Source of the DNA: Felis catus
Lineage: Eukaryota
NCBI RefSeq assembly: GCF_018350175.1
Contig: NC_058369.1
Span: forward strand, 930,001-994,000
DNA: 64,000 nucleotides
Reading direction: 5' to 3'
Position numbers and translations under genes: made by a program. Numbering within the stretch: the first letter of the stretch is position 1; each line of letters opens with the position of its first letter. This document shows positions 1 through 64,000 of the stretch, piece after piece. Under the pieces are notes generated by a model that saw nothing but the letters and a program-made list of their open reading frames with translations, made no database searches and was not told the DNA's origin.

Positions 1-519
1 AACAGTCAGAAAGAGAGTCACGTCGCAGACCGCAGCAGTGGACATGTCCCCAAGAGACGCTGCTTGTGGCTCCACGAGGTCAATGCTGGAAGTCACAGGG
101 TCCTTGCTCTTTTTGGAACCCAGAACCTGAGCGGGTACCGGACGAGCTGCCATTCCTTCCCTGCTCACTTCCCTCACTCCTTCCCAAGCGGGGCTGGCAA
201 AGGCCCACGAGGGACTCAAGTGCTGGGTGGACAGCACAGCACTCCCGCCCCTCTAGGCATCACCCAGGCAGTTTCTGGGCCCTTGACCAGTGGCACGACC
301 CCCAGCACCGGCCCGCCTTCAACACGTGGCGGGTGTCCCTCTTTACTTTGTTAGAGACCTGAACGTGCCCACCCAGGATCCTGAAGCAAGGGGGAGAGAG
401 CCATCGAAGCTGGCTCAGAAACAAAAGCATCTTCCACCAATCGGAGAGAAAAAAGGAGGGAGAAGGAAAACAGCAGGTGGCCAACTGTCTGCGGCTGGGC
501 TGCCAGCCGCCCACTAATT

Positions 520-2000
520 CTTTATTCCGCCGAGAACCTTCCTCGCCATCCCTCCCCGGCCAACGGCAGCCCCTCCTGGCAATCTGGGGGAGGGGTGCTC
601 ACGAAGTCTCGCGCCTCCTGTCTTTGAGACTGGAGGGGCCACGACTCACGGGAGCGGCGGTCTCGGAGGGGGCCCGTGGACGGCGGAGGGGCGGCCCTTT
701 CGAACACGCGGCCCCGGGGACGGCCCCCGCCACCCCGGGAAGGGCCCCGGCCCCCCAGAGCGTCCCCGCCTCGGGCTGCGCGCGCCCCGCCGATCCAAGG
801 GAGAGCCCAGCCCCCACCCCCGCCTCCCAGCGGCGTCTGGCCCGCGCCGGGCGCCCCTCGCCCCGCCAGCGGGCCTGCTGCGGCCGCGGGAACAAAGGCC
901 ACCGCCCGCCCGGCGCCGACCCGCGCTCCACGCGGCCGCGGGAAGGGGGGGCACGCACGCGCACTGGACTGGGGCCGCCGCGCGCCGGCACGCACGCACG
1001 CACGCACGACGCACGCGCGGGCCCAGGCCGCAGCCCGGGTCGAGGCGCCCAGGCCGCCGCAGAGGCCGCTGGGAGGCGCCCGTTGGGGCCCTGCCCGGCC
1101 GGCACGTTCATTCACCTATAGTAAAAGACATCCCTGTGGCCGGCCGACAGCCCCGACCTTCTGGGCACTTCTTCCCTCTCCCAGCCCTGCGGGAGCGCTG
1201 GGCACTCCCACCTNNNNNNNNNNNNNNNNNNNNNNNNNNNNNNNNNNNNNNNNNNNNNNNNNNNNNNNNNNNNNNNNNNNNNNNNNNNNNNNNNNNNNNN
1301 NNNNNNNNNNNNNNNNNNNNNNNNNNNNNNNNNNNNNNNNNNNNNNNNNNNNNNNNNNNNNNNNNNNNNNNNNNNNNNNNNNNNNNNNNNNNNNNNNNNT
1401 GCCGCCCTCTCGGCCCCCTCCCCGCGCTCGCCAGCCCCCGCTCGGGGGGCCCGCTCCGCCCACCCGCCCGCGCGGGGCCCCGTGCTGCGCAGGCGCCGCG
1501 CGGGTCCCACCCCGCGGCCGCCGGCCCCGCCCCACGGCGGCGGCCCCAATCAGCGCGCGGCCAGGGGTGGGGCCGGCGGCGGCGCGCGGTCCGCCCGCCC
1601 CGCCCCGCGCCTGCGCCCTCGGCCCCACGACCGGCCAGCTGCCGGACCGCCCCGCGCCCGCGCGCTGTCCGGTCCTGGGTTCTGCCTCTCGTCCCGTGCC
1701 CCAGGTCCACGCTCGAATCCCGGGCTACCCGCCCCAGTGTCGGCCCTCCATCCGTCCCACCGTCCCCCTGGTCTCCCAGCCTCCGGGCACCGTCGGTGGC
1801 CGCCGCCCTCCACGCCCCAAATCGCTCCCACCGTCTTTCTGACGCCTCCGAATCGAGGAGTCAGCCCCCCTCTCCCGGCTCCACCTTTAGCACGGCGGCC
1901 TTCCGTCCCCGGGTCTGGGACCTTCCTACGGAATCTCTCGCCTCCACTTTTGACCCCTCTCCCAAGCCCTTCCTGGCCGCGGCGAGAGGCCCGGTGGATT
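520..2000. promoter_or_regulatory. CpG island / MBD3 promoter and 5' end of intron 1
   Basis: Dense CpG, several GC boxes, CCAAT at 1546-1550; surrounds MBD3 exon 1. Confidence 0.85.
1116..1213 (-). CDS. MBD3: MBD3 exon 1, visible part (N-terminal half of the methyl-CpG-binding domain). The ATG lies in the N gap, about 1225 if the N-terminus is MERK.
   Basis: Translates to RWECPALPQGWEREEVPRRSGLSAGHRDVFYY, matching the mammalian MBD3 N-terminus. Followed by donor AG|GTGAAT at 1116/1115. Remaining exons lie left of the window. Confidence 0.95.
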
Positions 2001-2679
2001 CCCCCTCTCAGCCCCTCCTGTGGCTGGCCCAGGGCGGGTGTTGAAGGAAAGACGCCTGAACGAGTGGACAGGGCTGTGACCAGTCCCGGGGGAAGGCTAA
2101 GTCTCCCGACGGGCCTGACCTGGCGTCCGGTGTCTGTGTGAGAGAGGAGCAGGGCGGGGGGTGGGGCCTGCTCGGCCGAGGACAGCGGAGGGCCGGGGTC
2201 TTCACTGCCCTGGAGCCCTGTGATCACGCTCGGGTCGGAGCCAGGTCCTCGTCGGGCAGCCCCAGACCACCGCGTGGAGGGCAGGAGTAACTCGTTTACT
2301 TCATGTTTTGAGGTTAAGTGCAGCTTCTGACAGTTCCTTACGCCTCCTTTCCTCCTGCGGTCTCACAGGTAAAAGGGCAAAGCGGTCAGGTTGGCAGGCT
2401 GAGCGGTCACCGCGCAAAGCTGGTTTGGGCACTGTTTCCTGGCTGGAGAGTTCAGGCCAGGACCCAGGACTTCAGGACCCTGGCCTTTGTGGAGGGCAAT
2501 ACTCGTAACTACTGCGGGTCTTTTTCTCGCTTGTACGATTTTATGTTAAGAACTAGTTAAACAAAGGTATGGGTGGTTATTGCAGTCAGTGAACCCACGT
2601 GAAGGCACATAAAGGAAAAGGTATGCACGTTCTTGTGTCAGAGGCCCCTGGTACCGCTCCCAGGCCCTGCTTTCTAGTT

Positions 2680-2910
2680 TTGGGGTGCATATCCAGAAGT
2701 GGGATTGCTGGGACACGTTGTAATTCTAGGTTTAATTTTTAGAACTGTCCAACTGCTTTCCACGGCACCTGCCCCATTTCACATTCCTGCCAGTGATGCA
2801 TGAAGGCTCCCTATTTTGCCACATCCTTGCTAATGTTATTTTCTGGGTTTTGATAGTACAGTATTGATGGATGTGTACTGTGGGGTCATAAGATTTGACC
2901 TGAAGAACCA
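2680..2910 (-). mobile_element. Ancient L1 (L1M-type) relic
   Basis: Motifs such as ccagaagtgggattgctgg and cacattcctgccag resemble antisense L1 3' region; recognised by eye. Confidence 0.55.
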
Positions 2911-2917
2911 CCATTGA

Positions 2918-3030
2918 GGGGCGCTGCCCGGCTGGCTCAGTCAGTGGGGCATGTGACTCTTGATCTCAGGGTTGAGTTAGCCCTACATTGGGTGTGGAGC
3001 CTACTTATAAACAAAACAAAAAAACCAAAC
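2918..3030 (+). mobile_element. Short old CAN-SINE
   Basis: tRNA-derived head ggctggctcagtcag...gtgactcttgatctcaggg with A-rich tail. Confidence 0.7.
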
Positions 3031-3751
3031 CACCACCACAATAAAGTCAAAAATGCTCCCTAGGTAGCGCCCCTCCACCCTTCTCCACGGGCATCCAGCC
3101 TGTCAGCCCTCGCTGGCTTCTCGGGGAATCTGACCCCCTCGAGCCCAGGCTGTCTCCAGAGCATAGACACGGGGCCTGTGAACATCGTGGGGCCCAAGTC
3201 CCTGGGATTGCCCCCTGAAGGGCTGGTCCAGGGCCTTTGTGAGCGGGCACGGAATTTACGGGGAGGGTGGACATGATGGGGGTGCCAGCAGAGAGGGGAG
3301 GCCGGGAGCCCTAGGAAGGGGGACGGGCAGTGGTGCTCCCCTCCTGGCTTGCTGGAACTTTGCTCTTTGGAAACGGGCTCCCTTTCCTGGGCTGGCTGGC
3401 GCAGGCCCCGAGCAGACGCCCTCTCCTGCCCATCTACACAAGGTAAGAAACAGAAACCAAACCAGCTGACACGTGAGGAGGCAGGCCTCTCCCTTCAGTA
3501 CTGTGAACACTGGGGCTGGGTGACTGGGGGGCTGTCCTGGTCACCACGGAGCGTTGAACAGCATCCCTCACACCACCCAATCGACGCCTGCACGGATGTT
3601 CCCGGCCCGCAGTCCCTGAGCTGGTAGGAGGCCTGCCTGGCACTCAGCAGCGGTGTGGCCTGGAAAGCTGTGCCAGAGACCTCAGTCTACTGTGACTACT
3701 GTAACCACTTAAGATGAATGCAAAAACCCGTGACACACGAAATGTCAACTT

Positions 3752-3855
3752 TAATTTATTTATAAGTGATCTCTACAGCCAATGTGGGGCTCAGACTCAT
3801 GACCCTGAGATCAAGAGTCACAGACTCTACCAACTGAGCCAGCCAGGCGTCTCCA
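3752..3855 (-). mobile_element. Short old CAN-SINE
   Basis: accctgagatcaagagtcac...caactgagccagccaggcg is the reverse complement of the SINEC head. Confidence 0.7.
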
Positions 3856-4012
3856 AGATGTCAGATTTTTGTTATTTCTCCAAAATGTCAAATTTTTAGA
3901 TAAAGGATTGAATAGCGTTGTGCTGAGCCCAAGACAAAATGAAAGAGTTGTGATCCCGCCCCCCTCAGGACTTAAAGTGGTTGGGAAAGCATTAAAATAC
4001 TGAAAAGTTGTA

Positions 4013-4190
4013 CGGGTGCCTGGGGGGCTTGGCCGGTCAAGCGGCCGACCCGATTCCAGCTCAGGTTATGATCTTGGGGTTCGGGAGTTTGAGTCCCGCA
4101 AAGGGCTCTGTAGTGACAGCATGGGGCCAGCTTGGGATTTTCTCTCTGTCCCTCCCCTGCTTGCTCTCTAAGTCAAGTTTTAAAAAATAC
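4013..4190 (+). mobile_element. CAN-SINE (older)
   Basis: gggtgcctgggggg head, CT tract, A tail; flanked by aaaatac(t/c)gaaaagttgt repeats. Confidence 0.85.
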
Positions 4191-4203
4191 CGAAAAGTTG
4201 TTA

Positions 4204-4429
4204 TTTTTTTTTTTTAATTTTTTTTTCAACGTTTATTTATTTTTGGGACAGAGAGAGACACAGCATGAACGGGGGAGGGGCAGAGAGAAAGGGAGACACA
4301 GAATCGGAAACAGGCTCCAGGCTCTGAGCCATCAGGCCAGAGCCTGACGCGGGGCTCGAACTCCCCGACCGCGAGATCGTGACCTGGCTGAAGTCGGACG
4401 CTTAACCGACCGCGCCACCCAGGCGCCCC
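4204..4429 (-). mobile_element. Young felid CAN-SINE (SINEC_Fc-like)
   Basis: Near-consensus ...cttaaccgaccgcgccacccaggcgcccc, poly-T tail, TSD gaaaagttgt..att. Confidence 0.92.
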
Positions 4430-4445
4430 TGAAAAGTTGTATTTT

Positions 4446-4609
4446 AAAAAAATATTTATTTTTGAGAGCGAGTGAGCATGTGCAAGCAGGGGAGGGACAG
4501 AAAGAGGGAGACGGGGGATCGCTGACAGCAGAGAGCCAGATGCGGGGCTCAAACTCGTGAGCCTGAGCCAAAGCCAGACGCTTAACAGACTGAACCACCA
4601 AGGTGTCCC
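4446..4609 (-). mobile_element. CAN-SINE (older)
   Basis: Reverse SINEC head and tail; TSD tgaaaag(t/c)tgtatt at 4430 and 4610. Confidence 0.85.
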
Positions 4610-5389
4610 TGAAAAGCTGTATTAAAACTCACAGTAATTTGTTTAAATATTGTATTTATAACAGAGTCGGAGTTAGAATTCGACTTTTCTGGCTTTCACG
4701 GAAGCAAACTCAGCTATATGTTCATTAAAACCATTAAACATTACAAAAACACAAAATTACGGGAGTAGGGGCACAAGTTTCTTTCCGCTTCAGGTCATGC
4801 TACGATTCAGCACAGCCCTGGGGCCGTGGACTATCCAGCCCCTGCGTGAGTTGGGAATTGTTAAAAATGCAGAAGCAGAAAAACTTAGCAACTCGCTTAT
4901 CTCACAGCTGTTCACCCGTGTTTAAGCGACAGACATAATTTATACGTGTCTGCAGTGACATTGTGACACAGGTGTTAGGACGGCATCGACAGGATCTAAC
5001 AGACCAGTTAAGTGTTGGTAACTAGGCACCCATCTCACAGCCGCAGACGTTGTCTGCGGTGCTATGGGCCCCAGGAAACGTGCCCTGGCGAAAAAAATGA
5101 TGTGCAGGAGAGGGGATCACAAACGCCAGTACTTGAGTTGAAACGTGCAGCGGTTCCGGACGTGTCCTCCGCCACGTCAATTCTGTGCTAAAGCTCTAGT
5201 CCCGAGTGTGGCTGCTGGAGACGGGCCCCGGGGTGTGCGATGCGGGGAAAGCAGGGTCAGAAGGGTCAGGCCCTGTCCAGATAGGGTTTGCGTCCTCCGA
5301 GACTTGCTGTCCCTCCCTCCCTGCACAGGTGCACTGAGGAAAGGCCGCGTGAGGACACAGCAAGAAGGCAGCCGGCAGTCTGCAACTCG

Positions 5390-6000
5390 GGAAGCAGGAA
5401 CTTCCCAGAAACAAGCCCTGCCAGAACACTTTTATCCTGTTGCCTGAGCCACCCGGTCTGGTGTTTTGTAACGGCAGACCAACAGGACAGCTGTGTTCAC
5501 AAATGTGCGTGTATGTGCACGCTGTCTCTAGAATTTTCCAGAACTGGGCAGGAGGGAGAGAACGGACTGTGTGCCACAGGTCCTTCTGTACCTGCTCATT
5601 TTTGTGACCTTCATGTGATGGGTTAACATGCCTGCAAGGTCTGAGACTCTTCCCAAGTTCTCCTCCCTTGGAGTGAGGATTGGATGTGGGTTCGTGCTTC
5701 TGACAGGTGTGGGCGAGGTGATGATGGAGACACTTCTGGGGAAAGGTCACTAAAGACCCAAGGTGTCCACCCGCAGAGATGAAAAGTGGCCCCCGAGGCC
5801 CCTACACGAGGGCACCCACGCGAGCAGCTCCTCCCGCCCCGGTCCAGCCTCGGGTGCCTTAACTGCTTCCTCCTGAGCCATCTGGAGCCAGGACCACCCG
5901 ACTAAGTTACTCCTAAATTCTTGCCCACAGGAACCCAGAGGTAATAGACGTTTGCTGTTTTACACCAAGTCGTGGGGAAATTTCTTAAGGCAGCGATAGG
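5390..6000. mobile_element. MLT1 (MaLR) LTR fragments
   Basis: MLT1-like 3' motifs (gagccacccggtctggtgttttgtaacggcag; aaattcttgcccacagga...tgctgtttta). Confidence 0.45.
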
Positions 6001-6174
6001 TACGCTTTACAGGTCTTACCCATTGAGCATCTGAAGTAACCAACTTCTGCCAGCCACTGAGAAATTTCTGATTTGCAAAATTTTGGAACTGAAAGGACCC
6101 CAGGGGTCGGTCACTCGAGCCACCAGGGCTGCGGTGAAGGTTACCAAGTCGCCAGCATGACCACGTCAGGGGGG

Positions 6175-6311
6175 GCGGGTTTCAGAGCACGGTTTAATGC
6201 TGTGTGCATTCAAACATGAAAGCTGCTGTCAGAAACACAGAGTCCTGAGTCACGCTGGGCTGTTCCAGGCACCACAGGACCTCACGTGGGAGGGGGCGGC
6301 ACCGCGGACAC
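6175..6311 (-). other. UQCR11: UQCR11 exon 3 (non-coding, 3' UTR)
   Basis: Acceptor gtctcccctccag|G at 6312/6311; ATTAAA polyA signal at 6193-6198 on the minus strand. The 3' end is approximate. Confidence 0.75.
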
Positions 6312-6937
6312 CTGGAGGGGAGACGGCAGGGTGAGCCCCCGGCTCCTGCTCTTGTAGGAAAGGAGGCGCTGAGTGGTGATGAGGGACAGACGCCACTGTC
6401 GGGCTCCAAAATCAAATCCGGTGATGCCGCTTGGCTGCCGCAGGCCCGGGGGCCCTTCTGGAAGATGGGGACATAGGAGGCGCTGCAGCCTGTCATGCGG
6501 ACTGCAGACTGGCACACGGGCAGGCCAGCAGCTGTGGGTCAGCTCCCCCCGGCCCCGCTTGTAAAATGGGGTATCCCTCCATCACGCCCGGGGCCGGGCC
6601 GACCGGGGTGGCATGGCGTGGGATGCGCAGTCAGCCCCCGGGCTGGCCGTGCGGGGGCACTGCCCCTTCCCCAGTCCCACACCCAGGGGTGCTGGTTGGC
6701 GGTTCTGCGTTGGCGGGCAGGAGGTGCGTGCAGGGCCCAGCCCAGAGCCCCACCCTTGGGCAGGATTCTCCAGGGCCGAAGGTGCGGTGCAGGTGAGCCT
6801 CCCGGACGTGCCACCCCAGCTCTGGGGGTATGGAGAAGCAGCCCCACGGAAGCCCCCTCTGCCACGCGGGAACCGCAGGGTTCACCTGCTGACGGCTGCC
6901 GAAACTTACCACAGGGATCCGAGGAGGGTCAGTCTCA

Positions 6938-7058
6938 CTAATCGTCCTTCTTAAACTTGCCGTTGATGTAGGGCACCCAGTCCAGAATGAGCCGCCAATC
7001 CGTGGCCCACACCAGCCCCACGGCGCCCACGGCGCCCCACATGCCTGCTGTGGGAATC
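6938..7058 (-). CDS. UQCR11: UQCR11 exon 2 CDS (exon continues to the donor at 6910/6909)
   Basis: (W)IPTAGMWGAVGAVGLVWATDWRLILDWVPYINGKFKKDD*; acceptor tcctctggcag|; donor TG|GTAAGT. Confidence 0.97.
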
Positions 7059-7659
7059 CTGCCAGAGGACAGCGGGGGTCAGGTCCTGCCCGGGAATGTC
7101 CCTCCCAGCTGTATTTCTGGGTCTCTCCCCGTCCCCACCTGCCACTGATTCAGCGCCCACCACCCCCCAGCCCCTGCCCGGTGTATGCAGAGCCTCTGAC
7201 AGCTCCACGGGGTGGGCACACAGAAGAGCCTGAGTGGCCTTCACTCCCATCTGCTTTTGCACTGGGATCTTCTTAAGGTTTTTTTTTTTGGGGGGGGGGA
7301 TTTGCTTAAAAAAAGTTAAAACCCCAAGCTCATAACCACCCGTCACAATAGCTAACGTCTGCATGCAGGCACCAACTATGAGGTTTACAGTTGACTCATG
7401 ACGGCCATAGGACTGAGGGGAGTATCAGGGTCTTGGTCTTACAGACGGGGAGCACACAGCACAGGAAGAGCAGGTCACTACCCCAAGGATACTCGGCCAC
7501 ATGGTGCAGATCCAGGGCACCGAGCTGAGTCTAGCTCTGACCCACCATGGCCACTCCTCACTATGTCCTGTGATTTGTGGGAGTCCACAGTGGCTCCCAC
7601 AGTCCCCGCTGATGTTCATGCCTGGTGTACGTCCCCCCTCGGCGCCTGGGCAGGACCCA

Positions 7660-7990
7660 GTGTCCGGTCTGTAATGAGCGAGGCTCGCAGGGGTGACCTT
7701 ATGAACACAAGCTTCTGGCACAGGCGCTCTGGCTTGCTCCTGCTCTCTTTGGGGGAAGCCAGCGGCCACCTGAGCTGCCCTACAGAGGAGTCCACATGGC
7801 AGAGAACTGAAGGCGCCCCTCCAGCAATCACACACTCGAGCCTGGGAAGACCCCCGAGCAGAGCCTTTGGACGAGACTGCAGCCTCCTGAGACTGTGTGG
7901 TGGCCCCAGCCCAGGGGTGCCGGCATCCTTGACCCACACAGACTGGGACAGGATATCATGCTGGTAGTTTGAAGCTGCCCGCTCTGCGGA
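7660..7990 (+). mobile_element. MLT1-type LTR relic in UQCR11 intron 1
   Basis: gggggaagccagc...ccacatggcagagaactga...ttgacccacacagact pattern typical of MLT1. Confidence 0.5.
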
Positions 7991-8453
7991 GCCACTAGCT
8001 ATGTGACTATTCCAGGTCCGTCCTCACCTGGAAGGATCGTGGTCAGCCGCGCGCCTGGGACGGTGGGGGTGAAGGCTGGAAGGCCCCCCACCTCGCCAGT
8101 GACGACCCCGAGTGCGGCCCACGCCCCCGACCTGGCGCCTCGGCGGGCTCACGGGTTATTGCTGATGTGGGCACAGGCTCTGGGCTCAACTTTTCCTGCC
8201 GCCGCCCCACGGCCGCGAGACTTAGTGATGTCCCAGGAGCCTTCCCTCTAGGGAGGGTGTGCGCCACCCGCCCCGTGTCCCTGCTGTGCCCGCGGGCGCC
8301 CGAGCCGGGGGTGCTGCAGAGACCCGGCGGCCGTGTGCGCCCAGGCGGAGGTCAGGAGCCTGCCGCTCCGTCGCTCTGCGCCTGTCCCATCTGGGACCCG
8401 GCTCCAGAAGGGGTCCCGGTTGGAGACGACGGGGCCCGGGGGCACATGCTCAC

Positions 8454-8503
8454 CAGTTTCTGGCCAGCTCGCGGTAGCGCGGGCCCAGGAACCTGCTCAG
8501 CAT
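8454..8503 (-). CDS. UQCR11: UQCR11 exon 1 CDS (cytochrome b-c1 complex 6.4 kDa subunit)
   Basis: MLSRFLGPRYRELARN plus TG, donor |GTGAGC. Exons give 50+121 = 171 nt = 56 aa plus stop. Confidence 0.97.
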
Positions 8504-8539
8504 CGCGGCGCGGTGCGCAGCTCAGGGTGACCCCGGCTG

Positions 8540-8720
8540 CCTCCCCGTCGTCCTGCGCAAGCGCGGCCGCCGCAGCGCGCAGGCGCACCGGAAGGCCCCG
8601 CCCCGGGCGAGCCGAAGGCGCTACGCCCGGCGCCCCCGGTTGCTGCGCGCGCGGACCCGGAAGACATTTGCAGCCACTTCCGGGGAGAGTCGGAAGTCGT
8701 TACGGATGCGGCAGAGAGTG
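8540..8720. promoter_or_regulatory. UQCR11 promoter with NRF1 and ETS/GABPA motifs, inside a CpG island (~8200-9400)
   Basis: TGCGCAAGCGC 8554-8564; GCGCAGGCGCA 8577-8587; CCGGAAG/CTTCCGG/CGGAAGT at ~8588, 8657, 8675, 8691. This is the usual design of respiratory-chain gene promoters. Confidence 0.8.
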
Positions 8721-10179
8721 GGCAGGGCCGGGAGGAGGGCGCGGTCTCCGCGCCCGCGGTCCGAGTGGCCCCCAGCAGCGCAGCCTCTGGCAACGTTTGG
8801 CTGGTGATTTTGTGTCTTTGCTGCCTGCCAGAACTTCGTTCGCAATTAAGGAGACGGGCCCCGCGGGGAAGGGGACTTGCCCGGGGTCGCACAGAGGGAA
8901 GGGTGCCGCTTGAAGCCACGCCTGGAACGGTCGGCGGGACGTAGGCCACATGGCCGCGCCTCCGCAGCCACAGTGCGCGCACCGGAGCTGCCTGCCGTTC
9001 GGAGGCCCGGTGGGCAGCTTCTCGCACGTCGACCTCGCCCTGGCGGCGGAGGGCGGCCCGGCTCCTGGAGCCGCAAGCGTCCGTTCTGTTCGCGGACGGC
9101 CCGCCGGGACCGGTGGGTCCCCCGGGCCCGCCTGGGCTCGCCCGCTCCAGTCACTGCCTCTGCGGCCCCGGCACCGAATGCAGGAGGTAAGGACCGGAGC
9201 CCCGCCTTGCCCCGCTCCGGGCGGCCGCTCCCCGGTTTCCTGCAAGACGGCAGTTCCCATGGGGGCTGCAGGTCCCGACCCGGCCCTGGCCGCAGACTGC
9301 GGGTGGGTCCCGGCAATGACGTGTAGAGACCACGGTCGGGGCTCCGCAGGTGCTCGTTGTTCCTGGATTGGACGTCGTTTCTCGTCTTTACAGTTGCTCT
9401 GGGGTTTTGAGCTTGGGATCGCAGGGGATCTGTCGGTTGTTGGAAACTTAAACCGGATATAGAGGCCGTCACGAAGACTGTTGAGAGAGACACAGAATAA
9501 CGCTGCCTGAAAAAGTGAGTAGAGATGGGCACAGGGACCTGAGGGCTGCAGGTCCTGGGTCCAGCAGTTCCTGAAGCCTTACCTCATTGCTCCTTCTGCC
9601 TAATGCACTTCAGCTCATAAGGCAGAATGTTTTTCTTTCAAGTGATACAAACGAAAAACCAGTGTAAGAGAAAAGAAGGAAGTTTTATGGCATGTTGGAT
9701 GGCTTCAGGCACAGCTAGATCCAGGAGTCTGGCAGTATCATTACGGATCTCTCTCTCTCCATGTCTCAGCTCATCTGAGAGCTGTCCCTGCTCTTCGGTG
9801 AGCTCTCTCTGAGCAGTGGCGTGTGGAAACTCTGGGTTAACGTTCCAGCAGCCCTTGAAGAAAGACAGCTCTTCTTCCCAGTCGTTTCAGGAAACGTTGT
9901 GAGGCCTGTTGTCTTTGGCCTGCTGTGGAAGTGGAGCGGGGGCAGACACTCCTCAGAGGACGTGAGCTGAAGCTGGGGCGGGGAGGACCCCCAAAAGGGA
10001 ATAGCCAGGATTCTGAGAGCCCGGGAGGTGGTAGATAAGCGAAGAGTGCCCTCCTTTCTCACATCCTGCTGGTCCTCTGCCGGGGCCTCCAGGACTCCCT
10101 GTGATAGTTCTGTCTGGCCCTTGGGGGAAACGGGACTCCTTTTCTTGTCTTTATTGCTGTGGCATTCAGACAGTTAACC

Positions 10180-10415
10180 GTTTTATTTTTATTATTATTA
10201 TTTTTTTAATGTTTATTTTTGAGAGAGGCAGAGACAGAATGCGAGTGGGTCAGGGGCAGAGAGAGGGAGACACGGAATCGGAAGCAGGCTCCAGGCCCTG
10301 AGCTGTCAGCACAGAGCCCGACGCGGGGCTCGAACCCACAAACCGTGAGATCATGACCTGAGCCGAAGTCGGAGCCGAAGTCGGAGGCTCAACCGACTGA
10401 GCCACCCAGGCGCCC
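10180..10415 (-). mobile_element. CAN-SINE with internal 12-bp duplication (gagccgaagtcg x2)
   Basis: Reverse SINEC consensus; TSD-like acagttaacc.tttta on both sides. Confidence 0.9.
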
Positions 10416-10419
10416 CACA

Positions 10420-11420
10420 TACAGTTAACCATTTTAAACTGAATTATTTTGGTGGCATTGAGTGCGTTCACGAAGTTGGGCAACCACTCCCTCTGTCTAG
10501 TTGCAGACAGATTTCATCGCCTCCAGAAGAAGCTCCGTTCCGTCCCCATCAGCTGTCACCGCCCCCTTCCCAGCCCCCGGCCGCCACGAGCCCCCTTCCT
10601 GTCCGTGGATGAGCACGTTGTGGATATTTCACATCAACTGAGTTTCACCCCGTGTGGCGTCTCGTGTCTGGTTCCCTCCCCGAGTGTCGTGTGTTCGGGG
10701 TCTGTCCGCGGGGCGGCGGGTGTGGGCGCCTCGCTCCTGCTGTGGCCGAGGGACGTGCCCTCCTGTGTGTGGTGGACGCGTGTATCTGTTTCCCCGTTGA
10801 TGGATTTTTTTCATTTAAAAATCTTTACCGCTTAATGAGATATACTTGACCTACAAAAACGCACGTCCTGAAAACATACAACGGGGTATTGGACGTGTGC
10901 GTGCGCACGGAAGCACCGTGGCGGTCAAGGTGCCCTCGAGCCTTCCTCCCGCCCTTCTGGACCCTCTCCCACCCCTCCCAGCCCCAGCAACCGCCCTTCT
11001 GTCAGTTCACCTGCATCTTCTAGACTTTTCTATGCAGTATGTTCTCCTTGGTGCCTGGCTTCCCCCGTGCGACACGGTGACTTCCGAGTGCTCCAGCTTA
11101 CCGTGTCTGTCACTGGCACGTTCCTTCTACCCCTGGTCGTGTTCCGTGGAAGGGTGGACCTGTGTTCACCCACTCACCTGGTCAAGGGCATTTGGGTTGC
11201 TCCCGGTTTGGCCAGTTCCAGATGTGGCTGATGAACAGTCACGTCCGGGCCGGGAGGCACGGGTAGGCGTAACTGATGTGCAACATGACCTTAGCGCCGG
11301 GGGCACGACAGCGGATTTTTCCGAAGCAGTCACACCTGTTGAGGCTCCTGCCAGAGACGTGTGAGTTCCTGCTGGATTTGGGTATTTTGCTGCTTTAAAA
11401 AGGACACCCACGCTGTTTGC
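10420..11420 (-). mobile_element. Ancient L1MB/L1MC-like 3' fragments (two pieces)
   Basis: Recognisable antisense L1M 3' UTR text (ccctttctgtc...ggatatttcacat; cttctagacttttctatgc...gtgcctggctt), strongly GC-shifted. Confidence 0.55.
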
Positions 11421-11429
11421 CGTGGTCAC

Positions 11430-11680
11430 GCTGGGTGGCTCGAGACGACAGACAGGATTTCCGGGGTGGTGTCACGGGGCTGCCTCCATCTGCCTCTTCC
11501 AGCCCCTGGGGGCTCCAGGTGCCCCTGGCTCACAGCTTCTCTCTTACGAGGATGCTTGTCACTGATGGGAGGCCCATCCTGCCCCAAGATCCTTAATTAC
11601 ATCTGCAAAAGCCCTTTTTCCAGACAAGGCCACGATCTCAGGCTCCGGGGTTGGACGCGGGCATCTCTTAAAGAGCCGTT
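11430..11680 (+). mobile_element. MLT1 LTR relic
   Basis: ctctcttacgaggatgcttgtca...ccttaattacatctgcaaaagccc motif. Confidence 0.55.
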
Positions 11681-12069
11681 GGCGTCACACCGTGGCGCGG
11701 GGTGGTCTCCGAGGACAACTAGCGGGGAGGGGCTGTCCCTGTCTTGGTGTGGCACGTGCTGTTCTGCCCTGGCCGGGGTGGGGGAGGGGGCAGCAGGACT
11801 GCTGGGGGTTCCGGTCAGGCCCGGGCCGAGCGCGGCCTCCCCAGAGCCGGGAAGGCCTGGGGCCGTCCGGGGCCGGGGCGAAGGCATGCTGCGACTGTGC
11901 TCAGGACACCACTGCCGCTGCTAGGTCGTGGGCACATCCGTGGCCCTGAGTCTCCTGTGGCTGCTCCCTGCCTCTGCAGCTCCTTCCGGCGGGTCAGACA
12001 GTGCTCCTCCCAGAATGCCCACGGAGCTGGTCCTGGGGTGGGGGGGTGGTGCCTCACTGAACACTTCAT

Positions 12070-12256
12070 GGTTTCTAATGTTTATTTTTGAGAGAGAGGA
12101 GACAGAGACACAGAGCATGAGCAGGAGGAGGGGCAGCGAGAGAGGGAGACACAGAACCCGAAGCAGGCTCCAGGCTCCGAGCTGTCAGCACAGAGCCCGG
12201 CACAGAGCCCAAACCCACGAACCGTGAGATCGTGACCTGAGCCACTCAGACGCCCC
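12070..12256 (-). mobile_element. CAN-SINE
   Basis: Reverse SINEC body (gaagcaggctccaggctccgagctgtcagcacagagc...gagatcgtgacctgagcc). Confidence 0.85.
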
Positions 12257-12429
12257 CTTTATCATCTGTTTTTAAACACCTTTTTTGTACAATTCATACA
12301 CCATCCAACTTACACAACGTGCATAATCCAGTGGGCTTTGGTATATTACATTATTTTAAAAATTAATAGGCAGTATCTCAGGGAGTGGCTTTTGCCCCCG
12401 TGAGCCAGGCCCAGGCCCAGACCCCCAGG

Positions 12430-12722
12430 AGCCCTTGTTACAAGTGCAGGTTTCCCGCCTGACCTGAGCTTTGGTTCCGGAACCGTCATGCTGAGCACCT
12501 TTCCTGTCACTCTGTGGCTTTCCTTGTAAGAGGGGAATTTGGACGCAGACACGTGCAGAGAGAGAGAAGCCACGAGAAGATGGAGGGAGTGGTGTGGCCA
12601 CAAGCTGAGGGCCACCTGGACCACCAGAAGCTGGACGAGAGGGAGGGCAGGCAGCCCCTCAGCACCTTGTCCTGGGACTTCGCTTCCAGAATGAGAATAA
12701 ATTCTTGGAGGTTTAGGCCACA
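12430..12722 (-). mobile_element. MLT1 LTR relic
   Basis: Reverse strand reads gaatttattctcattctggaagcgaagtcccaggacaaggtg and ccaaattcccctcttacaagg, both MLT1-like. Confidence 0.55.

Positions 12723-12725
<3 letters not shown>

Positions 12726-12773
<48 letters not shown>
12726..12773. repeat. (GT)24 microsatellite
   Basis: Read directly. Confidence 0.97.
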
Positions 12774-12774
<1 letters not shown>

Positions 12775-14329
12775 ACGGCTGCCCCTGGAGGCTCGCACGC
12801 CCAGGGCCGCAGCCCCTGTCCCCAGACCCCCAGCGTGGCCACCTGCTATGGGACCCTCCCCTGTTGGTCTGTAGGCGCAGCAGCTGAGAGCCTTGGGGCA
12901 GCCAGCATTGTCATAAAATGTCATTTATTGCTACAGTGCTGTTATGTACAGGACAGCTCTCCAGGTCAGCTTCAGGGAGGATTGCTTAAAAACATCCCAA
13001 GGAATCCAGCCAGCTGTGGTGACATCTGGATAAAATCATTTTTCTTAAAGAGCTTTTTTTTTTTTTTTTTTTTGAAAACCAGTTACCTTGAGGCACTCAG
13101 CACACTTCCCCGGAATCGTGGGTCTCCCCTCCCTCCCCCAAGGCTGCTTACATGGAATACAAAGTCGGGTAGTGGGGGGGGGGGGGGCAGAAGCTCCTGG
13201 GCCCCCACCCATGAAACCAGAAGTAGAGTAGGAGGGGAACTGAGGCAGGCTCCCCAAAAGACACACGAGACCCACACAGAGGGGGGCGTCAGCAAGGAGA
13301 GTCCCTCTCGAGCCCTCGGCTCCTCACAGACCCCTGGCCAGTCTCCATCAGTCTTGGGTGGGGAACCGCCCAGCGGGAGGCCCCAGGGGACCTCGGGATG
13401 GGAGGCAGCTCTGGATGTCCTGCCTGGTGCTTCCCTTGCAGGCGCCCAGCTCCCTAGCCTCGGGGAGTCCCAGGGCTCCGGGAGTGCGTCAGGCTGGTGT
13501 GCTGCGGTGAACCCCGGGGTCCATACGACCCGTGTGGGTGTGGGGGTACAGGGAGGAGCCCAGCAGGCCTGATCCGCACCCAGAGATCAGACGGAGGGGC
13601 CAATGGTCCTGGCTTCCCTGGGGCTGCAGCGACTCCAAGGACGAGGGCTTTTCACTATAAGCCCCGGACGGTCCTGGGCAAGCTGGGAGGCGCTGGTCTG
13701 CTGGGTGACACGTGAGACCAGAGTGGGGACTCAGGGAGACCTGGGACCTGGGCCTGGGATAGGGCCACCAAGGGCCGAAGGGGCCCACCCTCCTGGTCTT
13801 ATAGGTGAGCAGGTGCAAAGCCTGAGTGCTTTTTAGGGTCTGGGGACAGTCACCTGGTGGGTGAGGGCTTCTGAGCCAGCCCTGAGTGGTATGCAGGCCA
13901 GGTCCCCAGGTCAAAGGAACCGAGGACAGGGTCTCGGGGGGCCCTTGTAGCACCGGGCTCAGCGGTATGGTCCCTGTGCCCAGAACACTGGTCCCAACAA
14001 AATCCAAGTCGGGGAGGCCTGCAGACTGGGAGGGCAGCTTGTGGGGTCCCGGGGAGGGACACGGGGGCCCGCAGGCCGTGGGGAAGCGCCTGGGGACCAA
14101 GCTGCTTTCAGGGGCTCCTAGGCAGTCCTCACGGGAGGATCACTGCCTCCCTGCAGACACCACCCCCCTTCCAGAGGGAGGGGAGAGGCCCGCCCACCAC
14201 TTCACAGTCTCGCCAAACCAAGGGAACCACCTAGACTCTTAAACACCAGCTGGGAGAGCAGCAGCTGGGAGACACTTTGTGCCCGACAGCTCCCGGGGTT
14301 TGGGGGGGCGGGGGGACCTCAGGTTTACA

Positions 14330-14947
14330 GTGGTCTTTTCAATACACTTTTAATAATCTGTTGATCGTGAAATGCAACGCTCAGCTCTAGAATCAGCAGC
14401 AGAAATAGCAAGAGACATGAGACTTTTATACAAAAAATTTGTTGCTTACAAAACATATGCAAAAAAGCTTAAAAAAAAAAGATCAAAGGCATCCTTGTTG
14501 CTAATTTCCTAATACATTAAAAAAAAAAAAAATCTCCTAACTAACGTCCTTTGTTTTCCTTAAGAAAAGAGTCAGGCGTAGGCACGTTCGCCGGCTCGTC
14601 CAGAACCGGCCGGTCTGTGCAGCTTCCGCGTCCGGCGAGCGGCAGGTTCGGACTCCCCCGCGTTTTAGACTTAAGGCATTTTTTGTCTCTTCTGACAAAG
14701 TGTATATCTTGCTCACTTTCTGGTTTTGTTTACAAATAAAAAACAAAACAAAACTGCCCCTTTGGGCCGGGCCTGGGCTGCAGTTTCAGGATCCGTCAGG
14801 TAAGTCCCCAGGTGTCAAGGCCGTGAGACCCGGGGGTGGGGGGCTCAAGGCCGGGGAGGGGCGTCCCCACCCCTGCCCCCTCCCCCCCGGGGCGGTGCCG
14901 GTCACTCGTCCCGTCTGTCCCGCACTCTGTCCCGCGCGGCGCCCCTC
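14330..14947 (-). other. TCF3: TCF3 3' UTR up to the proximal polyA site
   Basis: AT-rich block (ttttgcatatgttttgtaagcaacaaatt) matching mammalian TCF3 3' UTR as recalled; ATTAAA at 14349-14354 on the minus strand. Confidence 0.75.
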
Positions 14948-15090
14948 TCACATGTGCCCGCCGGGGTTGTGGGGCTCACTCAGGCCCGGGTGGGCCGCCG
15001 AAAGCACCATCTGGGGGTCTCCGACCACGCCCGACACCTTCTCCTCTTCTCTGCGCTTCAAGCAGGCCGCTTTGGGGTTCAGGTTACGCT
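14948..15090 (-). CDS. TCF3: TCF3 exon 19 (last coding exon)
   Basis: [47 protein letters not shown]; acceptor ctccctcccccag|. Confidence 0.97.
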
Positions 15091-15218
15091 CTGGGGGAGG
15101 GAGAACAACGTGGGAGAGCGTCCCCTCCCGAGAGAGCGAGCGAGCGAGCGCTGGAGGAGGGGGCGGGGGAGCGGAGCGACTGGAGCCGGGGCGGGGGGCG
15201 GGGCGTGGCGGGGGCGGG

Positions 15219-15470
15219 NNNNNNNNNNNNNNNNNNNNNNNNNNNNNNNNNNNNNNNNNNNNNNNNNNNNNNNNNNNNNNNNNNNNNNNNNNNNNNNNNN
15301 NNNNNNNNNNNNNNNNNNNNNNNNNNNNNNNNNNNNNNNNNNNNNNNNNNNNNNNNNNNNNNNNNNNNNNNNNNNNNNNNNNNNNNNNNNNNNNNNNNNN
15401 NNNNNNNNNNNNNNNNNNNNNNNNNNNNNNNNNNNNNNNNNNNNNNNNNNNNNNNNNNNNNNNNNNNNNN
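15219..15470 (-). other. TCF3: Assembly gap, inferred to hide TCF3 exon 18b (E47 bHLH)
   Basis: No E47 exon is visible elsewhere. A branch point TAACTAAC at 15491-15498 points into the gap, and the gap size fits a ~227-nt exon. Confidence 0.7.
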
Positions 15471-15694
15471 GTCACAGCACCGGGGCCTCTGTTAGTTACG
15501 TGTGGGGCGTGCAGGCAGGCACCTGCTGATGTGTGTGCGCGTGCGTGCTTGTGTGTGCGTGTATGTGAGCACGTGCGTGCTCACGCCCACAAGAACGTGC
15601 TCATTTGTGTGCACAGGGCACACACTCCTGGAGCGGAGACCCTGGGCGTGTGCCTATCTCTGTGCCCACCCTTGGGGCCGGCTGTAGGCAAGGC

Positions 15695-15695
<1 letters not shown>

Positions 15696-15736
<41 letters not shown>
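15696..15736. repeat. (GT)20 microsatellite, (CA)n on the TCF3 sense strand
   Basis: Read directly. Confidence 0.97.
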
Positions 15737-15737
<1 letters not shown>

Positions 15738-17385
15738 TTCCTTGCAAAGGAGACCGACGTGTGACTGTTCCCAGAGAGGGGAAGTAGGGCCTGGGGTTCC
15801 CATCTGGGGATCTGTGGGGTGCAGGAGGGCATCCCTTGCCCTCTGCCCATTCCACATGCCCAAGGACTGGCCGGGAAGGCAGGGGAGGAGACCCGGGCCA
15901 GGAGGATCCCGGAATGATCTTCCCTGGCCAGAGCAGGCTAGGAGCGCTAGGCCTGAGCTGACCGGACCAGCGTGGGTGGGAGAGGCAGAGGAGACTCTGG
16001 CTCAGCAGGCAAAGGCCTGACCCCCACCTCCTGCCCACACCGGACTCTGGCCACCCCAAGAGCTGGATGTGGTGTGGCCACAGGTGCCCTGTCCACAGGC
16101 CCCGACTCTGGGCTGGGAGGGTGGGCTCCCTGGGCCTTCTGCTCTCCGCACTACCGCGAACAGCCCCACCTGACCAAGCAGTGGCTCCGAGTTCCCAAGC
16201 ACCTGCTGTGGACCGGGAGGCACTCACACGTGACTCTGGAGATCAGACACCTGCCTGCTGGGTCCAAACCCTGGCTCAAGCCCTACAAACTGTGTAGCCA
16301 TGCGGTTCTGCCCAAGGGACGTCACTCCGTGCCCTTGTCAGTGGGGTGGGGGCACATCGCACTTGGGACACTGCCACGCTTGGTCCCGCGGAACATGAAA
16401 CAGACACGGCGAAGGCCCGGCTGTGGTGTGCGCCCAAGACGCGGAGGAGCAGCCCAGGCACCTGCATCTGGGCAGCTCCCTGCTGCCCTGTCCTGCTCCT
16501 GTGCTGGGGCGCTGCTGCCCTGCCCCCGCCCACCTGCCCTGGGCCTGAGCGGATCCTGCCGGGTGGCGGCGGCGGCGGCCCCCGGAGCCCAGGACAAGCG
16601 CGCAGACCAAACTGACAGGCCTGAGGCTGGCGCACCCCTTGGTCTCCTTTCTTCCCTCAAGTCCCGACTGGGGGGCTTTGGGGGGAGGAAAGACCCCCAA
16701 GGTCGCAGCCCTGCCATCCGGGGCTTGGGCAGCAAGTGCGAGGTAAGGAGGGGCTGCCGTGGAAGCAAAGGGTCGGGTGGGTGGAGATTGGGGGGGGCGA
16801 GGGGCGAGAGGCAGAGAGCAGAGAGCTGGCGCGGGGAACACGGCGGGGGGGTGCCCACACCACCATGGAAACACGGAAACCTCAGAGCTGAGGGGACAGC
16901 AGGCCGGGTGGGCTAGGGCCCCAGCTCCCGTCCAAGCGACAGCACTGCAGGAAAGAAAGGGTTAACGGGCGCGCGGGAACAGGAGGCGTTAAGGAAGCAG
17001 CTGAGATGGGGAGCCAAGTCCCACGGGGGGTCTTTCTGGATCCACACACAAAGCCCTGGGAAACGGGGTGCGGGGAACCCCACCTGTAGATGGGGTCTGA
17101 CGGGGTCTGATGGGCTGACATGGCCCCAGAATGTGTCTGCTGGGGGCGACAGTGACCTTTGCCCTGGGGCACAGGGGCCTCAGCCAGAGAGCTACAGGCT
17201 TCCCAAGAGGGGGAAGGGCTGGGGTGGGCGGGGATCCCTGGGCTCCAGGGACGCAAGTCAAAGCTGCAGTGTCCGGGCCTGCAGGGCTAGGGGTCCGAAG
17301 ACGGTCCTCCTGTGCCACAGGGGACCCCGGAGCCAGGCTAGGCGGCCCTGGTCAATAGGGGGGACAGCAACTGGGGGGGGGGGGA

Positions 17386-18089
<704 letters not shown>

Positions 18090-18203
18090 CTAAGACAGGC
18101 CTGGGGTTAGGGTCCGGGGCACCTCCAGGGCCACTTGACCGATCCCTTCTGCCCCGTGTGAGCTGTAGTGAGCTCTCCTGGGAGAGCCAGGCCTTTGTTT
18201 GCA

Positions 18204-18298
18204 AAAACAACAACAACAACAACAACAAAAACCAAAAACCCAAAACTCCCCCCAACAAAACCCAATGAAACAGCAATAACAAAAAAACAAAAAACACA
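18204..18298. repeat. (AAC)n / A-rich low-complexity tract
   Basis: Read directly. Confidence 0.85.
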
Positions 18299-18439
18299 CC
18301 CAGAATCAGGTCCCTCCCTCACCCCACAGTCATCAGTTCCAGACAGACCGAGGTCTGGTGGGAGAGGGGATACTCGACAACCTTTAGAAGAAAATGCGTG
18401 GAGACCCTGCTATGACTTAGAGGTGGGGGAACTAGTCCC

Positions 18440-19000
18440 TGAAATACTAAAAGAGCTATTCTCGAACGAAGAAAGAAATTGCTAAAACTCAACTATGTCC
18501 ATTGAGAATTTTTGATTACCAGGATACCATACCAAAAAAATAAGAAAATATGCCACAAGCAATACTTGTCACGTATAAATCGGTGAAGGCTTGGGCTCCA
18601 TAATATGTAAACAGCTCCTACAAACCAATAAAAGGACCAGCGGCTCAACAGGAAAACAGGGAGGGTTCCCAGTGGGCAATTCATATACAAGGAAGCGGCC
18701 ATGGCACCACACCACGAAACTGAGAAAATGCAAATCAGGATCCGGTCAGCCATTAAATCGGCGGACTCGGCAGGACCTAACAATTTGGAAGGACTGCCCG
18801 TGGGAGGGAAGTTGGCAGGGCCAGTTTGGGAAATAATCTGGAATTATCGGAAGGGTACAGGCAACCCCCGATCCCCACAACCTGGAATCACACTCAAGAA
18901 ACTCTTGGGCACAAGCTTCGGAATGCGGCAGAAAGCACCGCGCACGACAACAGAGTGTGAAACAACGTAACGGTCTACACCAGGGCCAGGGCCCATCCTC
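18440..19000 (+). mobile_element. Ancient L1 ORF2 C-terminal relic in intron 16
   Basis: ctcctacaaaccaataaaag and gaaaatgcaaatcag motifs typical of the L1 ORF2 end. Confidence 0.55.
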
Positions 19001-19097
19001 AGCCACCGGCAGCAAGGTGGCCCTCCCAGCCAGTGCATCAGGCCAGCAGGGTGCCAATTTCACAAAGCCCAACACCGCACGATGAAATCTAGGCTTT

Positions 19098-19280
19098 GGG
19101 GTGCCTGGGTGTCTCAGTCGGCTAAGCGTCCAACTTCAGCTCGGGTTATGATCTCTTGGTTCATGCGATTGAGCCCCGTGTCAGGCTCTGTGCTGACAGC
19201 TTGGAGCCTGGAGCCTGCTTGGGATCCTCTCTCCCTCTCTCTGACCCTCCACCGCAAAATCGACAAATTAAAAAAAACAA
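19098..19280 (+). mobile_element. CAN-SINE
   Basis: ggggtgcctgggtgtctcagtcgg head, CT tract, A tail. Confidence 0.88.
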
Positions 19281-19433
19281 AACCACACACAGGGTTTAAA
19301 GGCACGCAGCGATGTTGAACTTGGAACTCTGCAACAGGTGAACTGGGAGGGCAGGGCCAGGTGGGGGGGGGAGGGGAGGGCTCGGGGATACAAGATTCAG
19401 CTCATGGAATCCCCCCAACACACCACGGACATC

Positions 19434-19580
19434 GGGGCATCCTGGGCACTGTGAGGGGTCAAGCAGCATCCCTGCCCCCCCCAACTCAACGCTAGGAGCT
19501 CCCCAGTTGCGATGACCACACACGTCCCAGATACCATCCAGTGTCCCCCGAGACCCTCGGCATAGAGTGATAAAAATCAA
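19434..19580. mobile_element. MER20 (hAT-Charlie) DNA transposon relic
   Basis: ggcatcctgggcactgtgaggggtcaagcagcatccctg...ccccagttgcgatgaccacacacgtcccagata...tgtcccc is colinear with the MER20 consensus as I recall it. Confidence 0.7.
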
Positions 19581-19590
19581 GACATGCAGA

Positions 19591-19783
19591 GGGGGCGCCT
19601 GGGGGGGCTCAGTCGGTTAGGCGTCGACTTGGGCTCAGGTCACGATCTCGCCGTTTGTGAGTTTGAGCCCCACATCGGGCTCTGTGCCGACAGCTCGGAG
19701 CCTGGAGCTGCTTCGGATTCGGTGTCTGCCTCTCTCTGCCCCTCCCCCACTCACGCTCTCTCAAAAAGGGATAAACCAAAAAA
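19591..19783 (+). mobile_element. CAN-SINE
   Basis: ggggcgcctgggggggctcagtcggtt head, CT tract, A tail. Confidence 0.9.
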
Positions 19784-21270
19784 AGAGAGAGAGAGACAGA
19801 GAGAAGCTGCCCTGACGTGGGCTGCGTGGCCGGCTCCTGGGGGCTCCAGACAGCAGGTGGCACTATCGTTACCCACATCCTGTTACCGTGTGATGTGGCA
19901 TTTTCCACAAGGTGGGCACGTGATGTGTGCACTGCCCAGCAGGCCGGCCCCTGTCTGGACCTCGGTTTCCCCCACCACAGTGGAGCCAGCGTCAGCATGG
20001 CACGTGGGGGGGGGCGTCGCCCCCCCTCCCCCCACCAGGGAGGCCTCCGGCCACAGCGGGAACGATGCCTACTGGCCACGGGCCTCCCTCCAGCCGCGTT
20101 CAAGGCAGTCACCTCCTCGGTCCTTTCCCTGCAAAGTTCACACCCCACGGCCGCCGGCCACAACCCTGACCCCACGTTGTCCAGCTTGGGGTCCTCATCT
20201 CAGGAACCTGTGGAACAGTTGCCCCACCCCCCACCCCCAGCCCTGAACTCCACCAAACGCCGAGGAGCCTGGACCCCACTCTGAACTCCAGACCCGAATC
20301 CCACCACCGACGCTGCATCTGAAATCCTGTGGCCTCTGTGCCTTCCGAATACCCGGAACTCGCCACCGCGCCCACCCCCCCACCCCAGGCCCAGCACAGT
20401 CACCTCCAGCCTGGATTTCAGGTGCCACACGGGTCTGTTCTCCTTGCTGCCACCAGAGGGCACCCGTGAGCACCACGTCTGGCAGGTCCCTGCCCTTCCC
20501 ACAGCCATCTAGGGCTCTCCTGGTGCTCGGGGTTAAAGCCCAGTCCTCCCCCAAGACCCTGTGAGACTTGCCTGGTCCCCTCCCTGACCTCACTCTCTCC
20601 TTGCCCGCCCTCCCCTTTCTCCCCCTCAGCACAGGGCTCCTCACTATTTCTTCAACACAGCACCACCCAGCCCCAGGGCCTTTGCACACGCCTCACTCAA
20701 GTACCTGTCAGCTTTTGCTCCTGCCTATCTCGACTCAAACGTCACAATCTCGCACCCCTTCCTCCCCACTTTTGCCCCTTTCCTTTTGCATCGAGTCCAC
20801 TGTTGATCTTCCCCACTCCAGTGTCACCCCCGCAGGGACAGGCTTTTTTGTTTAATTCTCAGTTCACCCCCCAGCGCCGAGAAGAGCCCCAGGCGCGCAG
20901 CGGACGCTGAATGTGTATGTGCCCGTGCCGGGAACCCCCAACGAGCGAACGTGAGGACATCAGGCTCCACCTCCCTGAAGGAAGGAACAGACAGGCTGAC
21001 CTTGCTGGCCTCCTGAAGGGCCTCCCAGTGCAAGGTGTGGGGGATGCTGCGTATGGTGGGGGCCCCACCCCGGGGCCTGGCAGAGAGCAGACCCCTGGCC
21101 TAGCCCTAGCCTGGCGGCTCTCAGCAACTCTGCCACCGTTTTCCAGAAGACGAACCCCATTCAGGGGCACACCGCCCGCTGACCGGGCCTCGCACAGGAC
21201 ATCAGGGCACAGCTGACCCCAAGGCGCCGGCCACCCCTTCCACCGTCCCAGCCGGGACGCGGAGGCTTAC

Positions 21271-21394
21271 CACTGTAGGAGTCTGGGGGCCGAGAGAGGT
21301 CGGGGAGGGGGCCGGGCTGGCTGGGGAGGGCTACGTGGCTGTGCGTGAGGTTGCCGCCGCCTGTGGGCGTGTCTTCCGAGTGGCCGCCTCCCAC
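21271..21394 (-). CDS. TCF3: TCF3 exon 16
   Basis: [41 protein letters not shown]; 124 nt. Confidence 0.95.
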
Positions 21395-21485
21395 CTGCAG
21401 GCAGGGGAGACCGCTGGTCAGTCGGCCGGCCCACCTTGCCCCCCCCACCCCCGTCCCCCTCAGCCCGCCCTCGGACAGCACTCAC

Positions 21486-21644
21486 CAGGCTGGCGTGTCG
21501 CCCACCCAGGGGCAAGACGGGGCCGGGGAAGCCGGAGGCCAGGGCCCCGTGGCCAGGCAGCAGCCCGTGACCATCAGCTGCCGTGCCCACCGCGTGACTG
21601 CGCAGCACGTGGATGGCCTCGTCCAGGCGGTCCTCTACCTTGTT
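21486..21644 (-). CDS. TCF3: TCF3 exon 15 (AD2 helix [12 protein letters not shown])
   Basis: [53 protein letters not shown]; 159 nt. Confidence 0.95.
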
Positions 21645-21997
21645 CTGGAAGGGGGTGTTGGGGAGCTGGTGAAGGGCCCAGACGCAGAGACCCTGCACGG
21701 TTCTGCTCCACCGGCCGGGAGGCCACAAGCACGGTCCGCCAGCTTTGTTCCTCCCGCCCCACGAATCCACCATCACCGGGGCGTCTGTCCTATAAATTCC
21801 GCTGGTCACGGGAGACCGAACGGCCCTCCCGGGACATGGTTTCGAAGTCACAGAAGCCGGTCACAGCAGACACGCTGAGCCGCCCTCACGGGCGACCCCT
21901 CTATTCCAGGAACAGGTATCCCTACCGATGTCACACCTACGAGGACCATGCGCCCCCCCCCCCACCCCCCCCGCCAAGGCTGGGGCAGGAGGCTCAC

Positions 21998-22071
21998 CAG
22001 GCTGTGACGACCCCCATCGTAGCTGGGCGATAAGGCACCGGGGGCTCCCGTTCGGGTCCACTGAGACGTCC
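21998..22071 (-). CDS. TCF3: TCF3 exon 14
   Basis: GTSQWTRTGAPGALSPSYDGGRHSL; 74 nt. Confidence 0.95.
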
Positions 22072-22848
22072 CTGGAAGGGGTGGGTGGTGCGTCAACGGG
22101 GGGCACCCGGGGCTGGGTGCGTAACCAGCCGGATGGGAGCCGGAGCGAGAGAGCGGGTGGGGAGGCGGCCCAGGGGACGGTCACGCCCGGGCCGGTCACC
22201 CGGGGACCCTGATGCCCGCGAGGCCGGTCTAAGGGCCGAGTTGGGAATTTAGCTCCGGTGGGGAGGCCAGGCGGGGCTCCCGGGAACCCACCGTCTCCGA
22301 GACCCACACCCCGCCTCCCACGAGGAAGGCAGCCTGGCGGCACACGTGGGAGGAATCTCAGAAGCCAGAGCAGGGCAGTGGTTGACCCCGGGCCCCTGCA
22401 CGGGCCGAGGTGAGGCGAGGGCCTGCGGGGTTTCTAACAAAACCACCCGGCCTCCCCGAAACTTCACAACGAGCTGATGCCCGGGTAGGTCTTCCTGGGA
22501 ACAGGAGGACCCATCCCCCCCTCGGCGGGGTCAAGCAGAGGGTCGCGCGACTGGCGCCTAACTATCGTCCAGGAGGTGGACGAACACCGACACGTGCGTG
22601 ACCCAGAGTCCGGCTGCGGGTCTCCGCCTGCCACTCTGGCGGGTGGACCCCGTGCCCTGGCCCTGCGAGATCCCATCTGCCCCTCACGGCTCACACAGCG
22701 CGGACTGGCTCAGAGATCACCTCTCTGTCCCAGAGAGACAGCCTCTCTGGGATGCCCACAGGAACACGAGCTCCGGGGCAGGTGGCCCAGCCAGGGCCGG
22801 GGTACCGGATGTAGCCCCCCCCTCCCCTCCCCAGCACCACACACAGAC

Positions 22849-22927
22849 CTGCCAGGCCCTGAGGGGAGCCCACGGGGGTCGAGGGGCTGGAGGAGAAGTT
22901 ATTGCTCGAGTGATCCGGGGAGTAGAT
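22849..22927 (-). CDS. TCF3: TCF3 exon 13
   Basis: [26 protein letters not shown]; 79 nt. Confidence 0.96.
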
Positions 22928-23033
22928 CTGCGACAGGGAGGAGAAATGGGGCCACCCGCCGCGTGGTCAGGGGCAGGCTCGGGCTCCCGGCTCGCCGGCC
23001 CCGCCTCGCCCGCCACCCCGTCCCACGCCTCAC

Positions 23034-23092
23034 CGAGGCCAATGCCTTCCCGAGGGCGTCCCCAGAGCTGCCGGCCGACGTCCCGCGGGAGC
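23034..23092 (-). CDS. TCF3: TCF3 exon 12
   Basis: [20 protein letters not shown]; 59 nt. Confidence 0.96.
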
Positions 23093-23395
23093 CTGGGGGT
23101 GGAGAGGCGAAGCCCCACGTCAGGGACGCGGCGGCCCCGGCACCCAGCCGGCCCCACGCCCGGCTGACGGGGAGCCCCCGTGCGCTTGGTCCTTCCGTGC
23201 CCGACACAGGCGCCCTCGCCCGGCACCGGGCAGCCCGGCCTGGGTCTGGGTTCTGGCCTGGCGTCCCGCCACCCGCCTCCACGGAGACTCTGACGCAAAG
23301 CAAAGCGGGACCCGCCCTTCCAGAAGCCGTTGTGGCCCACAACGCGGACAAAGAGGGCGGGACTGGGAGAGGGAGGCGGCAGGACGAGGCCGTAC

Positions 23396-23528
23396 CCAGG
23401 AGGCCGTCGGCCCCGCTGACAGGTGGCGTGTGGCTGGGGGCGCCGCCGTAGGCGGCCGCGGGGGCCAAGGAGAAGGTGGGCACCGCTGGCAGCCGTCCGT
23501 TCACCTCCGCTCCGTGCAGCTGGTAGCC
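23396..23528 (-). CDS. TCF3: TCF3 exon 11
   Basis: [44 protein letters not shown]; 133 nt. Confidence 0.95.
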
Positions 23529-23612
23529 CTGGGGGCGGGTCAGGTGGGGTCAGGCGGGGTCAGGCGGGGCGCCCCCTCCCCCCCAGCCCCCCACCACCCA
23601 GGCCGTACTCAC

Positions 23613-23719
23613 CATGCGCTCGTGTGGCTGCAGGCTGCCGAAGCCCCCGCCCAGCACGGGCCCGAAGCCCGCCTGGCCCGGGGGATTCCAGAGCTCGGCC
23701 GCAGGCTGCAGGCTGCCAT
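23613..23719 (-). CDS. TCF3: TCF3 exon 10 (107 nt, shorter than human)
   Basis: DGSLQPAAELWNPPGQAGFGPVLGGGFGSLQPHERM; cag| and |gtgagt boundaries. Confidence 0.93.
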
Positions 23720-23796
23720 CTGTGGGGCGGGGGGGGGGGCAGACGGTGAGGTGGGGGGGGGCCCGGCCCGGCCCCCTCAGGCGAGCCCCCACGTAC

Positions 23797-23899
23797 CTGC
23801 CGTGTAGAAGGGGGTAGGGTAGGTGCCGCCAGGGGTCTTGGCGGTTGGGTAGGCGGCGGTGTCCCTGCCGTAGTCGTCACCTGAGCTGGACGGGTACAC
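23797..23899 (-). CDS. TCF3: TCF3 exon 9
   Basis: [34 protein letters not shown]; 103 nt. Confidence 0.95.
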
Positions 23900-24993
23900 C
23901 TGTGGGCAGGTGGGTGCGGTCAGGTGCGGGGGGAGGACACCCCACCCCTCTGTGCAGCTGACCTTCCCCAGCACTGGAGGCTCTGGTGGCGCCCTTACTC
24001 CTCTAGTTCCTCCCCTCCCCACCTCCTGTCCCCCCCCCGCCCCCCCAAGTTCCAGGCTCTGGCACCTGAGGTCTTTGCAGACGGGACCCCCTGCCGAGAA
24101 CGCCCCCCCCCCCCCCGCCCCAGTCCGGAAGATGCTCTCGGTCCGTCAGAGCAGAACCTGGCTGTGATGCCCCCAGCCCTTCCTTCTTCCTCAGCCCCCT
24201 GCACCGGAGCCCCCCCAAGGCCGCAGCCCTGATCACAGAAGATGTGGGGGCCTCGGAGGCGGGGCCCTGGACTAACACCCGGCCCTTGGTTCCAGAGCGC
24301 CAAGAAGGCAAAGCAGCCCTAGGGTCATGCTGACGTCGGAGGGACACTGCTTGAGGCGGAGGCCAGGCTGGCAGGAAAGCCCCGGGTCGGCTGGGAACGC
24401 CCGCCCTGGCCCTGGAGCGGAAGTGGGGTCAGTGCCGGTGGGGTGGGCCGGGCCGAGTCAGGCTCAGGGGGCTCTCAGCTCTGATGTCCCAGGAAACCGG
24501 GGCGGGGGCTCAGATGGGGAAAGCGGGGGTTGACGTCTCAAAGGAGCTTGACCCACACCTCCCAGCTGCAGACCAGAGCGCCAACCCCGTGACCCTGACC
24601 CCGGGGTCTGGTGCAACCTGCGTCGGCCTACGGGGGCTATGCCCAGCCTGGGGGGCCCAGGGGGGCTCCCGGACGCCGGTGCAGGAGCCAGACACCCCAG
24701 CAGATTGCCGTTTCTTCCAGGGAGTCTGTTGCCAGAGCGTGGCCCCCTGCCAATCGCCAGGCGGCAGGGCGGGGACTCTCTGACCTGGGCCCCCAGGGTG
24801 CCCCCGAGACCCCATCACACTCAACCCAAGGTGCCTTGCCCACAAGTGCCACGTGGCTCTTACAGGAGGAATCCAAGCTAGACCCGAGAAACAATGTCCT
24901 GGATTCCTGCATACCAGCTGTCACAGCTACGACCTCCAGCCTGGGGGCCACCCCCTCCCCCGGGAACGTGGCAGGTGGGACCCCGCGACTCAC

Positions 24994-25043
24994 CGAAGAC
25001 GGGAGACCTGGCGGCACCTTCCGGACCTTCTTGGGCTGTGTGT
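24994..25043 (-). CDS. TCF3: TCF3 exon 8 (NLS PKKVRKV)
   Basis: DTQPKKVRKVPPGLPSS; 50 nt. Confidence 0.96.
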
Positions 25044-25638
25044 CTGTCAGGAGCAAGGGGAATCGGGGGTCCTCAGGGCGCCTCCTGCCCCCACCACGTG
25101 CCCAGGTCTCTGCTCCGTCCCTCCCTGCCACCGTCCTGGCTCCCGCCCTTGCAAACTCGCCTACTGCCCAACTCAGGGACCCAAAATCTCTACGTGCAGG
25201 GCTCATGTGGCCACTCGGGCACGCAAACCACGGGGACAGCGTGAGCCACCAACACACGTGGCCCAGCCGAGGAGGAACCGGGTCCTCCTCACGGCCGACT
25301 CAGTGCCCGGAGTCTTGCATCTTTGGGTCTCGTGGGTCCTGCCGCCATTTAAAGCGTCCCCAAGCACGGTGCCGCGGTGCGGGCCAGTGTCCCCAAGCGT
25401 GACAAGGCCACGATGTGGCGGCAGGGAAAACCCGCACCGGGCGGGTCACGGGGCTGCTGCTGGCCCAGAGCCGAGCGCCGAAGGACCAGGAGGAGACCCT
25501 GCACGAGGCGTGCCCGGGCAGACGCTCCCAACGCGGGGCCCAAACGCACCTGCTCCTTCCCCGCTACAAACCCGTCCCTCCAGCCAGGCCCCGCCAGCAG
25601 CGGGGGGGGGGTGGGGGGGTGGCGGGGTCCCCACTCAC

Positions 25639-25768
25639 CCAGTCCGCTCTCCGCGGCTCTCCGCCGAGGGTGGCCGGCGTAGGAGTAATACTGGGAGCCG
25701 CCCTTGGTGCCCGAAGGGGACAGCGGCCCCGGGCTGCTGAGGGCCAGCTCGCTGGGCAGGAAGCCAGC
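25639..25768 (-). CDS. TCF3: TCF3 exon 7
   Basis: [43 protein letters not shown]; 130 nt. Confidence 0.95.
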
Positions 25769-26884
25769 CTGGGGGGAACGAGAGGGAGAGGTCATCGTGG
25801 GGCGCCGGGCCGGCATCTGGGCCCGCTGCTCGGAGCCGCCCGAGGGGTGCCGGCGGCCCTCAGCGGAGCCCCTTCCTGCCCTGCTCGGCACGGTCCCCTC
25901 CCGACAGCGGTCCCGTTTCTCTGATCGGAGACGTGAGCGACCGTAAGCCTCAAGCTCTTTCCCAAGAGGGAGAAAGAAAAGCCGCCAGCAAACCGCGGCC
26001 CTTCTAGGACGCCGGGCGTCGAGGCGCCACAGAAACCTGGTGGCTTCACTCTGCGCGTTTTCTGTTTTTTTAAAGGTACCCGGCTTCGGCTTCGTTTTGC
26101 GTGTGTTAATTTGAAACAGACTTCCTTTCCTCAAGGGCAGAAACGACCAGGGTTCAAGCCGGTTCCGCAGCTCAGGTGAGCGGCCGCTCCACGCCTCACC
26201 CTTCCTGTCTATACGGCTGGCCCTCAACAGCTGCACCCGCTACCGCTCCTGAGGGGACACGGCACGCGGACAGGTGGCACCAACCGGGACAAAGCCCGGC
26301 CGCACCGAGCTGGAAGAGTCCCAGGCCGGGGCCCACACTGGGACACGGGGGCTGGTCACTGCCGCCCTGCCTCTCAGCTAGGTCAGTGTGGTGGGGCTTT
26401 CGCCTGCGCCGGGGGCTCCCCGGGAGGCTGTGGGAGACCCAGGGCCAGGCTGAGAGGCGGGGGGGCGTGGGGGGCGGGTTGCAGGCCGGCCTCAGCGTCC
26501 CCGCCTGCAACCTGGGGGTGGCACGTCTCTCAGACCCTCCAGCCGTGCACGGTGACCCCCGAAACCATTGTTGCCCTATAGACTACCCCAGGTCGGGGAG
26601 CCACGGGACAAGGGCCGTGGCCTCCCCGGCACCCCCTCACCCGGTCCACACCCAGCCTGCCGGCCTCCCGGAGTCTGGCCGTACTGCAGCCGACCGGCTC
26701 TCGGCTCAACCAGGGAACCTCCTGCAGAGGAGAAGAGGTCCGTGACGCGTCTGTTTAGTCACAGCCCCGGGGCAGGGGGGTGGGGTGGGGGGTGGAGGCG
26801 GTGGGGCGGACGCGTGACGGCAGCCCCCTGCTCCACTCTCCAGAGCAGCGGACCCAGCAGAGAGGCCCTGGCCCCAGACCTCAC

Positions 26885-26952
26885 CTGACTCAGGCCGCCA
26901 ACACCCGCGTCTCTCCCGAAGGCAGTGTATGCGCTCCGCTCGCTGCCCTTGC
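26885..26952 (-). CDS. TCF3: TCF3 exon 6
   Basis: GKGSERSAYTAFGRDAGVGGLSQ; 68 nt. Confidence 0.94.
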
Positions 26953-28687
26953 CTGGAAGAGAAAAGACTCACTGGGAGCGGACCCCGGGGAGGGCGCGTC
27001 CCAACGGCTGACCCACCGCCAGGCACGTGCCTGCACACCGCAGTCACCGGATCGTGCGCAACACCAACAGGGCTTTGGAGGAACCCTGGCCCCCCCGTCA
27101 GGCTCGGGGACGAGCAGAGGTCTGGACAGACGCTGTCCCAAGATGACCTGCAGAGGATGTGGCGAACCGCTGGGGGCCCCCGCACGTGCTGCCCCCAAGG
27201 GGGGACGGCAGGGATCTGCACTTGGCTTCCGTTTTCTCCATTCACGGTCCCGAGGCATCCGCTCCGCAGAGTGCTGGGCTCCCAGGGGACAGGCCGGGGT
27301 CCCGTGCAACCGCGAGGTTCAGCACCAGGGCCCTGGGCTCCACCCAAGCTCCTGAAGAGCGTGTGGCGGCCCCTGCGTGGGCGGGCAAGGCCCGGACCTG
27401 TGGGGACGCAGCCTGCCCATCAGTACCAATGTCAACGGAGGCCCGGACCTACCACTGACCTGGCCTCGTGGAGGCAGAGGCCCAGGCTGATCAGGACCCG
27501 AGCCCCTTAAAGCTGATTCAGGCTGAAGCTGGGCGCTGGTGACGGCTGAGTGGAGACCATAACCTGCCTTGACGTGAGTGAGGGATTCAAGTGCTCAGCC
27601 GACTACTGGATTTCCTCTCAAGCTACAGGAGAACGTTCCCCGGTTCCTTTATACAGAACTACAATTTCAGCCCGGCTCCTGGAGCAGGTGCTGCTGGGGG
27701 GATGCCCCACGGGCTATGTCCCCAGTCCCACCTCCCCAAGACCCAAGAGGCCAGAGGGGGTCTGTCCCGGTCCCGGGAGTGAACGGTGGTGCCCTGGCTC
27801 CCGTGCCCCCGGGGTCAGCAGGGCAACAAGGCCACGGCTCTGGGCTCGGCCCAGGAGGACGGCTTCCCTCCCAGACTCTCAGCTCCCCTGCAACAGGAGC
27901 GGGTTGGGGTCCGGGCCCTGCGTACAGCAGGCACCAAACAGGGGCTTCCTGGGAGGCAGGACGAGGCTGGAGAGGTGCGGCCACGAGCCCCGTGGGCCCA
28001 GAGAAGGGACCTAAAGCTGTGCGCTGGGCCCGCACATCAGGGTGGGAGGACCGCGGCCTCACCGCGGAGCTGGACCAGGCTGACAGCGACAGCATGAAGC
28101 CCAGGGCGGCCTGGGTGCCACGTGCTGGGCCTGGGACACAGCTGGGCTCTGGGCCCTGGTGACCAGGCCTGGCCGTGGGAAACTGCCCACGTCAGGAAGA
28201 AGCGGGAGGAAGGAACAGCAGAAGGGAACCGGCGTCCCGGCAGGTGCACAGGCCACCCGAGGCCACGTGCTGGGCCAGCCTCCACCCTCCCGGTCTGGGA
28301 GACGGGCAGACTCCCGCCGCACAGCGCGTCCTCGGACGCTGCCCCCCACTCCCTCCGCAGGCGCCGCGCACCCTGTCGTGGGGACGTGCACGGCCACCCG
28401 TCCACCCAGACCCCGGGGGTCCCAGGGGCCGGTATGGAGGGCTTCTGTGAGCATCCCAATCCCACAGTCGTGACACCGAGGGGACAGTACCCCCCTGGGC
28501 CCCAGCGGGGAGGGACCACCTCCGTGAGTTGCCAGGACCCCGAGCCCATTCTCCCGTGGGCACCAGGCCATAACCACCTGCGTCCTCGCTCCAGGAGAGC
28601 CCCCTGCAGCACGGTGCCTGGAGTGTGCCGGCCACACCCGGGGGCCACACTCGAGCACGGGGGGAGGGGACCGTGTGGCACACTCAC

Positions 28688-28766
28688 CCGCGAGCCCAGG
28701 TCCCAGGAATGTGGACGGAGACAGGCTGTCGTGGGGCTCAGGGAAGTGCGTGCCTTCGCCATAGGC
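28688..28766 (-). CDS. TCF3: TCF3 exon 5
   Basis: AYGEGTHFPEPHDSLSPSTFLGPGLA; 79 nt. Confidence 0.94.
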
Positions 28767-28963
28767 CTGTGGAGAGACACGCGGGCGTGAGGGGAAGCAG
28801 GCGGCTAGTGAGTGCCCGACTTGGGACTCGAACCCACGTGTCTGAGCCCAAAGCCACAGGAGACCAGGCTGGCACGTGACTTCCCCGTGAGCCTCAGTTT
28901 CCCATATACTCCCCACGCTGGAGAGGAGAAAGCCAGGTCTCAGGCCTCACAGAGGTTCCTTAC

Positions 28964-29037
28964 CCGGCTGGGGTCAAAGGAGGAGCTGTTCTGGTCGCCG
29001 GTGCCCCAGGAGCCCGAGCCGGGTCGGTCCTCGAGCC
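28964..29037 (-). CDS. TCF3: TCF3 exon 4
   Basis: [25 protein letters not shown]; 74 nt. Confidence 0.95.
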
Positions 29038-29229
29038 CTGCAGGGCAAGAGAAGAGAGTCAGGGTCCCCGTCGCCGCCGCTCGACTCTAAACGTGGCTTT
29101 GGTCCCCACCGCCTCAGGGACAAGCCCTCATTCGACTCGGCAGGTCTTCTGGGCCCTTCCTGATCCAGCCTGGGCCGAAGCCCATCTGGCCCCACCAACC
29201 CCAGCGCTGCCCCTATTTAAACTGCTGAC

Positions 29230-29422
29230 GGGACGCCTGGCCGGCTCAGTTGGTCGAGCGTCTGAATCTGGATTTTGGCTCAGGTCGTGACCTTATGGTC
29301 CCGGGATCAAACCCGGCGTCAGGCCCTGAGCTGAGCACTGAACCTGCTTGGGATTCTCTCTCTCTGCCCCTCTACCGCACCCGTGTGCACATACGTGTGC
29401 TTTCTCTTAAAAATAAAATCTT
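29230..29422 (+). mobile_element. CAN-SINE (older)
   Basis: SINEC head and CT tract; its tail is the target of the next SINE. Confidence 0.8.
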
Positions 29423-29657
29423 AGGGGCGCCTGGGTGGCGCAGTCGGTTAAGCGTCTGACTTCAGCTCAGGTCACGATCTCGCGGTCCGTGAGTTCGAGC
29501 CCCATGTCAGGCTCTGGGCTGATGGCTCAGAGCCTGGAGCCTGTTTCCGATTCTGTGTCTCCCTCTCTCTCTGCCCCTCCCCCGTTCATGCTCTGTCTCT
29601 CTCTGTCCCAAAAATAAATAAACGTTGAAAAAAAAATTTTTTTTAAATAAAATCTTA
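29423..29657 (+). mobile_element. Young SINEC_Fc-like element inserted in the tail of the previous SINE
   Basis: Near-consensus sequence; TSD aaataaaatctta at ~29410-29422 and ~29645-29657. Confidence 0.92.
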
Positions 29658-30659
29658 AAAAACGAAACAACTGCCCCTGGTGGGAAGCGCCCCCGACATC
29701 CCGGCAACTAGCATCCCTTCAGACCCACAGTTCAGCCTAATTCTACCAGCTACCTCTGCTGGCAAACTCCTACCCGTCCGTCAAGGCCCCAGCCACTATG
29801 CCCGCCCCGGGCAGGGCCCTCACTCTCAGAGCCTCCTCCCTCCAGCCCCTAGTTTCTCCCTCTGGCCCAGCCCTGACCCCAAGGGACCGGGGCCTCTACA
29901 TCAGGCTTAGTCCCTCCTGACCCTGAAGAAAGGTTCACGAGGACGTCAGTGAACGGATGAAGAGTGACAGATAACCTCTGATCTCAGGCAAGCGGGAGGC
30001 TCTCCCTTCCCACCACTGACAATTCTGGAGGGGGGGACCGTTCCTCGGTGGAAACAACAGCACAGCCGCAACCGACTGCCTTCCAGACACAGGCCGGCAG
30101 CCCCTTAAGGGTGGAGTGGAGCCCCGGTTAGGTCCGGGCAGAGACAACGGGCTGCTGCCAGCCCGGTGGACCCCCGAGGCCGACGGCGCAGGGGAGTTAG
30201 CCAGAGAGGCAGAGGACCTGGGTCTGTAGCGGTGGGGTGGGGTGGGGTGGGGCGGGGAGGGACCCTTATCTCCCCTAACACTCCCAGGCACCACCCAGTA
30301 GGCACAGACCCTTAAGGACCAGGGCTCTAAAGCTCACTGCCTGGCAAACACATGCAGAGAAGTCTGGGGGCCCCCAGACTGGCCCCAGGACCACTCTCCA
30401 CGTGCCTCAGTCTCCCTCCTGTGTAAACAGGAGGAGTATGAACAGACCCTCCTCCACAGGACCCGAGTCGGGCTGGAGGGTGACGGGGTGGAGGTTTGTG
30501 CCCAGGCCCTAAGTCTCAGCCAGGAGAGCCACCTCAGTGGCCCCGGGACCCGACACAGCTGGACTTTGGGGGAGGCTACAGGAACCCCAGCCCGGATCCT
30601 TCCGCCAGCCCACCCAGCCTCCCGTGCTCGTCTTGACCAGAAACTCCTTTCAAATTTCA

Positions 30660-30800
30660 CCCTATTGCGGTGCCTTTGTGTTAATCGTCTCTCCCCAAGC
30701 TGGTGTTTAATTGCTGTTAGATTTGCATAATTATGCATATTAATCCCTCAGCCTAATGAATATTCATACAGCCCACATACGTTTTATTTTCTAATCAAAA
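30660..30800. promoter_or_regulatory. Candidate intron-3 enhancer with SOX and POU motifs
   Basis: AT-rich island: CCTTTGT, ATTTGCAT 30721-30728, ATGCATATTAAT 30733-30744, ATGAATATTCAT 30756-30767. Confidence 0.55.
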
Positions 30801-31384
30801 AATCCCAACGCGATTGCAGTGGGGGGCTGCCTTAGCTGGGGTGGGGGTGGGGGCACACCCACAGGGGCTCCCGCGGTCCGGGGGTCTACCCAGCGTTTGC
30901 CACCAGGTTTGAGGGTCTGTACCTGAGGTCCCGGACCCCTACCTGGGCTCTGGGAACAGAGCGGCCGGTGAGGCAGGGCGACCTGGGGCAGAGTGCCAGC
31001 AGCCCGAGCCTCAGTCTCCTTCTGCACCCAACTTGCCTGTTACCCACCCCTTCTGGAGCAGCCCCCCACCCGCCGGGGCATCCACAACGTGCCCCTGGAG
31101 GCAGCAGACCCCGCAACTGTGAGCAGGGAGGCCACATCCGAGACCACAGCAGACCGCGTCGGAGGAAACAGCCTCGGCACCCACAGCCCAGCCCCCGCGA
31201 AGCCCAGCAGCCTGAGGGGCACCCCAGGACCCATGGCCCAGGGACTTGCACCCACAGAGCCCAGGAGCTCTGGGCAGAGGTAACGGGTGTTGTTCTGTCC
31301 TTTCTGGAAAAACCCCTCATGGGCCTCTGGCCTCCCCTCTTCTAACGGTGACAGAAACGGGGACGGCCCCTCCCTCCCCCACTG

Positions 31385-31500
31385 CACGTGATTAATCATA
31401 CACTTTAATAATCATCATGAATATTCATAACACCCCTCGTTCGTGTTCTAATTAAAACGTACTAATAGAATAAAATGCTGCTGTCAGACTGCAATTTTTT
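31385..31500. promoter_or_regulatory. Second candidate intron-3 enhancer (POU/homeodomain)
   Basis: AT-rich island: TGATTAATCA 31389-31398, ATGAATATTCAT 31417-31428, CTAATTAA. Confidence 0.5.
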
Positions 31501-32074
31501 TTACGCCTTTTTTCTTTTCGGCTGCACGGGGCCAAGAGGCTGCCTCAGACTAGAGCAGGAGCGGGATGGGACAGAGCTGAGGGTAGGGGTGCCCCGCCAG
31601 GGCCACGTCTCGGGCCTGAAGTGCCACTTAACCTGCCTGGGCTGCTCTGAGGACAGGGGACCGGAAGCGCTGGGGGGGGTGGGGGGGGGCAGGGCGTGGT
31701 GGGCCCTTGGCAGACCCTGGTCCCCACCTGGCGACATGGGGCGGCAACGCTGGTTGGGACCCAGTGGCCCACGGCATGTGCTGGACTCCCCAGAAACCGG
31801 GGTGGCATCCTGCAACCCGGGGACCCCCACAAACCCCTTCTGCCTGCTTTTGGTAAATAAAGTTTTACTGACACGTGACCACGCCTGTTTGTTCCTGCAA
31901 AGACAGAACAGATTAGCTGCTGGCCCTTTATGGAGAAGCTCAGCCAACCCCAGCAGGAAGGAAGATTCCTGAAGCTGGTTACTCTGTACAAAGAAGCCTG
32001 ACCCACAGATGTCGGGACCGGGCGCGAGGCTGGGGCGTGGGGCAGGCAAGACCCAGGTGGTCGTCAGCCCAGCT

Positions 32075-32272
32075 CAGGTGCCCAGGGGGGCTCAGTCAGT
32101 CAGGCATCCAACTTGGGCTCAGATCACGATCTCATGGTTCCTGAGTTTGAGCCCCGTGTCGGGCTCTGTGATGTCAGCACAGAGCCTGCTTAGGATCCTC
32201 TCTCTCCCTCTCTCTCTCCGCCCCTCCCCTGCTTGTGCTCGCTCTCAGATTAAATGAAGCTAAAAAAAAAAA
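32075..32272 (+). mobile_element. CAN-SINE
   Basis: SINEC head, CT tract, A tail. Confidence 0.85.
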
Positions 32273-35200
32273 GACGCCTTAAGAACCACCACTTGGCAGA
32301 CGCTCGGGAAATTCGCCCTCTCCAGCTCCCCGGGCGGCCGGTGCACGCTGGGCCCGTCAGCCCCCCTTGGGCCCTTCTGTCTCACCATCCAAATCTTCCC
32401 AAGCCGGGGGCTCGTCGGGCAGCACCGAGGGGCTCGTGTGGGGGCAAAACCGACACCAGTTTGGACTTGGAGACCGGGGCCGTGCACTCCCACGAGCCAG
32501 GGGAGGCCTCTCTTCCTGGGATTTTGGGGGCTAACCCTTCAATTCCTGTGTCATCCCGGAGCTGGAGAAAAGCTACGAGGGGCGCAGTGGGCCGAGCCCC
32601 GAACCCAGGCTCACTCGGCCCCCGCGTTCCCGGCCCTCTGCTCCGTCCTCTGCCCTGTTCGTTGGCAGGAACACTGGGTTTTCTGGGCTGCATGGTCTCA
32701 CATTTCAGCAAGGTCTCCAGGGCTGGCCACGACCGGAGGCCACCCAACGCCCCCCACCCCCTGCTGTTTTCTGGAAAGGAGGGGACCCGGCGTGGGAACC
32801 AGCAGCAGCAGGAGAGCCCAGCAGCGAGCACCCCCCAGGCACTGCCGTTCCCGCCAGAGGCACCGGGTTCCGCGCGGCTGGGGGCAGGTGCCCCGAGCGG
32901 GGGCAGGAGAGCGGGGCCCCTGCTCACAACCCGTGAGCAAGCAGATCGGAGACAGACAGGGAATTGAGGCCACGCCCCACCCTTTCCAAGACCAGGAGGA
33001 CCCCAAGCCAGGGGCTCTGCCCCCCGGCCCCAGCAGCCCGCAGCCCTCCTGTGGATCCCACTCGTATGTGATGCACGGGGAAACGGGGCCCCCGCTGCAG
33101 AAACTGGGCCCCCCGTGGATTTCAGACCCGTGACCGACTCCTAACGGAAAGACCCTCGTCCTGCTTCAGGCTCAAGGGGGACCCATGGGGCATCCGAGTG
33201 TGGGGACGGGAGAACCTCCCCAACCTGGGGCCTCCGTGCGGGCAACGGACACAAAACAGAGACACGCGTGGAACACGGAAGAAAGACCAAGATTCCGGAA
33301 GATCCGCAACGTCAGCAACAGCCACGAGGCCTCAAGGGAAGGCCCGGAGCTGGCGCGGCTGGTGGAGACGAGGTTTCAGGGAGACAGAAAGCCCGCAAAG
33401 CGGCAGCGGCAGGAAGGACGCCGCGGGAGGGCAGGAGGGACGGGGCTCGGGGACCATGCACGGAGGGACGTGGCGGGAGACCCACGCCCACAGAGCTGGC
33501 CTTCCGCGACACCGGACTCCGAGGCGCAGCCGACCAAGCATTCCTGGGCCCGGACCCCGAGGGCTCGCGGACGACCCCAAACGGGACGGGGACGAGCACC
33601 GCACACGCGGTCCTGAGCGCAGAAGACGGGCCAGGGCGGCCCCAGAGACGTGGGCGCGGGTGGCCGTCAGCCAGGCGAACCCTCCCGGCCTCGCGGGTGG
33701 GGAGCGGGGGCATGAAGAGCCCAAGTGGCAGGGTCGGCGCCCCGACGCCCGGGCAGCCCCCACAGGACAGGGCGTCCGGTTTCCCCGCTGGGAACGGGAG
33801 CTTTGCCGTGGTATTACAAACCCTGGAACAGCCACCCGCGGGGCCGCAGACGGCGCGACCTCCCAGAGCCAATTCCAGAAGGCACACGCCCGCCAGGAGC
33901 AGGGCAAGGAGAGAGCAGCAGGGCAGGAGGGCCCGCGGAGCGCAGGGCGGACGCACCGGGCAGAGCCACCCGGGGGGGTCGGGACGCGCGCGGGGCAGCC
34001 TGGCTCCAAGGCGCCTTCTCGGAGGACGGGCCGGATCGCCCACGAAAACCCCACAGAGCGAGTTCCACAGGCCGTGCCTCGCGGCGGCCGGCACGCACAC
34101 AGGCCCGACCCACGGACGCCGGAGAAGCCGGCGCCGTGCCTGGTCCTGGACGCGACACGCGTGGAAACCGCGATCGGGCTGCGCGTCACACCTCTAGGCC
34201 GCGAACGACGACAGAGCAGCCGCCGTGGCGACAACAGGAGGCTCCGGCCACACCCGGCACAGCACCGGCCGCCTCGCGTTAGGCAGTCGCGGAACGAACA
34301 CCCGCTCCCTGCCTGGAAGCCAGAGGTCTCCGCGGGAGCCTGACGCCACGAGCACCTCTTCCAGACAAACGACAAGTGGGTCTAAGAAGTAACGAGACAT
34401 GCATTTCGGTGGCCAGCGGAACGAACGCGCACGCGCACACACAGCGAGCGGGGGAGGGGAAGAAGTCCGGGGGAGAAGAGCAGTCTGACGGCAGAACCAA
34501 GTCCGGAGGAAAGTGAACACGACGAGAGAGGAGGCAGCTGAACCGAGGACGAAGAACGAGAAGGAAAACCAAGCAGGCTGGGAACCAAGATGGGGCCTGC
34601 CTGCTCACACACCGCGACCCGTGGCCGCGCAGCTCCTGGAAGGCTAACGCGTTAGCCACCTTCAAACGTGTCCGAAGTGAGATCTTCTCCTGAGAAAACG
34701 CCACAGCAGACAGGAGGCAGGGACGCAACCTCAACAGGCCCATCGCTGCAGGACCAAATGTGGCTCGAGAAAGCATTCAAGGCAAAGAGGGCGGAGGGTG
34801 GTTCCCCAGCGCCCGCGGTCCCGCCCGTCGGAGACTGTTCCCGAGCCGGGTCCAGGCACGGGCCCCACGCACCTTGGGGACAAGGGCAAAGCGAGGAACG
34901 TCCCAGGGGAGAAAAAGGGCCGAGGACAGTGCCAGGACATGGCAGAGGAGGACGGCCGAGGGCCGGACCACGACGCCCTGACCACACTCACGGATGGCCA
35001 CGTGTGACCAGAAGGCAACGCCCCGAGACTGATAAACACACACACACGTGCGCACACGGGAAGATCTATCTCAGAGCCACAGCCTGCATCGGACCCGGCC
35101 CCGCTGACGAGCCGACAGCAGGCGCCGGAGGATGGCCCCGCTGCACCCAGAAAACGAAACCCAGGCAAAATGCGAATCATTAAGGGGTGTCGACCCGGTA

Positions 35201-35322
35201 GAAGCAAACCACACGGAAACCTGTCAGACACCTCGACGACCCTCACCGGAGGAGCAGGGGCGGGAAAAACAAAAGCACACAAGAACCAACCGCCCCATGC
35301 TTCAGCTCCCAAGGTTTATTCT

Positions 35323-35541
35323 CTTCTTTTAATACTTTATTCGCTTTACACTGGAGAGAGACCGCACGCGTGTACGAGCGGGACAGGGGCAGAGACAGAG
35401 GGAGTCACAGACTCGGAAGCGGGCTCCAGGCTCCGAGCCGTCAGCACAGAGCCCGACGTGGGGCTCGAACTCATGAACCGCGAGATCGTGACCTGAGCCG
35501 AAGTCGGACGCTCAACCGACTGAGCCCCCCCAGGCGAACCT
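35323..35541 (-). mobile_element. CAN-SINE
   Basis: Reverse SINEC; TSD ccaaggtttattct at 35309-35322 and 35542-35555. Confidence 0.9.
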
Positions 35542-36285
35542 CCAAGGTTTATTCTTAAAGCCCTAAGGGTCAACACAGAAAACCTACACGGACGGGGAAG
35601 GAACCCGGGAAACAGTGCTGTGGAGACAGCTCCTCCCAGAGTCCCCGTGAGTTTCACAGGGTGGGGTGGGAGCGGGCGTGAAGGGATTATTCCCGAGAGT
35701 CTGCGGAGGCACAGCTGAGGGGGGACCGGGGCACCCCGGGAGCACCGGGCGGCCACAGACAGTTCACGGCTGCCCCGCCCGCCCGCACCCGAGGACGCGC
35801 CCTTCCAACCACCCTGAGGCGTCCTGGGCCCCGAGTCTCCCGCTGACACACAACACGCTTCTCTCTGCTTGATCCGTCCTGGCGAGTGGTCCTTCCCCCG
35901 AGCACGACTCTGGCCATGCCCGCGAGTCCACCCACCTGCGGGTTTGAGTGCCGGCCTTAACCCAACGGGCAGGTTAGAAGGAATTTCAGCCTTTCCGAGC
36001 GGCCAGACCTTTTCTACTTTCCGGCCTCTTGTCTCCTCCTCATTTCACTGCCCTGTTACCACAGAACACGGTCTGTGCTCCCGTCTTTCCTTCTCGTTCG
36101 TCAGATGTTGCACTGTGACCGGTACGTGGTCAATCTTCATAAAGGGGGTGTGGTCCGGAGGTCCCGGGCCCGGCCTTTCGAGGGCACGTGCTTCTACCAA
36201 GGACAGGCCCTCCTCGGAACTACCCGGAAGCTCTTAGGTGCCCTCTGCCAGCCTCTCCATCAGTGGCCCAGGCCCAGGGCCGGGG

Positions 36286-36320
36286 CCAGGACCAGGACCA
36301 GGACCAGGACCAGGACCAGG
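36286..36320. repeat. (CCAGGA)n hexamer repeat, about 6 copies
   Basis: Read directly. Confidence 0.92.
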
Positions 36321-36599
36321 GCTGCGGGGGGGGGCGGGGGGGGGTTGTCATGAGCAGTCCCAAAGGTGAGCCCACGTGTGCGCACGGCTGGGAACCTAGA
36401 TCACTAACCGCCCACTTTCGCGTGTCTGCTCCACCCAGGACGGCCAGAAGATTTCCTGCCCTCCTCCAGCGTTCCCACACACTCCTCTGCCTGACCCAGC
36501 AAGGAGCAGGCGCCTCCACGACCCTCACGTCTGCACTGCTGAAGGGACCGTGTCACCTAAGGATTTTTCAGAAGTGGCACCCAGGGTAGGACCCCGCAA

Positions 36600-37400
36600 A
36601 CGAACAAGATCCAACAACGTAAAAATAACTGTAAAACACCGAGACGTGCTAAAACTCTCCACCGTTAGCGAGCTATAATTAAGAGCTGCAGCCCCAGTCA
36701 CAAAAGACTGACGTCCTTCCTACGTAAAGAACTCGGGCAAATCACACAAGCAGCACAGGGCAGGGCTAAAGGAAGCTGCCAAGAGGCAGCGCTGGGTGGT
36801 TTCTCGGGACGGTTAATACACTTGGAGTTTCATCTTCCCTGTGAGGACTCGCGCAGGGTCCAGGCTTTGCGCCTGGAGCGTAGTACGCAAAAACCACCAA
36901 AGGCTGTCGTCACCAACACGTGTCATCGCTGCCGGCGTCCCGCTGGTCGGGCAACAACACAGAAGGAAGTGATGCGGCCGGCAACTTGGACGGGTCTCCG
37001 GGGAATCCCGCTCGGCCAAAAAAAAAAGCCAATCTCAGAAGGTTCCGTGCCGTACGGTTTCGCATACGTGACGTTCTCAACGGGACAAAACCGTGAGCCG
37101 GATGATGGTAAGTCAGCTGTCGCCAGTGCAGTGGGGACAGGCGGTGGGTCAACGGGCCACACGTGGGGTGAGGCGCGCAGGACCCCCCCGCACACCTGTG
37201 CAGACACGCGCGTGCACAGCACAGGAGACTGGACGACTCCGTGCGGTACCGAGGTCAGCTCCTGCACCACGGACGAGGCCGCCGCGGGGGGAGAGGGCTG
37301 CACTCAACCTCCGGGACAGGTCTTCGCAAGCTCCTGTCCATCGACGAGGACTTCAAAACAGATGATCGATTCCCGAAAGGGCTCAAGACGGTAACGGAAA
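36600..37400 (+). mobile_element. Ancient L1MC/ME-like relic in intron 3
   Basis: aaaaagccaatctcagaaggtt...gacaaaac...gtcgccagtg resembles the old L1 3' end. Confidence 0.5.
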
Positions 37401-38344
37401 ATTAATCAAGAACTCACGGCCAACACACTTTTGAGAAGTCGGCCAGCCAACCGTCTTTAATCACGTAAACGCCCACTGAAACGGCGGATTCCTGGTCGCC
37501 TACCAGGCCGGAGAGCTTTGAGGACAGTGCCGGCTGAGCGCAGGGCCCTGGACGGACGTTCTCGCCGGGAGCTCACCAGGGACACCTTCGGCAGCCAGTG
37601 CTGGCACAGCCCTCACCAGGACCTGGTGCGCAGCGTCTGTCCCGAGTGCCGGAGACCTACCCTGAGCGCGTGTTCTGTCCCCAAGCGCGCAAAGCAGCAA
37701 GCCAGGGAAGCCACGTGGGAAGGAGCTGTCCCCTGCACGGCAGCAAGCACTTCCTGACGCCCCGCGCAGCCGGGCCCCCCGTTTCTGGCGCCAGAGAGCT
37801 CTCGCCCCAGGCCTTCCCGCAAGGGGGCCAACACAAGTACTCGCCCTTTCGGCGTTTTCCCACCCGGATCCTAACCAGAAAATTCCACCTCCGGTAGGCT
37901 GTCTCCACTTCCCTCTTTTTTCCGAAACAAAGACCGCGCGGACGGACCCCCAAACACGGCTGCCGCCGGACTCCGCAACCACTCAGCTTCGACCTGAGCC
38001 ACGTTCACAGGCCTCCCACCAGGCCGGCACCACGGACCGCTTGCCACACCAGGATGAGGCGGCAGGACCGGAAGGGGCACGGGGCCGGCGCGCCACCAGC
38101 CGCTGGCAGCCCTTGCAAGCACACACCCGGGCCCCCCCCCCCCCCCCCCCCCCCCGCGCCCAACAGAGGGGGACCCGCCCCTCTCCCGGGCCTCCAGCGC
38201 CAGCAGGGAGAAGCCTCGGTGGGGGCCGGCCCCTGCCTCAGGCTCCCCGGTCCGGGCCCAGAGGGTCCCAAGACACACCCCCATCTCTGTTTACAAAGCA
38301 CTCACGCCCACAAGCTCACTGAATCATCTGGCCACAGGCAGATG

Positions 38345-38400
38345 TCCTTTTACAGATGAGGAAACTGAGTCTCAGTCATGCCACCCACCACAGGTGACAC
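38345..38400 (+). mobile_element. MIR core relic (one example; similar at ~28880, 40950, 42320, 47280, 50200, 58585, 59340, 60145, 61510)
   Basis: ttttacagatgaggaaactgag is the MIR core hallmark. Confidence 0.6.
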
Positions 38401-40011
38401 AGCACGTCCTGTGCCTGGGGCGGCAGTGAGGAATGGCCTCGAAGCTCGGGTCTTGGGGCTCCCCGTCCCACGCCCTGGTGCCCTATGCAGTGAGGACTCG
38501 GGCCGGAACAACCACAGGACATCCGTCCAGGGCAGGGGGCGGGGGGGGGGGGGGGGGAGACGGGGCAAGACCATCCCCGTCCAAAGTGGTCGGGGCAGGG
38601 CCAGAGGGCAGGCCAGCCTGGAGGCGCCCCTCGGCTTCGGGGACTCGGGGCTGCTGTCCAAGGGGACACTGAAGAGAAAAGGCAGCGGGGGCAGCGGCCT
38701 GGGGGAGGGGAAGGACGAGGGCACGTGCCTGTGCCGTGCACCTCCTCCCAGGAGGCCCCCAGGGCCTGACCGTGTACCCCCAGCAGAGAAAGGGTAGCAC
38801 GCCGGCTCCCGGGTGAGGTTTCTAGGGGGTGGGGGCGGGATGGCCTGTGGGGACTTCCGTATCCCAGAGAGGACTCTGTCCAGCCCTGCAGCCACTTCCT
38901 CAGGCAGAGGGGAAGGCCAGCACCGGCGGGGGATGGGAGGACACAGCACAACGTCCCTCCCTTCGTTGAGGGGAGTGGGGGGAGGCTGAGCACAAACCAC
39001 CCTTGAAAACCCCCTCCTCCAGCCAAAGCACACGGGATGCCCCGACGGAATTCACGGACGACTCCAAGAAAGAATCTTCTATTCCAAATCCCAGAGTCAC
39101 AGAAAGACACAGTCCCGATCCTGAGACCCCAGAAAGATGGCCAAGTTGCCCAAGTCCTCTCATCTCCCTGAAGGGCTCCCCCAAATCCCACCAAACAGGG
39201 TAGACTCCTCAACGTGCACAAGGCATCACTCTCTGCCCAGAGCCCTCCACGGCTCCCACCTCCTAGGCAAAAGCCCAAGTCCTCCCGGAGACCCCAAAGG
39301 CCCTGAACAACCTGCACCAGCCCCTTCTCTCTTCCTCTAACACGTCAACCCAGATCCTGCCCCAGGACCTTTGCAAGAGCTGTACCCTCTGCCTTGAACC
39401 CTTTGGTCTCCACTCAAACATCACCTCCTTAGAGACTGTCCCCGACCACCTTGGCTTTGAGACAGTGTCCTCCCTGACGCCTCCTGTGTGTTCCTTGAGC
39501 AGAAAAGAACCGTCTGTCCCTCCCCCCAACCACGTCAGGGGCCTTCAGTGCCCGGGGAGGGTAACCCATTCATCCAGGTTTGCCAAAGACCTAGTTTGAA
39601 CGCTCAAAATCCCCAATCCCGGGAACACCCCTGGGTCCTCGGCAGGATGGCTGGTCACCCACCCCAGTGTCAGATCCTGTATACGAGAGACTCGCAGCAC
39701 AAGCTTGGAAAAGAACAGCCAGAAGCTGGGCCTTTCTCCGGACTCACAAGGTGAGCAAGAGTTAGCACAACCCAGATTCCGTGTCTCGTATCTTCTGGAC
39801 CTCAGTTTCCCCCTTCAACTGGAGACCCAAGGCCCGCTGAGGCCACGGGGACCTGGGAGGCTCCAGTCCTCACCTCACGTGTGCCCCACTGTAACACAGC
39901 CCCCCCCCCCAGCGGCCCGCCCCCAAACACCTCCTCCTCTGGTTCTGAGTCTGAGAGTGCCTCTGGTCCCGCACCCCCGCCCTGTGCCGCCCCGAGGCAG
40001 CGGAGTCCTAC

Positions 40012-40084
40012 CTGAGCCTCCAAACTGGGCACCAGCCAGGGGGGTGGGCCGGCCCTTGCCGTTGGCCCCTGGCAACGGGAACAT
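40012..40084 (-). CDS. TCF3: TCF3 exon 3
   Basis: MFPLPGANGKGRPTPLAGAQFGGS; 73 nt. Confidence 0.96.
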
Positions 40085-40320
40085 CTGTGGGGAGAGAGAG
40101 AGAAGTGAGTGTGGGGGCTGGGCCGTCCACGGGAGACCCCAGGGGAGAGAAGGCAGAAGGCCCACACTGCACGCAGAAAAGGCCCTTCCAGCAAAGCCCG
40201 AAGGCACAGCCCGTGCCAGTGATGGAGATCTGGTAGGGTTTCAAAGCTGTCAGGGCGCCCGGCGGGGGGAGCACACGCCTCGATTCGGGGTTGGGAGTTT
40301 ACTTAAAAGATGACCGTCAA

Positions 40321-40481
40321 AGGGCGCCTGGGTGGCGCAGTCGGTTAAGCGTCCGACTTCAGCCAGGTCACGATCTCGCGGTCCGTGAGTTCGAGCCCCG
40401 CGTCGGGCTCTGGGCTGACGGCTCAGAGCCTGGAGCCCGTTTCCGATTCTGTGTCTCCCTCTCTCTCTGCCCCTCCCCTGT
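40321..40481 (+). mobile_element. Young SINEC_Fc-like element, tail lost in N gap
   Basis: gggcgcctgggtggcgcagtcggttaagcgtccgacttcagccaggtcacgatc... Confidence 0.92.
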
Positions 40482-43400
40482 NNNNNNNNNNNNNNNNNNN
40501 NNNNNNNNNNNNNNNNNNNNNNNNNNNNNNNNNNNNNNNNNNNNNNNNNNNNNNNNNNNNNNNNNNNNNNNNNNNNNNNNNNNNNNNNNNNNNNNNNNNN
40601 NNNNNNNNNNNNNNNNNNNCTCTGCTGTCTATGCAGTTTGTTTTGGGGCCGGAGTCACCGATCTCCACACTTAAAATGGTTTATCTGCCCTTAGAAACGA
40701 CACCAAGTTTTCCTTAGGTTTCCTCCTGAGGGAGCCGGATCATTCACACTCCACGAGCGTGGGGGCAGCGAGGCACAGGGGAGCTCAGGCCTTCCCCGAG
40801 GCTGGAAGCACCTCCCATGTGCCCCTGACCCTAAGCAGCACGCAGCCCGGCCACTGGGCGGGAGGAGGGTGGCCTGGGCCAAGTGTCCCCCACATGCCAG
40901 ATTCTGCACTCAGTGGCTACCCGGGGCCCTCATCACCAGCCTAGGCATCAAGGGAAACTGAGGCCCGAAAGGACAGGAAGCTGGAGGGATGTGGGAAAGG
41001 CTGCAGCACCCCCCCGACAGGTGACTGAGCGGTTCTCCCCAGCGCCTCCGGCCCCTACCCCACCCCCACCCCCGTTTACCCGATCGGCGTTAAGTCCCTG
41101 GAGATTAAACAGCTTAGCAAGATGAGCCAGGAAAACCCAACATCAACAAACCCCTTTGCCACACAAAAACAAAACCTGTCCCATCCCTGCACCGAGTCTA
41201 GGTTCTCTAGATTCCACCTAGGGCCCGAGTGATCACGAGTGGGTGGACTCAGGGCCAGGGGCTCATCGGGGACCTGCTGATGCTCCCACCTCCCACCTCC
41301 CACCCCACCCCACCCACCAGGGGGTCAGGGCAGGGGGCCTGCGGGCAGGACTCTCAGGCCAGCACAGCAAGCCTGGGGAGGGCCCCGGTAAGTGGGGTCC
41401 TGTCCCCACGCCCCATTCTACAGGAGGGAAACGGAGGCCACGTGCTCACCTGGCCCCGGCGGGCGCAGGAGCAGAGCCTCATGGGAGGCGTGGAGCCTGG
41501 CGTGGAGCCTGGCGGGAAGCAGGTTCTCAGTGGGTCTGCGCCCCCTCCTGGGGGCGTGGCTGTGCTCATTCAACTGGCCCAGCCTCCCCAGGGCCCTGTT
41601 CTCCCGGAAAAGGCCCTGTCCCACTGGGTAAACTGAGGCCTGCAAGGAGAGATGGGTTGGCCTGAGCCAGGACCGGAAGTCACCAAGCCCCTGGGAGAAC
41701 GGGGGCCCCACGCCAAGTGTCTGGTTTGTCCTCTAGGGTACCAGGGGCTCCGCGGATGTGGCACTTGCCACCGGGGCACTGACAAGGCCCCTCGTACCCT
41801 GCAGCCTGCCTTCTCTTCCGTGAAATGGGCTCAGGGCCCTGAGCACGTGGGAGGCGGAAACCCCATCACACGAGGGCACCGTGGGCGCACGGGAGCCTCT
41901 GCCAGCGCTACCTCCCTCCGGGCTACCGAGCCGCGTCACCGGACGAGCGATGCCCACGGCACGGCCCCGGACCCTCATCGGCCTGCTCGGGGAGCGCCCG
42001 CTGTAACACCGTGGCTCCCACCTTCCTTCCTCCCCTTCTGACGGCCGCCTCTCCCACCACTTCCCGTGACCCGGCCCCGGCGAGCCTTCCCCTTGGAGGT
42101 CTTCTCTTCCAGTCTGAACCCGGCTATTTTAAAAAATGTAAATCAGCTCAGTTTCTCGGAGGCAGGCGGGAGGGGGCAGCTCCAGATGGACAGAAGGGGA
42201 GGTGGGAGATGAGCCGGGGAGCGGCCTCCGTGCTCTGGCCAGGCCTCCCTCCCTGCAACAGCACGGACGGTGCATGGAAATCCAGCTCCCGGGTCCCTCC
42301 GGGGGAGGCACAGAACACCTTAACCCTCAGTCTCAATTTCCTCACCTGCGAAATGGGTTGTGAGCTGGAAACACGTGTGCGCGCGAGATGTTTGGACCCG
42401 CCAAGCACAAGGGGCAGGGGAACCAGGGGCTCAGGGCTCCTGGACAGATGAGGCGAAGGGGCCAGGTCTGAACCCATGCCCACCCCCACCCCAGCCTGTT
42501 CCAGCCCAATAGTCTGTGACTTGTCAGTTTAACAAAAAAAAAAAAAAAGAAAAGAAAAAAACTGAACCGCACTCCAGGTTACTCAGCCGGGAAAGCAAAA
42601 ATAAAACGGGGCTTAAAAATGGCTCACAAATACCAGTACGGCCCTTCCGGAGCTGTGGCCCCTCTGTCCCGTGGGCTGTGTTTTTCCACAGGATGGCTGG
42701 TGTCGTTTCGGTTTGGGGACTTTTGTTTTCGACAGGCCTCGGTGGCCGGGGCCTCGTACCGGCAGAAGAGTGAATTCACACTGAAAGCACCCTCCCCCCA
42801 CGTTTCAAATCGGTCTAGCGCTTGCCTGGGAGGTGCGGGAGCGGGACAGAGGAATCGTGCGCGCACACGCACGGTGCGGAGTTTCTGAAGAAAACGCTGG
42901 CCACCCCGACACTCGGGACAGGTGGCCCACGGCACAGATGGGCAAACGGAGCCCCCTGGTCCTTCACGAGGCGCCCCGGCTCCAGTCACCGAGGGAGCTC
43001 TGGCTCCCAGCCTCACCGGGCCCTGCTGAGCTGTGTGACGTCGGGAAGCCAGCACCCCTGGGAAACTCCGTCCGGCCAGGCAGGACACAGGCGTTCCGGG
43101 AAGCATGAGGGAGACCGCCACCCGGGCCTGCCTCCCTGTGACAGCCAGGACAGCAGTGACAGCAGCAGCTCCTGCTACCCTGGGATGCCCACACTCTCCA
43201 GACCTCTGCCTGCCTGCCCGCTGCTCCCCTCCCGACCGACCATCGCACGAGCCGCCACGCGGATGAGTAACCGAGGTCTTAGACCTCCAACACCCGTGTC
43301 CCTGCCTCACTCGAAAGGGCCCCCACACCCGTCACCTGGTGCTAGGCACCTTTTTCTTTTTGCGTCCACGCTGGAATAAATAACCCTGATCGCACCCATT

Positions 43401-43617
43401 TTCCAGATCAGAAGACCAAGGCCGCTGCTTACCCACAACCAATGCACCCCAATTCCCCCAACCAGCCCCCCACCAGACCCCTCCGCCCAACCAACGTCCA
43501 GGCTCGGCTCTTGACTGCTGGGGTACTTCTGGCGGAAGCTTCTTTCCCAGGAACCCTGGGTGCGCAGACCCACACTGAGGCAGAGGAGGCACCCAGGAAG
43601 GCAGGGCCCTGGCTTAC

Positions 43618-43689
43618 CATGCTGAAATCCAGAAGATCACTGAGCTCCTTGTCCGTGCCCACGGGTGCCATCCTCTGTGGCTGGTTCAT
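43618..43689 (-). CDS. TCF3: TCF3 exon 2 CDS with start codon and AD1 LxxLL motif (exon begins ~43749)
   Basis: [24 protein letters not shown]; donor |gtaagc; acceptor ctctgctctcgtag| at 43750/43749. Confidence 0.98.
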
Positions 43690-44499
43690 TCTCCAGTGGC
43701 AACGGCGGGCTCAGGGGGCAGGATGGGCACCTCGGCCCTAGAGATGGCCCTACGAGAGCAGAGGAGACAGACACACAGAAAAACAGAGAAAAAGAAGAGG
43801 TCTGAGTGACCAAAACAAGGGCAGACAGATGGGGAACGGGGAGCTATTTAAAAAGCCCTTCCTCTAAAGGCCCCGAGGGCTTGGGTCTTCCCAGAAGGAG
43901 CCCCTTCACGACCCTGGGGGTGGGGGCAGGGCAGGCAGGACTGGGTTTGGGCCCCTGGAGACCTCTCCCCAGAGCCCTCAGGGAGTCTGAAGGATGATGG
44001 GGGTGGGGGTCGGGAACCTGCAAACACACACTCCCTAAACTCCCTCCAAGACCACCAGGGAATCAGATTGCAAATTTTAAACTGGATGCAGGGTGGGAGT
44101 GGTCCCTTCCCCAGTAGGCCAGAACCCGCCCCTCTCCCCACCTCTCTCCTTTCCAACCCCACCCCCCCACAGGCTTCCCCACCGCCTCTCTCCCACACCC
44201 ACCAGGGAAGGGGGTGGGGGGCCCAGGCTGCATCCCAGGGGAAATCTTGTGACCCCCCCCCCCACGAGCAGCTGTCACAGCGTGCTGAAAACCAGGTTAC
44301 CCCAAACTCAAGAGCAAAAAGAACTCTCGAACAAAAAAAAAGACAAGGGAGTTTGGTGGGGTGCCCTGTGCAGAGACCTACCTACGAAGCTTCCCTCCAC
44401 CCTTAACTTCCTACCCCCACACAGAAAAACAACAGAACTCAAAAAAAGAGAAAAAAAAAAAAAAAACAATCCTAGGTTGTTTTATTGTCACGACGTATC

Positions 44500-46450
44500 C
44501 GGGAATTATTTTTAAGCAACTTTGAAAACATCCCTTGCCTCCCGCTGGAGGAGGGTGGAGAGGGGGTCCCCCAAACCAGGGTTTCCCCCGCACGGTCCCA
44601 GGGGCCTCCGCTCTACAACGGGGGTGGAGAGTCACCTGCCTGGCCCCATCCCCCCCAGAGAAGGGAACGGAATATGTCTCCGTCGTCCCGCGGACAGAGC
44701 GCGGGGCCCCTCCGGCTTCGGTGCCGAGCTCCCAGGCTGGGGGCGGCCCCACGGAAACCACGGAGGCTGCGGGGGAGAGGGGGTTCCAAGGTCGAGGGAG
44801 ACCCAACTCCAGGAGCGGAGGAACCCCCGCTTTGTTTGCCAACCAGGGGCGAGGTGTGAAACGGCCGCCCCGGCGCACCCCCTCCCCCAAGTCCTCCCTC
44901 TCTCGCAGGGCGTGTGAAACTGACTTTGTTGAGGAGTACGAAACCGCACTTTTTTGTGGGGTGGTTGAAACCGATTTCAGGGCCGACCCGGGGGAGGGGG
45001 GGCACTGGAAACTTGTGGGGTGTCGCCGGACCTCGGGGGGCTGGAAACGGGCTCGGGGCGCAGAGGGCCCGGCCGCCGGCCCCAGGGGGAGGCCCCCGCG
45101 CCCGCGCGCCCCGCCCCGCCCCCACCCCCCCGCCGCGGCCGGTGCAGGCGCGCGGCCCGGGGGCCTTTGAAGCCGGGCCGCCGCCGCCGCCGCCCCGGGC
45201 CGCGCTAACGCGGAGCAGATGTTCGCGGCCCCCGCCCCCCCCCGCCCGGCCCGGCCCGGCCCTCAACCTGCGCCCGCGGGCCGCGCCGCCGCACCTTCCC
45301 CGCCAGACAAAAGGCCGCCCCCCCGCCCCCCACCAACTCCGGCGCCGGCGGAGGGGGCCCCGCCGCGGCCCCGCCCGCCGCGCCGCAAACTTTCGCCAAG
45401 TGCGGCCCGGCGGGCGGGGGGCGCGCCGCCGAAAGTTGGAGAACAATGACGCCCGGCCCGCGGCGCGGCGGGGGCGAACTCCCGGACGGCGCCCCCGCCC
45501 CAACTTCCCCGGGCCCGCGGCGGCGGCGGCTGGGGGGGGGGCGGCGGGGGCGGGGGGGGGCGACCAACTTCGCACAAAGCCACGGGGCCCGCAGTCCCGG
45601 CGTGCTCACCTGCTCGGCGCTGCCCGGCCCGCAGTGCGCGGGGGGCGGCGGCATGAACGGCCCCCCCGGACAAAGGGGCGTCGCGCCGGGCCCCCGAGGG
45701 TCGCGCGTGGGCGGCGGCAGCGGCGCGCGTGGCCCGGCCCTCCCCGCGGCCCGCCCCGAGGGGCCCGTGCGCGGCCGGGACGCTGGCGGGGGCGGCGTGT
45801 GAGGAGCTCGCGGTGCCCGCCGCCCGCGTCGCTGGGCTCGGTCCGGCCCGCTACGCTCGCGGCCGCCGCCGCTGCCTCATCTTCCTGCGGCGGGAGACAT
45901 GTTCCGCCCCCCGCCCCGCGCGCTGCCCCGCCCCCGCCAGGCCCCGCCCGCGCCCCGCCCCGCGCCCCGCCCGGCGTCGCCGCGGATCCCTCCGCCGCCG
46001 CCGCCGCCCGCTCGGCCCGCGCCGGTCTCCGCGGCTCGCCTTCCAGCGCGCCCGCGGCGGCGGCTGGGGCTCGTGAGGCCCGGGCTCTAGGAGCAGGGGC
46101 GCCCGGCCGGGCCTCCAGCAAAAGGCTCGGGGAGGGGGCCGGGACTATCTTCCAGCGCGGAGGCGCACGCAGGATGGAACACAGCCGTGACGCAAGTGGG
46201 AGGGGACCGTGAGATGGAAAGATAAAACACGGCAGCAGTGGCCAATCGGAGGGCGCGAAACCGTGATTGGCGGGCTCGTCGGCCATTTCTGGGGCTGCCC
46301 CGCCCCCTGTCCCGCCTCCGCGGCGTCTAGCGAAGAAGGAGGTGGGACTCTCGGAGCGTTAGGCCTAGAGAACCGGTGGGGGGGGGGGTGTGGGTTTTGG
46401 GGTTTTATTTGTCAGGTTTGCTTTGCCGCCCGCGCGGCCTCTTGGGCTGG
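44500..46450. promoter_or_regulatory. TCF3 CpG-island promoter
   Basis: GC boxes; GTGACGCA ~46187; CCAAT ~46242 and ATTGG ~46266; GGCGCGAAA (E2F) 46252-46260; GCCATTT (YY1-like) ~46282. Confidence 0.85.
45610..45900 (-). other. TCF3: TCF3 non-coding exon 1 (5' boundary uncertain)
   Basis: Donor GCAG|GTGAGC at 45610/45609 inside the CpG island, downstream of the promoter motifs. Confidence 0.7.
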
Positions 46451-49400
46451 GTCGTGTCTCAGTTCCTAGGGCTGGCCCCTGGTGCTGGCTGTTGAGAGCG
46501 GGCATCCATGATCGGGGGACAGGATTTGGACCCATTTTGTTGGTAGAGCAATGGAAGCCAGCTCTGTTTCAGGGTCAGAGAGGCCCACAGGGAACCCGCA
46601 CTGTGCGTGCCTCTGACTTGCTGGTTGCTTTGGCCTACCTGATTCTCAAGTTTGCTCATCTGTGAAACGGAATCTGGACGCAAGCCTTTTGGTTCTCAGC
46701 GGGCTGTGTGTCTTCTGGGGTCTGAAACTCTTCCCGCCTCCAGGGGCAATTCAGCCCCTTCAGAAAGGGGATAAAATTATAAATGAAAATATGACAAGCT
46801 CTTGTGACTTCCTGGGTCCCCAGAAAGCCACATTCCCTTCCAGGCCCGGGAAGAAGCCATCATCCTCCTGGCCCACTGGGCTCTCGCCACCAGGGGCCTC
46901 TTTGCTGGTTTGGAAGCTGCCAGACTCCTTTTCATCTCCGGGCAGGCCTCGTTGTCCTTGTCCTGCCCTCTGTCTGGCATGTTTTTCCACTCACACCTGG
47001 AAACCCCAAATCACCACAGTTCAGTGCTGCTCCCGGCCCAGGAAGAAAAGAGGGGGTCCAGGGTGAGGAGTGAGTGGAGGGCTCAGGGGCCTCCTAGTAA
47101 AGGCACAGGCCCCTCACGCTGCACCCCAAGTAGGCTGACCCTGATCCTTTCTAGCTCAGAGAAGCTCCCTGTGCCGCACGCCTGGAGAGGGAGGTGTGGG
47201 TCTTGGGGTCTGGGTTCGAATTCCTCATTCCTTCCCGCCTCACTGTGACCTTGCGCAAATTCTTGACCCTCTCTGGGCCTCAGTTTCCCCCTCAGGAAAA
47301 TGGAAGGCACAGCGATGGGTACAGAGTCGGGGCCCACAGCTTGTGTCCGCATCCCTCAGCCTCTCCCCCCTGGCGGGCCCGCGTCTGTGGCAGGGCAGTG
47401 GCCCCCTCAGTCCCCAGCTGTTCCGTGCGGCCCGACTCTGACCCCATGGGCCTATTCCTGCTCCGGCATCCCCCCAGCCCGGGGAGTTTCTTGAGGGCCA
47501 GGCTGGGGCCAAGGCCTCTCAGGGTCCCAGCCTCACTCAGCGTACATCAGTTCCCCCTTGCCCGAGAACGCTCAGGGTCTAACCCTTAGCATCGGGGTTA
47601 AGGTTCCTGGAGTGGCCCTCAACGCACTCACTGGAGGTGGGGGGGAAGATCCATTCGTGGACCATGCAATTATCGAGCACCAACTGGGTGCCTTTCTTGG
47701 TGCCGGGCATTGGGCCACAGCGGTGGCTGTGCCCTGCCCAGCACCTGCCCTCCAAGGCAAGATGGGCCATCAGAGGTCCTCCTTTGGTTCCAAATGTGGC
47801 TCTTTCCATCCATATGTTTGGCCGTCAGGTCCTCATGCCTGAGAGATTAAACCCATTGTACAGATGAGGATAGCAAGGCTTAGAAAGCTCCTCCCTGGGG
47901 CCTGGTCCACCCTGGGGCTCACACCTGCCAGGAGGCCCTCCCGGCACCCACAAGCCACCATTGTCCTCCCTGGGGAGGCCCAGCATGGGCTGAGTCACTG
48001 GGTGGAGCAGTCCACAGGGGCCCCCCACGCTGCCACCTCTGCCCAGCCCCGAGGCCTGGGTGAGCCCTGCAAGGCCTTGGCATGAGGACAGGCAGCGGGT
48101 GGCTGGTGCCAGGGGCCCCTTGAGGCCGGCCCACAGCCCGCCCACCCCTGCCTGCCTGCCTGTGGCCTTTGTGCTCCTCTGGGTGCTCGCCTGCTGGGCC
48201 TGGGCAGGCTGGAGCCGGAGCCCTGCCTCCCCACCTGCTTCCTCCTTCCACCCAAGCCACACCCCAGGCCGGGGACCCCACATTGAGGGAGATAACCCTA
48301 TTTCTGGTTGGCAAAACTAATGCCAAGAACAGATTGTCACCAGCGAGTGGGGGGATAAGGGACAGAACATAGGCATGGTGGTGGAGACTTCCGGAAGAGA
48401 CACAGAAGGCATACAAGCCACGGTTGTCCACAGAGAGAATGTAATTGACTTTAGGACTTTGGGGGCATCCTCCCGACATGTGTTTTCATTTGTCTCCAAA
48501 GTGGGTACCTTCTCTTGGGGTGTGAGCAGACCCCACCCCACCCCCCCCGCCACCACTCCTCCCTGCTGTTCAGAAGCCCTGGCAGGATGGAGGGGCACTG
48601 CCACTTAAGCCAGACCCCCGGCCCAGTCACCGTCCCCAGCGCACACTCGCACAGGGGTGATGACGGCCACAGAGGCTGGGGGCTTCTTCGTCCATTCAGG
48701 CCCCTACAGAGGGTCCTGACCCAGGCACGTCCACAGGCTCGCCGCGACGCCCCTCCCCCGGGGACCTGGGTCAGGGTTCCTTCCTTCCATCCTTCGTGCA
48801 TTCTCCCTGGCTTTGGGAGGGAGGTTGGCTTCCATAGGGCCCGATGGTTGGGCCTGGGGTTGGGGGTCTCCCTGGATATACCTCCCTGGAGGTAGGCAGG
48901 AGGAAGGAGCCGCTGGCTATGCGGGATGTAAAGGGGGGGGGGGCGGGGATATAGCTCTAGCCCCTCCCCAGGCAGGACTAATCTGACTCTGGAAGCTGTA
49001 AGGTCAAGGAAGGGAGGGGACCCAGTGACCTGCCCAGCCCCTCTTGGGGAGCTGGGAAGCGGCTGAGAGCGGCCAGCCCCCCAGCCTCATGCCTCCCATT
49101 GCCAGGTGTCGGTAAATATCCAGAAGGGGCTCTTTATGTGCCCCACAGGCCCCTGACCTCCCCGGGGTGTGTCCCCGGGGCAGTGACACTTGGGTGTGAC
49201 CACAAGGATGAGGAAGAGTCAGTGGGGGAACTGCAGGGGCAGAGGCTGGGCTGGGAGACGGGGCCGTGTGTCCTGTCTGTGAGGAGCCCTCCAGGCCCAC
49301 GGGACCTAAGCCCAGAGAAATGGAAACCAAAGGAACTAAGGCCAGAGAGGGGTCGGGCCTTAACGGTGAGGGCACTAGAGAGCCATGGCAGGGATTTGAG

Positions 49401-51999
49401 CAGAAGGGAGATGTGGTCCCTATGGCTGCCCCGTGGCGGGCGGTTCAAGAGGGGAGGGGTGGAGACAGACATCAGGGGGAGAGAAGGGCTGGCCTGTGGG
49501 GGTAATGAGCAGAAGACGGGGGGGGGGGGCTCTTGACGGCGTGGGGGTGAGGACACAGCCACCCATCGGCGCTGGGTGCGGGGCCACCCTCCGAGCAGGG
49601 ACATCTCGGCGCTGGTGGCAGGAATGACTGGGGCATGGGAAGTTCACGTGCCGTCCGTGCCCAGGCCCCACGGGATGGAGCCAGCGCCTGGCCGGAGGGC
49701 TGTGCACCAGGGGCAGCAGGTGAGTGGGTGAATGCATCAGGGCTGAGCCCCAGCCCCGGACTGAACCCCGACCCCGGCGGGGCCCCCGCTGCGGACCAGA
49801 CCCAACCACACCGAGCCTCTTTCCCCCGGGCCCCAGCCGCCTCCGAGAGCCGTGCTACCCGCCGAGGGCGGCCCTTCCCCCCTCTTGGCCTGGTGCCTAC
49901 GGCTCCTGACTCAGGGGCCCCCAGGGCCTGTCCTGCCACATTCCGGGGTGGCCTGTGTAAACACGGGGTGCCTCCTCGGCGGCCCCCATGGGCATTGTTC
50001 GTCCTAGTTCCCGGGGACCAGGGCGTGGGCAGGGGACAGGGAGCCGGCCGGATTCCCGCCACCTGCCCACGCACCCACCCACGGGGCGGCCCCACTCACC
50101 CCTGCCCCTGGCAGCGAGGGGGCCCTCCTGTCTCTCCCCGGCACGCGAAGGGCGAGCTGCTTCTCCTGGAGTTCTCCAGGTCCCCTGAGCTTCACAGATG
50201 AGGCGGCGCACACAAGCCCATGGCTCAGCCGGGGAAACTGAGGCTCAGGCCCCAGCCCGAGGCCCGCAAGGCTCACACACCGGGTTCGCCTGCCCCGCCA
50301 AGCTGTTCCACGTGCTTCCTGGCGTCTTCCCGAAATGCGGGGAGGGCATTCCCTGCCGCCAGCACCGCACCACTCCGAGGAGCTTGGGTCTCACCCGGCG
50401 CTTCTGGGAAGAAGCCAGGAGGGCAACGTGGTCTCTCTCGGGGCTCACACGGGGGAGCTGGCCCTCAAAGGCCCAGGCTGCTCGGGGTGACCGGGAAGAA
50501 GGCGCTGCTGGGTAATTCTGGAGCTGGTGTGGGGACTGCGTGCTGCTTCCTGGGTGTGTGCTGAGGGCCACGGGGAGCCCTTGGCGGTTAGCCGCCCCCC
50601 CCGCCCCGGCCCGGCCACCCTGTCTGGAGCCGGGACCCCGCGTGGACTCTCCCCTTACCCGGCTCAGCCCACCCCCCACCTCACAGCCTCCCCAGCCCCC
50701 TTGCGGCTCCCCAAACAGCTCGTCCTGGCCGTCTGCTCCTCTCATCGTGCCCGGCTAGCTCCTCCTCGGCCTTCAGCTCTCAGCCTGGGTGCTGCCTCCG
50801 CCAGGAAGCCTCCCAGAGCAAGCCAGGCCCCACTCCTCTTGTAGGAGTTTTTGCAGTTTCCGGTTCCGGTTACTCCTCCACGGAGTAACCGCTTGATCCC
50901 GTGATCACCGGATTAGGGTCCCCCAAGGGCGGGGCGCGAGGCTTTCTTACTCCATGAGGTATGGCGCACGATGGGTGCTCGTGGGTCTGGAGGGCGGCCG
51001 TGAAGACAGAGGCAGCGTGGCGTGGGGGGTTCCTGGTTCTTAAGGCCAGGCTTGGGGCCTGGGCGATGGTGTCCAGGGGAGGGAAGGAGCAGAAGCCACT
51101 GGGCCCAGGCTGCCAACAGATCTGGGTTCAAATTCTGGCTACACCGTGTTCTGGCTGTATGCCTGGGGCAGAGGCTGCCCTTCCCAGGCCTTGGTTTCCC
51201 CTTCTGAAAATCAGGGCTCGGGAAGGTCACTTCCAGGCCCTAATGGCTACTCACACCTCCCTTTCCCTGTGCACACCACACTGAATCTCGCTTCGGCCCT
51301 GGGCAGTGGTGGCCACCAGAACACCTTTTTGCAGGTGGGGAAACCGAGGCACAGAGGGATGCGCTCATTTGGCCGAAGCCACATGAAGGGTTCAGTGCCC
51401 GGGACTGCCCGAGGGAGGGTCCCAGGTGGGTGTCTACTCCTGTTCTACGGGAGGGGCAGGCCAGTGGAGTCACCAGGGTGCTGGCTTTGTAGCTGGCACC
51501 GTGCCCTAGTTTGTTAGGCCCAGCATCTCCTGTACCCAAAGAGTGGGGGGCTGTGATTGGCCCCATCGTGCAGAACAGGACACTGAGGCCCCCCCAAAGC
51601 TGAATTAAACCACACGTGCTCCCTCCTGGCTGGGGCTTGACATTGGCCTGACTGCGTGTTTGCCAAGAAAATGTAAAAGGTTGCACAAATAGGTCCCAAG
51701 AGGCCCAGGGAGGGAGGCAGGCCCTGGTTCTTCGTCTTGGAGGTGATGACCACCCCTCTGTGGGTTCCCAGGCATCTGGGCCCAGGCCTGGCCCCTACTT
51801 GCCCCTGTGTAGACAGGAGTTTTCAAATGGCCAGCAGGGAGTGTGTGAGGCGGGATCTGTGGGCGACAGGTGCTTGGAGTCACCGGAACTCTCTGTACTC
51901 CTAGGATTGGAAGAGTCTCCAAACTGGCAGGCCTCGTGTACCCCTCCCACCTCCTTGCCCTCTTGAGGGGTGGGAAAGGTACAGAACCAAGATCTATAA

Positions 52000-53050
52000 A
52001 AAGAAAAATCTTCAAATCTGGCTCTATAAAGACTACATGCTTCTGAATCAAACAGACACGCAGCTGAGGTTAGATGAGGTGAGACAGCTGGGGAGAAAAA
52101 CATTTGTAACACTGTAACAGAGGGATTCATAGCCTTCCTATACAAAGAGTTCCTACAAATCAATAAAAAAAAAAACCCACAAAACAACCATACAGAAAGC
52201 CAGGCAAAGAAATGAACATTAGTTCAGGCAAGAAGAGATACAAATGGCAATTAAGGGCCAGCAAAAAAGAAGCTTAAAGTCACTCATGATGAAAGAAATG
52301 CAAACAGATACCCAAACAAGAAAACGCCTACTGTCTTTACAACTGGCAAAGTGGTAGACGTCGGTCACGTCCGCTAGTGATGAAGCCAAGTGTGGGGGCT
52401 GCGTATTTCAATAAAGAAACTCTAAGGGCGCCTGGGTGGCTCAGTCGGTTGAGCGTCCGACTTCGGCCCAGGTCATGATCTCACGGTTCGTGGGTTCGAG
52501 CCCTGCGTCGGGCTCTGTGCCGACAGCTCAGAGCCTGGGGCCTGCTTCTGATTCTGTGTCTCCCTCTCTTTCTGCCCCTCCCTGACTCATGCTCTCTCTC
52601 TGTCTCAGAAATAAATAAACATTAAAAAAAAATAAAAAAAATAAAAAAGAAACTCTACATCCCTTTGAACTCCCCCTCCAATGTCAGTCCTAACGCTAAT
52701 AAATCTGGTAACAATGAGAACACAAGCAGGGATGTGCATTAGAATTGTGGTTTGTGACGGCGATCGCTTGGAAACACTTGGAAACGACCAGGAAGAGAGG
52801 ACACAGGAGGAGACCACAACGTAACCGGGAATGCCGTCCTTGCCTTACGGCCCGTGGGGTCTGCACGCACATTCTGAGCAAGCAAGAGGTCTCAGGTGGA
52901 GGTTCGGATGAAATGCAAGTTTGAGACCCACGGCACCATTTTGGGGGTAGAGATTTTGTAAAGGAAAAAAGCATGTATCGAAAAAGTGCAGGAGGAAATG
53001 CCCCAGGGCTCAGCGGTTACTCTGGGCGTGGGGGGGGGGGGGGAGTTTCA
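52000..53050 (+). mobile_element. Ancient L1 ORF2 C-terminal relic, interrupted by a SINE
   Basis: aaagagttcctacaaatcaataaaaaa...ggcaaagaaatgaaca...gaaatgcaaa motifs. Confidence 0.65.
52425..52645 (+). mobile_element. CAN-SINE
   Basis: Full length; TSD aaagaaactcta at 52413-52424 and 52646-52657. Confidence 0.93.
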
Positions 53051-54559
53051 GTTCTTACTTGATATTTATATTTAAGAAGTGGAATTAGCTGAGAAGTTGG
53101 ACATTATTTTCTGGGTATGTGTGTGTTGGTATTTTTTAAACGAAAGGAAAGCTCAGTTTTCGGCCTCGCGGCTCAAATTCTGTAACCCTGCAGAGCCACG
53201 GGATGGGGGTGGGTTTCTGCCGGGGGTATCCCCAACCCCCAGTGACAGTGCCCGCTGGGTGCTCCCTGAAGGGGACAGGCCTCCGGCTGCCCTGGGGTCC
53301 TCTGGGGGAAAACCCTGGTGCTCCAGGGAGGGCCCCCCCCCCGCCCCCCGGAGGGATCCCAGGACTAGCAGAGCACAGCGGCGTTGCAGAGTCCAGCGAG
53401 GCCACGCCCCCACAGAACCCCGGGTTCTTGCCAGTTAGAGGGGACTCGTCTGTGCACCACACACCAAGGTCGAGAGGGAGCCTCCAGGTCCCCGGCAGGT
53501 GCTGGGGGAGCATAGAGGGGCAGCCCCTTCACTCAGGGCAGGGACAGCCCCTAGCACTGCCCAGGAGGAACTGGGTCATGTGGGGTCATGGATCCTCTCC
53601 TGTGAAGGCCACTGGTCTCAGTTTCCCCGTTTGTACCGAGGCCGGAGGGGCATCGAGTCCCCGCCTCTGAGCCCCGTAGGTCCCCAGCTCTTGGGTTCTC
53701 AGGGCCTGGTCTTCCCTCCCCCGCCCGTGTCCATTTCCTCCCACCCCCAGCCGGCCCCGGGGCAGGACAGAACTCCAGGTGCCAGGCTGGCCCATGACCT
53801 CTCTGTGCCTCATGTTTACGAGGTCTGCAAAATGGTCATGAAGAGCAAGAAACTCACCCACCAACTCCTAATCCCCCCGCCCCCACCCCCCGGCCTGTGG
53901 TCCGGCTGTGCGAGCAACACCAGGGCCCCAGAGCCGAGCACACAGCCCAGCCCGTGCTGGGGCCTGGGCGGCCCAGAGGGGAGAGAAGAATCCAGGGAGG
54001 GGAGCGAGTAGAGGCCAGGCACCTACCATGTGCCCTAGGCCTGGTCTCCCTCCAGCGCTTCTCACCGCGGCTCCTGGGGCCTCGCCTCTCATTCCCACCT
54101 CAGGGCCTTTGCACAGCTGGTCCCCTGCCAAGAGCACCCGCCTCCCTCAGCCTCCAGCCTGTTATGCGGGGTTAGTGCCTCTTCTCCTTGCATGTGGCAA
54201 TACCCACAACTCTCTGATTTGCTCGTTCAGCGCCCCCCACCTCCAGTTCCATTGGGGCGGGCCCCGGGCCCGGCCTGGGCCTGGCAGACAGCAGGCACTC
54301 AATGCATGGGGAGGACGCGGTGGCCCTCATTTCACAGGTGGGGGACCTGGGGCTCAGAGGGACGGCCTGAGGTCAGATAGAGAGTGGTGCCTGGCCGGGG
54401 GTGGGGGTGGTGGGGTCCCAGGACAGCTGGTGGGGCCCACCGGAGTGGCCCGAAGGCTGCCATGTGCAGGAGGGAGTGGGGAGGGAAGGAGGGGAGGCAG
54501 CAGCTGGCGGCTGGCCCTGGGCCAGCTCTGTCCTCGGCTGGGAGGGGCCTCGTGCGGGG

Positions 54560-54715
54560 CGGTCTCTGTCTCTCTGTCTCTGTGACTCTCTTTCTGTGTC
54601 TTTGTCTCTGGGTGTCTCTGTCCCTGTCTCTCTCCCTCTCCTGTCTCTATCTCTCTGCCTGCCTCTATCTCTCCATCTCTGTCAATCTCCCCTTTCCTAC
54701 CCTTGTCCCCTCACC
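54560..54715. repeat. CT-rich low-complexity tract
   Basis: Read directly; a similar tract lies at 57420-57510. Confidence 0.8.
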
Positions 54716-56199
54716 CCCAGCCATCAGGGCTGAAGCCTGGGCCCTTCACCTCCACCTGCCTTTGTGAGTGGACAGGACCCGTCCCTGCCTCTGGACTCCC
54801 CATTATGGTCCCTAGTCTTCCCCACATGGGGAGCCTGGGAGACACTCCTCATGGGCTGGGGGACCCTGAACAAGTCTCCCCATTGTGAGGCTCAGTTCAC
54901 CATCTGTAGAATGTTTGTGGCACCTGGGACTGGATGTGCTGGACATGGGTGCTGGCGGGGAGGCGGGGGGAGGGGACCGCAGGCTGAAGGCCCTGGCCCC
55001 TCAGGGCTCACAGCCAGCCTAGGGGAGAGACGATGACGAAGGAGTCACTTTACAGGCATCCGAAGCTGTCCTGGGGGTCAGAACAAGTGGCCAGAGAGAG
55101 TCTCAGGGAGGGGCTATGGAGGCTGGCAGTGATCTTGGTAGGCTCACGGCTAGTGCAAAGGCCCTGAGGCCCAGGGCCATCCTCAGCCAGGCCTCTGGGT
55201 CCCTGACTCCAGGCCACACGGTGAGCTGACTTGCTGACCCTGTGCACTTGCTCCCCAGTTAAGGGCCCCCCCCCCCGCCAGGCCACGGGGAAGGCGGTGG
55301 GCAGGGGCTGCGGCAGAGAGCACTGGGCAGAAGCGGAGAGCTGGGCAGCCCCCCACCAGGACGATCCACGGTCCAGATCTACATGTCCCCAACCCTGCCG
55401 GCACAGCCATCCCGCCGAACCTCCAAACCTCCCTGACAACAGAATCCATCACTGCAGAAATATCCTGGGGCCTGCAGTTTAATCACTCTCTGATTTGCAT
55501 TTTTGCATATTAACGACGGCAGAGCAGCTAATTTTGCCGCAGTATTTTAAAGGTGCAGAAACTCTGGAACTGTGCAGGGGGTGAGGACAGGTCCCTCACT
55601 CAGCCTGCGGGCTGTGGGCTCCCAGGGATAGGCTCCCTGCTGGTCAGTGACACCGCTGCCCTGGAGTCACAAGGACCCCACCCCTCAGGAGTCACGGTGT
55701 CTTCCGCTCTTGAAATCGGGCATCAACCTCCGCAGCGGCCAGGGGAACGGGATTCTGAAATTTTCCACGGGTGGCTGCACCCTGAGCACCCCGTACTGGG
55801 AAAGCTTAGGATCAGAATCTGTCTTAAACCTTTGGATTCTGTCGCGGCCTCTGATGGCGCTAGCATCCAAGGCCTCTCTGCAGCTCCAGCAGAGAGCTGC
55901 ACCCTACATCTGGCCCTGGCGGGCTCTCAGCTCAGCCCCGGGCGTGCCTTTCAGCTCCCACTGGTTGCCCACCTCTGGGCCTTTGCACATGCTGTTCCAT
56001 CACCTGCCGGGCTTTTCCTTTTCCAACATCGTCTCTCCGGAGAGGCCCTCGTGCCACCACGCATGGGTCCAGTCCAGTCACCTACACATCCCCACCGTGA
56101 AGCCGGGAAACTTGACCGGCCAGGCCAGTGCTCCGGGTCACACGGGGTCCTCCCGGTGGCCGCAAGGGTGCTGGGCCGCGGAGGGGCTCCGGGAGTAGG

Positions 56200-56800
56200 G
56201 CTAAGGCCTAAGGTGCGCCCTTGGGTTCGTGCTGCCACCTAGTGGCGCCCCTGGGTGAGGCCGCGGGTCTTCCGCGGAGCCCACACGGCTCTCGGGGACC
56301 CCTGGGAAGCCCCTGGGGAGACGGAGAGACTACCTCGAGGGCTGGACTCCCACGGGCGCGACAGAGGGGCTTCGACGGCGAGGAGGGAAACGGGGGCCGA
56401 CCCTGCGGCCTGACCGCCAGGCGCGCGCGCAGCCCGGCGGGACGCGCAGCACGGCCCGCGCCGCGGCCCAAGTCCACCAGGGGGCGCCCGCCGCCCGCGG
56501 CAGCCAGGGCCCCCCCCCCCCCCGCGCGTGCCCGTGCTCCGCGTGAGCGACCGAGGACGCGCGCCCTGGTGCTCCCGTGCACGTGCGTGCACATTTGCGT
56601 GTCCGCACGTGCGAGGCCCGTTTGTGTTCGTTCGCGGCTCATCCGCTTACCTGCCCTCAGGGCACAGTCACAGGTGCGCGGCTTCGTGTGCTGCGCAGCG
56701 CATCCACGCACGCGCATGTGCCGGCAAACGTGCCTGTCCGCAGGTTCTGGCATTTTCTGCATGTTCACGTAGGTGCGTGTCCCAGCTCGGCGTCCCCTCT
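56200..56800. promoter_or_regulatory. Intergenic CpG island with two CTCF motifs
   Basis: CCACTAGGTGGCAGC on minus at 56231-56245; CCACCAGGGGGCGC on plus at 56474-56487. Confidence 0.65.
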
Positions 56801-59800
56801 GGTTAGCGCTGGCCGGCGCTTGATCCTCTGCCCCACCGCCTTGCTTTCCTTTGTTGACTGACCACCGCCTGTCCTCCCGTGTCGAGCGGTGCTCTCAAGG
56901 CACCTCTGGTGTCTGCGCCCGCTGGGCACCCAATAAACCGCTCCGAGGCCCCCAGAGGCATGATTAGGGGGAAATCTATGCCCAGCTCCAGCAACCCAGC
57001 GGAAGAGGACCAGTTCCGGACAGCCTGCTGAGCTGGGGGAAAAACCCCTCTCTCGTAGCCCGCCTGCCTCTCCACTCCTCTGGCGTGGGAGGGGCCTCCT
57101 CCCTCCTTACCATTCCCTCTCTACCCCACGAACTCCTATTCGTACTGCAGGGTCCTGTGCTATTGACCCTTCACCTAGGACGCGTTCCCTGGTCCCCCGG
57201 GTGTGAACGCTGAGCGGGCAGGGCATCGGCTTCCCCCCGGCTCACAGACCTGCTGGGTGAGCTCCGTGGTGGGGTGGCGGCTGCTGTAACTGGGCGCCCA
57301 GGCCACGTCTGCAGACAATGGTTCATTAAAGGTGACTTCCAAGGATGGGTGAATGCTGGTTCCCAGACCCCACCCTCGTGGCTGTTAACGCTTAAAGAGG
57401 CTCTGATGTGAAGCCTGTCCCTTCCTCTCTCTGTCCTTCCCTCTGTCTCTCCTTCCCTCTCTCCCTGTCCCTTCTCTTCCTCTCCTCCCTCGCTCTGTCC
57501 CTCTGTCACCCCCTGGCCCTGGCCACCCCTCCAGCCCCCGTGGGCCATCTCCTTGGCAACGGTGGCCACAGGGTCAGCCATTCGATCAATCTCCTCTCAC
57601 CCCGGAGGCCCCAACCCTGGACCCGGAAGGTGACGAGGAAGTGGGGTCAGGCGTGGGTGTCTGGGTGGGGGGAACGCCGTGGGGTTAGCACAGGGGTCAC
57701 TCAGGCAGAGTGGTGGTGGGGTCAGCAGGGTCAGAGGTCAAGCGAGCCCTGGGCAGGCACTGAAGGTATGACCCTCCCAGGGCGTCCGTTTCCCCAAGGC
57801 AGGGGCTCTCTGGCTTACAGCCTCTATGCGGGGTCCAGTCCGGTTCCTCGGAGCCCTCGGGGTGTGTGGGGCATGGCCCCCCCCAGGCGAGAGCAAGGCC
57901 CAGTCCTCACCCCAGTTTACAGCTGGTAACAAGACCACCCCTCCAGGAACCGGTCAGGGCGGAGGCTGGAAACCGGGGGTGCGGACACAGCACACGGGGC
58001 GATCAGGTTCACATCCCACCCCCTGAGCCGCCTGCCCTCACTGTCCCAGAAGGTTCTGCCATCACTGCCTCTGAGCAGTCCACCATTACTGCTTCTAGCA
58101 TATTCCATCGTTACTGCTTCTGGAACAGTCCTCCATCATGGCCTCTGGAAGAGTCCACCTTTCCAGTGGTGAGAGGCTCACTGTTCTCGCAAGGCAGGAA
58201 GCTGTCCGGGGCCTTTAAGGTTCTCCCTTTCAGAAGCGGGGAGGCAGACAGGCGGGCGGGCAGGGGAAGGTCCCCCAAACACGCCAGGAGGACGTGGCTT
58301 TCTCCCGGGTTCTCCAGAGCCGTGGGGACAGCTCAGCGGGGCAGCTGGGCGATGTGGGGGCCACAGGGCCCCCCACCTCAGGTCGATCGGCTGGGCCCTG
58401 CAGGGACATCGATTGCTAAGTATGTTTGTATAGATCCTGGGACAGGTAGCCCAGGCTTGAAAGGGGAGGGGAGGCAGGGCCAAGGGGGCCCTCTGGGGAC
58501 CTTGGGGGGCTGAGTGGAGATGCTGGCGGGAGAGGGGGCACCGGCGTGCAGAAGATACCTCATCTGCTCGCTCCCCTTTCTGAGCCGCAGTTTCCCCATC
58601 CGGACAAGGGGGAGGGGGTGCAGATGTGGAGGAGGTTTGCAGTGGGTGGGCCTTCTGGGGTCCCCCTTTCCAGAGGAGCCCCCCCCCGCCCCCCAGCCGG
58701 AGAGGTCAGGCTGCTGGCTCCGGGCCACACAGTCTGGAGGTGGGGGCCGCCGCGCGCTTCGCGGACGCGGGGAGACGGTCTTTCCCCAGAGGCTCCCCCC
58801 GCCGCCGGCTCCGCGGGACGCTGGCCCNNNNNNNNNNNNNNNNNNNNNNNNNNNNNNNNNNNNNNNNNNNNNNNNNNNNNNNNNNNNNNNNNNNNNNNNN
58901 NNNNNNNNNNNNNNNNNNNNNNNNNNNNNNNNNNNNNNNNNNNNNNNNNNNNNNNNNNNNNNNNNNAGCGCGAGGCTTCTTGTAAACGGCTCCCCGCAGG
59001 GCGCGGGGGGCCCGGTGCCCGTGCTCCCCCGGGAGGGGGCGTGGCTAGGCGGTGCCGGGTCTGCGGGTTCGGACGCCGAGGCGCGAGAGGGGTCCCCTGT
59101 AGCCGGGCGGGGGGGGGGGCCTCGCGTACCCCGCCGCATTTATGGAGTGCCTCCTGTATGCCAGGTGTGTGCGGGGCGCACGAAACCAAGAGTCGCTACA
59201 TAGAAACACGTAATCCGCTCCATTATTGTCATTAAACAGTAATACGGCTCAGGAATGTTCCCTGCGGTCCCGTGGAGCCTCTGCGCGCCGCATTTTTTTT
59301 TTGTGGGGGGGGATCTATGATTCCATTATAGAGTCGGGGAAACTGAGGCCGGGCCAGAGAAGCTGAGCCAGAACACGCATGCCCCCGCTCGCTCCCCGGG
59401 GGACTTCTCTGGTGAGGTCATGTGGAGAGCGACGTTTTGGGGGGCCAGCCGGACCACCGTCCCTACCCCTTTCTGCACCTGCACTCCGGGAGGGGGCTGG
59501 CCCCCGGGGGCGGGCAGGACTGAAGGCACGTCGACCCCCAGTGTGGACTGAAGAGGCTGCGAATGGGAAGGGGACGAGTGGAGAGGAACTGACCGTCTTC
59601 TGGGTGTGGGGCTGGGGGCGGCCACTGCACCAGGTGTCCAAGCATCAGGAGAAAGCTCCACTCACCAGAGGCGCAGGCGCTGGCGGGGGACCCGCCATGA
59701 GCTGTAAGCCCCGGCCTCCGCCCACACTCACCCCTGCCAGGCTCCCACAGGCCCAGTTCCAAATGCTCCCACGGCGAACGTTTGCTGATCGACTCCACAA

Positions 59801-60706
59801 CCGTACTTAGCAATAACGGTAATAGTGGTTTAAATCGCAGCTGTTTCGCTTTGGCTTTTGATCACGATCCGGGCCTCGTCCGCCTAAAAACCTCTGTAGG
59901 TCAGTCGTTCCCAGCATGTACTGAGTGGGCCGTATGCCCCAGTGACCCACTGCATCCCCGCAACGGCCCCGAGGCCGCAAATAGCACCGACCTGGTCTAC
60001 AGATGGGGGACAGAGACTCAGGAAGGCGGACACTCTTGTTCCTGGAACCCAGGAGACGAAATTCCAAGCCTGAGCCAGCTGTGTCTGATTGTCGGGCTGC
60101 CTCTAAGAGGAGTGATCATGGGTTTTGAAGGCTCCGAATGTGGGGAAACTGAGGCACAGAGTCACGGAGGGGCCCGAGGGCCTCCCAGAGCTTCAAGGAG
60201 AAGCCAGGAGGAACTTCCAGGCAGACAGTGACGATTAGCCAGGCTTGGGCCACAACCACACAGTACAACCTTGCTCACTTCACCGGGAGCCTCCTACCTG
60301 ACCCTGAAGGGGCCTGACCACAGAGGGAGGGGGCAGGGAGGAGGAGTCTCAGCAGCGGGAGGTCCAGGGAGGGGAGCAGGCTCCTGCCCTGCTACAGGGG
60401 GTTCCAGACCTGACAGCCAGAAAGGCCCTACACACAGCAAGAGCTTAATAGACGCAGAGCAAGGCCCTGTCCAGGGCTCCCAGGCCTCCGGGGAGGAACA
60501 GAGGAGGGGGGAGGGGGCCCAGCCATGCCGGCTCAGAGCGCCCCCTGCCTCCGCACGGGCCCAGGTGGGGCTCCCCCTCCCTCAGGCTGTCTCCCTCTCT
60601 CTCTGCCCTCTGCCCCTCTTTTGTGCTGCCACAGCGGAGGGCCCTGCCTCTCCCACTTCTCAGCTCCGCCTCGGCCCCTCCCAAGTCCCACTCAGGAGCC
60701 ATTAGC

Positions 60707-61326
60707 CAGGGCCTCTCCAGGTGCCCCCCCCCCCACCTCTCCAGGTGCCCTCTGCCCCCCAAGGGCCTCTCCAGGTGCCCCCTCCCTCTCCCCCCCCGCC
60801 CCCCCCCCCGCCTCTCCAGGTGCCCCCTCCCCCCCAAGGGCCTCTCCAGGTGCTCCCTCCCCCCCAGGACCTCTCCAGGTGCCTCCTCCCCACTCCCCCC
60901 CAGGGCCTCTCCAGGTGCCCCTCCCCCCCAAGGCCTCTCCAGGTGCCCCCTCCCCCCTTCCCCCCCAAGGGCCTCTCCAGGTGCCCCCTCCCCCCAGGAC
61001 CTCTCCAGGTGCCCCCTTCCCTCTCCCCACCAGGGCCTCTCCAGGTGCCCCTCCCCCCCAAGGCCTCTCCAGGTGCCCCCTCCCCCCTTCCCCCCCAAGG
61101 GCCTCTCCAGGTGCCCCTCCCCTCCAAGGCCTCTCCAGGTGCCCCCTCCCCCCTTCCCCCCCAAGGGCCTCTCCAGGTGCCCCCTCCCCCCAGGACCTCT
61201 CCAGGTGCCCCCTTCCCTCTCCCCCCCAGGGCCTCTCCAGGTGCCCCTCCCCCCCAAGGCCTCTCCAGGTGCCCCCTCCCCCCTTCCCCCACAAGGGCCT
61301 CACCAGGTGCCCCCACCAAGGGCCTC
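60707..61326. repeat. GC-rich minisatellite, 19 monomers with core CCTCTCCAGGTGCCCC and a ~130-bp 4-monomer higher-order unit
   Basis: Counted directly; aaggg-headed monomers start at 60836, 60967, 61097, 61163 and 61293. Confidence 0.97.
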
Positions 61327-63236
61327 CTTTGGGGGGGGGGTGCCTGCTGCCATCAGGCCTGCCGCAGAGTTTGTGTCCCACGCGGGGCCTCCCTATGGGC
61401 CAGGCGCCCGTGGTGGGGACAGGGGCACAGGTGAGCCTCACAGTGTCTGGCGTCTCATCTCCCTTCTGCCAAATCTTCCAGGCTGTTCTCCCCCTCACGT
61501 CCCGCTAGGGAAACTGAGGCACAGACAGGGCAGAGGTGCCAGAGGAGGGCCAAAGTCCCTGGGGATGGTGGAGACGCCTCGGGCGGAGGCCGGGGGCTGG
61601 ACGGATCCCCCCAGGTTCCTTCCCGGTCAGATCCCCTGTCCCGCCAGGCCCCCCACACCCCCACTCGAGGGGCTGCAGCCTGTGAGGAGCAGGCTTTGTC
61701 TACGCCAGAGGGGAGACAGAGTTCTTGGCCAAGGGAACAGCAGGGGCCAAGGTCCGGGGCAGGAGGCAGAATGTGGAAGGAAGAAGGAGGCAGCGCTGAG
61801 GCTGGCCGGGTTTGGGCCTCTGGGGTCTGCTGGGCTGTGGTGAGGGCTTAGGTCTTTGTCTGGGGTGCACTGGGGAGCCGCAGTGAGGGGGGATGAGGAA
61901 GGAACCATGCTTTGACCAGGCCCTCTGGGTGCTGGAGGGGAAGGGACAGTGGGGGCAGGGGGGAGGCAGGGGCCAGGCAGAGCCTGAGCTAGGGCAGAGA
62001 TAGACAGGGAGAGATAGGCCAGGTCTGCCTTCCCGCCCAGACCCTGAGCTCCAGGGGGGGAGCCGGGCGGCCGGGAAGGGGTTCCGGCCAGTGGCCATGG
62101 CCCTGCTGGCCCCTCCGAAGCAGTAATTAAGGGCTCCCGGCGTCCCCGCGGCATGATGTATGTGCGCCTTAACTAATCATTTATTAGGTCACTGATGTTT
62201 CGTCAATATTAATTCATTTATTTAAACAACTCGGCTCCGTAATGAAGATGTTGCCCGAGAGGGGAGGCCGGTGGGTGGCGGGCCTTGGCTGCAGGGAGGG
62301 GGCTCAGACCCGGGTCTGGGGGTCTCCAGACCACCCCCACCCCAAGCTGGGCGCGGGGAGCCAGCTGAGGATGAAACGTCCCCGGAGGTCAGGGTTATGC
62401 CGACACCCTCCTGGGCCAAAAGGGAGACTAAGGCCGGACCAGAAGATGAGCGGCCTCGAGGCGCCTGGGCAGCCCGTGAGGATGGGCCGCGGACCCCCAC
62501 CCTGCTGCCCTGAAGGCGGATCCCAGCTCGGGGGCCACCACCTAAAATGCTTTTTCTTAACCCCTGCTGTGCCCAGTGCCCCCCGCCCCGCCTGCTGGGG
62601 GATGTGTCCAGGGGGACATCTCAGAACAAAAGTCATCACATCCTTCCTCTGCTCAAGAGCTGCCTGTGTCTCCCCAGGCGGAGAAACCGGAAGGCCTCTG
62701 CCTCTGCTGACCTCCCTGACCCCCACCCTGCGTCCCAGGGGCCCCCATCACGTCTCTATCACCACTTGTCTTGGCGAATTATTTGTTGAAAACCTCTTTG
62801 TCGTCTGCTTTCCCCACCGGCCTCGCCTTGGGGAGGGAAAGGACACCATCCCAGCGTGTGGGTGACACTCGGCAAACGCCCCCTCCCCCTCAGCAGGCAC
62901 TTGGGGGGCCCGGTAATTTCTCCGCAGCACTGCTAACGGTTCCTGGTGCACCCGGGGAAGGGGCCCTTCCAAGTCGGCTTCTGGAGACACCGGCCGGGAG
63001 GGCCCCCGTGGCCTGACGGCTGAGCGTGGCAGTGACCACTGTGCGGTGGGTCCCTCACAGTCCCCCACTTTGAGGACAACCCGCCTCACCGAGCGAGCCT
63101 GGTCTTGGGGTCGGCTTGCGGGGACCCCGCACCGAGACGCCATGACTGCAGCGTCTGAGGTCCCCGAACAGGAGATTCGCATCGTGAGGGGTTCCGCGTC
63201 CTTCCTCGGATTCTGCCGTGTCACAAATACACGTAG

Positions 63237-63344
63237 GGGCGTCTGGTGGCGAAGCGGGTGAAGCGTCCGACTCTTGATCTCAGCTCAGATCGTGATCTCT
63301 CGTGACGTCGAACCCTGTGGCGGGCAGTGTGGAGCCTGCTTAGG

Positions 63345-63382
<38 letters not shown>

Positions 63383-63447
63383 CCTCCCCTGCTCGCGATC
63401 TCTCTCGCTCTCTCTCTCTCTCCCAAAGTAAATAAACATAAAAAAAT
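63237..63447 (+). mobile_element. CAN-SINE with (CT)n tract
   Basis: SINEC head, (CT)n, A tail; TSD-like aaat(a/g)cacgta. Confidence 0.85.
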
Positions 63448-64000
63448 TATGAAATGCACGTAGAAAGCAGACACTTACTGGCAAACACAGAAGTGAGGGT
63501 GGGAAGCAGGACACAAAGAGGCCCAGATTCCGGGTCCCCGGGATTCCCGGATGTCAGAATCCCCAGGTAGGAGGATTTGGGAATTTCAGGATTTCGGGAG
63601 CTCAGGGTACTATGAACTTTGGAGTGTGTTTCTTTATTCTCCCCCGGAGGTAAACACGGACTCTGGAGGGGGGAGGACACTTCTCTCCTGAGGGATCTGG
63701 CTTTCCTTCGCGGAGGCTTCGGGACTCGATCGGCCGGCGGGCCCGAGGCTGTGGCTACGACGGGTGACTGTGGCTGCGGCCACCGTCGTGACAATGACGA
63801 CTGACACCTTCCTCTTGGTACCCGCAGCCACCAACACAATCATCGGACCATCATCGTCCCCTTTGCACAGAAGGGGACACTGAGGCATGGGCGGGCAGGT
63901 GGATGACAGAGGTTACACGGCTAGCCAATGTCGAGGCCCGGATTCAGACACCCAGTTGGGATTCATGATCTTCGTCTCTCCCCACGCAGGCCATTGCTAA

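Follow-up and report, generated by a model that had tools for sequence, protein, structure and literature searches.

Repeats dense in transcription factor motifs have been described at several human loci. The closest system is the set of human tandem repeats rich in ZEB1 motifs, which are reported to load repressor additively and to serve as platforms for it (Balestrieri et al. 2018, Cell 173:1150, as related in PMC12064536, PMC10250210, PMC7459422 and 10.1101/2024.02.24.581901). A second is the VNTR in intron 1 of human CDH2, with 24 units over 528 bp, whose 23 ZEB1 motifs have EMSA and public ChIP support (PMC12064536). G-quadruplex-forming GC-rich minisatellites of the CEB1 type cluster at human chromosome ends (PMC3486850), and at the ATRX-bound psi-zeta VNTR length can matter (PMC9203812). 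Among about 70,000 human VNTRs 2,980 are expression-linked, with a 7.9-fold enrichment within 2 kb of start sites (10.1101/2020.12.16.423078); function is the exception among VNTRs.

The motif at issue, CAGGTG/CACCTG, has more than one reader. E47 homodimers prefer CACCTG (PMC8431614, PMC8283981), and CAGGTG is a high-affinity motif for ZEB1, which binds two E-boxes via two finger clusters, at least one of the boxes being CAGGTG/A (PMC7459422). An earlier note on this DNA had called CAGGTG the preferred E47 site and a ZEB site, and on both points it agrees with the literature, as does the ability of dense motif repeats to recruit ZEB1, reported for the human tandem repeats. The literature consulted on E47 sites gave no precise flanking-base preference, and how well the C and C flanks would suit E47 is therefore left aside.

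We analysed a minisatellite of 19 CAGGTG-bearing units in a 64-kb stretch of DNA, hereafter the window (C2:930,001-994,000 of a 2.43-Gb genome). Like the human ZEB1-motif repeats it carries many identical CAGGTG words at high density, and additive ZEB1 loading is possible in principle; whereas the human repeats have reported binding and lie at epithelial genes, this array has TCF3 and an ONECUT gene as neighbours and is known here from sequence alone. It resembles the CDH2 VNTR in being lineage-specific, of similar size and with a ZEB1 motif in nearly every unit, but the latter is intronic, carries hormone-response and RBPJ motifs and mostly has CAGGTA, in contrast to the CAGGTG and C-runs found here (PMC12064536). 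With CEB1-type minisatellites it shares a high GC content (76% here), strand skew, a location close to the end of a contig, unit variants (24-45 bp here) and G-quadruplex potential, although it is short, at 19 units, and its quadruplexes are known by score (PMC3486850). Both the array and the psi-zeta VNTR of the alpha-globin cluster are G-rich tandem repeats that lie between genes, upstream of one of them and in GC-rich surroundings. The psi-zeta repeat is established to vary in length, to bind ATRX and to affect expression, while the present array is known as sequence (PMC9203812). The array is thus a further case of a class of motif-dense minisatellites already known in human.

Results

Structure of the array

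The array lies 0.99 Mb into a 169-Mb contig and is called subtelomeric on the basis of this distance to the contig start. Its units run head to tail at one locus with a GC content of 0.76, which makes it a GC-rich minisatellite near a contig end. The features, in window coordinates, are as follows.

60707..61326, plus strand: single-locus, GC-rich minisatellite in which each of 19 units (24-45 bp) holds one CAGGTG (sequence, TRF, pattern search)
60708..60715, plus strand: 8-bp direct repeat, left copy bounding the array, doubling as linker within many units (sequence)
60718..60846, plus strand: units 1-4, the irregular and more diverged array end (unit cutting; C-run length variant in another sample)
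60847..60977, plus strand: higher-order unit 1, units 5-8, 131 bp (unit comparison)
60978..61107, plus strand: higher-order unit 2, units 9-12, 130 bp (unit comparison)
61108..61173, plus strand: 66-bp half unit, units 13-14 (unit comparison)
61174..61303, plus strand: higher-order unit 3, units 15-18, 130 bp, at edit distance 3 from higher-order unit 2 (unit comparison)
61319..61326, plus strand: 8-bp direct repeat, right copy, closing the array as a partial unit (sequence)

CAGGTG occurs 19 times, always on the plus strand, between 60,718 and 61,309 (the last site starting at 61,304), a density of 19 per 592 bp. Its context is TCCAGGTGC in 18 units and ACCAGGTGC in one. In the window as a whole there are 109 CAGGTG matches, where 100 shuffles lead one to expect 72.8; 19 of the 109 belong to the array. 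TRF reports periods of 28, 66, 130 and 196 at the array. The higher-order copies (131, 130 and 130 bp) differ by edit distances of 6, 3 and 7; units 7, 11 and 17 are identical to one another, and likewise units 8, 12 and 14. In these respects the earlier note had read the sequence correctly: it claimed a CAGGTG in every monomer in one orientation, a mean spacing of about 32.5 bp (we measure 32.56 bp), a higher-order repeat of about 130 bp with a 66-bp half unit, and G-runs on the other strand. It had also equated the spacing with about three helical turns, and this did not hold. The 18 distances between E-boxes are 28 bp (six times), 38 (four), 36 (three), 30 (two), 24, 29 and 45, with none of 31-32, so that three turns is only an average of 2.7, 3.4 and 3.6. 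No helical phasing of the E-boxes was found at any of seven periods from 10.0 to 11.0 bp (Rayleigh p 0.38-0.77), which rules out a phased homotypic enhancer cluster with its sites on one helical face.

The plus strand of the array is C-rich, with 44 C-runs of at least 3 and 2 CpG, and the minus strand is G-rich. The G4Hunter score of -1.53 is the most extreme for 620 bp in the 64-kb window (|score| 1.53-1.55), and five non-overlapping canonical G-quadruplex motifs lie on the minus strand. In G-quadruplex potential the array ranks 5th of 22 local arrays. The minus strand is accordingly predicted to be G-quadruplex-prone, with strong potential. Other roles were considered and set aside. Folding is weak as a basis for a hairpin role (-9.5 and -16.8 kcal/mol per 135 nt, raw energies without shuffle control). 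Stop-free stretches of 216-416 codons within 1.3 kb run through all six frames and translate into low-complexity Pro/Gly-rich sequence, as expected because the repeat is GC-rich, and a coding array was rejected on the reading of these frames. Pyrimidines precede CAG in every unit of the plus strand, as in a ladder of splice acceptors, but there is no known transcript there. A short AT-richer patch at 59,790-59,880, 0.9 kb to the left, stands out from its GC-rich surroundings.

A single locus, and the array in other samples

Every one of the 13 genomic matches to a two-unit core pattern falls at the array locus. A DNA search returned 14 non-self matches, the long ones 64-72% alike and falling in other C-rich arrays, the rest short flank hits. 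With only this similarity to other C-rich arrays, and with the core pattern nowhere else in the genome, a dispersed repeat family can be dismissed. In two other runs of the same species contigs pass from the unique left flank into the array; one same-species contig set has a 2-base loss in the first C-run of the array, and an inner contig piece of 160 bp (61,131-61,290) from one of these runs shows zero differences. Among short-read contigs from four runs no piece spans the array in any of the four, and small C-run indels occur in two. Raw short reads, of which about 1 in 100 of the run was sampled, are swamped by poly-C reads at 60,778-60,854. A run from a second organism, X23, has 20 differences per 121 bases on the left flank (83% alike) and zero depth across 61,009-61,470, where the same-species runs have gaps too; it bridges the array by a joint of only 21 letters, too few to be relied on, and its word share of 0.09 carries no evidential weight. 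As a means of dating the array this run was set aside. The copy-number variability that the earlier note suggested for the array is not supported by these samples, since the variants are of C-run length only and come from short-read contigs, none of which spans the array.

Neighbouring genes and a candidate boundary

The array lies in an intergenic gap of 77 kb, and its nearest gene is TCF3. The features to the left of it are:

17552..17740, minus strand: bHLH exon of TCF3 (protein search)
43687..43689, minus strand: start codon of TCF3 (gene reading)
45001..46100, minus strand: CpG island in which we place the promoter and first exon of TCF3 (CpG content)
56232..56245, minus strand: CTCF-consensus motif in reverse orientation, facing TCF3, left half of a predicted divergent boundary (consensus scan)
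56474..56487, plus strand: CTCF-consensus motif in forward orientation, facing the array and ONECUT3, right half, in a CpG-rich patch (consensus scan)

The bHLH exon matches E2-alpha at 60 of 63 residues, the best of 8 hits, and we infer a TCF3 start site near 45,900, about 14.8 kb from the array; the earlier note, with TCF3 some 15 kb away, was right on this. It was right as well about an ONECUT gene on the other side: a CUT domain lies at C2:1,054,192 with an ONECUT-type homeodomain downstream, and the start codon is 62 kb to the right of the array. We take this gene to be ONECUT3, a name that comes, here as in the note, from human synteny. Also to the right, at a distance of 0.8 kb, an AT-rich patch with several TAAT/ATTA homeodomain-type cores (window about 62,000-62,300) interrupts the GC-rich surroundings; from its sequence it looks like a conserved enhancer, and it would be the nearest target of a repressor bound to the array.

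Exact matches to a CTCF consensus were collected across 1.464 Mb, a pair being two sites within 500 bp. There are 40 sites and one divergent pair only, at 56,232-56,487, against 10 sites and no pair for the reversed consensus. The pair lies 4.2 kb to the left of the array, between it and the TCF3 promoter, within a CpG-rich patch (56,001-57,000, CpG o/e 0.86). The call "divergent" follows the motif-orientation convention of PMC6691997, and divergent CTCF clusters are a signature of domain boundaries, of varying insulation strength (PMC9279147). The interval 56,232-56,487 is thus predicted as a candidate boundary separating TCF3 from ONECUT3. If the boundary is real, the array falls on the ONECUT3 side and any action of it would more likely face ONECUT3; an action on TCF3 becomes less likely because the divergent CTCF-like pair intervenes.

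E2-box arrays are common in the region

How unusual is such an array next to such a gene? We took a census of TRF arrays of at least 200 bp and period at least 10 across C2:130,001-1,594,000 (1.464 Mb). Four of the 22 arrays found have an E2-box, CAGGTG/CACCTG, in most units:

C2:220,048: 7 sites
C2:885,321: 42 sites
the array studied: 19 sites
C2:1,526,447: 8 sites

The second is denser than the array studied and lies 105 kb from it; it is a 1-kb minisatellite (C2:885,321-886,322) whose 42 CACCTG adjoin a CpG-rich kilobase at C2:884,001. Judged by the other three arrays, an E2-box array would fall within 15 kb of a given promoter, to its left or right, with a chance of 6%, and inside the 77-kb intergenic gap with a chance of 15%, both computed before counting that there are many genes for E2-box binders. 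Four of 22 nearby arrays with an E2-box, one of them denser and 105 kb away, leave a special link to TCF3 without support.

CAGGTG is nevertheless somewhat over-represented in the local arrays: of the 22, about 1 would be expected to carry it in this way and 4 do (binomial p 0.018; 0.07 without the array studied). It is also among the top 4 of 98 hexamers with similar background frequency. It seems to be a mildly favoured per-unit word of GC-rich minisatellites, and its excess would be a general property of such arrays and not of TCF3. Genome-wide frequency was measured as triples, not as long arrays. Triple CAGGTG with gaps of 18-40 bp gives 2,683 overlapping matches and the reversed word 463, counts that are not normalised for single-word frequency; triple CAGGAG, not an E-box, gives 2,199 overlapping matches and its control 1,107. 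Eleven of 18 loci on C1, chosen by eye among the first 100 matches listed, hold at least 9 same-strand sites per 620 bp. Many E2-box minisatellites also crowd C1:79.3-88.4 Mb. This stretch is internal to a 239-Mb contig and resembles contig ends in this respect; it may be an old chromosome end. An unrelated C-rich array at C21:114,316,219-114,319,635, with 63 CAGGTG sites plus CAGGTA variants, has both ZEB1-type words and looks more like the human ZEB1 repeats than our array does.

Conservation among units and the array ends

When the units are aligned, none of the 114 cells in the E-box columns has changed, and 113 of 114 are likewise unchanged in the six non-E-box columns that precede them, a comparison of little power in an array this young. 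The E-box is no better kept than the neighbouring bases and nothing singles it out; selection on it is therefore not supported. Units differ from one another only in the length of their C-runs and in the purine linker. One 8-mer stands at both ends of the array, at 60,708 and at 61,319, where the last unit is partial, and these ends match the flanking-direct-repeat model of minisatellite birth of Haber and Louis, as described in PMC3389668.

Discussion

We read the array as a young passenger minisatellite, with an E-box in its seed unit by chance and no real control over TCF3, and give this reading a probability of roughly 0.7. One seed unit likely held a chance E-box between two 8-bp direct repeats, where slippage would have started the array. 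Growth may then have proceeded by slippage of the C-runs and unequal exchange of blocks of two and four units, perhaps aided by G-quadruplexes of the minus strand, and the most recent growth would have been at the right end, since near-identical higher-order copies lie there. Where the DNA is accessible, ZEB1/2 or SNAIL are predicted to bind the array additively, because adjacent sites permit ZEB to bind with both of its hands. The CTCF-like pair, which lies 4.2 kb to the left, would tend to shield the TCF3 promoter from the array. Several points weigh against a mere passenger. There is a mild local excess of CAGGTG (p 0.018; 0.07 without the array studied), the youth of the array leaves the conservation test little power, and the CTCF motifs are consensus matches and boundary strength varies (PMC9279147). 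In human, repressor is reportedly recruited to tandem repeats rich in ZEB1 motifs, and GC-rich VNTRs are over-represented among expression-linked VNTRs, with silencers 2.5-fold enriched (10.1101/2020.12.16.423078).

ZEB-type binding to the array is plausible in light of this literature, and from there it may be asked whether the array has been co-opted as a ZEB/SNAIL platform, on which ZEB1/2 would load additively and damp nearby elements or ONECUT3 in mesenchymal or ZEB-high cells. CAGGTG is a high-affinity ZEB1 word and ZEB1 binds paired E-boxes (PMC7459422), and motif-dense tandem repeats have been reported as repressor platforms. The divergent CTCF-like pair also leaves the array on the same side as ONECUT3, and the mild local excess of CAGGTG would fit. 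Deletion of a human repeat of this kind is said to alter the expression of the neighbouring gene. Yet the ONECUT-type start codon is 62 kb away, and the three further E2-box arrays within 1.46 Mb show that such a layout does not require a target. We regard such a platform as unlikely.

Another way for the array to act would leave the E-boxes aside. Its G-rich strand may fold as G-quadruplexes that need ATRX-type handling, and its length could then weakly affect nearby chromatin. The strong quadruplex score, together with the human precedents at chromosome ends (PMC3486850) and at the psi-zeta VNTR (PMC9203812), speaks for it. Against it, the effect in the comparison was described under ATRX loss, and the array is only 0.6 kb long, intergenic and 15 kb from the promoter, its quadruplexes being a matter of score. 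We hold this to be improbable.

The reading of the earlier note was that the array may be a copy-number-variable enhancer or silencer through which E12/E47 autoregulate TCF3 and set its dosage. The preference of E47 homodimers for CACCTG (PMC8431614, PMC8283981) and the position of TCF3 as the nearest gene, about 15 kb away, are in its favour. Such proximity has a chance of 6-15% before the many genes for E2-box binders are counted, the sites show no helical phasing, a predicted boundary lies in between, and the variants seen are of C-run length, in short-read contigs that do not span the array. A literature search on TCF3/E2A autoregulation with an upstream enhancer or ONECUT3 found nothing, which does not imply absence from print. 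In its boldest form the idea would make the array a lineage-specific, self-tuning TCF3 switch, in which E47 and ZEB/SNAIL vie for the 19 sites and the dosage of E2A follows the copy number. Taken further, the idea would have E2-box minisatellites favoured at GC-rich chromosome ends (4 of 22 arrays) and repeatedly co-opted beside the genes of their binders. Both the dosage dial and this extension seem to us very improbable. Control of TCF3 by the array is not supported, and the interpretation of the earlier note stands in part, in its description of the array, the motif and the neighbours.

An assembly artefact or collapsed multi-locus repeat, suggested by short-read contigs that fail to span the array and by several bins of zero depth, has a negligible chance against a core pattern found 13 of 13 times at one locus, left-flank-anchored pieces entering the array in two runs and an inner 160-bp piece without differences: the 19-copy array is real.

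What, then, would the array mean for the biology of the cat? TCF3 is a dosage-sensitive lymphoid regulator. If the array did tune it, this would be a rare instance of such a regulator autoregulated via a mutable repeat, and would make the array a candidate in variation of feline B-cell biology. Read as a passenger, the array matters little in itself: it adds another motif-bearing minisatellite to a class known from human DNA. Its use is one of calibration: in this region E2-box arrays occur about every 0.4 Mb, so the nearness of one to an E-box gene is no evidence of a tie between them.
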